From the NCBI RefSeq assembly GCF_004010195.1, contig NC_057719.1, positions 48,718,914 through 48,782,913 on the forward strand: 64,000 bases of DNA, written 5' to 3'. The notes under the pieces were generated by a model. That model ran no database searches. It was not told where the DNA came from and saw only the letters and a list, made by a program, of their open reading frames with translations. Shown here piece after piece: positions 1 to 64,000 of this stretch. Origin of the DNA: Chiloscyllium plagiosum. Taxonomy: Eukaryota. The position numbers were made by a program, and so were the translations under genes. Numbering within the stretch: the stretch's first letter is position 1; each line of letters begins with the position of its first letter.

Positions 1-737
1 CCAGAGTCTTATACAACTGCAATATGACCTCAGTACTCCGGAACTCAATTCCTCTACCAATAAAAGCCAGTATGCCGTATGCCTTCTTCACCGCACTATT
101 TACCTGGGTGGCAACTTTCAAAGATTTGTGTACATGGACACCAAGATCCCTCTGCTCATCCACACTACCAAGTATCCGACCGTTAGCCCCGTACCCCATC
201 TTTTTATTACTCTTACCAAAGTGAATCACCTCACACTTAGCTACATTGAACTCCATTTGCCACCTTTCTGCCCAGTTCTGCAGCTTATCTATATCCCGCT
301 GTAACCTGCCACATCCTTCCTCACTGTCTACAACTCCTCCGACTTTCGTATCATCCGCAAACTTGCTCATCAACCTTCTAACCCCTCCTCCAGGTCATTT
401 ATAAAAATGACAAACAGCAATGGTCCCAAAACAGATCCTTGCGGAACACCGCTAGTGACGGCACTCCAAAATGAACCTTTGCCGTCAACTACTACCCTCT
501 GTCTTCTTCCGGCCAGCCAACTCCTAATCCAAACCTCCAACTCACCCTCAATGCCATACCTCCGTATTTTTGGCAGTAGTCTACCATGGGGAACCTTATC
601 AAATGCCTTACTAAAATCCATATACACCACATCTACCGCTTTCCCCTCGTCCACCTCCTTAGTCACCTTCTCAAAGAATTCAATAAGGTTTGTGAGGCAC
701 GACCTGCCCTTCACAAAACCATGCTGACTATCCTTGA
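1..737 (-). mobile_element. CR1/HER1-type LINE ORF2 reverse transcriptase fragment, 5'-truncated exactly at the array motif; continues off the window
   Basis: ORF 370-714(-) has the CR1 RT motifs [27 protein letters not shown] and [14 protein letters not shown]. The sequence continues into FADD-region and downstream CR1 sequence toward position 1. Confidence 0.95.
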
Positions 738-751
738 CACTCCTGTTTATA

Positions 752-1156
752 ATATTTTATTAAACAAATTACAAAATAATTTACAAAAAACAGTTAACAT
801 TTACAGCTGTATACAACAGCAATTTTACAAGGGAGAGGAGCAGCAAAGCTAGGCCCCAAACCCTACTGTTCAACCAGTTTACAGGGAAATGAGGACAAAC
901 CACAAATCCCAGTTTCAAAAATAAAAAGACAGCAACAATGACCTTTATACATAAGACAATCCAGTTACATTAAAAAAAAAGTGCAGACAATACAGACCCA
1001 GCAAGCCCCCGTCCCTCCCATCTTCCGGCCACTCTAAGGCAGCCCGCCCCTACCCACCTTCCGGCTCTTGGTCCACCCCATGCCCTTTCCAGTTCTCGGT
1101 CCGCCCTGAGACACCTTTTGACCACCTCTAGGACAGCCCAACAGCGGTCAGGACGG
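752..1156 (-). mobile_element. Unclassified retroposon 3' end (type A), copy 1
   Basis: On the - strand: a GC-rich part, then an AT-rich 3'UTR-like part with AATAAA running straight into TATAAACAGGAGTG. Flanked both sides by CACTCCTGTTTATA. Paralogous to 1171-1710. Confidence 0.7.
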
Positions 1157-1170
1157 CACTCCTGTTTATA

Positions 1171-1710
1171 ATATTTTATTAAATAAATTACAAAATACAG
1201 TTTACAAAAAAAAGTAACATTTACAGCTGTATGCAACAGCAATTTTACAAGGGAGAGGAGCAGCAAAGCCAGGCCCCAAACCCTACCGTTCAACCAGTTT
1301 AAAGGGAGATGAGAACAAACCTCAAATTCCAGTTTCACATATAAAAAGACACAGTGACAATGACATTTGTACATAAAAGGGCAATCCAGTTACATAAAAA
1401 AGTGCATACAATACAGACCCAGCAATCCCCTGTCCCTCCCACCATTCGACCACTCTAAGGCAGCGCGCCCCTACCCACCTTCCGGCTCTTGGTCCACCCC
1501 ATGCCCCTTCCAGTTCTCAGTCTGCCCTGACACACCTTTTGACCACCTCTAGGACTGCCCGCCCCGGTACCTGCCCAGGGTGACAGCGGGCAGGACGGCC
1601 TACCCACCTTCTGGCTTCACTAGCCACCCTCAGCACCTTTCGACCACCTCTAGGGCAGCCCGCCCCGGTACCTGCCCAGGGTAGCCCGCCCCGGTACCTG
1701 CCCAGGACGG
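1171..1710 (-). mobile_element. Unclassified retroposon 3' end (type A), copy 2, longer, with internal subrepeats
   Basis: Aligns by eye with 752-1156 with scattered substitutions and indels. The extra 5' part contains repeated GCCCGCCCCGGTACCTGCCCAGG. Confidence 0.7.
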
Positions 1711-2292
1711 CACTCCTGTTTATTTTTTTCTTTTTTGTTCTTTGTTTTTCTTTGTTGAGCAGAACCTCTGACACTCCTGTTCCTTTTTTTTAAAAAAACC
1801 CACATTACTGCCTAACTGCGGTAGTGCTTATTTTTTCCCCAGCACCCATGTTGTGTGTGTGCAGGTATGAGACACAGGCACTCCTTTTTTTTTACTACTT
1901 CTTTTTTCTTTTTTTATTTTATAGCCAGCTCTCAGAGTGAACAGGATGTTTGACACCCCTGTTTTTTTTCCACCAGCACCCATGTTGTGTGTGTGCAGGT
2001 GTGAGACACAGGCACTCTTGTTTATTATTCACATCAAAGGGCAGTGCTATGTGATCAAAACAGTGAAGGGGAGGGTAGGGACTAAATCAAAATAGAGTTG
2101 GTGGGAGAAATAATGCACTCCACACACTCCTGTTTATTTTTTTTCTCCTTTTTTATTTTTTTTATTTTTTTTCTCTTTTTTTATAATATTAACCCCCACA
2201 CTACCACCTAAGTGCGGTAGTGCTGATAAACACTGTCCTTCACATCAAAGGGCAGTGCTGTGTGATCAAAACAGTGAAGGGGAGGGTAGGGA

Positions 2293-2448
2293 CTAAATCA
2301 AAATAGAGTTGGAGGGAGAAATGATGCACTCCACTCCCTGCGGCGCCCACCTCTCCCTGAACAACTCCAGGGTGTTGGTGGACACTGTGTGCTCCTTCTC
2401 CAAGGACACCCGGGCTCTAACGTAACTGCGGAAGAGGGGCAGGCAGTC
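2293..2448 (-). pseudogene. C-terminal 51 codons of Tx1-like ORF2 (not in the ORF track)
   Basis: Manual translation gives DCLPLFRSYVRARVSLEKEHTVSTNTLELFRERWAPQGVECIISPSNSILI*. This matches the typical Tx1 ORF2 C-terminal pattern (FR..VR.R...E.......L..F...WA..GV.C). Confidence 0.85.
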
Positions 2449-3182
2449 AGCACACTCCTGTTTATTTTATTTTTTTTCTTTTTCTTATTTAAACCCCACA
2501 CTACCACCTAAGTGCGGTAGTGCTTATTTTATCCCCAGCACCCATGGTGTGTGTGTGTGCAGGTGTGAGATACAGTGAAAGACACAAAGTGCACGAATCT
2601 TTATTCAATTTCCACCACCAGGAAGATAGGAAAACACCCGAGTGGCCAGTGACAAACACTGCCCTTCACAGCAAAGGGCAGTGCTGTGTGATCAAAACAG
2701 TGAAGGGGAGGGGAGGGACTAAATCAAAATAGAGTTGGAGGGAGAAATAATGCACTCCACGCCCTGCAACACTCCTGTTTTTCTTTCCCCAGGGTATTGG
2801 TCGACACCGCGTGTTCCTTCTCCAAGGACACCCGGAACACTCCCCTTTATATTCTTTTTTTTTCAGTGACAAACACTGCCCTTAACACTTCTTTTTTTTT
2901 CCTTTTAACCCCCACAATACCACCTAAGTGCGGTAGTGCTTATTTTATCCCCAGCACCCATAGTGTGTGTGTGCAGGTGTGAGACACAGTGAAAGACACA
3001 AAGTGCACAAATCTTTATTCAANNNNNNNNNNNNNNNNNNNNNNNNNNNNNNNNNNNNNNNNNNNNNNNNNNNNNNNNNNNNNNNNNNNNNNNNNNNNNN
3101 NNNNNNNNNNNNNNNNNNNNNNNNNNNNNNNNNNNNNNACACCATGGGTGCTGGGGAAAAAATAAGCACTACCGCAGTGGGG

Positions 3183-3310
3183 TGTAGGTTTGATATCCAG
3201 ACGTTTCGTTACCTGGCTGGGTAACATCATCAGTGGCGACCTCCAAGTGAAGCGCTTCACTGATGATGTTACCCAGCCAGGTAATGAAACGTCTGGATAT
3301 CAAACCTACA
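3183..3310. mobile_element. Penelope-like pseudo-LTR fragment in inverted arrangement, with a minimal hammerhead-like motif
   Basis: CTGATGA-tGTTACC-cagcca-GGTAAT-GAAAC at 3260-3290, with its reverse complement at ~3202-3234. It shares the GAAGCGCTTCAC motif with the Penelope element at 18130-18798. Confidence 0.75.
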
Positions 3311-3918
3311 CCCCACTGCGGTAGTGCTTATTTTTTCCCCTGCACCCATGGTGTGTGTGTGCAGGTGTGGGACACAGTGGAAGACACAAAGTGCACCGAT
3401 CTTTATTCAATTTCCACCACCAGGAATATAGGAAAACACCCGGGTGGCCAGTGACAAACACTGCCCTTCACATCAAAGGGCAGTGCTGTGTGATCAAAAC
3501 AGTGAAGGGGAGGGTAGGGACTAAATCAAAATATAGTTGGAGGGAGAAATGATGCACTCCACTCCCTGCAGCCACACTCCTGTTTATTTATTTATTTATT
3601 TATTTATTTTCCTTTCAAATCTTTATTCAAATTCCACCACCAGGAAGATAGGAAAACACCCGGGTGAAAACTCCCCTTTTTTTTATTTTAACCCCCACAC
3701 TACCATCTAAGTGCAGTAGTGCTTATTTTATCCCCAGCACCCATGGTGTGTGTGTGCAGGTGTGAGACACAGTGAAAGACACAAAGAAAGAAAGGGCAGT
3801 GCTGTGTGATCAAAACAGTGAAGGGGAGGGTAGGGACTAAATCAAAATAGAGTTGGAGGGAGAAATGATGCACTCCACTCCCTGCGGCCGCACTCCTGTT
3901 TATTTATTTATTATTTTT

Positions 3919-4178
3919 TAAACAGGCCCTTCGGCCCAACAAGTCCACACCGACCCGCCGAAGCGCAACCCACCCATACCCCTACATTTACCCCTTAGTA
4001 TGACCTGACCCTGCACATCTTTGGATGGTGGGAGGAAACCGGAGCACCCGGAAGAAACCCACGCAGACACGGGGAGAACGTGCAAGCTCCACACAGTCAG
4101 TCGCCTGAGGCGGGAATTGAACCCAGGTCTCTGGCGCTGTGAGGCAGCAGTGCTAACCACTGTGCCACCGTGCCGCCC
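3919..4178 (-). mobile_element. HE1-type tRNA-derived V-SINE with a non-canonical A-rich tail, inserted at the array target site
   Basis: On -, it starts GGGCGGCACGGTGGCACAGTGGTTAGCACTGCTGCCTCACAGC (A box; B box GGTTCAATTCC) and ends GGGCCTGTTT plus an A-rich tail. Nearly identical to 46294-46613 apart from an internal deletion and the tail. Confidence 0.95.
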
Positions 4179-4279
4179 ACACACTCCTGTTTATATCTGT
4201 CAGTCAGGACTCCCTGATTGGACCAGGTTAACTCATATTGAATGAGGTCCACCTGGCTGACCTTGTTCCAATCATTCCA
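4179..4279 (-). promoter_or_regulatory. Upstream half of the insertion target: LTR-U3-like sequence with CCAAT and TATA boxes
   Basis: The - strand reads ...GTTAACCTGGTCCAATCAGGGAGTCCTGACTGACAGATATAAACAGGAGTGT. This is the only motif copy not preceded by a retroposon 3' end. The LTR assignment is inferred from the CCAAT/TATA layout. Confidence 0.55.
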
Positions 4280-5465
4280 CTCCAACATGAGGGCTTGGAG
4301 ATGGCAGTGACCATGCCATCAAGAGTGAAATTGTGGATATTGTCCCCACTACCTGTTTTAGTCCAGGGTGGAAAAGCGAGAGGGGGCCTTCCTCCCTAGA
4401 GGCCAATTGAAGCCCATAGGTGGCTATTCTATTCATTAATTTGGTTCATACAATAAGACACAGAACTGATCTTGGAGAAGTAATATTTAATAGATGGTTT
4501 CTATCAAGTTTTTAAACATATCAATTAAAATCATTATAAAGACCATCCCTTTGGAGAAGATATTACAATATCAAATAAATTAAGAAATAAAATGAGTCCA
4601 TGTATCTTGTGCTGTATTTATGAAAAGGTCTGTACAGTTGCTTAACAAAAATGCAAATTCCAGCAAGCTCATGTGATGTGCTGTCTTATCTGACCAGTAG
4701 GTAAATTTGTGAGTAATTAAAATCAACTGGTCTAGCTGATCCTGCCTTTAGCTATTCCATTAGTTAATTATCTCCCCACTTGGTGTTAAAAATGCCTGTT
4801 CAGTGACACCAAGAGTCAAAGAAAGGAGCTAAATTACTTTAATTATTGAGTAATTGCACACAGCGATGTTAATTAAATCTTGATCAGTTTGACTAAGTGA
4901 ATTGATTTCTCTTACTTAGAATGCAAACCACAGAGAGACAAGCCATTTCATAGTTTAATTAACATTACCTTATCACATCCCCAACATACTAAACAGACAT
5001 TAAACTCAGTTAGGTCTCAGTGATATTTTTCTCTTGTTTTCATACGATGTCAGCAATATTTGCTCCATCACAGTTACAATATATATATATAAAATATGTT
5101 GTTTAACTTTAAGGTTGTATCCTTTGTCATTTCCAGAAGGTGAACATGTAGCATTATTGTGTTCACATTTTCCTCCTGTGAATGCAGGCCATTTTTCTTA
5201 ACACAGAGGGCGACACTGGCTTGGCCCAAGTGATCAATCCCAAAATTAAATAAAAATGCTACTTTTTTAGAGGGGCACAACCAATAAAAACCCAAAGGAA
5301 ACATTTCAAGTTGATATAAAGCATTGTTCACATTCTCCTTTAAAGGCTGCAAAAAGTGCAGCTCAGTTTTATAAAACAAAGAACTGGGGATATTGGAGAT
5401 CTCAAATAAACAAAAACAGAAATTGCTTGTGAAACTCAGCAGATCTGGCATCATCTGTGAGAGTT

Positions 5466-6047
5466 TTAGAGTCATAGAGATGTACAGCACGGAAACAGAC
5501 CCTTCGGTCCAACTTGTCCATGCCGACCAGATATCCCAAACCAATCTAGTCCCACCTGACAGCACCCGGCCCATATCCTTCCAAACCCTTCCTATTCATA
5601 AAAGATGCCTTTTAAATGTTGCAATTGTACTAGCCTCCACCACTTCCTCTGGCAGCTTATTCCATACACGTACCACCCTCTGCATGAGAAGGTTGCCTGT
5701 TTGGTCTCTTTTATATCTTTCCCCTCTCACCCTAAACCTATGCTCTCTAATTCTGGACACCCCCAACCCAGGGAAAAGACTTTGGCTATTTATCCTATCC
5801 ATGCCCCTCATGATTTTATAAACCTCTATAAGGTCACCCCTCAGCCTCCGACGCTCCAGGGAAAACAGCCCTAGCTTATTCAACCTTTCCCTTTCGCTCA
5901 AATCCTTTTATGGCAACATCCTTGTAAATCTTTTCTGAACCCTTTCAAGTTTCACATCTTTCTGATTGGAAGGAGGCCAGAATTGCACACAATATTCCAA
6001 CAGTGGTCTAACCAATGACCTGTACAGCCGCAACATGACCTCCCAAA
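5466..6047 (-). mobile_element. CR1/HER1 LINE 3' end, lying between two halves of an older Penelope-type short repeat (~5395-5462 and ~6065-6140)
   Basis: ORF 5596-5901 has LGLFSLERRRLRGDLIEVYKIMRG. The 3' tail is (TCTATGAC)-like. Confidence 0.93.
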
Positions 6048-6460
6048 GTCACTCTTTGTCAAAACAGTTCTCATAAGGGTCACTGGACTCAAAACATTCT
6101 TTTTCTCTAATGGTTCAGATCTCAAATACATTGCCAACTGCGTTACCCCCTTTTCATTTTTTTTCTAATTTCACTACTAGGTCAGAAGTAGAAAAGAAAA
6201 TAGCAGAAAGTATTTATAGAAGCTGTAGCAAACAGAATTTCAGCAGGAACTGTTGAAGGATATATATATTAGAGAGAGAGAGAGAGAGGGACAGGACACA
6301 CACAAAGTCCTGGAAGTTATGTGCAAGTATGGAGCACAGAAAGTGCTATAGGTGAAGCAGAGGCTGCAAACCTTAAATTTCAAAAACAGGAAATGTTGGA
6401 ATTAATGGTCTTTTTCTAAAGTTCTTGAAGTTTGACTGTATCCTCTCATTCCCATTTGAT

Positions 6461-6790
6461 GCCGTACAATGGCTCAGTGGTTAGCACTGCTGCCTCACAG
6501 CATCAAGGACCTAGGTTTGATTCCAGCCATGGGTGACTGTCCATGTAAAGTTCTCCCCATGTCTGCATGGATTTCCTCCAGGCGCTCTGCTTTCCTCCCA
6601 TAGTCCAGAAATGTGCAGGTTAGGTGGATTGGACATGCTAAATTGTCCATAGTGTCCAAGGATGTACAAGCTAGCTGATGTGAAATTACAGGGATGGGGT
6701 GGGGGCTACTGGGTGTGGGTGGGATACTCTTCGGAGGATTGGTGCAGACTCAATGGCCGAATGGCCTCTTTCCACGCTTCAGGGATTTTG
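6461..6790 (+). mobile_element. HE1-type SINE, diverged
   Basis: TGGCTCAGTGGTTAGCACTGCTGCCTCACAG head; V-domain GGTTAGGTGGATTGG...GCTAAATTG. Confidence 0.9.
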
Positions 6791-7045
6791 TTAATAGTGG
6801 TATCTAAATTAAACAAAATTTGCATTTGCATTTGCAAGTATTACTGATTGTATCTGATATAGGAAGATGGAAAAGCTAAACAAACATGTCATGATCCAGA
6901 ACAACAGACAAATGTTAAAGAGTGAATTTCACTATCAGATTTTTTTTTAAAAAGCGAATAAATAAATGAACATGGTAGGGTAAATTGTATTAAAATATGT
7001 TATTTTGCAAAGTAATGGCAAGTAATTGTCTTATCAGAAATATAA

Positions 7046-7371
7046 ATCATGGAATCATAGACTCCCTATCATATGCATGCAGGCCATACGGTCCATCGCC
7101 TCCACACTGCCCTTCCAAAGAGCATTCCTTGACCTATCCCTGGAACCCTGCATTTTCCATGGCTAATCCACCTAGCCTGCACATCCCAGAACAGTATGGG
7201 CAATTTAGCATGGCCAGTCCACCTAAACTGTACATCTTTGGAATATGGAAGGAAGCTGGACCTCCTCAAGGAAAACCATGCAGTCATCGAGAGAATGTGC
7301 AAACTTCACACAGACTGTTGCCTGAGGCTGGAAGTGAATCCAGGTTCCTGCCATTGTCAAGCATCAGTGCC
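7046..7371 (-). mobile_element. HE1-type SINE, diverged
   Basis: Reverse complement of the HE1 body (GGGCAATTTAGCATGGCC, GAGAATGTGCAAACTTCACACAGAC). Confidence 0.85.
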
Positions 7372-7985
7372 AAAGGTGTTTGCTGTTTTTTTAATAGAAG
7401 GACTATCTTGTTTTGCAAAGTAGCTACCTCTGATCCTGACCGTGCTTCCCCTCCTCTGTCACTCACAACATCCCTGCCTACTGCCAGATCCGATGGCCCC
7501 TGGCTCTTGGCTTGGCTCCTCGGCTCTGGACCTGTCATACTTGCCCTGCTGCTGGATCTGACACCCCCTTACCCGCATTTGGACGTGACTCCCTTCCTCC
7601 TTCCCTGGACCAGACATTGTACCGCCTCAACAACCAACATCCCCTCAACCCACTTCTGGGACTCAACACCACCCCTACTACCTGCTGGATCCTTTATCTT
7701 CCACCAACCCCAATGTACCTTGAACACTCCATCACCTACCTGATCAACCTGCACCCTGGCATTCTACTTAACTGCTACCTTACCCAACTGGCACCCTACC
7801 CTCCAGGAACCTACCGCTATCCACTTGGTGCCATAACTATCTGATAATGGATTTACCTGGCACCTAGCCCCCAACACACCTGAGTCCTTACCCTCTTGGC
7901 ACTATCCTCACTCTTTCTGTTTGACAAAGTTACTGGCTATGATTCTGGGTCTTTATATTGCAGCTGACTGCTGTGAAAAGAGGGT

Positions 7986-8684
7986 ATAGAGTTATACAGA
8001 TGTACGGCATAGAAACAGGCCCTTCGGTCCAACCCGTCCACACCGACCAGCCATCCTAACCAATCTAGTCCCACCTGCCAGCACCCGGCCCATATCCCTC
8101 CAAACCCTACTTATTCATATACCCATCCAAATGCCTCTTAAATGTTGCAATTGTACCAGCCTCCACCACATCCTCTGGCACTTCATTCCATACACGTACC
8201 ACTCTCTGCATGAAAAAGTTGCCAGCCCCAGCCTGTTCAGCCACTCCCTGTAGCTCAGATCCTCCACCCCTGGCAACATCCTTATAAATCTTTACTGAAC
8301 CCATTCAAGTTTCACAACACCTTTCTGATAGGAAAGAGACCAGAATTGCACGCAATATTCCTACAGTGGCCTAACCAATGTCCTAACCAACAGCCGCAAC
8401 ATGACCTCCCAACTCCTGTACTCAATACTCTGACCAATAAACTTCCCAAACGCTTTCTTCACTATCCTATCTACCTGCGACTCCACTTTCAAGGAGCTAT
8501 GAACCTGCACTCCAAGGTCTCTTTGTTTAGCACCACTCCCTAGGACCTTACCATTAAGTGTACAAGTCCTGCTAAGATTTGCTTTCCCAAAATGCAGCAC
8601 CTCGCATTTATCTGAATTAAACTCCAGCTGCCACTTCTCAGCCCATTGGCCCATCTGGTCCAGATCCTGTTGTAATCTGAGGTA
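7986..8684 (-). mobile_element. CR1/HER1 LINE 3' fragment with an internal deletion
   Basis: ORFs 8361-8654 (WAEKWQLEFNSDKCEVLHFG) and 8107-8304 (NFFMQRVVRVWNE). Confidence 0.93.
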
Positions 8685-9029
8685 TTCAGATTACAATTCA
8701 GCATTTTCACTCAACCAAGCCACTTTACTCTCACATTCCCCCCTCAGCAAAATCCTTGCTGTGTGCCAAGATTGTAACTTAGTTAGTTGGATTGCCGTAT
8801 AACTTTAAGTAATTGGATGATTTTTTTGAATGAGATTCAATGTAGTAGGGTTAATGTCCTCGCTTGCTTTGAGGACGTCACAACATATTTGTCTTTGTTT
8901 GCCACGCATCACGACAGTGTTCAGTAATCTGTTGTTGTAGAAGAGGCCAGTGTGCATCAGGGCTCCTCATTTCATGTGTATTTGGTCAATGAGAAATTGA
9001 AACAAAATATGAAAGGATATTAAGTCGAG

Positions 9030-9280
9030 GACACTGGCTTAGTGGTAATGTTCCTAGACTAGTAATCTAAAGGCCTAGAAGAATTCTCCAGAAAGATGAG
9101 TCCAACTCTCACTGTGGCAGCTGGGAAATTTAACTTCAATTAATTAATAATTTTGGCATTAAAGCTAGTCTCTGTAATGATGGGCATGAAACTAACAGAT
9201 TGTTGTAAAACCCCATCTGTTTCGCTAATGTTCATCAGACGAAGATATTTGCTGTCATTATCGAGTCTGGCTGACAGATT
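9030..9280 (+). mobile_element. Second tRNA-derived SINE family, diverged
   Basis: Shares AGTGGTAATG...CTAGTAATC and AAAACCCATCTG.TTC.CTAATG blocks with 37975-38318 and 59895-60200. Confidence 0.7.
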
Positions 9281-9302
9281 TTGACGGTATTAGACAAGAA
9301 CT

Positions 9303-11255
9303 TTCAAAAGCTGATCGGGGGCAGATGTTCGCAGGTAAAGGGACGGCTGGAAAGTGGGAAGCCTTCAGAAATGAGATGACAAGAATCCAGAGAAAGTATA
9401 TTCCTGTCAGGGTGAAAGGAAAGGCTGGTAGGTATAGGGAATACTGGATGACTAAAGAAATTGAGGGTTTGGTTAAGAAAAAGAACGAAGCATATGTAAG
9501 GTATAGACAGGATAGATTGAGTGAATCCTTAGAAGAGTATAAAGGCAGTAAGAGTATACTTAAGAGGGAAATCAGGAGGGCAAAAAGGGGAATGAAATAG
9601 CTTTGGCAAAGAGAGTTAAGGAGAATTCAAAAGGTTTTTACAAATACATGAAGGACAAAAGGGTAACTAGAGAGAGAATAGGGCCCCTCATAGATCAGCA
9701 AGGTGGCCTTTGTGTGGAGCCGCAGAAAATGGGGGAGATACTAAACGAGTATTTTGCATCAGTATTTACAGTGGAAAAGGATATGGAACATATAGACTGT
9801 AGGGAAATAGATGGTGACACCTTGCAAAATATCTACATTACAGAGGAGGAAGTGCTGGATGTCTTAAAATGCATAAAGGTGAATAACTCCCCATGACCTG
9901 ATCAGGTGTACCCAAGAACTCTGTGGGAAGCTAGAGAGGTGATTGCTGGGCCTCTTGCTGAGATATTTGTATCATCGATAGTCACAGGTGAGGTGCCGGA
10001 AGACTGGAGGTTGGCAAACGTGGTGCCACTGTTTAAGAAGGGTGGTAAGGACAAGCCAGGGAACTATAGACCAGTGAGCCTGACCTCGGTGGTGATCAAG
10101 TTGTTGGAGGGATTCCTGAGGGACAGGATGTACATGTATTTGGAAAGGCAAGGACTGATNNNNNNNNNNNNNNNNNNNNNNNNNNNNNNNNNNNNNNNNN
10201 NNNNNNNNNNNNNNNNNNNNNNNNNNNNNNNNNNNNNNNNNNNNNNNNNNNNNNNNNNNNNNNNNNNNNNNNNNNNNNNNNNNNNNNNNNNNNNNNNNNN
10301 NNNNNNNNNNNNNNNNNNNNNNNNNNNNNNNNNNNNNNNNNNNNNNNNNNNNNNNNNNNNNNNNNNNNNNNNNNNNNNNNNNNNNNNNNNNNNNNNNNNN
10401 NNNNNNNNNNNNNNNNNNNNNNNNNNNNNNNNNNNNNNNNNNNNNNNNNNNNNNNNNNNNNNNNNNNNNNNNNNNNNNNNNNNNNNNNNNNNNNNNNNNN
10501 NNNNNNNNNNNNNNNNNNNNNNNATGGGGAGCGTTGCTGAAACAAAGAGACCTTGAAGTGCAGGTTCATAGCTCCTTGAAAGTGGAGTCACAGGTAGATA
10601 GGATAGTGAAGAAGGCATTTGGGATGCTTTCTTTTGTTGGTCATAGTACTGAGTACAGGAGTTGGGAGGTCATGTTGAGGCTGTACAGGTCATTGGTTAG
10701 GCCACTGTTGGAATATTGTGTGCAATTCTGGTCTCCTTCCCATCAGAAAAATGTTGTGAAATTTGAAAGGGTTCAGAAAAGATTTACAAGGATGTCGCCA
10801 AGGTTGGAGGATTTGAGCTACAGGGTAAGGCTGAACAGGCTGGGGTTGTTTTCCCTGGAGTGTCGGATGCTGAGGGGTGACCTTATAGAGGTTTACAAAA
10901 TTATGAGGGGCATGGATAGGATAAATAGACAAAGTCTCTTCCCTGGGTTGAGGGAGTCCAGAACTAGAGTGCATCGGTTTAGGATGAGAGGGGAAAGATA
11001 TAAAAGAGACCTAAAGGGCAACTTTTTCACGGAGAAGGTAGTACGTGTATGGAATGAGCTGCCAGAGGAAGTGGTGGAGGCTGGTACAATTGCAACACTT
11101 AAAAGGCATTTGGATGGGTATATGAATAGGAAGGATTTGGAGGGATATGGGCTGGGTGCTGGCAGGTGGGACTAGATTGGGTTGGGATATCTGGCTGGCA
11201 TGGATGGGTTGGACCGAAGGGTCTGTTTCCATGCTATACATCCCTATGACTCTAT
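9303..11255 (+). mobile_element. CR1/HER1 LINE, 5'-truncated ORF2 to 3' tail, interrupted by the gap at 10160-10523
   Basis: ORFs 9325-11175 carry PEDWRLANVVPLFKKG, NYRPVSLTSVV and RGDLIEVYKIMRG, with stops and frameshifts between them. Confidence 0.95.
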
Positions 11256-11299
11256 AAGTGGGTGAAGATGTTTTAGCTATGACTGAATAGATAAAAGCA

Positions 11300-11830
11300 G
11301 AGCAAATTAAAGAGCATTCATACTGAGCTTGGCAATGTAACAATGGTGGAGGATGTGTCATTACCAATGTTAAAAATGGAGGAGGTTGAGGAGGAATAAT
11401 GCTAAATGCTCTTAGTCTCAGAGATAGGGATCATTGAATTTAATTAAAGTCTTTTCAGTGTTGTGGCGAGGATGAAAATCTGAGCAGAGAGGTTTAAACA
11501 TGAAGTTGTGAGACAGATGGTCACTGGTGACAAAACATTCAAGGACTTTGTAGAGGAAAAGGAGACTGATGATTAAGAGGGGTTGAGATTGTTCGATTTT
11601 GAGGAGTGACGGATGATGCCTTTTCTGAAAGGCAATGCCTGAAGAAAGTAAATAATTTACATTATTTGCTAAGATGGTAGTCAGGAAGGGATGATAGTCA
11701 GTGATATAACAAACATGGGATCCAAGAAATAGACCTATGGATGTGATGAACTTATTGACAGCATGGACAGAGATGTGAATACAGGGGTTCATGGTAGAGC
11801 TAGGGAATGGTGGCCTTTGTTTGATTTAGG
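11300..11830 (-). mobile_element. L2-clade LINE RT fossil
   Basis: ORF 11418-11792 has LLFLYKVLE...HLSHNFMFKPLCSDFHPRHNTEKTLIKFND. This is a decayed form of LPFLSKVLE...QSGFRP.HSTETAL.KV.ND. Confidence 0.7.
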
Positions 11831-11839
11831 TTGGTGGAA

Positions 11840-11911
11840 AACCTGGTAGTCTAGTGGTTAGGATTTGGCACTCTTACTGCCAAGGCCAGGGTTCGATTCC
11901 CGGTTAATGAA
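11840..11911 (+). pseudogene. tRNA-Glu(CTC)-derived pseudogene
   Basis: Ungapped 72-nt match to the vertebrate tRNA-Glu-CTC sequence as I recall it, with about 13 mismatches. A and B boxes are intact (GTCTAGTGGTTAGG, GGTTCGATTCC). The acceptor stem is broken and the anticodon reads CTT. Confidence 0.85.
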
Positions 11912-11966
11912 TAGGGGTTCAGTTCTGCTAGTTTATCGTGGTGACAAAATTGTTGACCGATTTTGG

Positions 11967-12318
11967 GGGCGGTACGGTGGCTCAGTGGTTAGCACTGCTG
12001 TTTCACAGTGCCAGGGACCTGGGTTCAATTCCAGCCTTGGGCAACTGTCTGTGAGGAGTTTACACATTCTCCCCGTGACTGGGTGTGTTTCCACCAGATG
12101 TTCTGGCTTTCTCCCACAGTCCAAAGATTTGCTGGTTATGTGAATTAGCCAAGCTAAATTGCCCATAGTGTTCAGGGATATGTAGGTTAGATGCATTAGT
12201 CAGGGGTAAATGTAGAGTAATAAGGCAGAGGATTGGGTCTAGGTGGGATACTCTTCAGAGGGTCGGAGTTACCTTGTTGGGCCAAATGGCCTGTTTCCAT
12301 GCTGTAGGGATTCTATGA
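11967..12318 (+). mobile_element. HE1-type SINE, full length
   Basis: GGGCGGTACGGTGGCTCAGTGGTTAGCACTG head; GGCCTGTTTCCATGCTGTAGGGATTCTATG tail. Confidence 0.93.
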
Positions 12319-12889
12319 TGAAAAGACAAATAATTCTAATGCTGCAGTGGTAGATAAAGACACCCTGATGGTAGATAAAGACACCCTGATTTGGGGCAAA
12401 TAGTAAAGATTACAATTAGATAGGTTAGAAGATTCGATATTATGAAATTACCTTGAGAGCAAATTACTTCTGCATTAAGCAAGGCTTCTCCTCGTCTCCA
12501 GGAGTACAAACTTTGCTCTCCCCTCCTACCCTGTGACAAATCACAATCCTCATTGGACCAATGTTTGTCCTCCATCCCAATCCCCACGGTGTCCCTACTT
12601 AAAACAAATCTGGCATCCTTAAACAGCAACTCAAACGCTTAGCCAATGAGAAAGAAGGTCCCCCTTTCCTCGACATACTGATAGTCCATTTATGCCTTTT
12701 TGGCAAGATGGTGGCAGAGTAAGACACTCCAGCCAGAGCTCCCATATTCGCCAGTTCCTTTTCCTTTGTCTTTCTTTTTTTCCCCTTCTTACAGCACATT
12801 TTCTCCTCACCAACCCCCACCCCACCTCAACTTTTAACTTTTTATACTAATGGAGGTGAGACAAAGGGAGACATGTGGTGGGCCATTGC

Positions 12890-13400
12890 ATGGAACAGGG
12901 AGCACAGCAAGTGTGGGCCAAGTCCCAGAGTGGGAGCAGAGCAAGTGTGGGCCGAGTCCCAGAGTGAGCAGCAGAGCGAGTGTGGGCCGAGTCCTGGAAT
13001 GGGGAGCAGAACGAGTGTGGGCCGAGTCCCAGAGTGGGAGCAGAGCGAGTGTGGGCTGAGTCCCAGAGTGGGAGCAGAGCGAGTGTGGGCTCAGTCCTGG
13101 AATGTGGAGCAGAGCGAGTGTGCACCAAGTCCCAAAGCAGGGAACAGAGCGAGTGTGGGCTCAGTCCTGGATTGGGGAGCAGAGCGAGTGTGGGTTCAGT
13201 CCTGGATTGGGGAGCAGAGCAAGCATGGGCTGAATCCTTGAGCAGGAACACAGTGAGTGTGGGCCAAGTCCTGGAGTGGGAGCAGAGCAAGTGTGGGCCG
13301 AGTCCCGGAGCAGGGAGCAGAGCAAGCATGGGCTGAGTCCTTGAGCAGGAACACAGTGAGTGTGGGCTGAGACTTGGAGTAGGAGCAGAGTGAGTCCATG
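12890..13400 (+). repeat. Minisatellite with a ~34-36 bp unit (GGGAGCAGAGCGAGTGTGGGCCGAGTCCCAGAGT), about 14 copies
   Basis: Tandem units are directly visible and explain the repetitive ORFs on both strands. Confidence 0.92.
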
Positions 13401-14449
13401 CTGGCTTGAGGGATGGATCAGGGACGGAAATCCAGGACAGAGAGGAAGGCCTCAGTAGAAAAGGTGCATAACTTGAGTACTTTAAAGACACTTTTTATTC
13501 TCATTCTAGACTTTCAAACTCTGGACTTCTAAATTTTTAAATTCCCATGCTCGTCTATATTTTCTATTTCAAATCTATGACAACATTTAAAGTATCTGTA
13601 CCCTGTACCTGAGATGGCACCGAGGGGTGACATTACAAATTTTTGATTGCACTCATTTGGGTGCACATGACAATAAAGGCTATTCTATTTTATTTTTACT
13701 ACTGCTTGCCAAACATAGCAACCTCCACCATGAGTCAAAAACTCAGTCTTTGTAATGCATACTAACTCTACTTATGACAATGTTTTCTCATCCATTTTTG
13801 CCTCAATACTTGTTCTTTTTTGGACCTTTCTTCATAATCCAGTCCTCTCTCTCTTTCTCTAGTATACTTTTCTCTGCCATTGATATTTCTCCTGACTCAG
13901 AGGGATATAAATTACTATTAACATTAACCTTAGTGATTTGACTATGTACTCATTGTTTACCATGATTCTACTGGTCATTAAACTATTTAAACAAATCGGT
14001 TAGTGACTTTGTTGAAAAAGCAATCAAAGGTCTGTTACCTGATTGGATGAAATGCATTACTTGATTAAACAATAATAATACATAAACCAGAAGCGAGATT
14101 GTGCTATCACACTGTCTTACGTGAGTTCTTGAAGTAAATGAAGTAGGAACTCTAAGTTTCATGAAAGAATGAACATGAATGAAGTAAAACTGAAAATGAG
14201 TTATTATTGAGAGGTGACAGAGCAGCTAACCTATGCACAGAGGAATTTGCACAGATCAATGACCCATCAATATATTCTGAAGAAAAGTCATACTGGACTT
14301 CAATTATTCACTCTGTTACTCTCCACAGCTGCTGCCTAACCTGTTGACTTTCTCCAACACTTTTGATTTTAAGCTAGATTATCAGCCCTGTTTCAGTGAG
14401 ATGTGAGGAGAGCATCCCCGGACCAGGCATTACACAAAATGAAATGTTA

Positions 14450-15015
14450 AGCTGATAAAGCTACAACATAGGACTACTTTCATTACAAATAGCAGAAATA
14501 GCATGAGACAGAAATCGCTAAGTGATCTCACAGCCAAGAATCAAATCAAAGCTCTTCAATCCTGTTCCAGTAAGTTGTGAATGGTTGTGGACAATTCAAC
14601 AACTCACCAGAGGAGGAAACTTTACAAATATCTTCATCCTTGATGATGGGGAAGGCTGGCACCACAGAACAAAAGACAAGACTTATATACCTGCAGCCAT
14701 TTTAATCAGAAATGCCATGTATATGATTCATCTTAACTTCCCCTTGAGATCTCAGTTGCCAGTTGTCGAACAGTTTGATTCACTTCATGTGAAACAAAGA
14801 AATGGCTGAGGATACTGGATATTGCAACGTTTATGAACCCAGAACAACATCCCAGAAGTAATAATGAAGAGTTGTTCTCCAGAATTGGCCGTGCCCCAGG
14901 TCAAGCTATTGCTGTCCAGCTAAAACATTGTCATTCTACTCAAAAATACTTGTCTGGTATATCCTGACCACAAAAATCCAGTACAAACAATTTCCACCTA
15001 TTTAGTCTACTGTCT
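14450..15015 (+). mobile_element. Old CR1-group LINE ORF2 fragment, distinct from HER1
   Basis: Similar to 23330-23720 (CAGATCAGATCAAAAC, CTTGATGATG, GCA.TGGAT..TGCAA). Decayed GPDNIP..VLK.C.PELA.P and ISLL motifs near 14830-15012. Confidence 0.65.
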
Positions 15016-15299
15016 TTTTCATTATATAGTTTGATGCTGCACTCTGTGTTTGGGTACAGGACACTCTGGTCAAAAAGAAGGCAAAGTCAAAAATAATCTT
15101 CAAGCTTAGGCCTCAATGTAACACTATTTATTTTACATTAATACTAAATACTGTTACAGATGGTATTCATAGACATAACAGGCATTGATTTTTTTTAATA
15201 GCAGTTATTAAAACAGTTTTTTAATAATAGTTATTAACTGGTCTACCTTCATGTGTGCATGTTGGCATACTTTCAAGACTCTCTCATTTTAGATTATTG

Positions 15300-15526
15300 A
15301 TGAAAATGTATTGCTGGAAAAGCACAGCAGGTCAGGCAGCATCCAAGGAGCAGGAGAATCGACGTTTCGGGCATGAGCCCTTCTTCAGGAATCAGCCCTT
15401 CCTGAAGAAGGGCTCATGCCCGAAATGTCAATTCTCCTGCTCCTTGGATGCTGCCTGACCTGCTGCGCTTTTCCAGCAACACATTTTCAGCTCTGATCTC
15501 CAGCATCTGCAGTACGCACTTTCTCC
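15300..15526. mobile_element. Palindromic non-autonomous Penelope-type element with a hammerhead-like core and 15-bp TSD
   Basis: Inverted arms ~15301-15391 and ~15399-15489. Core CTGAAGA-aGGGC-tcat-GCCC-GAAA. Direct repeat CATTTTAGATTATTG at 15285-15299 and 15527-15541. Confidence 0.85.
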
Positions 15527-15639
15527 CATTTTAGATTATTGTCTAGTCTAGTGTAGATTGGGGTAGTTTACAATTTAGTGTGTGTTAACTCTATCCACAT
15601 GGTGTTATTTATGCTCAATTATTTATTGCTCTGTGTCCT

Positions 15640-16680
15640 CATTGCAGGGATTCTCCAGGGTCCTGAATCCCTTAAAAAAACACCCAGTTGCTGGCTTTTG
15701 TTCGATCAGAAATTCAGTTGATCTGACAACATGACCATTTGCCTTGAATGGGTCGTACTAATCAAACAATTTTTGATTTTTTAATTTGCAATTTATTAGC
15801 AGTTCCATCAGGGACAGCTCTGAGGAGAGCAGGGTGAAATGGTAAATGAGTTGAACTGTGAGAAACTCTGGATCTTTCATCAGCAGATTTTATACGGTCT
15901 GAATGATTCGGTGTACCTCTCCATTGGACTGAGGGTATCCAGCAAACCTATGATATGTTGAAAGCCAGGTGTCATTACTTCAAACATTTCAGTGGTCCTA
16001 CTTCCAGTTTTTTTAACCTCGAACCATTTTGAGTGGTAATTGACCACAATGAGGTGAGAACAACCTTCATACATGATCAGGTCCAATCAGGCTTAGAGTT
16101 TATCAGGAAATTCTGCAGGAATGAGAAGTTCCCATCATTAATTTGTGTGGATGGCACATGTATTACAATTGAGCACAAAATCCTCTCACTGTTTTGAGAT
16201 CCCTGGCCATCAAATAGCCCAATGAGCACTAGCCTTGCACTTGGATAGGCCAAACTGTCTTTGGTGAATTCTCTGAAGAATGCCATTCTGCAACAAATAG
16301 GATTTTGTTATTGAAAACCAGTAAATACTCAAGAATGGAAATTTGCTCCTTGTGTTTGAAGTAAATCTTCGTGGCATAGTCTGCAAACAGAGTTCCATCC
16401 ATTCTTGGGTACAGTACTCACATACAATAATGCACTGAGAATCCTTCTTTTGTCTCTCATAAATGAGTTAAATTTGTTTCTCAAGATTGGCCAAGATAGA
16501 GAGCATGTCTGAGCATACGATTGTACTGCACCTTAAAATTGTACTTCATTCTGAAGTCATTGTTGTCAGATATGAGTACATCTGGAAAGATCATATAACA
16601 ACATCTGATGCTTGCCTTGGACGTACTGAGAGTCATAATTCTAAAGTGAAAGTATTGTACTTGAGGAGGCAATTTTTACT
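15640..16680 (-). mobile_element. Ty3/Gypsy pol fossil (RNase H end and integrase)
   Basis: Fragments MPPQVQYFHFRIM, ILQRIHQRQFGLSKCKASAHWAI (HHCC zinc-binding region) and HLIVVNYHSKWFEV (integrase core), with many stops. Confidence 0.8.
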
Positions 16681-16789
16681 AACTTTTTTTTAATCCAGCA
16701 AAGAAAGTAAACATTTCCAAATGGTTACAATCATGATTTTGAGGTCCAAAATCTAATCAGAAATGTTTTCACAGGCCATATGACTGTTA

Positions 16790-17240
16790 AAGCCTCTTTC
16801 TGGATGACTGTGACTCCAGCAACTCTTAAGAAGCTTGACGTAATCCAGGATGATGTGCCTGCTTAATTGGAACACCATCCATTACCTTAAACATTTAAGT
16901 ACTCCATCACTGATGTGCACTAGTGTACCATATAAAAGTTGCAATGCAACATTTACCAAGGCTCCTTCCACAGTACCTTCCAACTCTGTGACTCCTGTCA
17001 CAAAGTGTGATAAGTGCAGAAGACGTGGGCATGTCACAACTTTCAAATTCTGCTGTAACGTACACACCATTTTGATGTAGAACTATCTCTGTCCTATCAT
17101 TGTCAATAAGTTAAAATCTGAAGCTCCTTTCCTGACAGTGTTGTAGGCATTCCTATATCAGATAGCTGACAGCAGTTAATGAAGATGGCTGATCATCACC
17201 TTCCCAAAGGGATGAACAACAAATGTTGACATTGCTCACA
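16790..17240 (+). mobile_element. 3' end of an old CR1-group LINE
   Basis: CTCCAGCAACTCTTAAGAAGCTTGAC.TAATCCAGGA matches the reverse complement of 56150-56520 (APTIFKKLNTIQDK). Confidence 0.65.
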
Positions 17241-18129
17241 ACCTTCGCAACAATAAAAAAAATAGTAAATGTCCCTCTGGGTCTTCAACTAATTGGTGCA
17301 GACACTAATTGGAAATGTCATTAGTCAATACAAATTACTACATATGTGAGACACAGATGCTATTTTATTTGCTTATTGTTGTGGAAATTCCTCATGGTAA
17401 ATCCTGCATTACAATAGAAAAAAGTAAGTGCTATAATTATATTTGTCCGTCTCAGAAGATGAGTTAATATGGGTTCTGCCAATTTGGGGGCCCCATCCCT
17501 CAACAGCTTAGATCTCCTGCTTTGTCTCTTGCCCATCCATATTGTTTCAGCTCAGAGCTTACCTCATGTTTGGATCCATATTGAAACAATTATGCTAATA
17601 ATGTCCAAAATGTGCCAGATCTCCCACTGGTATTTTAATGCTCCTTAACGCACAAAGATTAAATATTTGACTTCTGGTATGATTTGAGTTAGCAGAAGGG
17701 GTTGCCGTGTGGTTTAAGATTTTCCTTCATGTCCAGGACGGACCAATCAACAACACGTATTCTTTCTAATTCTTCTATATATGTTGGCTTCCGCTGGAAT
17801 AATCTGAAACATGTTGTGTTACAACCAGTCCCTGGGAAGTTTCGGTTTCAGATGGAATACCTCAAACTATTAAGCTCCAGGTGAGGAGGGGTGATCAGAT
17901 ACCCTTGGTTGGTTGCAACAAGGTCAATTTGAAAAGGATCCCTGCCCTGTCGATACCTTTCTCCCAGAGCCAAATGAACTTATGTTTAAAAGGATCCAAA
18001 TTCATTAGGCTTTCTTAAATTAACAAAAAGTGTTAAGTATATTCATTACTAAACACAAGAAGAAGTAGCAACACAACTCATATACATGGAGATTAGAAAT
18101 AAGAGGTCAATCCAAAAAGGTTAAAAAAA

Positions 18130-18798
18130 GTTTGTGAGAAGATTTGTAGCTCGGGTGCTCGTTGCTGTGGTTCTGTTCGCCGAGCTGGAAGTTTTTGTTC
18201 AAACATTTCGTCCCCTGTCTAGGTGACATCCTCAGTGCTTGGGAGCCTCCTGTGAAGCGCTCCCAAGTGTTTCAGTTTCTGCTGTAGTTCTTTCGCCAGT
18301 TTGTGTGATGGTGTCCCTGGTAGTGATACTATGGGTCTGAGTGTAAAAAATCCCATGCAAGGACTGCACAAAACACTATATAGGACAAACAGGAAGACAG
18401 CTAACCATCCGCATCCACGAACATCAACTAGCCACGAAACGACACGACCAGCTATCCCTAGTAGCCACACACGCAGACGACAAGCAGCATGAATTTGACT
18501 GGGACAACACTACTATTATAGGGCAAGCCAAACAAAGAACAGCCAGGGAATTCCTAGAAGCTTGGCACTCATCCACAAACTCCATCAACAAACACATAGA
18601 CCTGGACCCAATATACCGGCCACTACAGCAGACAGCTTAAACTGACAACCGGAAGCGGCAGGGACAGGCCACTATAAATGCCGGAGGAAACACCACAGAA
18701 GCGCTTCACAGGAGGCTCCCAAGCACTGAGGATGTCACCTAGACAGGGGATGAAACGTTTGCAACAAAAACTTCCAGCTCGGCGAACAGAACCACAGC
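18130..18798 (+). mobile_element. Penelope-like element: inverted pseudo-LTR, inverted RT fragment, GIY-YIG endonuclease, pseudo-LTR with hammerhead
   Basis: 18347-18640(+) translates KIPCKDCTKHYIGQTGRQLTIRIHEH...AREFLEAWHS...*. 18262-18345(-) gives LRPIVSLPGTPSHKLAKEL. Inverted repeats ~18163-18261 and ~18699-18799. AGGTTAAAAAAA flanks both sides. Confidence 0.92.
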
Positions 18799-21700
18799 AG
18801 GTTAAAAAAAAATTAAATCTATGGATCATACTTGGAATTGTTCATGAAGTATAGATACTTGAACACTGTGACTGTGCAGTGTAGCATTTAATAATTCAAC
18901 GGTCAACATCAAGAGTCTTGGCTTTGTAGGTTGATTGAAGCTCTTTTGTTCCAGTTCCTTTGGCCGTGGCTGACTGGCAGCACTCAGCATGAGAGATATT
19001 CATTTTCTTTTTGTACCTGCAGTACAGGGGTGTTTAAATGGCTGTTCTCAGAGATTTGGCCCTCTGTGCACATGAGTTGATACACTACTCAGACATCAGG
19101 CCACTAAAACATAAGGACCAGTCTTGCAATTGATTAACTCCTTCTTTAACCCCTTGAAGGCCAAACCACAAAAATCTCCAAGACATGGTGGTTGGGAGGA
19201 GATAGGGATTAAAAGTTTTCTAGTCAGTGATGCCCATATCACATGAATGGATAATGAAAAGTACTGCCACCAATCCTTTGTTTTGGTGCCAGTCTAAGTT
19301 ACTGCTGCCTGTGGAGAAGGAAGCCCATACAAACTCTTCGGCAGAAGAGAGATTCAATTCTTATAAACAATGAATAGATTTATTACACATTACTTAATAG
19401 CAACTCAAAGCACAGATGAGATACATAATTATCTCTCTTGTGACGTCAGGCTAAACTTAAGATTAAGTATACATGGCTATTTTATCTGTATACCATTAAT
19501 GCTAAGAACTGAAGCTCTATACAGTGAACACATGTAGAATTCATAGGACACGCAGACTCTCCTCCCAAACTCAGTTCTTCATTTCCTGAGGGGACAGAGT
19601 TTATCTTGTGATGTCTGTTAAAGCTTTCAAGTGATGAATGTCTTATACAACACTAATCAACTGTACATTTACTTATAGAAGCTTGAAGCTGCAGCTATTG
19701 AGCAAGAATTGGTTCAAGCTAAGCTGGGCTGTGGCCTGCCTCTCACATTGAACAGTGTGCTATCTAAGTTCACTGTTGAGGAATGATCAATTAGGGAAGG
19801 TTGCTGAGGGTTGATGTTATATGTGATAATGCATAAATACTCATCACATAGCTTTCAAAGTACTTCATGAAAAGAAGTGGAGAAATGGGTAACAGGAAAT
19901 TTCTTACTTTAATTGGCACTGTCACATTTGTCTAATGGAGTGTATGAGAATGATTATGGAGGTGTTCTCACCAAGGTGTTGATTGGAACATTACATTTCA
20001 GTCTGTGCTTGATGATCTTTTACTTTGTGGACTTGCTTCAGAAAGTGCAAAGGCATCATCTAGTGGTAGAAAACTGGCTATACAGAGTAAATATGGGTCT
20101 GCCTTGGGCCTCAGCTGTGGATTTTTTAAAAAACTTGATGATGTTTAGCTCAACCAAACCAAACAGTTAGCTTGAGGTTGGCTCAACCCCTACCAGATTT
20201 ATTTTCCATATGCTTGGTTTGTCTCTTTGACTGGTAAACTTTTAATCATGACTTCATTCAGTTTGCCTTGACTTGCATTGATCTCTTGTGACAAAATAGC
20301 ATTACATATTTGAAATGCCATTGTATGAGGTAATTCTAAAAGCATGGAGAATAAGATATTGGGTAATTGATATCAATCATTCAAAAACAGTTAGGTGTTA
20401 TCCAGCTGAGCTGAAATTATGGACTGAAGATATTGTACCAACAACTGGTCGCTTGGTGTTGATTAGAAAAGCTTACACTCTCTCAACATGTTATCTCCAC
20501 TGCACTGTTGTGAGTTTGTTTAATGAAACATTGCACTGACCTGGTATTCATTGTTTTTGGAAATATTTGCTACAATTCAATAAGACAGTGTAGATATCAA
20601 AACATTTGAAATCTTATTTGAATAAATTATTCCCTGAACAATTTTTGCCATTATCTGCTTTTGTTGTGGTTATTTGTGAAAATCCTGAATTGAATCTCAC
20701 ATACTGATTTTAGAGGCACTTTCATAGTATAGCATTGGCACTTCAGCTCTTTAAATCTCTCTTTCGAAACCCCATTTGCTGATACAGTGTAGTGTTGACC
20801 ACCTGTCGTACAGCACAGTGACAGATGAACTAAGCCTTATCCTCTGTCAATGCAGATGGACTCTGAGTACGTCATCAAGCAAATTATTGATCCCAAGTGA
20901 TTAAACCTTACGGAACTAAAGAATCCTTGTTTGGAAAATGCTTTGCTGCAGAAATTTCACTGAAAATGGGTGCCTGAGCTCCTCCTTTCAGTTTGTTGTC
21001 AATATTGTATGAAATCTGGTACTAACCAAACTCACGAAACTCTTTCTCTCTGGCACTTGACTGCTTAATGTTAACTTATTCTCAAAATTAAAAATGCAAA
21101 TGTTACCCGAAACCTAATTCAGTGACCTTTGCACAGATGTATTGAATGATGTGCTATAATGTTTGACCCTAATAGAAATCTTTTCATGGTCTTATTTTCA
21201 TTGATTATAAAATCAATGTGAATGCTTAGATAAATGTAACTGTGTTTTAGTTCTGGACTCTTAACCTACTTGATAAGTGACAAATCACCTTTACAGGCAA
21301 CACTGGCCAGAAACTTTGAAACCATGAATATTGAGAGTTGCTGTGCATGTATTTCTGTTGTATAGCTTACACCTCTGGATTAGCAGAATCAGGGATTTTG
21401 GTCTGAGGCTGATGAAACAACTTGATGTCTCTCAACAGCCATTTCTGACTGCCCTGACATAGCTGGCATAATGTTGTCCATGATGTGCATGAAGCAACAT
21501 TGCAGTTCTACTGTACAATTGCTGAAAGGCAATCAGAGAATATTGCCGGATTCATATTCTGTTAAAATTGAAGGACAGGTGGCCTCTGATGAACAATGGA
21601 TGCAGTATTCACGATATATTATTGACATCTGAGAAAATTCCACATTTACACCTTCACTCAGGGTCAGAATTTGCTCTGACAAACAATTATTATCAATTTC

Positions 21701-22559
21701 CAGCTGTAACAAACTTTTCCTGTGGTTTCTGAATAATGTGCCATTATAATTAGCAGACTACTTATAAATCTCTGCAAGATGATTTTGTGATATTGAAGCT
21801 TGATGGCTGATCACTTTAGTTTGTCTTCAAAAGGCTAACCTGACCTCAGTGGACTGCTCCTGGTAATTCTAATTAAGGAAAAATGGCTTGTTGCCTGTAC
21901 TGTACCAGAGAATTAAAGATGGGCCAATTGTAGGATGAAGCCACAGCACAGGTGGAGTACATTATTGCTATTTGATCACAACATCACTTACTTTGAAGGA
22001 ATTTTTTTTTTACCAACCGCTTGGTTTCTGCATCCATCTGTCACTAGCGGCAACATTATGTTCTTGCATTGCCAACAAAAAGAAGTGGGGGAGGAGTTAG
22101 TCTGCTATTAGTGAGGGCATTGAGATTTCAGAGAAAATGAATTATGAAATATAAACTCTTCTCTGCCTCAACAATAGTTGTCAAAATAATTATGTCTATG
22201 TTAGTGTCTCCTAGACAGCCCTAACTAGATAATTTGTGCAGAATTTCTAATTCGCTAGGCCCAGCTGTGTGTGCTATGATAGGCCTGTCGTTTTGAGAAT
22301 TGTGTGAATATATTTTTGCAGCTTTTGAAACATTGTGATTTGAATGCTGAACTCTTCATGAATATGAGATGCCCACAAATCATGTCACTTGGTTAACATA
22401 ATCAAGCCACATGTATGAGCTTATTACTGGAAACCTTTTATTGATATCACTCATAATGAGCTCCACCCTCTGCTATACTTGGATGAGTGGATGCCATATA
22501 ATGACTCATTCCTCTGCTGACCAGCCAATATCTTTGAATTCCCACACCCTTAAAACTCA

Positions 22560-23920
22560 ATACAAATTGATGCAGTTGATTCAAGGCAGTTAAACACATT
22601 CATATGTTAACTGCAATACAGAGTGTCCTTCTCCATCTACCTGATTGCCAGTTCCTGATGCAACTAGAGTCACTAGTGATTGTATATGGCTGGGAGGGAA
22701 TTGTGCTGGGAATCCTCGGTGTTGACTATGGGACCATGATATCTCTTGGATTCAATTCAAATATGGGCAAGGAAGTCTTCCACTGAGTAACACTCATCAT
22801 GTTCTTTTTGATGTACCACAACCAGGAAGAAGCACTGAAGGTAGCCAGAGAAGAGAATATACTCTGGATGTGGAACTTCAATGCCCATCACAGGAAGTGG
22901 TTTGGTGGACTTATTGTCAGGCGAGCCCAGTCCTGAAGGATGCATCTACCAAACTGGCCTTGTAGCAGATAGACAAGGGACACATACAGAGCAAAATCTA
23001 CTTGACCTCATCTGCAGATATCTATCCATCTGTCACAGATGCATCTCTCTCAGGTAATGTTGCTAGAAGTGATCATTGTACAGTCCTTGTCAAGAAGAAA
23101 TTCTATCTTCACACTGAGGACATCTTGAATTGTGTTTTGTGGCACTACAACTTCATTAAATGGGACAAATTCATACAGATCTATCAGCTCAAAACTAAAC
23201 GTTCATGAAGCTCTGTGGATCATTGTATCAGCAGATTTTATTCAATATAATTTGTAATCTAATGGCCTTGTTTTACCATTGCCATCAAGCCAGGATATCA
23301 CCATTGGTTTAACTATGAACATTGGACAACATGCAAGGAGCAGCACCAAGCATACCCAAAACTGAGGTATCAAGATTGGTCTAGCTTCAACACAGGACTA
23401 CAAGCATGCTAAAATAATGTCATAGATAGGGCAATGTCATCTCAGAATAAACAGATCAGATCAAAACTTGCAGTTCTGAAACATCCAGACATAAATTTAA
23501 CAGGAACTGCAAGCTTCATGACATTCCTCACTTTGATGATGATGAAGTATAATAGGTTTGTGCGATAAACAAGGATGAAGTGTTTGAAATCATCTTTCAT
23601 CAAAATTGCCATGTTGTTGATTTATCCCAGTCTCCATCTGCAAATCCCAGATGCCATTCTTCAGGCAACTTGATGCATTCCATATGATATCAGGAATGAG
23701 CATAGTGCATTGGATGCTGCAAATGTCTTAGAAGTATATTGCTGGTCTTTCATTATCACTGAGTCAACTTTCTTGAGATCCCTACCTAACGACAAGTAAA
23801 TATTCCTACACCAAAGGATTGCAGTGTTCACAGAAAACTGTGCCACCACCTTCTGAAGGGTAATTAGAGATAAGCAACAAATGCTCACCAGAAATGTCTC
23901 ACATCTCCAAAATGAATGAA
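22560..23920 (+). mobile_element. Old CR1-group LINE fossil including the APE endonuclease region
   Basis: Decayed G.FN.HH..W.G (GGAACTTCAATGCCCATCACAGGAAGTGGTTTGG), LDL and SDH motifs (ORF 23002-23208 ARSDHCTVLV). Confidence 0.7.
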
Positions 23921-24371
23921 GAAACGTCTATCACCATATTTGACACTCACCACAGTCATACCAAATTATTTAACCACTGGGCGGAATGTTTCCCACTGTT
24001 GGTATGGTGGGAGAAAAGTCTGAAAATAAGGTGAGAACTTTAAAAAGTCAGAGTCTGCTGTTAACCACTTATTCCCCCACCAGTCATGGTCTTTTCAAAC
24101 AAGGTTGGGAGTGGGGATAGTTGTGGGTGGTGGTAATTGATTGAATTGGAAGCTGATGTATGAACAGTTAATGGTGATGCAGTAGCAGAAGTAATGGTGA
24201 GGTGTCCCTGGTGAGCAAGTTAGAAGCGCTGAGGGCAGGAAGGGTAGTGGATCAGAAAGATGAGATAGCTGAGATTCATTGAATGAGCATGATGCATAGT
24301 TCATGTGGTCCACGAACCTTGAGGAGATGTGTGTGCAGGGACTGAGTTAGAGTGAGTGTGAGGTGGAATTT

Positions 24372-24474
24372 ACCCTTGAGAGCGCTGCAATTAATTGACC
24401 CTTTTGAGGCACTGCTGGGCACCACTTTTGATGTGAGTCACAGCACTGACTTGTGTTGCTATTTGAGACCAGGC
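24372..24474 (-). pseudogene. Myb/SANT-like DNA-binding exon remnant of a PIF/Harbinger transposon
   Basis: Manual translation gives AWSQIATQVSAVTHIKSGAQQCLKRVN*L, followed by a GT donor-like site (G/GTAAAT). Confidence 0.7.
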
Positions 24475-24494
24475 TAACTGATTTTACATGGAAA

Positions 24495-25360
24495 ACACAA
24501 AAATATGCAGGAAGACAAGTGGTGAGGATGATACAAAGAGTCTGCAGAGGGATATAGAGATTAGGTGAGTGTGCAAAGACTTGTCAGGTGGAATATAATG
24601 TGGGGAAATGTGAGGTTTTGCACTTTCGCAGGAAGAATAAATAAACTTGAAAGTTATTTCAATGGAGAAAAACTGAAGAAAGCTACAGTACAGGAGGATT
24701 TGTGAGTCCCCAGATGTAGATCACAAAAAGCTCGCATCCAAATTCAGCAGGAATAGAGAAGGCAAATAGAATGTTGGCCTTTATTTCAGATGGAGTATAT
24801 AAATAAGGAAGGGTCTTTCTAAAACTATACAAGGCACGAGTTAGACCACACTTAGAATACTGTGAACAGTTTTTGTTTCCTTATCTAAGGAAACATATAC
24901 TGCCATTGGAGGCAGTCCAGAGAAGGTTCACTAAGCTCCCTTATGAGCAGAGAGATTGAATAACCTGGACTTGTACACATTAGAGTTTAGAAGAATGAAA
25001 GGAGACCTTATTAAAACATATAAGATTCTTAGGGGGCTTGATAGGATAGGTGTGGATTTTGATGTATGAGGGCAGAATCTCACAGTGAGAGGTCACCCAG
25101 TTAGATCAGGAATAAAGAAGAATTTCTTCTCTCAGAGAATAATGAATTAGTGGATTGCTTTACTGCAGAGGGCTGTGGAGACTGGATTGTTAAATATATT
25201 CAAGGTTGAAATAGACAGATTTTAAATCAGTAAGAAAATCATGGGAATATTGGGAAAGTGAAGTTTCAGACTAATGCGTTTGGTATTACTTAATTGAACA
25301 TCAGAACAGACTCGACAGGCTAAATGGCCTAACTCTACTATTATGTGTTGTCATCTTATA
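24495..25360 (+). mobile_element. Older CR1 subfamily 3' fragment
   Basis: Decayed [20 protein letters not shown] and GDLIKTYKILRGLDR motifs. Confidence 0.85.
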
Positions 25361-25548
25361 GGCTTATAGTGTGGTGGCATACTGTCTTTAGGCTGCCAGC
25401 AAATGAAAGGACTGCTATCCTTACACCACCTCCCACCAGTACTTCCAGATCCTACTCCTGCTGACGCTCTACACTGTGATACCTTTAAAATTCAGCGTCA
25501 AGCACTACCTCTTGAGAGGTAGTTCTTGGCTTGCTGTTTTGAAGTGAT

Positions 25549-25608
25549 TCTGGATTAGTGGTCCAGAATCTGGTTTCCAGCATCTGCAGTCATTGTTTTT
25601 ACCCTGTA
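25549..25608. mobile_element. 60-bp remnant of a Penelope-type short element with an 11-bp TSD
   Basis: TTTGAAGTGAT at 25538-25548 and 25609-25619. Internal TCCAGCATCTGCAGT is shared with 15300-15526. Short inverted TCTGGA/TCCAGA. Confidence 0.7.
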
Positions 25609-26401
25609 TTTGAAGTGATATACAGCTGGGTTTTAAATATAATGTCAAAGGTGTGTAAGTTGGAAGTCTCACCAGTAGCAAGGGCCTCCACCACATTGGA
25701 AAAAGCAGAAGATTGTGTGAGAAAATTCACCCCAAGCCAAGGTGGACAGGACATCCAATAATTACAAGAAGGAAAACTTAGCCCTGATGTTTCCAAAGAA
25801 TAAATAATGGCTCAACAAGTGGTTAGCTCAGTTCTTTCAACCGACCACAATACAAAATACATTTTACCAAAGAAATGTTTCAGCCTCTTGAACCCCATGA
25901 TTTTTAAGAGCAGACATGAGACAGACTTTGAGTTTTGAGTTAAAAGATAGAATTAAGGTTTACACTCTAAATGTAAATGCAATAGCACTCACTCTCCATG
26001 CAAGATTCACACACACAAGCTGTTTGCAAAAGATGCATTTAAATTACTTAAATCAAAAATCTCACTTTTATCATCACTTATCAAGGTTGTTGCAATATAA
26101 CATTTCAAGTTGGATAGATTATTTGTTAGTTCACCTAAAAAAATTGTACTTGGAAGCTTCTGGCTTTTCTAATTGAGGTTGTGGTTGAACCCCTATAATG
26201 AAGGTCTGATTCTTTGGTAAAATAAACTTGCTCCATTTCTGTAAGTGGGTGAGTTTCTAGGCAGCATTCTCCCTTTTTCTGGGTAAGATGGCAAGTCTGG
26301 GAAACCAGTTCTCCCAGTTTCTGTGGATATATGGACATCAATAACTGTTAACTTCATAAATAATCTGTTGCATTCTGATATCTCTTGCATGTAAAGTTAT
26401 G

Positions 26402-26845
26402 GAGTCATAGAGTCATAGAGATATCCAGCATGGAAATAGACCCTTTGGTTCAACTCGTCCATGCTGACCAGATATCCCAACCCAATCTAGTCCCACCTGC
26501 TAGATATCCCTCCAAACCCTTCCTATTCATATACCCATCCAGATGCCTTTTAAATGTTGCAATTGTACGAGCCTCCACCACTTCCTCTGGAAACTCATTC
26601 CATACATGTACCACCCTCTGTGTGAAAAAGTTGCCCCTTAGGTCTCTTTTATATCTTTCCCCTCTCACCCCAAACCAATGCCCTTGAGTTCTGGACTCCC
26701 CCACCCCAGGGAAAAGACTTTGTCTATTTATCCTATCCATGCCCCTCATAATTTTATAAACCTCTATAAGGTCACCCCTCAGCCTCGGACTCTCCAGGGA
26801 AAACAGCCCGAGCCAATTCAACCTCTCCCTATAGCTCGAATCCCC
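26402..26845 (-). mobile_element. CR1/HER1 LINE 3' end
   Basis: ORF 26450-26857 has RLRGDLIEVYKIMRGMDR...GNFFTQRVV; (TCTATGAC)n tail. Confidence 0.95.
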
Positions 26846-28527
26846 AAAAGGTGACATTTTATTGACTTCCCAGAGTCATAGCCAGACATTAATTGATCTC
26901 TGTTTGTACAGAAAACACAAAAACGATCATTTCAAATACCAGTGCCTTCCCCAAACATGCTCTGAGTCCATCTTGTCAAGGTAAATTGTCCATATTCCAT
27001 GCTTTTTTTAAAACATAAATTTGTCTATCTTCTGCATATGTTCATGAGCAAATAACAGACTAGAAAATCCATAAAACACTACAGAAAAAAACTCTTGCCT
27101 TTTCATCTTTCCATTTCTCTTCTTTCTTTATCAAAGTTTAACTTTATTTTATTTCTGTTGAATATACTGTTAATGGTATCAAGGACTCATATCTGAGACA
27201 TCAGTCCAGGGAGTCAACCAAAAGTGAAACTGAGATTTATTCAAGAATAGAAGACAACTCATCATTTAACATTACACAAGTATCTGAAGAAAGCCACATG
27301 ATTAGCTTCATGTGCCTCATTTTAATATTTAATATTTATGAAAGATATATCTAGGAATCCTTAGTACAGAACGTTTTTCTCCTGCATTGCAACATTCCAT
27401 GAAAACATAGAAGCTATGAAAACTAAGGGAAGTAGATCAGGAAAATTCTGGGTTTTTGATGCCTGATTGCTTTGTGTTATCTATACTCAGCAGGTTTGGT
27501 GCTGAGGATTGTTAAACAATACCTTAGGAAGGAAAATGTTAGCTCTCTTCTCTCCTCCTATTCAGTGATAATTGCTGGAAGTTGTGTGTACTATTATGTT
27601 TGTGTCTGTAAGGATTCTCAGTGAGGACAGGTTGTCGTTTTGTTGTCATTTTTGCTGTGCTTGAACAGCTGGCTGATACTGTCTAAGCTTAGACATCAAA
27701 TTGGCATTTATATGAGATACTGGAGCCAATAGGCAGACAAGGATCAATTCCTTCTGAACAGGAGGGGGGAAATATGAAGAACAATTCCTAAATATATTTT
27801 CTACCACCCCAGGAATCCAACATTGATACTTGAAAAGCAATGGCTGTCGCCTTGTTCGATGTGTGGAATGAAGCCTGATTGCATTTAGTTGCCAATTGTT
27901 TTACAGAATTCTGAAGTGAAATCCCAGATATCAACATGTATTTTAATTTCAGTATTTGTTAAAATAATAATATAATCTATTAATTACTGAAAACAAAATT
28001 GCATTTTTAAAAATTGTTTGATCTTTTATCCCACCCAGTGCGAGTAATTTTATTCTAGAAATCCAGCTAAGTCCCCAGCAAGCCTGGATGTGGATTATAA
28101 TTATGTGTAGATCAGTGACGACTTGAGATCTCACTTAGGTAAAAGGCTTTTTTTCTCCCTAATGTGTGCCTCAGAGATTATACAGTGATTAATGTACAAA
28201 GGAAACAGATTTTCATGTCTCTACAAACCATTTGCTTTTAATATACCATCAGTTAATGGTGTTTGTTTAGATGAAATTGTAAGGAATTAGAATTTACAAA
28301 TCCTCTCATTTTGCTCTCCATCTTTTTGAGTTTGTACTTCACATAATAGATTTGCACATGAGCCATTTAGTCGAGTTTAAATTAAAATCTTTGAAAAGAG
28401 CTAATGAGCTGGTTGAACAAAAACAGAAAGAACGAGAGACATTCAGCATCTGGAGAGCGAGAGTGAACACACGCATGTGTAACACTCCTTGAGATATACA
28501 GAATATTGCAGATAAACAAAATTTGTA

Positions 28528-28755
28528 ATGGCCCAGAAAGGCAAGTTAGCTCCTTGGTTAGCCAATAGGGACCTGGAAATATGAGTGAATGAGGTGGTCG
28601 AAAGATAGGGAGCAGTGTTTTTTTTATGCTGACCAGTAAAGGAGGTCACATCACCAGACCCAGCTAACCTGGGTCGAGATAACAACCCGGGTCAGTGCAG
28701 AAGCCTGGGTGAAACAAAGCAAAGCAACGCAGGAAGAAGGTTAATGTCTTTCTGT
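28528..28755 (+). pseudogene. Myb/SANT-like (Harbinger second ORF) fossil
   Basis: Manual translation across frameshifts gives MAQKGKLAPWLANRDLEI*VNEVVER / RAVFFYADQ*RRSHHQTQLTWVEITTRVSAEAWVKQS / QRRKKVNVFL. Confidence 0.7.
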
Positions 28756-29531
28756 GCATCCCAGGATTATGTTTTCTAACATTCACTCATGGGATGTGGG
28801 CATCACTGGTTGGACCGGCACTTAATGTTATTCTTGAGAAAGTGCTGTGTTCTTGAATCACTGTGGTCCATGTACATATGCTGTAGGTAAGTAGTGCCAA
28901 CATCTTTTCTCTGAGACCTCACACTCACAGAGTTACGACTCACTCTAACTCTGCCCACTGCTCTTACCAAGGCTCGAGGGCTTTAATTCTCAGTATTGCA
29001 TGTATCATGTTCATTCAGCAGCCCTCAGCCATGTCTTTCTGCCAAACTCAAACCCATTCTGTCCTCAGTGCTTCTTACTCACTCAATGGGAGACAGTATC
29101 ATCTCTCCTGATTGTGCATCACCACCAACAGCTATTCCATCCACTGTCATCACACTCACTCCCTCACCTTTGGCCCACCCTCTGAGCTGATGTCTCCACA
29201 GTACCCTGAATGACCTACTTTTAATCTCAGACTGGTTATGTCTGACCTGTGAGACAGATTGTGGTCAACCCCTGGACTGAAATGATATGAGTCCCTCTGC
29301 TAACTCTGAGGATGCCTCCTGATTGAACGCTCTTGACTTCAATAAAGATTGGTTGATGGCCATTTGGTTGAAGGACAGGGCAGTATGTTTGTTACACAAG
29401 CCGCTGCTTCATTGTACAGCTGTAAGATTGACATGGTTTGGAGCTGCATAGCAACATGTCCACCCCAATAAATAAAAACAAAATACCTAGGCACTTTGCA
29501 GCCTTTAGATTCAATATTGAATTTTACACTT

Positions 29532-29807
29532 CATGGTGGCTCAGTGGTTAGCACAGCTATCTCACAGTGCTAGGGACCGGGGTACAATTCCAACCTGAGG
29601 TGACTGTCTGTGTGGAGTTTCCAAGTTATCTGTATGGGTGCTCTGGTTTCTTCCCATAATCCAAAGACGTGCAATTAGTTGTGCTAAATTGCCAATAGTG
29701 TTAAGGGATGTGTAAGTTTGGTGCATTAGTCAGAAGGGAATGGACATGGGTGGGTTACTCCTTTGTGGGCTGAATGGCCTGTTTCCACTCTGTAGGGGTT
29801 CTGTGAT
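29532..29807 (+). mobile_element. HE1-type SINE, diverged
   Basis: GGTGGCTCAGTGGTTAGCAC head; GGCCTGTTTCCACTCTGTAGGG tail. Confidence 0.88.
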
Positions 29808-32800
29808 TTTCTTACATTTACCCATTTCCACATCCTCGAAATGTCTTTTTTGTGTCTTGTGAACATTGCTCGCAGCAGAACAGACCCATTTTCTTTTTTT
29901 CACACCTTTATTTACACACATTTTTCATGTATATCCTTCCTTTCCCACCATTAGCACTCCCTTTGTCCTTTGCTGCAGGCACCCTCACAATCTGTTCTAT
30001 CTGTTCCTTCCCCAGCATAAAAACTACCATTTCCCAGCCTGTTTCAGTTTGGGAGACGAGTCATATCAAAATGTTATTTGTTTCTCTCTCCACATGCTGC
30101 CATACCTACTGAGTTTCTTCACACTTTCTGTTTTTATGTCCAACCTCTTAACTGTTCACTGCTGCCTCACCCTGGGCATTAATGAACATTGCAGCCACAG
30201 AATTTACATTGTCATTGAAAAATGAGCAAGCACTAAGAAATGAAGCTAAATCTAAAAATGGATTCTGCGTATTTTCATGAGATGCATGTATGTTCCTGTG
30301 AGCAAAGTGAGCTGGCAAAAGAATGTGTATCCTAAATGCCCATGAGCTTTAAAACGAGGTTCTGAAAGCTGATGTGATTTGGTTCAAGAGCAGAAATGAT
30401 GACGCTTTGCAGCTGATGGTTTGTTCATGCTCACTTGTGTGGATAAAGGACGAAAGAGAACAGTGTCCATGGAGCATGCAGGAATGTTATAACGAGGGCC
30501 GGGCTGGATGATTAAAGCTCTGATTTTCATGCCCAGAATTGGCTCTGCCTGGTTTCTCAGGGAAGGAGAGAAGAATTCAAAGCTATTGTGTTATTTATAA
30601 GATGCAAATGCATGGAAAGGAAACCATCTCTGTTCATTAGCAAGATTCTGACTTTACTGCTAAACCTTGAGGGAAAAATCAGAAACAGTTTGCTTGACGT
30701 CACAAAAAAATGATGTTTTAAATTTTCACTGTGTTTTCCAACTTTCTCTGCATTTCCCTTGACCTACACGGGAATGGAGAATTCCACACGCCATGTTAAT
30801 TGAGCTACATGAAATCTATCACACTTAAGTTGAATAAAAACAGATGCTGTTTGCTGTGGATTTCACCAAAACAAATGTTCCGTTCAAACAGTTCAGAAGT
30901 ATAACAAAGGTATTTAATGATAACTGGAAACTTCAGTCAATGGAGAATCATAATCACTATAGCCATGATGTTCTGGTCCATGTTGGTGATGAGATTTTGG
31001 CCAGTAGGACAATGCAATTGCAGAAGGTATTGAGAGGAAAGAAAGCAAGGGACATCAGAGTGTTGAGATCACTTGGACTTGCAGAGGACCAGGCTACAGT
31101 TGAGAAACCAGAAGTCAGCTAGTAGGAGCAGAAATGAATGGCAAGGAAAGCCACGCAAATTGATGACCTCAATCTGTCACAATAGCTAACAAAACATATG
31201 TCTGATCCATTTAAAAAAAAGACAGAGAAGGTTCTAACAATCTCCAATGTCTGGCCAGCAAGTGACAGAAGGAGGTAATGACAGTGTCCCAGATAAAGTC
31301 CAAAAAGGATGTTACAATATGCCTCCCTAACTGCTCTGTGGGGAGTGACAGGCATGTACTGGCTCCTGGGAATCCTGTTTCATGATATTAGGTACAGGGG
31401 AAAAGTATTTTTTGTAAATATGAATTAGAATTCACATGAGGGATCAAACAGGAATAGTGACATAATGTGTGCCAATAGCTGACAGAAATCTGGAAAGTAA
31501 GCTCCCAAAAAACTGTTTGAAAAGTAAAACAATTCATATACGAGGTTCAGGAGGGAGAACAGTCTTTAGGGAGAAATAATATACATTATTTATTACAAAC
31601 CATAAAGAAAGTTATGGCTAAATTCATTTTGCTTTGAATTCTATCAGTATATACTCTAAACATGTTTGTAAAAACCAAACAATTTGATTATTTTTCTGGT
31701 CATTGTTAATAGCTGATTGATCATTTTTTGTTATCTACTTTGTAATTGAAGCTCATTTCCAATTGGTTCATGTTTAAATCTCATTAAGTTTGTGACACAA
31801 TGCTACTTTTTGTGTCAATGCAATTTCTGCCCCATTGTTATGAAATCCCTTTTAAGAATAACGTTCTGAACCCAAGACTTTTATTTTTGTGGCAAGGCAA
31901 TTGACACTGAAACTGTCAGCACAGAGTTCAAGTAAAACGCAGGGCTAAAATCTGGTCAATAACCAGTAGGTGACACTGTAGTACCACAAACTGTAACACA
32001 GTTCCTAATAATACTTGCAAGATTGGTTCAGTGTGAACAGGCATTTGACCATTAAGAAATAAAGTGTTTATAAATTATAGAGAAAAAGACGTGATTTTAT
32101 AAAATGGGGTCTGTTTAGTGTCCTGTATTGTATAGGTATTCCACCCATTGAGCAACAGCAAAATTAAAATATATCTGTACTCGGTTCACTTTGGGATGGA
32201 TTTCTGTTTAGATAACACATGTAAAACATTATAGGTGAACGAGGCTTACATATTATTTTTCCAGTCAAGATTTGGAGTTGAACCTGTAGACTCTTGTAGA
32301 ATCTTTTCAAAGTATTATTTTGTCCAATTGTTTTTAGATCAGCCATGTATCAGTACACAAGCAGCAAATCTATTTTTATACTTATATTTAGATGAGAAAT
32401 ACCAAAAGGCAGTACATTTTAGAACTCGCTCAGCGGTTATATTAGTTTTACCTTTTCAGTGGATGTGAACATTGTCAGCAATGTCAGCATTTGTTCGCCA
32501 TCCCCAGATACACTCGACAGCAATTAAGACTCTGCCATGTGCTATGAGTCAAGAGACACATGTAGGCCAGCATCATCTGATTTCCTTCCTTAAAGTACCT
32601 AAAATCATTAGATTTTTACAATAATATGTAATAGTTTCATGGTTGCCATTACTGAAAGTAGTTTTATATTCCATAATGTGTTCCAGCTGCTGTGTTGGAA
32701 TTTGCACCCACCAGTCCCTACATTCAGTGATGTTACGCTAACAACTCCCTTTGTAAAATCAGGTAGAGCACGTACATAAAAAACTATCAAGCAACTAAAC

Positions 32801-35703
32801 AATTCAAGGCTTTTAACAGGAATGATCATTAATTACTGGAGTTTTGAAGATGATCTTCAACTTCCCTTTTGGTACATTTTTAAGGTGTTTAAATTGCTAT
32901 TCAAATTGATCAATTACTGCTTGTTTCTTGAAGAGTTGTACTAAATATTAAGACTTGTTAGTAGATTGTTATAATTTCCTCATATTGTGTTTTTTTTTGC
33001 TGATGTGATGAATGTATTTTATTTGGGAGTGATTACAAAACTGTAAACTAATGTAGATTAATGTAAGCGAGATAGTAATCTAATGTAGGTGAGATTATAC
33101 ACTGGCAGCTCTAAACATTTTAGTTTTCAGGATTAAGTCATGGTTCAAAATCAGTCTAGGCAGTCCATGTTTTTCTATTCAGTTTTACCTGTTGCTTTTA
33201 ACCCTTTGGATCTTTTACTGTACTGACTCTGGTTCCCACTCCTAACATTCTTCAATTCAAAAACTATTGGGCACACTGAAAAATGTAGAGATCATTTCCA
33301 GTTACAATGATTAAAATTCAGATTTTGCAAATTTTCAGTAGAAACATGAGTTTCACTACTAAGCATGGTTGACTCTCAAGTGGTACATTCCCAATCTTGG
33401 ATAACTTAGTCAAACCACATTCGAATGTTTTCCTGAAAAAGGAAGAGAAAATTGTAGAACAAGTTCAGAATGTTCTCGCATTATTTCACAGCTAGCTGTA
33501 GGGTGTTATTGGCAGTTGTTCTGGAATGGGTTCCATACCTATTCCTGGGGCATGATGGTGGGACAAAATGCAGAGGAATCTCCATTCTGTGAATATCGTC
33601 TATAACAGGGTATAGTTAGTCTGAACTCAGATCACTATGAAGACAGACTGACAACACTAATGGTCCCAAATTGGTACTAAATTGTACAAATAGACAATCA
33701 CATTCAACATACAAGATATTGCAGATACTGGAGATCTGAAATAAAACAGAAAATTCTGGAAGTATTCAAGTGGTCTAGGTCTCAAGTCACAGGTCAACTT
33801 TTACACAAGATTGGCTTTTGCACAGGGATGTACGGTAGATTGATTTTGTTTCTCATTGCTGAACTGAATTGAGACATTGTTTGATGGCTGTATTATAAAT
33901 CTGTCACAATAAGCCTTTTCTGCTGATTGTTTGGTGCACTACATTCTGTAATCTCATGCTTGTGTTTTACAATCCTGAGGGAGCCATAATGACACAATAC
34001 ATGCTTAATACAATTATATCATGGTAATGTTATGTGGTTCATGATCTCATTATGATGACTTTTATATACCTTATTCATTGAATTTGAGAAAATAATCATA
34101 TAGCAGATTCTGCTATTTGTTTTAGCACCAAATAATTCACATTTATATCATTTCTTTGAGGTAGAACTTGTCAGAGCATTTCACAAAGAGAAAAAACTGC
34201 ATTGTTAGAAGAATTGACCAGAAAGTTAGAAAGAGAAGTAGCAAAATGGGAGGGAGGGGGTTTAAAGGAAAACCTGAGAATAGGCTTCAGATGATCAGAT
34301 TAACTCAATACAAGAATTTTCCTGATTGGCCAACTGCCATGGTAAAAAGTATTCTAAATTAAAAGATATTTCACTCGGCTATACTGATATCAGTGGTTGA
34401 TTATGAATCACAGAGCAAAAAAGACTAAGAATTTCTTTGGAAATACTCCTGCTTCATCTTCATAACTTTGCTATGAACACATGTAAATGGAAACTGCTCA
34501 GTGCCTACTGTCTATTGGGAACAATTCTAATAGCATTCCTGCTCCTAGTGTGTTGAGGCATAAGGTTGAAACTCATTTCCTCCTTTTGTGCACTTCTAGA
34601 GACAGCACTGATTGTAGCATGCATAGAAATAGTTGAAGAAGATACATGTAATTGGTAGTGGTGTGGGCATTTGCCCAGACTCGCAGGAACTCTACGACTA
34701 CCAATATTAGTACAGCCAATTTCATTCATTCAACAGTAACACTAATTTTTTAAGGATATCCACCATGTTTTGTTTTAAATAATATTTGTTTCTTCTTAAC
34801 TAATTAACATGGTAGGTACCTTACACGTTAAAAGAAATTGTGTTATCTAAAACATATATTCCAATAGAAACCCACAAAAATGTTTGGGCTACATTCCTGA
34901 AATGCCAAACAAGTACCATAATATGAACACATTTTAATATAAAACGCCAAAATAGATGTGGAAATATGCAATAGAATATATAGCAATGTTTTTTCACTCA
35001 AATACAAAATTGTTTTTCTGGAGGTGGAAAGTTGTGGATGTTCTTCCAAATCATCCAGATGTTAAAGTTGAGGGACTCTGCTTTGGAGGTGGAAGATTGA
35101 TTTCGATTTTCAATCCTAATTCTAAGACTCTTTCCAGATCCTCCAATATGTTGGGTCATGTATGGGCAATTGAGTTGCTACTCAGTTTAGTTTTATCAGC
35201 ATTGCATTGAATTCAACACAGAGTCCAATCAGTGAGATCCAAAGCTCCTTGGATATCCAGTCTGCAAAAATCATAATTCCTGAAACCCACTTATGGTAGA
35301 TATTGGATGAATTGGCATGATATATGTAAGAGCAAAGAATAGCGGGTGGGAGACATGGGGCAAAACGTAACATCATTTTAATGAGTGGCATAGAGGATAC
35401 AAAGAGTCCCTAGAGTATTGGTGGAGGGATATAAGGTGGCATGTGTTAGTATGAATTCGGAATGGTGAGTGTCATGGTGAGGGAATATGAGAATTGAAGG
35501 CTGAGGGGGTGCATTTTATATTTTGCACTTCTTCAAAAATTTGAACCCTGAATGGAGCTCTGAAGCTAGTCTTCACACCCAGAATCCTCTTCATTCCTGG
35601 CCCAGCCTTGCTCCCCAAGAACCCCACTACCTGGGAATCAAAATCCAACTTCCAGGTCACTTTCTCCTGTATTGGATTTGCAGATCTGAGAAATATGTGT
35701 TAT

Positions 35704-36973
35704 AGATCATCCCTGTGTATGAACTTGATCGAGTTTTTTGAAGAAGTAACAAAGAGAATTTTTGAGGGCAGAGCAGTAGACATGATCTATATGGACATCA
35801 GTCAGGTGTTCAACAAGATTCCCCATGGGAGATTGGTTAGCAAGGTTAGATCTCATGGAATAAGAGGAGAACCAGCCATTTGGATACAGAACTGGCTCGA
35901 AGGTAGAAGACAGAGGGTGGTGGTGGAGGCAGAGGGTGGTGGTGGAGGGTTGTTTTCCAGACTGGAGGCCTGTGACCAGTGGAGTGCCACAAAGGTCGGT
36001 GCTGGGTCCACTGTTTTCTGTCATTTATATAAATGATTTGGATGTGAGTGTAAGAGGTATAGTTAGTACATTTGCAGGTCTCACTAAAATTGGAGGTGTA
36101 GTGGACAGTGAAGAAGGTTACTTCAGATTACAACGGGATCTTAATCAGATGGGGTATTGGGCTGAAGAATGGCAGATGGAGTTTAATTTAGATAAATGCG
36201 AGGTGCTACATTTTGGGATCGCAAATCTTAGCAGGAATTATACACTTAATGGTAAGGTCCGAGGGAATGTTGCTGAACAGAGACCTTGGAGTGCAGGTTC
36301 ATAGCTCTTGAAAGTGGAGTTGCAGGTAGATAGTATAATAAAGAAGGCATTTGGTATGCTTTCCTTGGTTAGTCAGAATATTGAGTACAGGAGTTGGGAG
36401 GTCATGTTGCAGCTGTACAGAACATTGATTAGGCCACTTTTGGAATATTGCATGCAATTCTGGTCTCCTTTCTATTGGAAGAATGTTGTGAAACTCGAAA
36501 GGGCTCAGAAAAGATTTACGAAGATGTTGCCAGGTTTGGAGGATTTGAGCTATAGGAAGAGGTTGAATAGGCTGGGGCTGTTTTCTCTGGAGCATCGGTG
36601 GCTGAGGGGTGACCTTATAGAGGTTTATAAAATCATGAGGGGCATGGACAGGATAAATAGACAAAGTCTATCTGGGGTGGGGGAGTTCAGAACTGGAGGG
36701 CATATGTTTAGGGTGAGAGGGGAAAGATATAAAAGAGACCTAACTTTTTCATGCAGAGGGTGGTACGTGTATGGAATGAGCTGTCAGAGGAAGTGGTGGA
36801 GGCTAGTACAATTGCAACATTTAAAAGACATCTGGATGGATATATGAATAGGAAGGGTTTGGATGGATACGGGTTGTGTGCTGGCAAGTGGGACTAGATT
36901 AGGTTGGGGTATCTGGTCAGCATGGACAAGTTGGAACGAAGGGTCTGTTTCCGTGCTGTAAATCTCTATGACT
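35704..36973 (+). mobile_element. CR1/HER1 LINE, RT to 3' end
   Basis: ORFs 35608-36847 carry NLIEFFEEVTK, SGVPQRSVLGPL and RGDLIEVYK. An internal 19-bp tandem duplication at ~35911-35948 causes a frameshift. Confidence 0.95.
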
Positions 36974-37389
36974 GCATTACTGTATGACTAGAGTGCCAAA
37001 AGGGTGTCAGCCTCAAGAACAGCTACCTTCAACACTCTGGCACTGCAAATGAAATGAAAGAAGAAATTTTCTCTCATTCTGAATGCTGGAGTTCAGTTAT
37101 TGTTTGAGGGAATTAGAAACATGAAATTTCAGCTAATCTTCAATCACAAGAATCTCAAAATAACAGCTCAATTGCCAACATCAGTACTACCAGTACCATC
37201 ACCAACAGCTGCAATACTATCTTATCTGCTTTCATAAACAATGCAGACAGATACTTTTAAAAAAACGTTTGCCTTTCTAGACTCACTACTTATTTCAATT
37301 CTAGGTGTGTGTTGCACTAATATTTCTTCTCATATCTAGTAATTAGTAAGCTCACTATTTCTGACAATTCAAGAAAGCCTAGTTAACTT

Positions 37390-37708
37390 CATAGAATCCC
37401 TACAGTGTGGAAGCAGGCTATTCTATTGAACAGTATCCCTCCTAGACCTACTCTATCCCTGTAACCCAGCATTTCCCATGGGTAACCCACCAAGTCAACA
37501 CATCCCTGGACACTTTGGGCAATTTAGCATGGCCAATCCACTTAACCTGCACACCTTTAGATTGTGGGAGGAAACCGGAGCACCCAGAAGAAACCCATGC
37601 AGACATAGGGAGAATGTGCAAACTCCTCACAGTCACCTGAGTTTGAAATCGAACCCAGGTCTCTGGTGCTGTGAGGCAGCAGAGCTGACCACTGATCCAT
37701 GGTGCCAC
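37390..37708 (-). mobile_element. HE1-type SINE
   Basis: Reverse complement of the HE1 head, V-domain and tail (CATAGAATCCCTACAGTGTGGAA). Confidence 0.9.
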
Positions 37709-37974
37709 ACATTCATGGCTTCTTGAAACAATCTAAAAGGTCAACTTACCTCTGCCAAAGGATCGCTAACCTCACTTAAAGTGTATTTCGCCCAAAGGGC
37801 AACAGACCTCCTCTGCCATGTCCTAGAACCAGATTCAAGGTGATATTATGTCTCTTCAAAAAGATGCCCTGCTATCCAGGAAGTGCAGACCTTCTCCTTC
37901 CACGTGCAATCTGTATATATTGTGTTCCACGCACCAAAATCAGGTGAGAATGAAAGCATCTGATGATTTATATG

Positions 37975-38318
37975 GCGAGGTGACAGTCTAGTGGTATTAA
38001 TGCTGGATTGCTAATCCAGAAACCCAGGTAATGTTCTGGGGTCTTGGGTTCGAATCCCACCATGGCAGATGGTGGAATTTGAATTCAATATAAACCTGGA
38101 ATTAAGAGTCTAACATTCAACTATGAGGAAAACCCATCTAGTTACTAGTGTCCTTTAGAGAAGGAAATCTGTCATCCTTAGCTGTTCTGGCCTAAATATG
38201 ACTCCAGATTCCCCAGTAATGTGGTTGATTCTTCACTGTTCTCTGGGCAATTAGGCATGGGCAAAAAATGCTAGCCTAGCCAGCAATGCTGTCATCCTGT
38301 GAATCAGTATTAAAAAAG
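37975..38318 (+). mobile_element. Second tRNA-derived SINE family, near full length
   Basis: A/B boxes (CTAGTGGTATT; GGGTTCGAATCCC). Tail GGGCAATTAGGCATGGGCAAAAAATGCT...AAAAAAA resembles the 3' end of the old LINE at ~23860-23920. Confidence 0.8.
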
Positions 38319-38364
38319 GGCAGTTCCTTCCCCAAAACATATGTGTAGAAAAAGAGAGCACTCA

Positions 38365-38975
38365 TTTTACCAATCTACTGAATTGCTTTAAGGAGGTAAC
38401 TTGCTGTGGATAAAGGGGAATTTATGGATTTACTTAGATTTCCGGAAGGCACTTGATGTTATTGTGGAAAAACTCATGATGTAAGAAGTAAGATTTTGGC
38501 ATAGATAGAAGATTGGTGGCTAACAGGAAGCATAGAATACGTATAAATGAGTATTTTTGGTTTGGTGTAACAAGATGTGATAAGTGGTATGTCACAAGAA
38601 TCAGTACTCAGACCTCAATTGTTTACAATTTGTATAAATGATCTTGATGAAGGGACGGAATATATAGTTGCCAAATTTGCCTGTTAACTCAAAGATACAT
38701 AGGAAAGTACATTGTGATGCAGACAAAGAAGGTTACAAAAATGTATTGATAGGTTACATGAGAGGGCAAAGATCTGGAAAATGAAGCGTGATGTGGAAAA
38801 TGTGAAATTATCCATTTTGCAAAAAGAATTAAATCAAAGTGTATAATAAAAATGATAAGGGAATGCACAATTCTGAGATACAAAGTGATCTGGATGTCTT
38901 CATACAATGAATCACAGAAGATTAGTATGCAGGTACAGTAAGTGATTAAGAAAGCTAATACAATGTTGCAATTTA
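38365..38975 (+). mobile_element. Degraded older CR1 RT fragment
   Basis: Decayed TNLL..F.EVT, YLDF.KA.D, LFTICINDLDEG and KCEIIHF motifs. Confidence 0.75.
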
Positions 38976-39093
38976 TTGCATTATAAAATACCTTCTGAAA
39001 TATATATCACTGCTAATCCACTGACATTCTTCTTAGAATGCTTTCCCAACCTGCTTTAGACAACCCTTTTCTTCATCCCTCTATCAATTATCA

Positions 39094-39733
39094 AGTCATA
39101 GAGATGTACAACATGGAAACCACGCCAACCAGATATCCCAACCCAATCTAGTCCCACCTGCCAGCAACCGGCCCATATCCCTCCAAACCCTTCCTATTCA
39201 TATACCCATCAAAATGCCTCTTAAATGTTGCAATTGTACCAGCCTCCACCACATCCGTTAGCAACTCATTCCATACACGTACCACCCTCTGCGTGAAAAG
39301 GTTGCCCCTTAGGTCTCCTTTATATCTTTCCCCTCTCACCTTAAATCTATGCCCTCTAGTTTTGGACTCCCCGATCCAAGGGAAAAGACTTTGTCTATTT
39401 ATCCTATCCATGCTCCTCATAATTTTATAAAGTCTATAAGGTCACCCCTCAGCCTCCGACGCTCCAGGGAAAACAGCCCCAGCCTGTTCAGCCTCTCCTT
39501 GTAGCTCAAATCCTCCAACCCTGGTAACATCCTTGTAAATCTTTTCTGGAACCTTTCAAGTTTCACAACATCCTTCCGATAGGAAGGAGACCAGAATTGC
39601 ACGCAATATTCCAATAGTGGCCTAACCAATGTCCTATACAGTCGCACCATGACCTCCCAACTCCTGTATTCAATACTCTGACCAATAAAGGAAAGCATAC
39701 CAAACACCTTCTTCACTATCCTATCTACCTGCG
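39094..39733 (-). mobile_element. CR1/HER1 LINE 3' end
   Basis: ORFs 39148-39743 carry [18 protein letters not shown] and RRLRGDLI. Confidence 0.95.
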
Positions 39734-39974
39734 AAATTGCCATTATTTAAGTTGAGAACACTGGTTTGAGACCCCGTTCCCCCACCCCCACACAGAGAAT
39801 CCTTAACTAGCTCTGAGACCTCCCAATAATCTTACATCATTACACATTATTAGATGTAAAATAACCTGTTCCAGCACTGATGGCTTCTTTTATTAATAAT
39901 GTTAACCCACCTCTTTGTCCTTTCTGCAATTCTTCCAGAATGCCAATCATCTTTGAAGGTTCAGTTCCCAGTCT

Positions 39975-42925
39975 CTCCAGGTGGGTACTCTTATGAGGGA
40001 AGGTTGAACAGGCTAGGTTTGTGTCCATTAGAGTTTACAACAGTAAGAGGTGACTTGATTGAAATATATAAAATCCTGAGGAGTCTTGATGGGGTAGATG
40101 TGGAGATGTTCTTTCTTATGGGCGAATCTATAACTTGAGGTCACTGTTTAAAAATCAGGGCTCATTACTTAAAACAGAGATTGGACAGCATTTATTCTTA
40201 GCAGGCTGCGAGTATTTGGAAATCCTGAAAGAAAAAAGAACAAAGAGAACAAAGAACAATACGACACAGAAATAAGCCATTCGGTCCTCGAAGCCAGCGC
40301 TGACACATTTTGCCTTCAGTATTAAAACTGTCTTCACTACAGGATCCATATCCCTCTATTTCCTTGCTATTCATGTAATCGTCCAGGTGCCTCTTCAATG
40401 ATGTTATTGTGTCTGTTTCCACCATCCCCTTTGGCAGCACGTTCCAGGCACTCACCACCTTTTGTGTGAAACACTTGCCTCACATAAGTCTTTTAAACCT
40501 CACCCCCCACCATCTCCACCACACCTTGAACCTGTGTTCCCTAGTAATTGATCCCTCTACCCTGGGAAAAAAAACCCTTCCATTCTATCCATGCCATTTA
40601 CAATCTTATAAACTTCTATCAGGTCGCCCCTCAACCTCCTGCATTCCAGTGAAAATAAACCCCAGTCTAGCCAAGCTTTCTTCATAGCTAAAATTCCTCA
40701 TACCAGGCAATACCCTGGTAAACCCTTTCTGTAACCTCTCTAAAGCATCACATCTATCTGGTAGTGTAGTGACCAGAAGTGTACACATATTCCAAATGTG
40801 GCCTAACTGAAGGTGTATAAAGCTGCAGTATTACTTACCTGTCTTTATACTCAGTGCCCCTTCAAATGAAGGCAAGCATGCCATAGACCTTTTTCTAACT
40901 ACCTTATCTGCCTGCACTGCCACCTTCAGTGATCTGTGTACCTGTACACCCAGATCTCTCTGCATATCAATACTCCTAAGGGTTCTGACATTCACTGTAA
41001 AGTTTCCACATGTGCTTGATCTTCCAAAATGCACAACCTCATATTTATCATAGAATCCCTAGTGTGGAAACAGGTCCTGGATGAAATGCCATCTGCCATT
41101 TTTCTGCCCATGCTTCCAACTGACTAATGTCCTACTGTATCCTCCGACAATCTTCCTCACTAACCACAACTCAACCAATCTTTGTATCATCCACAAACTT
41201 CCTAATTAGACCAACCAGGTTTTCCTCCAAATCATTTATGTAGATCATGAACAGTAGAGGTTCCAGCGCTGATCCATGTGGAACATCACTAGTCACAGCC
41301 CTCCATTCTAAAAAGCATCCTTCCACTGCTACCCTCTGTCTCCTATGACTAAGCCAGTTCTGTATCCATCTTGCCAGCTTACCCCGATACCATGTGGCTT
41401 TACCTTTTGTACCAGTCTGCTATGAGGGATCTCCTCAAAGACTTTACTGATGTCCATATAGACAACATGAACAACGTTTCCTTCATCAATCATCTTTGTT
41501 ACCTCCTCAAAAAACCCAAGCAAGTTACTGAGGCACAACCTCCCCCATCCAAAACCATACAGTTTATCGCTATTCAGTCCATTTGCTTTTAAATGCTTAT
41601 AGATCGTGTCCCTGAGAATCTTTTCCAATAATTTCCATACCACTGACATGAGACTCACAGGACTGTAATTTCGTGGATTATCCCTGTTATTGCTTTAAAC
41701 AATGGGACAACATTAGTTATTGTTCAGTCTTCTGGGACCTCACACCTGTGGCCAAAGAGGATACAAAGAACAAGGAACAATACCCTCCACCACATTTTCT
41801 TCTTCCCTACTAAAACTGTCTTCACTTCCAGGATCTGTGTCCTTCTGTTCTCTTTATATTCATGTGTTCGTCCAGGTGCTTCTTGATTGCTGTTATTATG
41901 TCTGTTTCCACCAACCCCTCTGGTAGCACGTTCCAGGCACTCATCACTCTTTGTGTGAAAAACTTGCCTCACACATCTCTTTCAAACACACCTTGAACCT
42001 GTGTCCCCCAGTAATTGACTTTTCCAATCTGGGAAGAAGCCTCATTCTTTCCATTCTATCTATGCTATTCACAATCTTAGAAACTTCTATCAGGTCATCC
42101 CTCAAACCCCAGCATTCCAGTGAAAACAAATCCAACCTATCCTTTCTTCATAGCTAACATCCCCAGTACAAGGCAACAGCCCTGTAAACCTTTTTTGTAC
42201 CCTCTCCAAAACATCCACATTCTTCTGTATACAATATTCCAAGTATGACCTAACTAATGTTCTATAAAGCTGCAGCATAACTTGGCTATTCTTATGCTCA
42301 ATGCCCCTTTCAATGAAGGCAAGCATGCCATCAGCCTTTTTTACTAACATATCTACCCAAAGATGTCTGTCAATGCTCCATCATTTGTTCTCTTGCTTTC
42401 TTCAATATTCTGGGATAAATCCCATCAGGACCCAGGAACTTACCTATCTTAATACTTTTTAAGATGCACAACACCTCTTCCTTTTTAACAGTAACTTGGC
42501 TTAGAAATGCAATACTCCCTTTCTTGAGATTATCCTCCACCAATTCCTTCTCTTTGGTGAATACCAATACAAAATATTCATCTAAGACCTCACCTACCTC
42601 TTATGGCTCCACACATGCATTCCTTCACTTCTCCTTGAGTGGCCCAACCTTTTCCCTGCGTTCCCTCTTCCTTTTTATGTAGGTATAAAAAAACCTTAGG
42701 ATTCTCCTTTATCCTGTTTGCTAACAAAGGTTGAGGAAGCAGAGCCCCTTAAATATTTTTAAGGCAGAAGTAAGTAGATTCTTGTTAAGCAATGGGGTGA
42801 AAGGTTACTGGGGTAGGTGGGAACATGGATTTGAGGTTAGAATGAGATCAGTCATGATCTTATTGAATCGAGCAACAAGCTTGAGAGCTGTGTGGCTTTT
42901 ACCCGCTCTGAATTCATCTGATTGT
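39975..42925. mobile_element. Nested CR1 stack: old CR1(+) 39975-40228 plus 42727-42925, split by CR1(-) 40230-41767 plus 42359-42725, itself split by CR1(-) 41768-42358
   Basis: Each interrupted element resumes colinearly after the insert. CAAAG is repeated at the inner junctions (41764-41768, 42358-42362). RT motifs are in ORFs 39899-42567. Confidence 0.85.
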
Positions 42926-44667
42926 ATGTATCCATGAAAATGGTATGCACATATTCTGGGGTGTGGCTTTGGATTGTCAGGTTCATCTGTGACTTTTACT
43001 CTTGCAAAAGTTCTGGTCATAGAACTTTTTTACTGCATCTCAGCATGGATCTGGAGATCTGGATGTATGGATATTATTATGGTGGCATGGTAGGTGTAGG
43101 GATAAAATATGGTGAATGGAGAATATTGGTTGGCATGAGTTGATACTAAGTTGGCATAAGGGCTGGAAAAGACTATGGGATGGGCAGAGATACATAAGTT
43201 GGCATGGAGGGAACGAGGGACCATGGATGTGGGTGGCAGAGGTGAGGGAGAGTGAGGGAGGAAGAACTGGGTTAGTAGGACATGGGCAGGTTGGGGAAAT
43301 ATTCTCTGGTTTTTCTTCATGAATTTTGGACATAGTGCCAGATCTGACAGTCAAATGTTCTTCTCAGTTCAGCTTACCCCTGGAACCTTCTTCACAATTT
43401 CTGGGCTGCCAGAGAACTTGACCACCACTGGAACAAAAATTCAAACTTCCATGCCACCTTTTCCTGCAACCTTCCAAAATTTCCAGGTTTATCCAAGCTC
43501 CAGGATTGATTACACTTCCAATGGAATTTTCCCAGCCTCTGAGCAACATGAGCAACATTAGCAACTTCAGAATATGTCCACTGAGATGTCCACTGAGGAC
43601 ACCTTGATGGTGGACTCAATGAATGCCATTTTCCAGCCGAAGTGTTGGTCAGCAAGTTGAGATCTATATGGGAACATGTGGGGGATCAATGATGATGTGC
43701 TGTCCAAGGACTACAAGGTGGAAACAGTCATGGAAGTTTAGTGGAGCCATCTGATGGCCAGGATGAGCCTGTGACTACTGGTGCCAAGTGTGACAGTGTT
43801 CCCTTCCATGTTCTCTAAACTCCTAAATGTGACCAATGAATGGAAAATGGATGCAACTGCATCCAGAGTGGTCAGAAGTAGAGTCTGTTTTATGTCCTAA
43901 AGAACTAACTTCACTTTTGAAAGAAGAGTGACCCTTCAAGGGAAAGTAGCATCAATCAGACACTGTCAGAGTACAGGCTGAAGACATCTGTAATCATTGT
44001 ACCTTGCATGTGAAATACACGTAGTATTCAACTATGTGGGATACAAATCCAGGTCACAAACAATCGTGATAATTGAAGATAGTTATCTCTATGAACCAGA
44101 AATCTTAAAAGTAACACCCATAGGACACAAAACAAAGAAAAATTAATGCAAGACTTCACAGGCTGTCAAAGGAATTGGAACTAATATCCTTTCACCTTGA
44201 ACTGCAATTATAATGCAACAACATGCTCTTATTCACAATAATGCCTTTTTTTGGGTGATGAGGGACTGGGAGGACAAGGTCTCAGTACTCATGCAGGACT
44301 TACAATCTCCAACTGTCTCTTTGCAACATTACCGCTGATGCATTCATCGGAATGAGGTGCAATGTTGAAGTATCATGTCGAGGTATTCCATGGCCTTCCT
44401 TGTTGGAGTACTGCATGTCCAACTGCATGGGGGAATATGTTAACCTGGCATTTGTGTATGATGCAAATGCTGATAGTTCGCATTAGTAAAGATCTGCTCT
44501 GTTTCTGATATTCTCCACACAAGGTCATTGGAAGCGTGACTGATGGATCCAGCAGCTGAAGGAGCAGAAAAGTTTATGAGGAACAGATGCTTTAGCAAGC
44601 CCAGGAGCACCACTAACATCAAGCATCTGCCAACAGTATCCACATGAATGGCTGAAGTCTTCGTCAG

Positions 44668-44835
44668 AGGAGAAAATGAGGTCTGCAGATGCTGGAGATC
44701 AGAGATGGAAATGTGTTGCTGGAAAAGCGCAGCAGGTCAGGCAGCTGAAGAAGGGCTAATGCCCGAAACGTCGATTCTCCTGTTCCCTAGATGCTGCCTG
44801 ACCTGCTGCGCTTTTCCAGCAACACATTTCCATCT
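44668..44835. mobile_element. Palindromic Penelope-type short element with a hammerhead-like core and 16-bp TSD
   Basis: CTGAAGTCTTCGTCAG at 44652-44667 and 44836-44851. Core CTGAAGA-aGGGC-taat-GCCC-GAAAC. Same family as 15300-15526. Confidence 0.85.
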
Positions 44836-44854
44836 CTGAAGTCTTCGTCAGGAG

Positions 44855-45670
44855 TACAGGAGGCCCACAGTCTATCATTGTCAATGTCATTTTCTCCAGA
44901 TAATAAGGCACAGTGTTGCTGCAGATTGGAATACCCCAGGATACTGGTACTGATATGCCAACTCCAGGAGCTGAAGAAGTGGGTGGCCATCCTATCCCGG
45001 TGGCTATCAAGGTGACAGTTGAGTTGAACTTTTATGCAACTGGCTCCTTCCAACAATTTTGAGGAGACCTGTGTGGCATCTCTTAATCATCTACCCACAA
45101 ATATACCAAGGATGTTATCGATGTAATTTGGGCCGGATCACATTGCTTTATTTCATTTCCCCGTGATGAGGTCAGTATTGCAGACTGGACAGGTAGGTTT
45201 TGACAACATAGCTGGCTTCCCTCATGCATAGAACTCTGTAGGCTGTACAAATATTATGCTGAGAGGGGAGTGCCTTTATACAGCCACATTCACCAATAGA
45301 AAATGATTCCATTCCAAGTCATCCATGATCATTGGCGTCACGTCTTACAAGCCAGCACTAAGTAACCTGAGATGCCTCTAACCCTGAGAACTCTCATTAA
45401 CTGGTTGTTTGAGGAGCCAGATTCTTTACAAGGATGATTACTGAGAGATTAGGGCTATCCCCTGTGACCATGACTGATAGCACACAATCTCCTGACTGAG
45501 GCCAAGTGTTGATACAATGCAGCCCTTTATTCAATGTGGGCCCTAATGGAGTGGACGAGTGGTGTCCTGAAGTTGAGGTTCTGATGTTTGGATTGGTCTG
45601 GAGGATCTTTAGAGTACACTCCAGACAGAGTGGGCCTTGTAATCCTCGCATTCTATGCTCTGCACAACGA
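44855..45670 (+). pseudogene. PIF/Harbinger (HARBI1-like) DDE transposase fossil
   Basis: Manual translation gives GGHPIPVAIKVTVELNFYATGSFQQF*GDLCGIS, IAGFPH, FTNRK*FHS and GVLKLRF*CLDWSGGSLEYTPDRV...ALHN. Confidence 0.85.
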
Positions 45671-46293
45671 GTGCAGGCAAAGAGGGGGTGTTATTGAGGC
45701 TGACAAGCTGGGGTTGTCTTCCAAGAAAGAGAATTAGAATATTGATTTGGAGGAACAGTATTTTCTGCATGTTGGGGTCTGCAATATTAGATACTACAAT
45801 CCACATAGGACTTAATTAATACTCAGTTTCAATAGATGAGAGAGCTGGCTGCAGCGATTGTTCATTGACTGAAAAATAGTTGCTTGACCAGGAAGCTATC
45901 ATTTCTGTTCTGAGAGACAAATGCAACTTCACTTTGTTTGTTTTCTGTTAGCTTTAGTTGCTTTTGAATAAAGCTGGCTGTTTTGAACTACTTGAAGCAT
46001 TTAGTTGTTGCTGGTCCTTGACTTGCTTTGCATCTATTGAGTAAGAGTGACTGGTTTTATTTGTTCAAAATCTTTCCTGCATGTATTGGATCCACTTTGA
46101 TCAATGATAAAATATTGCAGTGATCAGTGGGGAATGAACAGCAGTGACTTCAAGAGGGATGTAAGGTGGAATGTAGCTGAGGACAGATAAGATGTGTGGC
46201 TTGGTGCTTAAGCATTGATTGTTGCAGTTACATGATGTTGCATGTGCAGTGAAGTGTCAGCCATGCCACCCATGTGTGCTGAGAAGCACTGTT

Positions 46294-46613
46294 TTAGATT
46301 AGATTACATTATATTACATTTCAGTGTGGAAACAGGCCCTTCGGCCCAACAAGTCCACACCGACCCGCCGAAGCGAAACCCACCCATACCCCTACATTTA
46401 CCCCTTACCTAACACTACGGGCAATTTAGCATGGTCAATTCACCTGACCTGCACATCTTTGTGACTGTGGGAGGAAACCGGAGCACCCGGAGGAAACCCA
46501 CGCAAACACGGGGAGAACGTGCAAACTCCACACAGTCGCCTGAGGCGGGAATTGAACCTGGGTCTCTGGCACTGTGAGGTAACAGTGCTAACCACTGTGC
46601 CACCGTGCCGCCC
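46294..46613 (-). mobile_element. HE1-type SINE, young, with the canonical CR1-like tail
   Basis: Many CpGs are intact. On - it ends GGGCCTGTTTCCACACTG followed by short tandem repeats (AATGT/AATCT). Confidence 0.95.
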
Positions 46614-46902
46614 ACAGTTTTGTAGATACTGATCAACTAATGTACAGGATAAGGGCAACTCTGGGCTGCCAACTTTAGATGAATGCACAGCTAGGGTTCA
46701 AAGATGGCACCGGCACCAAGAATCCTGGGATTTCACAACAATGGTGGATAGGTCTGCTTATGGCGAATGGGAGAATTGGACTAGAATCAGATCAGTCGGG
46801 TGCAATAATTAATGAAGTGAATTTTGGATGGTAGCTTGAGAAAACTCACAATAACCCATGGAGAGAAGCTGACCTCCTGATGAAAATTACATAGAACTGA
46901 CT

Positions 46903-48513
46903 TAGAGTCATACAGTCAGAGCGTCCTACAACCTGGAGACAGGCCCTTCACCCCAAACTGGTCCATGTTGACCAAAATGTCCATCCGTGATAACCCGTTT
47001 CCCTGCACTTGGCTCACATCCTTCTAACTTTTCCTATCCATATATTTATCCAAATGTCTTTTAAATGTTGTTAATGAACCTGCCTCAACCACTTCTGCTG
47101 GCAGCTCATTCAATACGCTTACCACCGTCTCTGTAAAAGAGTTGCCCCTCAGCTTCCCTTTTATTCTTTCCCCTCTAACCTTAAAGTGATGCCCTCTAGT
47201 CCTGGATTCCCCAACCCAGGAAAGAAGACTGAGTGTACTCACCCTACCCATGCCTCTCATGAGCTTATACACTTTTACAAGATCCGCCCTCAGTCTCCTA
47301 AGCTCTAAAGAACAAAATCCTAGCTTGTCCAAACTTTCCCTATAACTCAGAACATTGAATCCTGGCAAAATGCTTGTAAATTGCTCCTGCATTCTTTCCA
47401 GTTAAATAACATTCTTCCTATAGCAAGATGATCAAAACTGAACACAATACTCCAAGTGCGTCCTGTACACATCAACGTCCTGTACAACTACAACATAACT
47501 TCCCAACTTCTACATTCACGTCCTTGTCTAAATGTGACAACTTTCAGAGAACTGTGCACCTGAACTCTGAGGTACCTGTCCCATTACACTCCTTAAGGCC
47601 CTACCATTCAACATGAAACTCCTACCTTGATTTGACTTTCCAGAATGCAAGACCTCACACTTTTCTATATTAATCTTTATTTGCCATTTCTTGGCCAACT
47701 TCCCCAGTTGCTCCAGATCCTGCTGTATTTTCTGATAACCTTCTTCACTGTCCACGATACCACCAATGTTAGTGTCATCTGCAAACTTATTAATCATGCC
47801 TTGTACATTCTCATCCAAATCATTGATATAGGTAACAAACAGCAATGAGCCCAGCACTGACCCCTGAGGTGCACCATTAGTCACAGGCCTCCAGTCCGAC
47901 AAGCATCCTTCTACTATTTTCCTCTGCTTTCCACCACCAAGCCAATTGTGTATCCAATTTGCCAGTTCTCTCTGGGTTCCATGCAATCTAACCTTCGAGA
48001 GCAGCGGACTACCATGTGGAACCGTATTGAAGGCCTTATTGAAATCCATATAGACTACGTCTACCATTCTACCCTCATCAACCTTCCTGGTCACTTCATC
48101 AAAGAACTCTAACAAATTTGTGAGACATGATCTCCCATGCTGATTTTTTCTAATCAAGCCCTGTGTTTCCAAATGCATGTATATCTTATCCTTGAGAATT
48201 TTCTCAAATAAATTACCTACTACAGATATTAGGTTTACTGGTCTATAGTTCCTAGGTTTTTCTTTGCAGCCCTTCTTGAAGAAGGGCACAACATTCACTA
48301 CCCTCCAGTCTTCCAGGACCTTATCCATGGCTAATGATGATGCAAGTATACCAGCAAGGTCCCCTGCAATTTCTTCTCTAGCCTCTTGCAGGATTCTTGG
48401 ATATATCTGGTCAGGACCAGGAGATTTATCTACCTTCATACATTCTAATACATCCAACACCTCCTCTATGGTGATATGGACTGTCCTCAAGATATCACCA
48501 CTAACTTCCCCAA
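46903..48513 (-). mobile_element. CR1 LINE ORF2 (RT) to 3' end
   Basis: ORF 47528-48586 has KSPGPDQIYPRIL, NYRPVNLISVVG, GAPQGSVLG and KFADDT. ORF 47024-47392 is the C-terminal part. Confidence 0.95.
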
Positions 48514-51500
48514 GTAAGACTGCTGGTAAGACTGAGCCCTTTGTCTTCAGGATCTGCTTGCAGTCCCAATAGTGGCCTCTATTCACTTGGCTTGCTGTGT
48601 TCTTCCAACCTCCTTATTGCCTACTTTGAATTCCAGCACCTGCAGGTTTTTTGTCTCTATTCACCCCTGGAACTGTTGGGGTAACAAAGCTGCCAACCAA
48701 TCTAGGGCAGGACTTCCTGTTTTTGAGGAGCAGTATACCACTCATAACAAATTGACACAGCCCTCAACACATTATCTTTGTAGGGCAATTCGACTTTTCT
48801 CTGGGTAATCTGTCTCTGTAAAATTCATATGCTGATGCCTGAAAGCATTGGAAACATAAATAAGTACCACTAAACTAAAAGTTGGAGGCGTTTGTGTTAT
48901 GAATTTCCAACTTTGCCACCTGAATTAATGTTTTTTCAGGCTTTGAGCTGACTACAAGCTCTGCTGTAGCACTTTGCTTTGATTCTGTTTAGCTTGTAAA
49001 TGGTTGCTTTTCTTCTTGATCCTCCTGTGTGCTTCAACAAATAGCTATTCTATTTTGAAGCAATAAGTATAGATTTTGTTTACTTTGTTTAATTGTTTTG
49101 TTTGATTTTGTACATAAATGCATAAGAAAACAATGCAATGTGAAAACTTTTCAATTCTGAAATAAATATAAAAGCTTATAAATTTAATCAAAGACGAGAA
49201 AAACATCTTACAAAATCAGTAGACTTGAAACTATGATAAGTGAAGTACTGTTCTAATTCAGATAGTCTAATTCTTTCTGTACTCTGCTCCTTAATAACAA
49301 TTGTGAAAAATGACCCTGTGCCTGGCATCCTCCAGTATTTTGGTCTAATTTTAAATCCGTTCAAATGGGTGAGGTTGACTGAATTAAAATCAAGTCTGTT
49401 GAGTCTGTTAAGTTTGTAGACAGTGCTATTTAAAGTATGAAGATGGTCTGTATATCTGTAAAACACTAGCTATTGTACAACAGCACCATTTATAGTCCTA
49501 AAAATAAGAAAGCTTCAGAGGTCTATTTGATTCTTCTTTTGTGTGCGAGGATGTGAATTTTTAAGTGTGGTCATCTTGACAAAAAGATAATACCTGAATG
49601 TGTCATCATCCCCAAACAATTGTTGCAAAAACTCTACTGCATGGAACTCAAAACCTTTGAGTTTCAGTAAAAATGACAGTAATAACTGCTTATAATTGGA
49701 AGTAAAGTTGAAAAAATAAATCAGGCCTTTGAAATATTACCAACAGTTGTGTTCCCCACAAATCTGTTTAGATTTTGATTTAGAAGTCTCAGGCTTAGGT
49801 TGTGCTGGCCCTTTAATTTTTTTGTGACAAGATGTGAAACATTTAAAATATACTTAGAGCATTTCCTGCTGCTAAATCCTGGCAGATTACTTGTAGTCTT
49901 ATCCACCAAAGCAAAAATGCATTGCAAGTATTTGGATATTAAACCTTTGGAGGACTGTCTTTTCAGGAGAGTAATCATTGGTATTAACATTCATGATTTT
50001 AACAGGGGAACTGATCACAGCTGCATTTGAGCTTGGGGTAAGTATTACTGTATTGTTTAAGAAATGCGCTCATTTAAGGTATTAGTGAAGATTAATTAGG
50101 CATGGACTAATATGGATTAATATAGTTTCCAATCACAAATTTCACTTACTTTTATTCAGTAAAATATGCTAAGATTTATTTAATTTTATTAATCCAATTA
50201 AATAGAATTATAAGGAAATAGCTTTCTAATGTATATACAGCTTATTATGTGGACATATTTTCACAAAGCTGGAATGAATGAAATAAATCAGGTTAACAGT
50301 TTTATTATGAGTTTTATGATTTAATGAACTTTAGATGTTGGTGCTATGGGGAACCTCCTTTATAACTCCCAGACATTGTCACCATGGTGGTAGTGGACAG
50401 CCTCAGAACATGGACTCAACATAGATGAGCAGATTTTTCTTTCTTTTGACAGATATGTTTTGTTTGTTTTGCTTTATTCCAAACCTGCTCTTTAATTTCA
50501 ACTATTGTTTCAAAATAATGTGATAACCCTTTAATAACTTTATACGCTTCCATGGCAGATTTAAAAAGATCAAACTCCTCAATGCATTTTGTTATTCATG
50601 AAAATATTCTAAATTAAGCAAGACAATACAGATCAGTGCCAATTACAAAAGAAAAGTAATTTTATGCTATTTATCCATTCAAATTTAAAGAATGTGGTTG
50701 TTTGCTAGTGCAGTATGAAAACCCTGATCTCCACATTCTGAAAGTTGGAAAAGTCTTTCAGTACTGTAAGAGTTAAGTAATTGAATGGATTGTGTCATCC
50801 TATGGGATGGTGAGGTGCTGCAGTGCCAGTGACAGATTAAAAGTGGTTAACCTGTATCCTAATCGCATTGCTACCTTCATTCCAGAATGAAACTGGGAAT
50901 GTATAATTTTAGTGTCAACCTTTTTTACTATAGGTACTTCCTAGCATTTTTCTGTTGCTCAGGGATCAAGAGCATTACAACAAGTCAGTCTGCACTATGC
51001 AAAATCTTCCCAAGCTGCATTCTTCAAACTCATTCAGCATCCCATTATGCTACATCAGGCATAGGCCTCAAACTACTGAGAAGTTAACTGAGTTGCTACA
51101 TGAATCCCAAAGCAGTTCTTACTTAGTACAGATAATATTTGGATGACATTTATACAAAGTGACTTCTATTTTGCTTCATCAAAATAACTGCCCTCACCTC
51201 AATCACAAGATATGATCAAATGAACCAGTGTCTGTAAATAATAATCAAATTGTAGAAAGAAAATATAGCAACAAAATGCAGAAATTCAGTGACTGTCTTG
51301 CATTCTTCTGTAAATAGCATGCTGTCAGCTTCAAACATAAATAACAGATGTGTGATGCAAATGGGAAGAAAATGAAGCATGAAAATATGCGAGTGGAAAG
51401 AGGGAGAATATTTTTACTACATTGTCAATAATTTTTTATTTGGGTTTAAATAAATATGTATAATTTTAGTGTCAACCTTTTTTACTATAGGTACTTCCTA

Positions 51501-52304
51501 GCATTTTTCTGTTGCTCAGGGATCAAGAGAAAGAGGAAAATTACTGAATGGTTGCAGATTTGTGCAGCTGAGAGCTTAAAATGGAGATGAGAGAGTAATT
51601 CCACTCACTTCAGCATTGGAAACTTGATTTCTGAGCCTGGATTAATTGTGAACATGACAATAGCGATGGAGTCTATTTGATGTATTACACAGTGTCAAAT
51701 GTCGACAGCCAGTGAAATCAAAGTCAGCACAGAAAGCTTAAGTCTGTTAGCGTTCTTATACTGAAGAGTGGAGTTTAGTTGGTGACATTCAAAACAAAGT
51801 TTAAATGCTTATATTTACATTAGCACTTGCAAACTGTCTTCAGTGTGAAAAATGCAGAAGACATCTAATTTCCCATGAAAAAAAATGAACAGTAAAAATT
51901 ATGAGGTCAATTGAGAAGTATATTGTGTAGAAACCATTTTCCATTGCATAATCTTTTGAGAAATCTGATTTTCTCTATTTTTATTCAATTTCATGCAAAC
52001 CCTTTCAGTTGGGAACAAGGAATATTAATGTCACAGTGTCTCTATCAGCAGCACAAGGGTTTGATAACAATTATGCTTTTATTGGAACTAGATAGTCAAT
52101 GTCAATTCCCCTATGTCGGGGAACGGAATGCTCCATTATTATGAAGCTTCTTAACTACCAACACTGTTGAAAAATTCTGAAGCTCATCCCAAATATGGAA
52201 AGTACTTAAGTTGCTAACCAGATCACCAATTTAACTCTTCTGCTACTGCACTGACATGACACAAATTACAAATAGTATTTGCAAACTGATTTTTGCGAAA
52301 AATG

Positions 52305-52580
52305 GAATTATATTTAGGTAGCGCTCTTCATGACCTCAGGATATCCTCAACTGCTTTATGCCTAAATAAAAGTACTGTTGAAGTATGTTCACATTTGTGG
52401 GAATGTAGGAAATGTGACAGCCAATTTATTTCCAGTAAGTTTCAATAAAGAACATAGTTCAGATGACCAGATAATCTGCATTTGTGATCCTGATTGAGAA
52501 ATAAATATTGGCCAAGATATTGGAAAGAATCCTCTGCTCTTCTTCAAAATGAATGCTTTGAGATCTTTTAAATTTCCTGT
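52305..52580 (-). mobile_element. Deu-domain SINE (SacSINE1/AmnSINE1-like) 3' part
   Basis: The - strand has GAAGAAGAGCAG...GGCCAATATTTAT...CAGATTATCTGGTCAT...AAATTGGCTG...TTTCCTACATT, typical of the Deu domain. Confidence 0.75.
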
Positions 52581-52599
52581 TGCTCAAACATTTGCGGTA

Positions 52600-53250
52600 C
52601 CTTCCTGGATAATCTGAGGCAGTCTAGACACTTTTCATGACTGAAGTGACAGCTTCAGGCTCAATGTTCAGTGAGAAATTATCAAACCAAGGTAGACATT
52701 ATCAGCATCAAGCTTGCATGGTGAACAAATGATTTGAGCCATACCCAACTATCCCACGTTTGAAAAACACGCAACCTGTTGTTCAACACCAGATATAATT
52801 TTGTAAGTGGCCAACATTTGCTGAATAACCCTGAGCGTGCAAAGAATTATGTTGACAACCAATATAGTATTGTCAATTGGGCTTGTAGTGTAGCACACTT
52901 GCAAGTATTGGAAGCTACATATATTAATATATAGGATCTTCTCCTTTCAGACACATGCATATTGCGCCAAGTTCAACTCAACGAAACAATAATAGCTATT
53001 CACTGACCAATCAGAGTCAACCCGCCTGGTTTAAAATGTAAACAAAACATGGAGCCTAACTGTCAGTCATTATTAACTGATGAATTCTCCATGGCAACAC
53101 CTTTATCAATCTGAGTTCCCCTGTCAACAAATCACCAATTTCTTTTCATACCGTATAAATGTTGATTTCCCCTTACACTGGTATTCATGAATTATCCTCA
53201 TGAGCGTAAGATAAAAGCTTTAACAGAACAATCTTTTATTCAGTTATACT
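52600..53250 (+). mobile_element. Old Penelope-like element 3' part (GIY-YIG C-terminus and pseudo-LTR)
   Basis: Manual translation at ~52809-52930 gives GQHLLNNPERAKNYVDNQYSIVNWACSVAHLQVLEATYIN. Decayed hammerhead-like CTCATGAGCG...AAAAGC at ~53197-53220. Confidence 0.65.
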
Positions 53251-53997
53251 CAGTTTTGAGTAACAAATGAGAAGAAAATTGAATGTTGAAGTGCGACAAT
53301 TAGGAAATGAGAAAATGTAACTGAAAAGACAAAGTTTGAGGTTTTAAAGTCAGCAGAGGAAATGGTAGGATGAAAAAGTTTATAGAAGTGGCTTTTCATA
53401 GCTTTTAAGTGCTCCAATCACCAGGAGGCAGGAATGGTGGAGTTATTATGATATGCTAAATTGAGACAAACTTGTATCTATGAGGGGATGAGGCTAGAAA
53501 ATACAAACCAGACCAGTCTGATCACCAAAGATGACACCACTGCTCATTGCGTTAGCAAGAATAAAAGACACAGATTCAGCTCTACATTTTTCGGGAATAG
53601 ATGCAACTCCATTAGCCTGATACAGAAAATGTAAATAATCACATAGTAACATTAGGGGTTAAACGTCTCTCTCAAATCATCATCATCTATTGCCACCATT
53701 ACTGAACCTAGACAACCAGTTAAAATGGATACATAATTAATTTGCCAGATAATTATTTTCTGGGAGACAAATAAAACAAAATAGACTTCTATCTGGTTTT
53801 ATATCCATTTTGTGGTTTTTAAATGGTTTTTAAATAGTTGGCCTTCCCCTACATGACAGGTGGGTGAGACAAGTATCCTTCAGGCAGATGCTCAGCCTTA
53901 GCTGGAGTAGCTGGGAGCTGTCTGACAGTGAGTGTAAAATTTGGTAAGATGCAAGTGTCATGCCTAATTGACACAAGAGTAGAGATATCAAACTGCT

Positions 53998-54290
53998 TGA
54001 TTAGATTCCCTACAGTGGAAACAGGTCCTTCGGCCCAACAGGTCCACGCCTACCCTCCGAAGAGTAACCAATCCACCTCTGACTAATGCACCTAACACTA
54101 TGGACAATTTAGCACGGCCAATTCACCTGACCTGCACATCTTTGGAACGTGGGAGGAAACCGGTGCACCCAGAGGAAATCCACGCAGACACAGGGAGAAT
54201 GTGCAAACTCCACACAGACAGTTGCCCAAGGCTGGAATTGAACCTGGTGCTGTGAGGCAGCAATGCTAACCACTGATCCACCGTGCCACC
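53998..54290 (-). mobile_element. HE1-type SINE
   Basis: Reverse complement of the HE1 head, body and tail. Confidence 0.92.
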
Positions 54291-56149
54291 ACTGTTATTC
54301 AACAGTTTTTCCATAAATATCTTACTAAGAGATGTGAACTGATTGATGTCTCTTCCTTCATCTTGACCGTGGCTTTGCAGACTTTGGGCATCCCCTACCA
54401 TGGTTACATTGAGCTCTCCCTCAATCACACTTATCATTTCCAGGTGTTTCTGGGTATTTGTGACCTGATTAGTACTCGAGTAGAAGTAAGGAAATGAAGG
54501 GGTTGAGTTCAATGTTTTAAGGGATATCCAGCCATTGTTGGAAAGCAGGTTTGGTGGCTGCTGTTGATTACACATTAGAAGGGGCACAGAGTCTTTGATC
54601 TGGCTCTGCATGCTCCAGGTGTATCATCCTGTAAAGGATCCAGAGTTGTTCTATACAAGATAATCAGACCATTATTTTACCTGCCCAAACCAACACTCTT
54701 CTTGAAGGCTGTAACTGGTCAATATTAGGCCTTGCTGCACAGTCATGTGTCACATGTAGCAGAGCTGTCATTTGATGTAGGTCTGGGAGCCACCCTCATC
54801 ACTGTGAGATAAATAGGTAAGATACCCATGCAAGTCAATAATATTAATGACAAAGATGTTTACCTTCAAGAATGTCCATAGGTGTCCTTAAACCTGCCAC
54901 ATTCATGGACAGTGGACAGACTGGAGGAGACATCTCTAATCTCATTTCAAAAGAAGACATTGATAAGTTGGAGGAGATCCACAGGAGGCAGCTTATTTCT
55001 ATTTTCACAAAGTACAAGACAATCTTCAGTGAATATAATGATGATGATAGGTATTGTGACCAGGTAAGCCTCAGGATTGTGACCATAATTGTTTGCTTAG
55101 TGGATGAGTATGGGTCTGAACATTTGAGCCAGCGTGGCACAATTGAACCCACTAATCATGCACGCAGGCACTTCGGGCTGTGTGGAGCTTCTGGAACAGC
55201 AAGTTTTAAGCAGTGGGTGATAACCATGATGAAAGGCACTTAGCATGGGAGCTAAGCAGTTCTCCAGGACCTCTCACAGTAGGTGGTGATGGTGACAGAT
55301 GGCAGCTACAGCAGTTGATCAGATTCTCAATGGAAAGTAAGGTAATGTTTGTTGGGAAGTGAACTGATGGAAAGGCACAACAGACAGACAGAAAAATTCC
55401 TCACCCGTTGGAACCTACTGTTATATTTGAAAAGTGTAGTATAAATAATTCCTTGTCTTTCCTTGATTTCCCTTAGTGTTGGTAATGACCTGAACCCAGA
55501 GGAATAAAGAATTACTGCTCCATGATCCTTGGACCTTCCACTTATTCAAATCTTTGTTGTCCAAACTAAATTATGTGAACTAAAAAGTCCTTTTAATTTC
55601 TGAAACAATGGTATTTATCAGTGGCTCCGTTCACTGATTAGCAGTTGGGAATCTTTAGCTGGAAAGTAATGGTATAATATGCCCAGGAATTAGATGTATT
55701 CAGAACAGAGTGCATGATTACATATGACCAAATATTAAAAGAATAAGTGAAAGAACACGCATATTCACAATCAAATGAAATGGACAAAATGTTGCTCATA
55801 AATTAACCACGCTTGAAAAAAATCAAATTCACTCATGAGCTTGGTAATACTGCTAACATTCAAAATTTTTCAACGATATTCAGTGGGCCAGCGAGGCAAG
55901 TGCAGTTAAGCCACAAACAAATCATTAATGATCTTATTGAATGATGGCGCAGCCTCTATATGTGAAAGGACCTACTTTTTACAATTCATTCACAAGATGT
56001 GGGCATTCAGTTATTTTGAAAGTGCTCAGGAAGATTACTTTCAAGTTGTCTTCTTGAACTGTTGCAGTTCATGTAGCATAGGTATGCCCACAGGGTTATT
56101 TGGGAGGGAGTTTAAGGATATTGATTAGCAGTAATGAAGGAACAGTGTC

Positions 56150-56520
56150 TATGTCAGAATGGTGGGTGGCTTGGAGGGGAGATTACATATGGTGGTGTTC
56201 CAAAGAATCTGCTGTCTTTGCCTTTCTAAGTAGTAGAATTTGCAGTTTCGAAGGTGCTGTTTCAGGAGACTAGGAGCACTGCCGTAGTGTATTTTATAGA
56301 TGGTGTGCAGTGCTGCCACTGTGAGTTGGTGGTGAAAGGAATTAGTGTCAAAGGTGGTGGATGGGATGCAAATCGAGTTTTGGGCTGTTTTGTCCTGGAT
56401 GGTGTTCAGCTTCTTGAATATTGTTGGAGCTGCACCTATCCTGGCAACTGGACAGTATTCTATCACACTCCTAACTTGTACCTTGTAGATGGTGAACAGG
56501 CTTTGGGAGGTTGGAGACTC
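56150..56520 (-). mobile_element. 3' end of an old CR1-group LINE
   Basis: ORF 56149-56466 has MIEYCPVARIGAAPTIFKKLNTIQDK...HHQLTVAALHTIYKIH. Confidence 0.75.
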
Positions 56521-56654
56521 TTGCTTTTATTTCATTTTTATCCAGCGTTTGATTATTCAATATTCTAAATTCAAATCCCCAAATTTAAAATGACAGTGCA
56601 ATGCGATACAACTCATTTCCTCATGAGTTTGAAATTAGGTAGAGTTTCTGCTTG

Positions 56655-56945
56655 CTTTGGCTTAATGGTGAAGCTCTTGACTTTGAGTCAGAAGGTCATG
56701 GGTTTAAACTACTGCAGAAACTTGAGCACATAATTGAAGTTGATAGTTTAACATAGTGCTGAGGGAATTCTGCACTGTCAAAAGGTGTGCTCTAAAAGAA
56801 GCATTGAACCTGTTTCCTACAGTGGACTTACGAAATCCCATGATAATATTTAAACAGTAATAAGGGAGTTGTCCTAGCCAATTTTTATCAACGGCACTAA
56901 AGCAGATTGTCTAGACATTTATCTTGCTGTTTTTAGAACTTCACT
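56655..56945 (+). mobile_element. Deu-domain SINE (SacSINE1-like), diverged
   Basis: tRNA-like head (TGAGTCAGAAGGTCATGGGTTTAAA), GTGCTGAGGGAATTCTGCACTGTC, then a Deu-like block matching 52305-52580. Confidence 0.7.
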
Positions 56946-58859
56946 GCAAGGGTATGATTGCACAATGACAATGTTATTAAACTAGTAATCCAGAGATGTA
57001 ACCTCACATCCTACAATGGCAGCTCAGTAAATGATACAAACCTGGTATAAAAATCTAGTAATGAGAATTGTGGGCAGAATTTTCCCAGGCACTGACTGTT
57101 GTGGACAATAACAGCTATTGTCTCTTATTGTGAACAATAAGCTAGTTAGAAAATATGGCAAGATAAAAAATAATGAGATTCTCAACTTCAAGAAAAAGAA
57201 GTCTGATATTCCACCTGATGTTTTGGATGAGAATCTAGCTAGTGAGTGGCGAGAATCTATTTGTATGTATTAATATCACATTATTGCCTTATGTCACCTC
57301 ATTGATATGACGCTTGTTATTTTATCAGGCAGTGCAGAGAAGTGGGATGGCACCAGTTCCTGACGTGAAAGTCTGAGCAGGTACCTGGCTGCTGTTGCCC
57401 TTCAATACCTTATCTGGGCCTCCTTGTTGGCCAGCATTCCCCAATACCCGAGGACATATTCCATGGGCAGTGCATTACTGGCTCACTCAGAACTTGAAGC
57501 CTTACAGTACTTCTGTTTTGTATTGCCTTTTGGCTCAGGCACAAAGCCAGGCAGCTTGTCATGGTTTTTAGCAGCAAGCAGTCAAGGGGGTGGACATGCT
57601 GCTGTTCAGCACCACGTTACATCAATGTCACACCTACAGCATGTGCCAGCTCCTTGTGTGGCAGATCCACTAAATATGCTTCAAAGTAATAGTCATGTCT
57701 CAGAGTATAAGGGTATAATCCTCAGACAAATCCAGGGTTGTTAGTCAGAGAGTGTTGCCAATCAGCCAAGAACATTACCTTATCTCAGTTCAGGCACTTG
57801 GTGTATTCACAGTCCAGAATTCTGTACCATTGCAGTCCAGGGAGTGGGCCACAGTCAATCCTGCAGTTCCAGTGCAACCAGTCTGGGGATTAGTGTTAAT
57901 TATTAGGGAAGATTCACTGATATCAGTCAATGGTCTGGTCACTTCTCAGGGATTGGGGCCATGGTCAGTTCTGGAGTCAGTGCACTGCTGTGCCTGGATC
58001 TATTGGTCCTGGTTCCAATGAGCCCATGTGGAGCATATCAGAAAAAAAAAACTACTCCTTTGAAATGTGAGCAATCACAGCATGCACAAATGACAGTTTG
58101 TGTGGTCATTGGGACATATCCAGTAGAACATGGAGTACACTGATGAGGAGGGTTATGGGATATCTGTACATTGACCTTTGAGATAGTAGACCTTCCAATA
58201 CAGCACAGGCCATGTTGTGCAAATACAGAAGGAGATTATAGGTCTGGTAGGATTGCAGAAATGTTGATCCTCTCCAATTCCTCAACTTCCACATCACCCA
58301 AGAAAGACAGGAATGCATGCATGCACTTATCGGCAAATACATACAATTCAAGGTGAGAGGAAACCAGCTCTGTGCCCTATGAGATTTGGATTGTCTTTGT
58401 GAATTGTGACCAGAGGATGAAACTGCAAAAGTCTCCTGTAATGACTTCTGCCTCACAGAGAAGACTATGACTAATTTGTAATGACTAATGACTTGGCCAA
58501 GTTTGTTTGTGTTTGATGTAGTCACAGCCATAACTCTGTGATTACAGATGTCATAAGCCTGTAAGTACTTGATCAACAGAATTGCCCCTTGAAGGCCCTC
58601 ATATCGCTCACAAATAGAGCCCATGCCTTCAGACTGAATAAAGCACTTACGCCATGCACTCTGGGTTTGGTGGCAACTAATTATAATTTCCTTTGCAGAA
58701 GAGGATGGAAGAGAACTCAGGCAATGCTTCACAGAGTGAGCTGTAGGCTCAGCCTGTTAATCCAGGTGGACCCCTTGCCCCCACCAAAGCTTAATGTTCC
58801 TATCTGCCTTGTATCCTGGTTGATCCCATTACATTTGAGATTCTATGCATTCACACTCA

Positions 58860-59430
58860 ATTCTTTTATGCAATTTTATGCAACTAGCTGCTTCCAAGGA
58901 TCCATTGGGTACCTATGTTGAATCGCTCAACTCCTAACTTAACAATGCTTGGAGGCTGTTTCTGATTAATGTATGAAAGATGATACGACTTTACTTTATT
59001 TCTCTGTGATGAAATCACTGTTACAGTTTGACAGTAGCTTTGCATTATAGTTGACTTCTCTCAGGTGCAGGGTGCTATAAACTATACAGACATCACAACA
59101 GAATGTCATAGCATCAGACAGCAGTGTTCATCAATGAGGAAGGATTGCATTCAATCAATGCACAAGTCATCTGTAATCATTAGTTGCACAGCTTGGAGGT
59201 CTGTGCCTGATACCCTGGAAAATGCCATGATGCCTCTATTCTTGATAAACTTCAGGTCCCTTGTGTGTTTCAAGATCCGAATGCCTTACAAGGATGATTG
59301 CTGGGAGACAAGGGCTCCCTCCGCTACCATGGCCAATGACTCTGTTACAGAAATACCTGTCTGAGGCTGAATATGGATATAGAGCTCCCATTCTCTAACT
59401 AGGGCCATGGTGGAGCAGGCTATGCTTGGA
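58860..59430 (+). pseudogene. Second PIF/Harbinger transposase fossil
   Basis: Manual translation gives FYATSCFQGSIGYLC, QVQGAINYTDI, VFINEEGLHSINAQVICNH, YPGKCHDASIL, G*LLGDKG and HSLTRAMVEQAM. Confidence 0.85.
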
Positions 59431-59894
59431 TCAGGCAGGATGAACCTTGCAGTGCAGTCTCGACACACAAACTGTACACAACTGGAGCAGGCAAAGAGGA
59501 TGTGATGGACACCAAAGAGTTGGGACAACAAACATTTGTATTCCAAAGTATTTTAAAGTTTTAATAGTTTTTTTAACACCTTTGATAGTTCTGGCTTTCC
59601 CAATTTACTTTGCTGAAACTGATCTGTTGTGGTCCCATCTGTTCCATACATTCCAAATTCTGGACAGTAGGGGGAGCAGAATAGGATTTAATGGAGATAG
59701 CTGACCGGCTGACTCCATGAACTGCATTAGCATGAAGCCTGGGCTGTCCCCAACTCATCCTCTGCAAAAATTGGAAATGACACAATTGGGATCAGACGCC
59801 TGATTTTCAGAGGAATTTGTCATTTTCATGACAAGTTTAGACCGATGTATTTAACACACAACTCTTAACACTCAGTATTTTTAATTCTTTGTGA

Positions 59895-60200
59895 GCAGAT
59901 AGTGGTTTAGTGATTAGTAATCCAAAGGCTAAAGCTCTAGTGCAATGGGTTCAGATTCCATCACTGTAACTGATTGAAATTAAATACAATGAATAAGAAT
60001 TCTGGAATTGAATGCTAGTCTCAGTAATTATGACTATGCTAACTAAACCAACTGGTTCACTAATCTCCTTTAGGGAAGGAAACTGCCATTCTTACCTGCT
60101 CTCCAGATCAATAGCAGTTTGGTTATTCTTAACTGCCTTCTGCAATGATCCAACAAGCCATTCAGTTCAAAGTTCAGGCAACAAATGATGGCTTTGCTTA
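59895..60200 (+). mobile_element. Second tRNA-derived SINE family, diverged
   Basis: CTGGTTCACTAATCTCCTTTAGGGAAGGAAACTGCCATTCTTACCTG, shared with 37975-38318. Confidence 0.7.
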
Positions 60201-63200
60201 TGGCAAAAAACAAAATGCCCTCTGACATGTCCTAGCCACTCATTTATATCAAAACTGTGATGATGGACTGCAATAGTGCAATAAATTATTTTACTATCTC
60301 CTTCTCAAGGGCAATTAGGGTTAAGCAATAAATGCGGCACTTGACATGCTGCACACATCTTACAAATATGAAAATATGAAAGAAATTCACTAAACCCCAG
60401 TTCATCTTATTTGAATGCAACTAGAATTCACATTTTTAAAAAAACTCATTAAAAATTTGTTTAATTATGTAGACTATGATACTTTTGGTCAGAATTCACT
60501 TGCTGCCCTTTGATGATAGGCTAGTAATGACACAATTCCATTGAGATCAGTTACTTTTCATGTACATGTATTGAATAGCTTCTTTGAATCTTTACAGAGC
60601 AATTATTGTGGATTAGCTGTGATGTACTCAAGACCAATATTCAGCCTGCAGTACAAGCTACCAAACCCATGTTATCCAAAGCAGATTTTTTATTTTTATC
60701 ATTCCTACCTCTAATACCAAAAATATTTTGCTATGTCATGTAACCTCAAAAAATATTTTGACTAAAATAAGATTGTCTAGATATTTACTTGATTCACATT
60801 TACATCACAAGAGCACAATATTAGAGGAAACATGCAGCCCATAAATAAGAGAAAGCATTCCCCCATGCATTTTTAAATAAAAATGGTCAATTTATATTGA
60901 AACCCATTATATTTAAAGGTTTCCCAATTTTAGTTACATTTTCTCTCTTTTTTCCAATCTCCAGTACACTGGATTGATTGCTAATATGCATCACTGACAG
61001 ACCAAGAAAAATTTATTCTTGGAATATCCAGCTGTCAGAAACATTTTAAAAAACATTTGATACCTTGCATGTTTGGCAGAATTTTGAATAGCATGACAAC
61101 TTTTTTAATCTACCAGCATTCAAATTTTTCAGTAAGCTTTTGTAAAACAGAATAAATTTAAGGGAGATTTCCTTGTCAGGTAGTGAATACATAAACACAA
61201 ATAGCTATTGAAAGGTCATTGCTTTGGGAAATTCTGCTCTATCAATGCAATAAATCTTACTCTCTGTGAATGCCAGTGCATCATTAATTCTGTACAGCTT
61301 CTGAAGGGTTAATGTTTTTTAATATATGTTGGTCCCCAGAGTTGCTTTAATATCCTTCCCTTGTGCTTCCATTAAGGGCATTGGATGCCAAAAAATGTGA
61401 TGCTGTTACTAATAAGGAGTAAAAGACAGCATTGACAAATTGTACCAATCGTATGATACTATGCAAATTTTAGTATAACATTACTGCTCATGCTTATTAT
61501 TGGGTTTCTGTAAATTTTGGGCTCCTATTTCAAACAAAAAGCTTTTGGTGCCACTGTTCTGAATCCTTAGGCTCATAATACTCATAGTATGTGGAGTGGT
61601 ACTTCTACCTATACATTAGATGGTCACCTTTGTTCGGTTAATCCGCTGCTAATACTATTGTGGCTAATAATCACATTTTATTAATAAACTCTATTTCAAC
61701 TTGTCCGTTTGGAGCTGAGTGAAAAGTTCAGAATGAAACATCCGGCACTTCCAAAATTTTACTTTCACAATTTCCATTACTGGATTTTTACTTCATAAAA
61801 ATATTTTTGGAAATGTAGGAATTGAAATGAAGTTATATTTTTATTATTTCATCATTGTAATATTATGTTTCTTTGAGTTGCTATAAGCAATGGTAAATAT
61901 TTCTTCTAATGTTAGACTCTTTTATCACTGGAATTTAATTTTAAAAAGCAGTTCCAAGCTTCCTCCGAATGAATGCACTGTTTGTTTGTATACAGTAGTG
62001 CCACACTGGCCTTATTCCAGAAAATGCCTTGTGATCAATTTTTAGTAAAAAGATGCTTTAGTCTATGCAATACTAAACACATTGTTCAAAAATGTTGCTT
62101 GCTAAAGATATTATCTCTTAACATAAGCAGTGTAAAATTACGTATTTAAAATGACAATTATTTTAAAGCTGTTGAATATGTATAATCACAAATTTCTTTC
62201 AGCTTAAATTGATGTAATGTTGTGACATTTTGGTGCCTTTTGATCCAATTTCAAATATACTTATTCCCTATGTGGGAAAGATTTAAATATGAACATGCCT
62301 GAATACAAATAATGTACATAATTTATGAAGTACATGTCTCTCGGGAACATGACAGTTCAAGTGTCAGATTCATCCTGCTGACAATACATACTCACGAGCA
62401 GTATACAAAGTGAACCCTGTCTATGGTAATGGACTGAACATTGACCTATTGATTGAGTGGTACAAGACATCATACAATATCAGCTGGGTCTTTCAAATTT
62501 CATTTGGTGCGTGACATGAATTAACCTCAGGAACCTTGCATGTGCATTTCTATTTCTGATGGTTAAGTTCTAGATAATGTTCAGACACGTTAGTTTGCTA
62601 GTCAAAGTAAAAATTATTTTCAGAGCAGCAAACTGTGCCAAGTTTAAATAACTATAGCTGTCAATTAATAAAGCACAACTATGTCAGCTTTATTAGTGTG
62701 GTGTGATAATAGTTGCACAGCCAACTTTTCATAATTTTTTAGTTATGCTTTTAATAGAAATACATATGAAGTAAAAACTAAATCACTTGAGTTTTTTTCA
62801 TATTTACAGTAATAGTGTTAGTGCAGCTTCAAGTGCTTACAAAATTATATTCAAATTCTCAACGCTCTTGGATAAATTACTATTAGATTATTAACAGATT
62901 AGTATGTGTAATTGTAAAGGAAGACAATGAGCTGAAAAACAATGCACTCAAAATAAAATTGTAATTATTATGTGCATAATAAATGACACTTGCATAAAAA
63001 AAATAAAATCACACATTTGGACTACAATGCAAAGGAGCCATCAAAATAAAACAAAAAAAAATCAAAGTCAATTCAATAACACAACATGCTAGTTGTGTGT
63101 GCTGTTTCTATGAATTGAGAGACTTGGATCAATTGTCAGCCTCCTTGATTGTCATTACTGCGCTACAGATGGCATTTTCATTTCTTATTTAAGCCATTAA

Positions 63201-64000
63201 TTGCCGCTTTGAATGGAGTCTAGGTATCTGGTCAACAGAAGGAAAATGTATGAATTGAGCAAAAAGGACTCCAGCTCATAATTTGAGCATTGTTTGATGC
63301 TGAATGAGGTTGCCAGATTTACATTGTCTGGTATGTAAGATGAATTAATGCAAAGATATGCAATGTTAAAAAGTATACTACTAAAAATGATGACAATCTT
63401 GACATAAACATATTTCTGGTCTTTTAAGGATTATAATGTATTGAATAAAAAGTTAAGTCATGAATAAAATTCATTTGGAAATAATGCAGTGAAGTGGGAA
63501 GAAATCTGTAATTTTGTTGAATTTACTTTATTGTCGTAAAATGTAAGACAAATTAATAGTACAAAACCATATGTCAACTAGTTACATTGACTTTTTAATG
63601 GGATTCCTATACAGAGTTCTTTTTATACATTAATATATATCTGAATAAAAATAAACTGAGATATTTTGTGCCGATGGTTTACTCATATTTGTATTCAAAC
63701 ATATTTATGTTTTAGTCCTTGTGCTCTGATTCAAGGATTAGACCATATTTTTCAAATCTATTTTAGATAATATTTTGTTAAAGTTGTAGATGTTAATTTA
63801 GTGTGTGCCTTTTCTACAGAAAAGTTGGTTATGAATTTTACATTAATTATATCATTCTGAATGTACAAATTAAGCTTGAGTGCTAAATATTTAGACAATA
63901 CATTCTTACATGTGATAAATGGAGCCTGTGCAATCAAAAGGTTTACTCAATCATTTCTAAATTTAGGTAATTCACACTGATAGCTCCTTTACTGAAAGTT

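Follow-up and report, generated by a model that had tools for sequence, protein, structure and literature searches.

How some fifteen tailed inserts came to be stacked at a single short motif is the question raised by positions 738-4279 of a 64,000-nucleotide stretch of the Chiloscyllium plagiosum genome (NC_057719.1, positions 48,718,914 to 48,782,913 of the forward strand), referred to here as the window. The best explanation overall, and one that we consider very likely, is that a site-preferring Tx1 LINE stacked within an LTR, new cDNA probably annealing to an older neighbour. In agreement with a previous reading of the sequence alone (hereafter the sequence-only reading), 16 copies of CACTCCTGTTT (10 exact) alternated with 15 tailed inserts on the minus strand, and all 15 units had on that strand the order insert, A-rich tail, motif. 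The form CACTCCTGTT was present in 10 exact and 3 one-mismatch copies between positions 738 and 4191, every one on the plus strand, and the whole window contained 18 matches with at most one mismatch, whereas shuffles averaged 5.6 and never exceeded 13 (0 of 100 reached 18). Three degenerate copies at 2837, 2885 and 3668, each followed by a T-run, brought the total to 16; the search for degenerate motifs gave 21 hits, from which 4 chance hits in family A bodies and 1 overlapping duplicate were subtracted. The features of the locus are listed below.

1-736, minus: broken LINE reverse-transcriptase fragment (Pfam RVT_1, E 1e-9 over 437-735), presumably CR1-like; its 5'-truncated end adjoins the leftmost motif, its 3' end falls within the N run that precedes the window, and it is either one more insert or the flank
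737-748, plus: leftmost target/TSD copy
1156, 1710, 1771, 1878, 1953, 2012, 2124, 2452: further motif starts, first half
2769, 2837, 2885, 3574, 3668, 3890, 4181: further motif starts, second half
749-1155, minus: family A insert 1, retroposon 3' end with short A-rich tail, 89.8% to insert 2
1168-1709, minus: family A insert 2, with the 8-nt 5' junction of insert 1 and a different truncation point
1722-1770, minus: A-rich tail and 15 nt of LTR sequence from downstream of the motif
1783-1877, minus: family B (Tx1) 3' end, ~95 nt
1890-1952, minus: A-rich tail and 33-nt LTR piece, of a different LTR variant from the piece in 1722-1770
1965-2011, minus: family B piece cut at both ends, 5' junction identical to that of 1783-1877
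2024-2123, minus: family B piece lacking both ends, from the last ORF2 codons into the beginning of the 3' UTR
2136-2451, minus: family B insert with internal deletion, ORF2 C-terminus at 2293-2451
2464-2768, minus: family B 3' end, ~290 nt plus tail
2781-2884, minus: two short family B pieces, each lacking both ends (2781-2836, 2849-2884), degenerate motif between them
2897-3022, minus: family B 3' end entering the N gap 3023-3138
3139-3354, no strand: inverted repeat beside the gap, 92.7% over 218 nt
3317-3573, minus: family B insert, 5' junction in common with 3680-3889
3586-3667, minus: family B piece ending just past an internal AATAAA, long A-rich tail
3680-3889, minus: family B insert, ~100 nt of 3' end, jump at AAAG microhomology, last ~100 nt
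3902-4180, minus: tRNA-type SINE, which we take to be HE1-like, with an A-rich tail in place of the usual 3' end
4181-4283, minus: 5' (U3) part of the host LTR, the last motif copy being its probable TATA box

The inserts had been described as heterogeneous, and families A and B, a SINE and LTR pieces were indeed all present, but about 10 of the 15 units were family B pieces, several of them truncated at both ends, and the cargo of the array was mostly the 3' end of the LINE itself. The ORF2 C-terminus already attributed to Tx1 was found at 2293-2451, with 43% identity over 42 aa to residues 1251-1292 of Tx1L. No clear age gradient was seen along the array, and a search of 700-4400 against Rfam gave 8 matches, none of which reached the gathering score. 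A CRISPR-like repeat-spacer system was considered and rejected on unit structure: besides dedicated integrase and effector genes, such systems have fixed repeat and spacer lengths, whereas the units here range from 48 to 689 nt, the motif differs by locus and the inserts are mostly self-derived.

The array at this locus was confirmed as real. The array does contain an N gap with an adjoining fold-back, and its left end is hidden by a large gap (3,955 N directly precede the window), as might be expected of an assembly artefact of short repeats. Its units, however, are unlike one another in sequence, in their ends and in their tails; many loci carry comparable arrays, each with its own variant of the target, and one of these arrays (L043) has both LTR halves around it. 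Such an origin is extremely improbable. The present array is one among many in the genome. Unit 2885-3574 consists of two family B copies, the gap 3023-3138 and the inverted repeat (216 bp), which is either genuine or an assembly artefact; it comprises a family B 3' end folded round another piece and gave only sub-threshold hairpin matches in Rfam. We take its central piece to be Penelope/hammerhead-like. Public runs contained at most 0.50 of the words sampled from 700-3020, these being repeat words that are uninformative on junctions.

The main insert family, family B, belongs to the Tx1 clade, as the sequence-only reading had held of the enzyme, and is sister to Tx1L of Xenopus. Its ORF2, taken from locus L074, contained Exo_endo_phos (PF03372, E 1e-11) and RVT_1 (PF00078, E 8.5e-24) domains and a zf-RVT match under the Pfam cut-off; its endonuclease was matched by L1 endonuclease structures (E 1e-18), and the 679-aa query was 54% identical to Tx1L (YTX2_XENLA) along its full length. 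In a quick 20-row tree without bootstrap, in which the relatives were 19 of 120 listed hits, family B grouped with Tx1L and turtle relatives (SH-aLRT 99); the homologues listed included no sequence labelled as Keno, Tx1-Mar or Tx1-8_Crp. An A-rich 3' tail, 5' truncation and TSDs were all present in family B copies. A gap-free full-length element, whose rebuilding had been proposed as a check, was not found: the long-ORF hits L072 and L073 were mostly N gaps, and the endonuclease-reverse transcriptase copy of L074 was joined to the family B 3' end via one scaffold (L073) with a gap in between.

Family A is a non-coding retroposon, ~1.9 kb in its long copies and with 2,712 first-look candidates genome-wide, of which the inserts here are the 3' end. 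A coding LINE was rejected for this family, tblastn with 5 ORF2 proteins at 6 loci having recovered only a family B piece. The array SINE lacked the 3' end that was present in 3 of 3 other copies in the window. As described in the relevant part of PMC3747384, the SINE 3' tail in the HE1 V-SINE/HER1 CR1 pair is common with the CR1 partner LINE. The family B enzyme may well have mobilised family A, this SINE without its tail and the LTR pieces.

The motif is target DNA rather than an element terminus, as had been supposed, because the LTR's own left flank was retained at 915 of 1,697 exact motif sites and because TSDs at insert junctions reproduced the local variant of the site. These 1,697 genome-wide matches compared with 5 for controls. 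Most of the motif sites sampled were empty; 30 of 30 sampled loci continued into one repeat, and in 5 of the 30 the motif directly abutted family A or B. The motif probably sits at the TATA box of a dispersed Gypsy-type LTR of ~250 bp, for which an abundance pattern gave at least 2,347 matches versus 0 for controls. Ends of the form TG...CA and an adjacent polypurine tract were seen in L004, L007, L012 and L021, and sequence upstream of the L021 LTR matched RT_RNaseH (PF17917, E 5e-24) and PF17919 (E 2e-16), this being one of four fragments with a match. A search for an integrase after the RNase H gave no relevant Pfam match in 3 fragments and no homologue, and L007 carries what we presume to be an integrase-like motif. 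In the window, the LTR part at 4181-4283 was 70-75% identical to 8 LTR loci over 107-120 columns, the other half of the LTR being absent from view. The location of the target inside an LTR did not figure in the sequence-only reading.

Targeting was strong but relaxed. An LTR piece was found at 22 of 38 family B loci (1.1-3.3 kb) and 3 of 12 family A loci (1 kb), all of them best-scoring hits rather than a random draw, as opposed to 0 of 18 control chunks. Thus the flanks of family B are non-random, as had been claimed, and 15 of 35 junctions matched at least 9 of the 12 motif bases, compared with 0.5% of the background. Orientation agreed within the locus for 118 of 122 family B hits. By the criterion of Kojima for a target-specific Tx1 family (one sequence type in >20% of flanks), family B is target-specific. 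The sequence specificity claimed earlier is nevertheless overstated, since 16 of the 38 loci lacked an LTR piece and 20 of the 35 junctions matched fewer than 9 bases (only 6 of 35 matched 11-12), which indicates preference and not strict homing.

The new point here is that 5' junctions are shared within one array. An identical 5' junction was noted in 41 of 171 within-array pairs as opposed to 45 of 5,185 between-locus pairs, and permutation of shared 5' ends gave a maximum of 12 in 5,000. Copies with the same junction differed by 1.5-20%, and this divergence was concentrated away from the junction (9 of 493 sites differed in the 30 nt nearest the shared end, as opposed to 171 of 3,519 at more than 60 nt; p = 0.001 for 17 groups), copies being about as divergent beyond 60 nt as copies of other loci. 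Because junctions are common within arrays and copies are alike near the junction without likeness of their bodies, the inserts are not all independent, and the locus cannot be read as a record of wholly independent insertions. Untemplated bases were included in the shared junctions of L033 and L048, and target microhomology alone was ruled out as the cause of shared ends for L033, L043 and L048. Two further candidates were rejected: long TSDs that take in the left flank whether or not there is homology, since 0 of 20 short units (chosen among 100 listed of 116 matches) matched their own left flank, and copying of short Tx1-like pieces from the right-hand unit, since 0 of 8 had a matched junction within 0.7-1.1 kb when only motifs with at most one mismatch were scored. 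The CATGTTGTG allele common to two window units lends weak support, not being private to them (14 of 89 copies elsewhere).

A single event per array, in which the reverse transcriptase copied one RNA repeatedly and jumped across the target overhang, would leave copies that have a single 5' end but various 3' ends and tails. This origin is largely refuted, and we regard it as barely tenable, by the differences among same-junction copies, which join different subfamilies in 3 of the 17 groups, and by the mixture of families A and B, SINE and LTR pieces in arrays. It is also rather improbable that read-through RNA from the locus's own LTR promoter, comprising the motif and first insert and often 3'-truncated, was copied back into the array. 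The inserts do lie just downstream of the probable TATA box and in sense, and LTR pieces derived from other LTR copies always end at the motif, which suggests motif-containing RNA templates; in addition, for 12 of 12 same-junction units that are 3'-truncated a full copy lies towards the promoter, a polarity confounded by the centring of loci on young full copies. Such RNA, however, predicts whole-unit likeness, which the divergence beyond 60 nt contradicts, and at L051 and L053 it is the copy nearest the promoter that is young, the far copies being old.

Targeted insertion might instead have been followed by DNA recombination between neighbours, either unequal exchange or nick-started gene conversion. 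Recombination yields chimeras of the same kind and would account for the junctions shared by non-adjacent units in L043, L111 and L114; 14 of 17 groups were haplotype-concordant, as plain duplication also gives, although most were of the majority type and hence carry little information. Unequal exchange, on the other hand, should duplicate tails and small units, whereas in L043 the tails and small in-between units differ among all five copies, and likeness drops with distance from the junction. Jumps from the 3' end into a neighbour's last 23-100 nt, seen at 3680-3889 of the window and twice in L123, better fit a switch during synthesis. We consider recombination unlikely, and lean, by a little, towards annealing of new cDNA to an older neighbour as the origin of the 5' junction. 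L1 cDNA in cultured cells reportedly forms chimeras with resident L1.

Enzyme family, target, orientation and local TSDs were read directly from the genome, and the following steps would connect them. The family B enzyme would nick at a site that it favours, approximately YCTGTTTA^TAT as read on the plus strand; the best and commonest match to this site would be the TATA-box region of the LTR, and target-primed reverse transcription would place the RNA in the LTR sense direction. About 8-15 nt of the local site would be copied as TSD, and the site, being preserved by this copying, could be hit repeatedly. New copies would land mostly at the motif adjoining U3; the new cDNA, where homologous or microhomologous to the older neighbour, would pair with the neighbour's strand, and second-strand synthesis, beginning inside the neighbour, would give the new copy the neighbour's 5' end and junction. 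Tentatively, with the chances slightly against it, arrays may be polarised, growing at the TATA/U3 end and handing on one junction through insertions of different subfamilies. The best-matching copy had 47 other units on its left and 13 on its right, and 43:26 after removal of query-selected copies (p = 0.053, pairs not independent).

Second-strand priming is, to our knowledge, the least understood step of LINE integration. If annealing to neighbours is true, tract lengths and order could be worked out from the many natural events that the arrays supply, and if polarised hand-over is true, the arrays are an ordered record of second-strand completion and of the RNAs captured over time. They also warn against taking common truncation points as proof that tandem LINEs arose by DNA duplication, and a Tx1 endonuclease with an apparently short, relaxed target offers one more case for comparison in studies of how APE enzymes choose their targets. 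The LTR promoter is probably either disabled or exploited by the LINE.

The targeting itself is a further example of a known habit, that of a Tx1 LINE inside another mobile element. Tx1L of Xenopus laevis (YTX2_XENLA, P0005), the closest named protein to family B, inserts in the DNA transposon Tx1D, according to the portion of PMC4494074 that treats it; both target another mobile element, but here the target is probably an LTR TATA region and specificity is relaxed. This target and the mixed array had been thought possibly undescribed. The same source (Kojima 2015) reports the habit for crocodilian Tx1-8_Crp, Tx1-4_AMi and Tx1-Mar with SINEU-3, which favour a site within other transposons, among them LTR retrotransposons; their tandem inserts sandwich the TSD, non-autonomous elements use the same target and preference ranges from strong to weak. 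Family B is alike in LTR targeting, in target sharing by non-autonomous elements and in tandem inserts round the TSD, and differs in host and target sequence; main-text passages of that source describe neither 15-unit mixed arrays nor shared 5' junctions. Openly accessible literature yielded no paper on this target or on the passing of a junction from copy to copy within Tx1 arrays. Trypanosome ingi/RIME, L1Tc/NARTc and TSIDER1 are, in the part of PMC3820030 concerned, autonomous and non-autonomous retroposons in tandem with only the TSD between them, and for Drosophila double insertions the corresponding part of bioRxiv 10.1101/158386 takes distinct 5' truncations, as in 6 of 10 jockey dimers, to indicate that the insertions were independent. 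Both resemble the present arrays in that site-preferring insertion preserves the target and permits further insertions; they belong to other clades, and compared with Drosophila the arrays here show a large excess of shared truncations. In Drosophila R1 and R2, as set out in the pertinent sections of Stage and Eickbush (2009, PMC2718515), top-strand cleavage is flexible and the cDNA anneals to the top strand via microhomology or target sequence carried by the RNA. Homology in that case is to the rDNA target, whereas here it is apparently to a resident copy of the element.

The window, G000:C10:48718914-48782913, belongs to a 3.56-Gb vertebrate genome whose repeats resemble cartilaginous-fish repeats. 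Between window positions 738 and 4191, CACTCCTGTT occurred as 10 exact copies and 3 copies with one mismatch, all on a single strand, and three further degenerate copies, each ahead of a T-run, brought the total to 16. Motif matches in the whole window numbered 18, a count reached by none of 100 shuffles, and the stacked array at one motif proposed from the sequence-only reading is thus real. Its 15 units, each ordered on the minus strand as insert, A-rich tail and motif, comprised approximately 10 pieces of family B (a Tx1-clade LINE), 2 of family A (a second insert family), 2 short LTR pieces and 1 tRNA-type SINE. The leftmost motif was adjoined by a broken RT fragment (Pfam RVT_1), and the left end of the array cannot be placed because a gap of 3,955 Ns directly precedes window base 1. 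Inside the array were a 116-N gap and, adjoining it, a fold-back of 216 bp (window 3139-3354), both arms of which were family B 3' end; the piece between the arms is presumably Penelope/hammerhead-like, and the fold-back could be a true inverted insertion or an artefact. Another N gap (364 bases) occupied 10160-10523. Long-ORF matches in this assembly were often gaps, and open-frame lengths are therefore misleading.

The 16-mer CACTCCTGTTTATATC had 1,697 exact matches in the 3.56-Gb genome versus 5 for a reversed control. Sequence to the right of the motif continued into one common repeat at 30/30 fetched motif loci; family A or B lay directly at the motif in 5 of these, and most others had the repeat's own left half. 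Since this left half was present at most fetched loci and the left-flank bases CTGA were retained at 915 exact motif sites genome-wide, the motif is target DNA, as had been claimed. The repeat spanned approximately 250 bp, and four loci showed its TG...CA ends with a purine tract next to them. Because an RNase H of the RT type lay upstream of one copy (PF17917, E 5e-24; one of four fragments tested), the repeat is classed, on sequence grounds, as the LTR of a Ty3/Gypsy-type element; the searches made for an integrase of this element did not confirm one. On the LTR sense strand, which is also the direction of the inserts, the motif included TATAAA, which lay approximately 100 nt from the start of the LTR and preceded an AATAAA; the motif is probably the TATA box of the LTR. 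Exact CACTCCTGTTT was also noted within the repeat unit of 33-bp and 27-bp minisatellites (G000:C9:97519376-97524447, C17220 and C39:23969294-23969493), where it may stem from the LTR motif or be a chance match.

Among loci that were best-scoring matches rather than a random draw, an LTR piece was present in 22/38 family B loci, 3/12 shorter family A loci and 0/18 control chunks. The anticipated enrichment of the motif at junctions (one per locus) was evident at 9 or more of 12 motif bases (15/35, against a background of 0.5%) but extended to only 6/35 at 11 or 12 bases. Several LTR sites that had diverged from the motif were still in use, and some targets were not LTRs. In one locus (L041), family B had used a GGTTA-type site within the head of a tRNA-type SINE, an off-target use of another repeat. 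At least two B units were found in 24/36 loci, and arrays are thus common; misassembly of the window array is argued against only indirectly. B hits shared one orientation within a locus in 118 of 122 cases. Three of the four opposite-strand hits came from a short contig (L057:1-800), either a fold-back or back-to-back arrays. One complete array (L043) was flanked by both halves of a solo LTR. Units were for the most part separated by the site in its local version, as required of a TSD and in keeping with the proposed regeneration of the target.

The ORF remnant at 2293-2451 matched the Tx1L ORF2 C-terminus and at least 150 genomic copies. On one scaffold (L073), the family B 3' end was joined across a gap to an endonuclease, a 94% relative of which had an open EN-RT frame (L074; Pfam Exo_endo_phos and RVT_1) with 54% identity to YTX2_XENLA over all 679 aa. 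This frame grouped with YTX2_XENLA and turtle relatives (SH-aLRT 99 in a quick, unbootstrapped 20-row tree), which bears out the Tx1 enzyme. Family A, approximately 1.9 kb in L077 plus L124 (G000:C11:32239983-32241850) and inserted at the same LTR site, gave no match to five ORF2 proteins and appears non-coding as far as tested. It was abundant, with internal GC-rich repeats, and not tRNA-headed as far as seen. The array SINE lacked the 3' end present in three other window copies and had an A-rich tail instead. Because of the common site and tail, both passengers were probably mobilised by the Tx1 enzyme. Adjoining a Tx1 copy was a 2-kb minisatellite of approximately 30-nt units (L072:1600-3675); its + strand had long open frames but is probably non-coding.

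Units within a locus often shared the position of their 5' end (41/171 within-locus pairs versus 45/5,185 between-locus pairs; permutation mean 2.8, maximum 12 in 5,000), and 15 of 24 multi-unit loci had at least one such pair.

Unit ends of shared-junction pairs in the window
1155 and 1709: first pair
1877 and 2011: second pair
3573 and 3889: third pair

Shared junctions included untemplated bases (L033 and L048), and those of three loci (L033, L043 and L048) had no microhomology to the target. Same-junction copies are not simple duplicates: beyond 60 nt, their divergence was similar to that between copies at different loci. With one pair taken for each of 17 groups, differences numbered 9/493 sites within 30 nt of the junction versus 171/3,519 farther off (p = 0.001), and the share of minor alleles in common dropped with distance from 0.41 to 0.05 (controls 0.03-0.07). 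Shared junctions joined different subfamilies in 3/17 groups and were concordant, mostly of the majority type, in 14/17. In another locus (L053), a young promoter-side copy and its old neighbour both carried one private base, located 12 nt away from the junction. Direct jumps from a unit's 3' end into the last 23-100 nt of its neighbour were noted at window 3680-3889 and twice in L123.

Relative to the best-matching copy, 47 units lay to the left and 13 to the right (43:26 without selected copies, p = 0.053). The U3 end of arrays thus tends to hold the younger units, and the window array itself showed no clear age gradient.

From these observations, which show the Tx1 enzyme, the LTR target, the insert orientation, local TSDs and the shared junctions, we infer a nick position, a U3-side preference and annealing of cDNA to a neighbour. 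A nick at approximately GTTTA^TAT would prime reverse transcription, the favoured insertion point being the motif that retains the U3-side bases; new cDNA resembling the neighbour downstream of the site would anneal to it, and second-strand synthesis would begin within that neighbour. For the shared junctions, later gene conversion or unequal exchange is a less likely but live rival source, and local read-through RNA a slightly less likely one. LTR-like pieces in short units derived from other LTR copies, and may be reverse-transcribed LTR RNA whose own motif served for the joining, by the same homology-guided step. Long TSDs formed regardless of homology failed as a candidate, the unit's own flank being copied by 0/20 short units. 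The inherited 5' junction, with the possible polarity, is the part of most use to specialists.

Neither this LTR target nor junction hand-over in Tx1 arrays was found in the literature searched, which lay outside Repbase, Dfam and most subscription journals. The suggestion that target and mixed array were undescribed holds to that extent for the target but not for the kind of array. According to Kojima 2015 (PMC4494074), crocodilian Tx1 families prefer Mariner, Harbinger or LTR elements, with co-targeted SINEs and tandem inserts around the TSD. Other reports describe mixed tandems with a TSD between members in trypanosomes (PMC3820030), tandems arising by double insertion (bioRxiv 10.1101/158386) and second strands primed by annealing in R1 and R2 (PMC2718515). 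The array resembles the crocodilian families in LTR preference and TSD-separated tandems, and belongs to an already known kind of Tx1 targeting.

Follow-up and report, generated by a model that had tools for sequence, protein, structure and literature searches.

Site-specific LINEs mark their own work, since anything found at the target together with the target's duplication was inserted by the LINE's enzyme. In crocodilian genomes, SINEU-1, SINEU-2 and SINEU-3, which are associated with Tx1-Mar, are snRNA-headed families of hundreds of copies, and Tx1-8_Crp and Tx1-4_AMi display a preference for LTR retrotransposons (Kojima 2015, PMC4494074). For L1, the literature describes 3'-truncated poly(A) snRNA pseudogenes (Doucet et al. 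2015, PMC4476161) as well as chimeras formed by early template switches (Kojima 2010, PMC2912911), and both models, the early switch and the pre-adenylated decay intermediate, are proposed there (PMC4476161, PMC2912911). HE1 of sharks and rays is presented, in two further reports, as a tRNA-type V-SINE with the tail of HER1 (PMC3747384 Table 1, PMC4824008), and the exchange of tails by template switching is put forward in the second of these as a route by which SINEs change their partner (PMC4824008). Head-to-tail arrays are a natural record of the RNAs accepted by a non-mammalian L1-related enzyme, because the insertions carry both the target and the duplication; such enzymes are considered, according to one study, to need RNA structure besides an A-tail (PMC7245038). 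Among the titles and abstract openings returned by literature searches, none dealt with HE1 or another CR1-tailed SINE at a Tx1 target.

In this study, a window of 64 kb, which is the whole stretch of DNA analysed, was found to harbor an array of Tx1-like LINE 3' ends whose outermost unit is a short SINE copy. This SINE is HE1-like and a putative V-SINE, a class defined by a tRNA-derived head with A and B boxes and a central V-domain of about 80 bp. We read the event as, most probably, a one-off capture in which a CR1-type SINE was taken up by a site-specific Tx1-like LINE.

Comparison with described systems

The locus resembles the SINEU/Tx1-Mar system in being an A-tailed short retroposon at the target of a putative Tx1-clade LINE, probably located in another mobile element and stacked in tandem around the duplication. 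It differs from that system in that there is one copy in 64 kb, and in that the copy is a putative tRNA-type SINE whose family has a CR1-type tail and hence another partner. Compared with the L1 snRNA retrocopies, a small RNA cut at its 3' end, an A-rich tract and a flanking duplication are shared, whereas mammalian L1 acts at TT/AAAA on snRNA cargo and the present case would involve a sequence-specific Tx1-like LINE and the SINE of another LINE. Tailless retropseudogenes are similar to the extent that the 3' break is set by a short stretch over which RNA and target match; however, pairing in those cases is with the primer strand and no tail is added (Noll et al. 2015, PMC5322556), while in the present copy it is the sequence of the primer strand that the RNA shares, making it complementary to the other strand, and a tail intervenes. 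With HE1/HER1, the copy has in common promoter boxes of putative tRNA type, as well as a 3' tail that also occurs at the ends of CR1-like LINEs of the same genome; unlike HE1, it is missing the terminal portion of the tail along with the terminal repeats, and carries an A-tail and a 13-bp duplication. In its workings the event is comparable to an L1-type retrocopy or chimera, a rare but known kind of accident, and membership in a Tx1-dependent SINE family goes beyond the evidence.

The Tx1-like array

The array is a head-to-tail stack of about 3.5 kb on the minus strand (738..4194), with 15 target-like motifs and 14 intervals, the latter being mostly short Tx1-like LINE 3' pieces with A-rich tails. 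Allowing at most one mismatch, the target 12-mer was observed 10 times in the window (8 exact), on one strand only and entirely within 738-4193, and shuffled controls contained 0.47 on average and never more than 3. Sequence-specific insertion, an A-rich tail and a duplication are all displayed by the array units, and this was seen at one locus. An assembly gap (N) is present at 3023-3138, about 750 bp from the SINE. Viral, GTDB and metagenome contigs did not contain the target pattern, and 24 sequencing runs were listed for 3860-5400, of which 8 contained at least half of the words and none was an RNA run.

The array unit is assigned, indirectly and from sequence relationships, to a putative Tx1-like LINE by way of the protein P0021. 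The last 52 codons and the stop of a Tx1-like ORF2 were recognized at 2293..2451 (minus strand) as the sole portion of this ORF2 that the window contains, with 26 of 51 residues identical to the end of P0021, a 1308-aa protein with Exo_endo_phos, RVT_1 and zf-RVT domain matches (APE-RT-zfRVT), of which the RVT_1 and zf-RVT matches lie at or above the search E-value and zf-RVT under its curated cut-off. Residues 900-1308 of P0021 (409 aa) share 67% identity with a protein named transposon TX1 149 kDa, and the direct match of the 52-aa piece to the TX1-named protein P0023 is weak (E 3e-4). This piece had no match in the word-indexed protein search and none in Pfam; the HMMER search with it produced 19 hits, one of them with zf-RVT, and the Atlas search of P0020 returned zf-RVT clusters that do not bear a Tx1 name, with a recognition value below threshold. 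At least three of the eight named relatives of the array protein that were looked up are shark proteins, in keeping with a shark genome. It was also noticed that P0007, P0016 and P0021 have the public names of CutA, FAM241B and rhombotin-1 isoforms, yet contain Tx1-like ORF2 sequence inside, and P0021 resembles an entire LINE ORF2 carrying a host-gene name.

Eleven LINE pieces were detected, and 10 of them have a scorable 3' end, the eleventh being broken by an inverted repeat. Five of the scorable ends are complete, with GG(G/T)TT followed by the tail, and the other five were cut early and then tailed, including one that ends at a native A-run. The array LINE is young, as five of the pieces differ by just 0-4 mismatches in 85 nt.

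Other units are present in the array. A second A-tailed family is represented by two units at 738-1710, which occupy the same target and are 89% identical over 409 nt; both start with CCGTCCTG and display AATAAA 24 nt before the end, and no long frame was found in them. At 1711-1771 and 1879-1953, there are short A-tailed non-LINE units with similar starts (TCAGAGGTTCTG and TCAAACATCCTG) that begin with TCA, and these are possibly the downstream half of the host repeat, produced by 3' read-through from two different donor loci. Beside the assembly gap, a 216-bp near-perfect inverted repeat (3139-3354) harbors a hammerhead-like CTGATGA...GAAA motif on both strands (3260 on the plus and 3233 on the minus strand), which is suggestive of a Penelope-like fragment. 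An Rfam search of 3100-3400 recorded no hammerhead match, and only hairpin-type miRNA matches under their gathering scores.

Structure and junctions of the SINE copy

Read on the minus strand from 4194 to 3891, the order is ATAAACAGGAGTG, the 262-nt SINE (4181-3920), a 16-nt A-rich tail and ATAAACAGGAGTG again. The upstream copy of this 13-bp target duplication (4182..4194) is joined to the 5' end of the SINE with zero extra bases, and the downstream copy occupies 3891..3903. The SINE body (3920..4181) is intact at its 5' end, where it starts with TGTGGGCGG as does the copy at 46616, and its 3' end is cut after GGGCCTGTTT, so that the minus-strand end runs from GGGCCTGTTT through AAAAAATAATAAATAAATAAA to CAGGAGTG. 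The tail, whose length of 16 nt refers to the part outside the duplication (3904..3919), consists of TAA/TAAA units and resembles that of the neighbouring unit at 3575. The observation of a SINE at the target is real and beyond chance.

Near 3997-4003, internal deletions of 8 and 21 nt set the copy apart from the relative at 46294, a difference that the preliminary description did not mention. Motifs resembling the pol III A box (4157..4167) and B box (4113..4123) were located on the minus strand against consensus sequences, while neither ARAGORN nor Rfam called a tRNA at the SINE head, and the only related Rfam match covered 13 nt of the tmRNA model (E 0.14). Alignment showed that part of the 3' tail common to the CR1-like LINE ends in the window is retained at 3920..3960 on the minus strand, and that the final part, comprising CCACACTG and the terminal repeats, is absent. 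With the terminal repeats of the normal tail lost, the 3891 copy is probably a dead end. At the break itself, CCTGTTT (3920..3926, minus strand) equals 7 nt of the primed target strand, and together with 3895-3902 it constitutes an 8-bp inverted repeat that spans the tail.

SINE and CR1-type tails in the window

The comparison copy at 46294..46616 (minus strand) has a normal tail and no long duplication; it contains the CCACACTG that the 3891 copy lacks, and ends in GGGCCTGTTTCCACACTG and imperfect TAAT(C/G) repeats. The two copies are identical in 245 of 257 aligned columns (about 95%), or in 238 of 258 in the MAFFT alignment. The preliminary description is upheld in its statement that the 3891 copy is A-tailed and flanked by the array's duplication, which measures 13 bp (3891-3903, 4182-4194) instead of 12, and it was right about the tail and short repeats of the relative, whose 5' end lies at 46616 rather than at 46613. 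In five other scored SINE copies, the longest flanking direct repeat reached 4-6 nt.

Sixteen fuzzy matches to the common SINE/CR1 tail motif were detected in the window, and only the 3891 copy is both A-tailed and at the target. Twelve of the other 15 clearly run on into the normal CC/CT end and three are degenerate or chance matches, a class to which 2-3 of the 15 possibly belong. The last 40 nt or so of four SINE copies align with five other ends in the window, and at least two of these ends, 36950 and 46937, are situated downstream of RT-coding sequence. A 3' tail in common with a CR1-type LINE, as in a SINE with a CR1-type partner, is a feature of the family of the 3891 copy, and the normal HE1/HER1-type insertion signature (complete tail, terminal repeats, no long duplication) was not found at this copy. 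The LINE that shares the tail is presumably HER1, of the CR1 clade.

In public sequence, the SINE tail pattern had no matches in GTDB and viral contigs. Fifteen metagenome loci with the pattern were rejected as chance, given that all 15 share just the 19-21-nt motif and look like microbial coding sequence. Two further elements were noticed in the window. One is an Rfam tRNA match at 11847-11903 (34.8 bits, gathering score 29), where ARAGORN called nothing; some 60 bp downstream of it, an older SINE copy at 11967 has the same orientation. The other, at 47528-48613, is an open frame of 361 aa that encodes an RT domain (PF00078, E 1.4e-24) and is the longest CR1-like open frame in the window.

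Probable insertion of the SINE by the array machinery

The SINE was very probably inserted by the machinery of the array, because its strand, its site, its 13-bp duplication and its TAAA-rich type of tail are all those of the array. A random insertion would bring its 5' end within 3 bp of the motif end, in the right orientation, at a rate of about 0.0008 per insertion, and chance landing is disfavoured because a separate loss of the tail would still be needed. The template was probably a pol III-made RNA, as the exact 5' end of the SINE indicates. The 95% identity of the SINE to its relative and the young age of the array LINE are compatible with overlapping activity, and either of the two families at the target, the Tx1-like LINE or the family at 738-1710, may have been the source of the enzyme.

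It had been proposed from the first inspection that an A-tailed HE1 RNA, trimmed at its 3' end, was inserted by the Tx1 machinery. The array signature agrees with the second half of this proposal; as for the trimming and A-tailing of the RNA before its use, an early template switch from the LINE's A-tail would account for the copy equally well or better. Trimming and A-tailing appear instead to be the behaviour of the machinery, as five of the 10 scorable LINE pieces are likewise 3'-trimmed and A-tailed; and given that such ends occur in half of the LINE pieces, a trimmed passenger would have needed no special adaptation. The insertion of a Tx1-like element into a genomic SINE at an AAACAGG look-alike was also considered and rejected, as it would give a T-tract, not an A-tract, on the sense strand of the SINE.

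Origin of the 3' break

We consider that the SINE was probably a stray passenger of the site-specific Tx1-like ORF2 protein, taken up by an early template switch. In the proposed mechanism, the endonuclease would nick the target after CACTCCTGTTT(AT), as the duplication common to the units indicates, and the RT would start on an A/TAAA-rich tail, presumably that of its own RNA or one made by slippage. It would then copy a pol III SINE transcript from the internal CCTGTTT to the 5' end, the two end points being observed and the RNA template deduced from the exact 5' end, and the joining of the second strand would yield the 13-bp duplication that is seen in the sequence. For the copying step, an early template switch is slightly preferred to an RNA that had been trimmed and adenylated beforehand. 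The switch may have been aided by short matches, of 7 nt to the target and 2-4 nt to the LINE end; at the nick, the SINE RNA could find a pairing partner in the unprimed target strand.

No other of the 304 possible ends in the normal copy matches either target strand over as many nucleotides as the break does, namely the 7 nt of CCTGTTT, identical to the primed strand, and a match of at least 7 nt was obtained in 739 of 200000 trials with shuffled targets (p ~0.004, post hoc). This match, judged from sequence, suggests a guided template switch. The LINE's own end has TT or TTT before the tail, which provides a match of TT or GTTT to the SINE break, and in three of the five complete ends the match is only TT. 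A predicted stem is also disrupted, as the break takes away all but one of the 10 bases in its 3' arm (from the MFE structure only, with no shuffle control), and the position of the break inside this stem would count against an exonuclease, because an exonuclease is expected to stop 3' of the stem. All three observations, the target match, the LINE-end match and the stem break, involve one T-run. Seven other trimmed or odd units of the array match the target by at most 3 nt at their ends, which argues that the machinery does not need a target match. The case for capture comes from one copy, with no empty site seen, and the 7-nt match was noticed post hoc.

Alternative explanations

The nearest alternative retains the same enzyme and supposes that the SINE RNA was shortened beforehand, by a premature pol III stop at UUU or by decay, and was oligo-adenylated by RNA surveillance, the RT priming on that tail. 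The break does end in three U, as a pol III end would, and odd 3' ends are evidently tolerated, to judge by the trimmed A-tailed LINE pieces of the array; for snRNAs and L1, retrocopies that are 3'-truncated, carry poly(A) and are flanked by duplications have moreover been described (PMC4476161). Against this, TTT occurs six times in the normal SINE copy and TTTT is absent from it, which leaves UUU unremarkable as a terminator, the 7-nt target match is left unexplained, the break falls within the stem predicted by folding, and a search of the human genome did not find A-tailed truncated 5S/U2 intermediates (PMC5322556). We regard this explanation as unlikely, although not negligible. Of small probability is a SINE subfamily that has changed its partner, in which an A-tailed, internally deleted master was spread to the target by the Tx1-like LINE. 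No second such copy is present among the 16 tail matches in the 64-kb window and no LINE 3'-UTR has been gained, even if the private 8- and 21-nt deletions could be subfamily marks and the A and B boxes, compared with the consensus, are intact. SINEU-3 with Tx1-Mar may serve as its precedent (PMC4494074), and template-switch tail exchange is proposed for SINE superfamilies (PMC4824008).

CR1-like elements and the SINE are abundant in the window, a CR1-like fragment adjoins the other end of the array too, and the 3891 copy has other deletions; the usual CR1-type partner could thus have inserted the SINE into the AT-rich array with later loss of the tail, or DNA repair or gene conversion could have placed it there. 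Such an origin is very improbable, as the 5' end would have to coincide with the edge of the target, at the low rate per insertion given above, and, independently of this, sequence would have to be deleted so that a tail of the array type and a perfect 13-bp repeat remained; the other copies have no long duplication. Lastly, an assembly chimera within the repetitive and gapped array, for which the N gap at 3023-3138 and the near-identical units might speak, is scarcely credible, because both SINE junctions are exact with the same 13-mer at each, and the copy has variants of its own.

Under the preferred reading of a single capture by the Tx1-like LINE, the copy is a tidy example of behaviour already known, and the capture of a SINE of another LINE clade would point to looser recognition or to easy template switching. 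It is rather unlikely that the capture is recurrent and sequence-guided, such that the CTGTTT of every CR1/HE1-tailed shark RNA matches the target and these RNAs are cut at the same base. It would be just as doubtful, on that recurrent reading, that SINE and LINE RNAs of another clade are delivered to the TATA-like site of an LTR, with 1-737 as a second case. If captures do recur at the same base, the route by which SINEs change partner becomes countable, with a bearing on the cargo rules of site-specific retroelements, and recurrent capture, if true, could mark the outset of a process in which a SINE changes partner and gains target specificity.

Host repeat and far edge of the array

In the host repeat, a putative LTR, a CCAAT (4221-4217) and a TATAAA (4195-4190) were observed on the minus strand (4190..4221), the former 26 nt upstream of the latter, and the target overlaps this TATA-like box. 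At the far edge of the array, a 5'-truncated CR1-like RT fragment (1..737) begins immediately beyond the last target copy and lies on the strand of the array (minus). Its first bases, TCA, are also the start of the units at 1711-1771 and 1879-1953, and its 3' tail is projected to lie 490-520 bp to the left of the window. Either this fragment represents a further captured RNA, or the host repeat may have been split here by an ordinary insertion. Elsewhere in the window, a GC-rich 35-bp tandem repeat of about 14 copies occupies 12891-13395, with a higher-order period of 103 bp.

Follow-up and report, generated by a model that had tools for sequence, protein, structure and literature searches.

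Tx1 LINE families that prefer LTR retrotransposons as their target have been published, namely, Tx1-8_Crp and Tx1-4_AMi, both crocodilian (Kojima 2015, PMC4494074). The main text of that paper also relates that relatives have acquired 5' heads time and again and presumably mobilise SINEs to the target that they share, and it carries the proposal that Tx1 families are transcribed from the flanking target. Tx1L of Xenopus laevis likewise inserts into another transposon, and R2, which occupies 28S rDNA, depends on transcription of its target, with target sequence in the RNA strengthening integration (both as given in the main text of PMC4494074). One-way head-to-tail arrays are formed at Drosophila telomeres by HeT-A and TART, where upstream sequence buffers 5' loss; TART has perfect repeats of its 3' region near its 5' end (PMC5537684, sections on these arrays).

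The locus that we analyzed occupies positions 1 to 4279 of a 64-kb stretch of DNA ("the window" refers to the whole of this stretch). The system to which it belongs shares with the elements of that paper an LTR-element target, repeated 5' additions, and SINE co-targeting (PMC4494074, main text). The crocodilian heads are pieces of U1/U2 snRNA, whereas the heads described here are copies of the target's own R region, and the main text of PMC4494074 gives no insertion position inside the LTR element, although its supplementary figures could hold a TATA site. The target of Tx1L is the piggyBac-type DNA transposon Tx1D, whereas here it is a putative LTR promoter. Taken alone, the targeting adds one more example to a known pattern; our literature search, with Repbase and Kojima and Fujiwara 2004 outside its range, listed no paper that describes insertion at a TATA site or the capture of R modules. 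The locus holds the following features (window positions).

4196 to 4279, minus strand: U3 of an LTR of putative Ty3/Gypsy type, 76 to 86% identical to 39 other scored places.
4181 to 4195, minus strand: TATAAA (4195 to 4190) and the duplicated target T/ATAAACAGGAGTG(T), where the slash marks the putative nick; placed by motif searches and tail-side comparison.
3902 to 4178, minus strand: first insert, a SINE running from its own 5' end, which we take to be HE1-like (from sequence; family D7/I12 in the window).
1722 to 3890, minus strand: stacked, 5'-truncated 3' ends of Tx1 family 1 (end of ORF2 plus 3' UTR).
3139 to 3300, plus strand: fold-back (inverted) piece of a Tx1 tip beside an N gap (from sequence).
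1922 to 1964, minus strand: variant motif AAACAGGGGTG and about 30 nt of the LTR downstream half (1953 to 1922), then an A-tail.
1756 to 1782, minus strand: variant motif and about 16 nt of the LTR downstream half (1771 to 1756), then an A-tail.
1710 to 1168 and 1156 to 749, minus strand: two truncated 3' ends of a second retroposon family (2470 candidates).
1 to 737, minus strand: LINE fragment, presumably CR1-like, where the host R/U5 should resume (from sequence).

The sequence-only reading had taken the flank of the target to be a multicopy LTR U3, and both parts of that claim held. A query spanning 4186 to 4440 returned 911 candidates; among the 40 that were scored, all but the self-match cover only its last ~100 nt. 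Empty LTR copies measure 204 to 234 bp, begin with TG, and end in TTTCA (TG...CA ends). Pairs of them lie around 3.6 to 4.6 kb in three loci (L032, L033, and L039), a PBS-like TGGCG/TGGCA comes after 5' copies, and a PPT-like purine tract comes before 3' copies. A candidate target-site duplication (4 to 6 bp expected) of the LTR element agrees at 5 of 5 positions in L002 and at 4 of 5 in L024 and L032, and it is poorer in other old copies. The window flank corresponds to the U3 half (4279 to 4190) of an LTR of ~220 bp, with its TG start at 4279 and CCAAT at 4221 to 4217, and it is shorter than most copies through an internal deletion. Counted from the T of the TATA-like motif, an Inr-like TCAYTCT-type motif has its A at exactly 30 nt in 10 of 12 empty copies (the search pattern fell in the wrong place in the remaining 2), and a poly(A)-signal-like AATAAA lies at +73 to +87. 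This is the geometry of a putative Pol II promoter, with CCAAT, TATA, and an Inr-like motif at +30. RVT_1 followed by rve on one strand was found in L036 and Integrase_H2C2 in L038, all below Pfam cut-offs, and the host elements, at less than 4.7 kb, have no room for env. Ty3/Gypsy is the best label for this family, judged by domain order, by size, and by a gag that we take to resemble Ty3/Gypsy gag. The window copy is probably the 5' LTR of a decayed element, since a decayed gag-pol lies on the same strand beyond the window start, past a stretch of N.

The target itself is a short motif. As the earlier reading had it, the one motif copy without a retroposon end in front of it reads CCAATCAGGG-N14-GATATAAA on the minus strand; this string occurs a single time in the 64-kb window, at 4221 to 4190, and 0 times in 100 shuffles. 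At up to one mismatch, AAACAGGAGTG has 13 copies in the window, from 738 to 4192 and all on the minus strand, and it has 15 at up to two mismatches; every motif copy except the one at 4192 is preceded by an A-rich retroposon tail. A 14th match, at 12003, is a look-alike internal to a SINE and was not counted as a target copy. At other loci, the tail-side copy reads ATAAAC, AAGAAC, ATTAAC, or ATGAAC, in keeping with the local LTR variant, and such a comparison of U3-side with tail-side motifs places the probable nick after the first T, at T/ATAAA. This agrees with the earlier claim that the duplicated segment begins inside TATAAA. Two of the 21 loci had no usable anchor for this comparison, and one further locus (L054) is compatible with a nick 1 to 2 nt earlier. 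The second cut falls ~13 to 16 nt downstream of the nick, giving a duplication of 13 to 16 bp.

What lies beyond the site is a pile-up of inserts. The SINE that comes first is 3'-shortened, with an A-rich tail, and the predicted LTR start (TATA + 30, ~4166) would fall inside it. The inserts had been described as all in the sense orientation just downstream of the TATA box, and a full-length LINE had been envisaged there. They do share one direction, with the exception of the inverted Tx1-tip piece at ~3139 to 3300, and truncated LINE 3' ends do follow the TATA box, but further on, the first insert being the SINE. Apart from the SINE, the locus shows truncated pieces and no full-length LINE, and we regard it as a dead accumulation and not as a source element. 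The inverted piece, beside the N gap at 3023 to 3138, is possibly an assembly artefact, and its hairpin drew only sub-threshold miRNA-family matches in Rfam. Within 1722 to 3890, 11 pieces map to the 3' region of one Tx1 copy (L077) at 80 to 99% identity, each with an A-tail and most with the target motif after it. The motif of the unit at 1922 to 1964 is unlike the flanking duplications at 2023 and 1889, and this unit is likely a 3' transduction from another LTR. The LTR piece at 1756 to 1782 has a different spacer type and is likely a second 3' transduction.

At the far end of the stack, the last motif (738 to 748) runs into TCAAGGA, which matches both the LTR R and the CR1-like fragment; this junction may hide a deletion of the LTR downstream half. 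The native R/U5, which had been expected upstream of the window, did not turn up: neither of the loci searched (L031 and L210) contains an LTR half, the DNA immediately beyond the window start reads N, and the same search of loci found no 3' LTR partner. Adjacent stack units often have the same or a similar 5' truncation point (L140, L142, L145, L153, L154, and L160; 1721/1167 and 2023/1889 in the window). Units that share such points are only 90 to 96% identical, and the points may be either microhomology hot spots or homology-guided junctions. The window also contains a 35-bp minisatellite of ~14 copies at 12891 to 13395. Its SINE and CR1 content suggests a shark-like genome.

The multicopy site proved to be a genuine genome-wide target. 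An A-tailed insert is present at the T/ATAAA site in 11 of 29 LTR loci chosen by U3 similarity, which gives the occupied fraction (the script gave 12, of which we removed L021, where the insert at about +24 is another element). Conversely, 16 of 28 Tx1 3' ends have an LTR half no more than 1.5 kb away, against 0 of 36 control tiles. The true share is at least this high, as the queries missed a second LTR variant; 12 of the 28 have no detected LTR half nearby. The motif, at up to three mismatches, follows 16 of the 28 Tx1 3' ends, compared to 2.4 in shuffles. Rows that were the window itself (L001, L044, and L211) or that shared a stack with another row (L055 and L225) were removed before these counts. 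The share of 16 of 28 exceeds the level, 20% of flanks in one repeat, above which the main text of PMC4494074 classes a family as target specific. Broken boxes (TAAGAAC, TATTAAC, and TATGAAC) are occupied too, and solo and 3' LTRs are targeted as well as 5' LTRs.

Other retroposons use the same site. In the second retroposon family, the motif follows 10 of 18 3' ends (0.8 in shuffles), and 9 of 18 lie beside an LTR half. In several copies, the family's own 3' end carries TATAAACAGG, and the opening ~10 nt of the target thus seem to be part of its RNA 3' end. The 3' end of this family reads ...AATAAAATATTATAAACAGG before the A-tail (window 749 to 1710; L218, L220, L224, and L227). The head of the SINE that comes first in the window abuts the motif at 5 places in the genome (control, 0). 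The HE1-like SINE with an A-tail was seen at the Tx1 site in the window and in L231, L233, L234, L235, and L051, which suggests that it is mobilised in trans by Tx1 proteins.

By the sequence of its ORF2, the main LINE is a member of the Tx1 clade. The family 1 ORF2 is 45% identical, over the whole 571-aa query, to YTX2_XENLA of Tx1L (P0004), the top match with an informative name. RVT_1 scores above the Pfam cut-off and Exo_endo_phos and zf-RVT score below it, while matches in the PDB are only to L1 and R2 ORF2 relatives. A CX2CX4HX4C string is visible in ORF1 of one copy (L082), which has no Pfam match. The 5' UTRs of L093 and L082 contain GC-rich tandem repeats of ~100 to 150 nt that vary in copy number and recall L1 monomers.

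To locate full-length heads, we walked upstream of long ORF2 frames and then searched with a head query from which the LTR-like part had been excluded. At least 378 head candidates exist genome-wide, and 40 main-type heads were examined (two of these, L152 and L155, appear to stem from a single insertion that was later duplicated). Of the 40, 33 begin with 3' UTR sequence of the element itself, joined to an R-like module (31 by pattern and 2 by eye); 3 others have the motif and a full R copy, 3 have a UTR piece with an eroded R-like part, and 1 is of another kind. In a second subfamily, the motif and an R copy were found by eye in 18 of 25 matches, 5 of them near-duplicates. Five loci, most of them on small contigs (L166, L167, L169, L170, and L172), carry head-bearing stacks that are nearly identical to one another and probably represent a segmentally amplified locus. 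Overall, LTR sequence from just downstream of the site is present in 36 of 40 main-type heads and 18 of 25 second-subfamily heads.

The heads are layered. Outermost is either a stretch copied from the 3' UTR of the element itself or an upstream tail plus motif; R of LTR variant 1, R of variant 2, and the repeats of the 5' UTR follow, and every layer ends before its own AATAAA. R copies end 6 to 8 nt before the LTR AATAAA, and the UTR piece in main-type heads is cut at a fixed point ~20 nt before the AATAAA of the 3' UTR. An inverted repeat, CACTGCCCTT...AAGGGCAGTG, lies in the Tx1 3' UTR just upstream of this cut point (e.g., window 2655 to 2690). Many Tx1 3' ends stop 15 to 30 nt after the 3' UTR AATAAA (L129, L134, L136, L140, and L154; reference positions 1987 to 2001), a spacing that suggests a functional signal; in a single case (L147, oriented positions 1225 to 1350), AATAAA has become GATAAA in the 3' UTR piece before a full-length head.

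The R-like module of the main subfamily starts 4 to 5 nt past the predicted LTR start, an observation made only in hindsight. In 5 of 5 comparisons, the R copy in a head shows greater similarity to other heads than to the R of its own host, and the R copy therefore travels with the element. The second module aligns to another LTR variant over 45 to 46 of 51 to 53 columns in 3 heads (score, 70 to 72; shuffled maximum, 27 to 29), and it is weak in main-type heads (39 versus a shuffled 23 in L093; 26 versus 25 in L130). A pattern spanning the end of the R module served for reading junctions only, and no frequencies were taken from it. In L175/L202, an intact U3-TATA-spacer-Inr-R precedes the head and shares rare spacer variants with the host; this is a short copy, not a full-length one. 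In 11 of 16 heads judged by eye, the R copy is preceded by a motif unlike the host duplication (in the others, 1 is host derived and 4 are ambiguous), and the copied unit thus began upstream of the motif, in the tail of a neighbor. In short units, a foreign motif is as 3' transduction gives; in the full-length L147 and L157, it would mean that the RNA started, or the template was switched, somewhere upstream of the motif.

The outermost UTR piece behaves differently from the R copy. It ranges from ~25 to 640 nt with no common start, it is 83 to 96% identical to the element's own 3' end, and that end is its best match in 1 of 10 cases; the lean to the own end is slight, with own-end identity above the mean of the others in 8 of 10 pieces. 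A TART-like regenerated perfect 5' repeat was rejected on these identities. Origin of the piece in a long duplication of a preexisting insert was rejected as well: same-start neighbors match the head piece at only 90 to 96% identity, and a downstream twin is lacking in L130, L132, and L134. The 5' piece is more diverged than the own 3' end in 8 of 11 elements, in a weak paired age test driven largely by L125. Mantel tests, with low power, found no association of head lineage with the UTR piece (rho = −0.19, P = 0.89, n = 23) or with its start positions (rho = −0.08, P = 0.73, n = 27); one misaligned locus (L150) was excluded from the age test and the Mantel piece tests. A long inherited leader would be expected to travel with the head lineage, and the UTR piece appears not to do so.

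The relative ages of host and insert bear on what the insertions might achieve. Host LTR pairs are 80, 84, and 85% identical, and the search for host reverse transcriptase gave a best nonself match of 61% and a longest frame of 353 aa among the 150 matches scored of 8276 candidates. Tx1 ORF2 matches are 83 to 98% identical, with frames of up to 1273 aa (some across N), and Tx1 3' ends are 95 to 98% identical; both sets of identities come from best-ranked matches and are biased young. Most Tx1 copies seem to have arrived when the host family was already dead, and on that dating the insertions cannot bring a present benefit by disabling it. The sequence-only reading had suggested that the insertions disable the host element; neither this nor an arms race is supported by these identities. 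It is accordingly very improbable that disabling an active LTR element, by parting its TATA from R/U5, is what Tx1 evolved for. Interruption of 11 of 29 LTRs between TATA and the predicted start would suit it, and the oldest Tx1 subfamilies, with heads 72 to 80% identical, may have overlapped the host's active period, but all host copies sampled are decayed and predate their inserts, and solo and 3' LTRs are hit as well as 5' ones.

Where Tx1 transcription starts is the harder question. The element may have an internal promoter and use the LTR only as a sequence target or safe harbor, with the R-like head arising by template switching or long duplications and either pairing with the target or sitting idle. 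The GC-rich tandem repeats of the 5' UTR could be such a promoter, LTRs with a broken TATA are still targeted, the host promoter is old and diverged, and the UTR piece looks redrawn at each insertion; template switching has, moreover, been proposed for the U1/U2 heads of SINEU (PMC4494074, main text). We nevertheless judge this account unlikely, because three successive 5' layers all derive from the target context and all end before AATAAA, and because R modules are fixed in families with head-specific changes, which means that the modules were inside the transcript. A promoter in the ORF2 end or 3' UTR is less likely still. By that account, which follows HeT-A and TART, an upstream neighbor or the 5' repeat drives the next copy and the LTR only builds head-to-tail stacks. 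HeT-A does promote in tandem (PMC5537684, sections on these arrays), 36 of 40 main-type heads open with 3' sequence of the element itself that ends at a constant cut point, and the full-length L147 and L157 came with an upstream tail and a foreign motif. However, the 5' piece is imperfect and variable in length, unlike the perfect repeats of TART, and the double capture of LTR R is left unexplained.

We favor, with modest confidence, the reading that Tx1 repeatedly enters a likely LTR TATA box and that the LTR sequence of its heads was captured from read-in transcripts of the LTR or of the upstream stack. In target-primed reverse transcription, an APE endonuclease nicks the T-rich strand and poly(A) primes synthesis there. 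The Tx1 endonuclease would do so at this site, fixing the sense orientation of the inserts, and each duplication would create a new target; since the orientation follows from priming on the T-rich strand, it is not separate evidence for promoter use. The LINE had been placed at the transcription start, but the 5' junction falls ~15 nt short of the Inr-like motif, on its upstream side. With an ordinary insertion that far upstream of the start, those bases would be lost at each generation, and only heads with an R copy would restore the start. The R copy would let the end of the cDNA pair with the target and so rebuild TATA-Inr-R before the LINE. R layers could be passed on only by transcripts that began at these layers or further upstream, and a layer would have persisted only if it lacked a poly(A) signal. 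The host, already a fossil, would be a multicopy harbor and a probable promoter source, not a rival being disabled. The R-like heads fit such past read-in transcription; a start at the head's own Inr does not fit the 11 of 16 heads in which the copied unit reached upstream of the motif.

RNA data add little to this. The sequencing runs contain at most 0.31 of the words (RNA-labelled runs, less than 0.1), their organisms may differ from that of the window, and no RNA start sites were seen in the runs examined. At the TATA-R-head locus, one run (X19) placed 165 reads on the LTR, on both strands, with essentially none crossing into the head, and a second (X20) had no reads; two others (X1 and X2) gave nothing at a main-type head. 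The main-type junction was crossed by ~3 to 5 reads on one strand and by one contig, from a run only guessed to be RNA and possibly from a different organism. The promoter hijack proposed from sequence alone thus gains fossil evidence in one respect, in that heads begin with the LTR downstream half cut before AATAAA, and not in others, as RNA showed no start site and a mutated TATA is also occupied. The fuller version of our reading is a Tx1 lineage with no start of its own that lives on a dead LTR promoter, cutting the TATA, rebuilding TATA-Inr-R with captured R, having changed host variant at least once (the two R modules), and having its layers trimmed before poly(A) signals by selection for read-through. 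We regard it as possible but rather doubtful.

R2 combines a restriction-like endonuclease, a Pol I host gene, and release by a ribozyme, whereas the element here is an APE LINE in a fossil Pol II LTR. The fossil heads would fit an R2-like transcription from the target promoter; the RNA runs show no start. For the ORF2 endonuclease, the prediction is that a bottom-strand nick at T/ATAAA would need CAGGAGTG and not a functional TATA, and a multicopy target of 13 to 16 bp whose nick site is defined would lend itself well to work on the sequence specificity of APE endonucleases. If the reading is correct, a vertebrate APE-type LINE would have adopted an R2-like strategy on the Pol II promoter of an extinct retrotransposon, and its 5' end would record successive promoter captures. 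How target-specific Tx1 elements are transcribed, a standing question, would then become directly testable.
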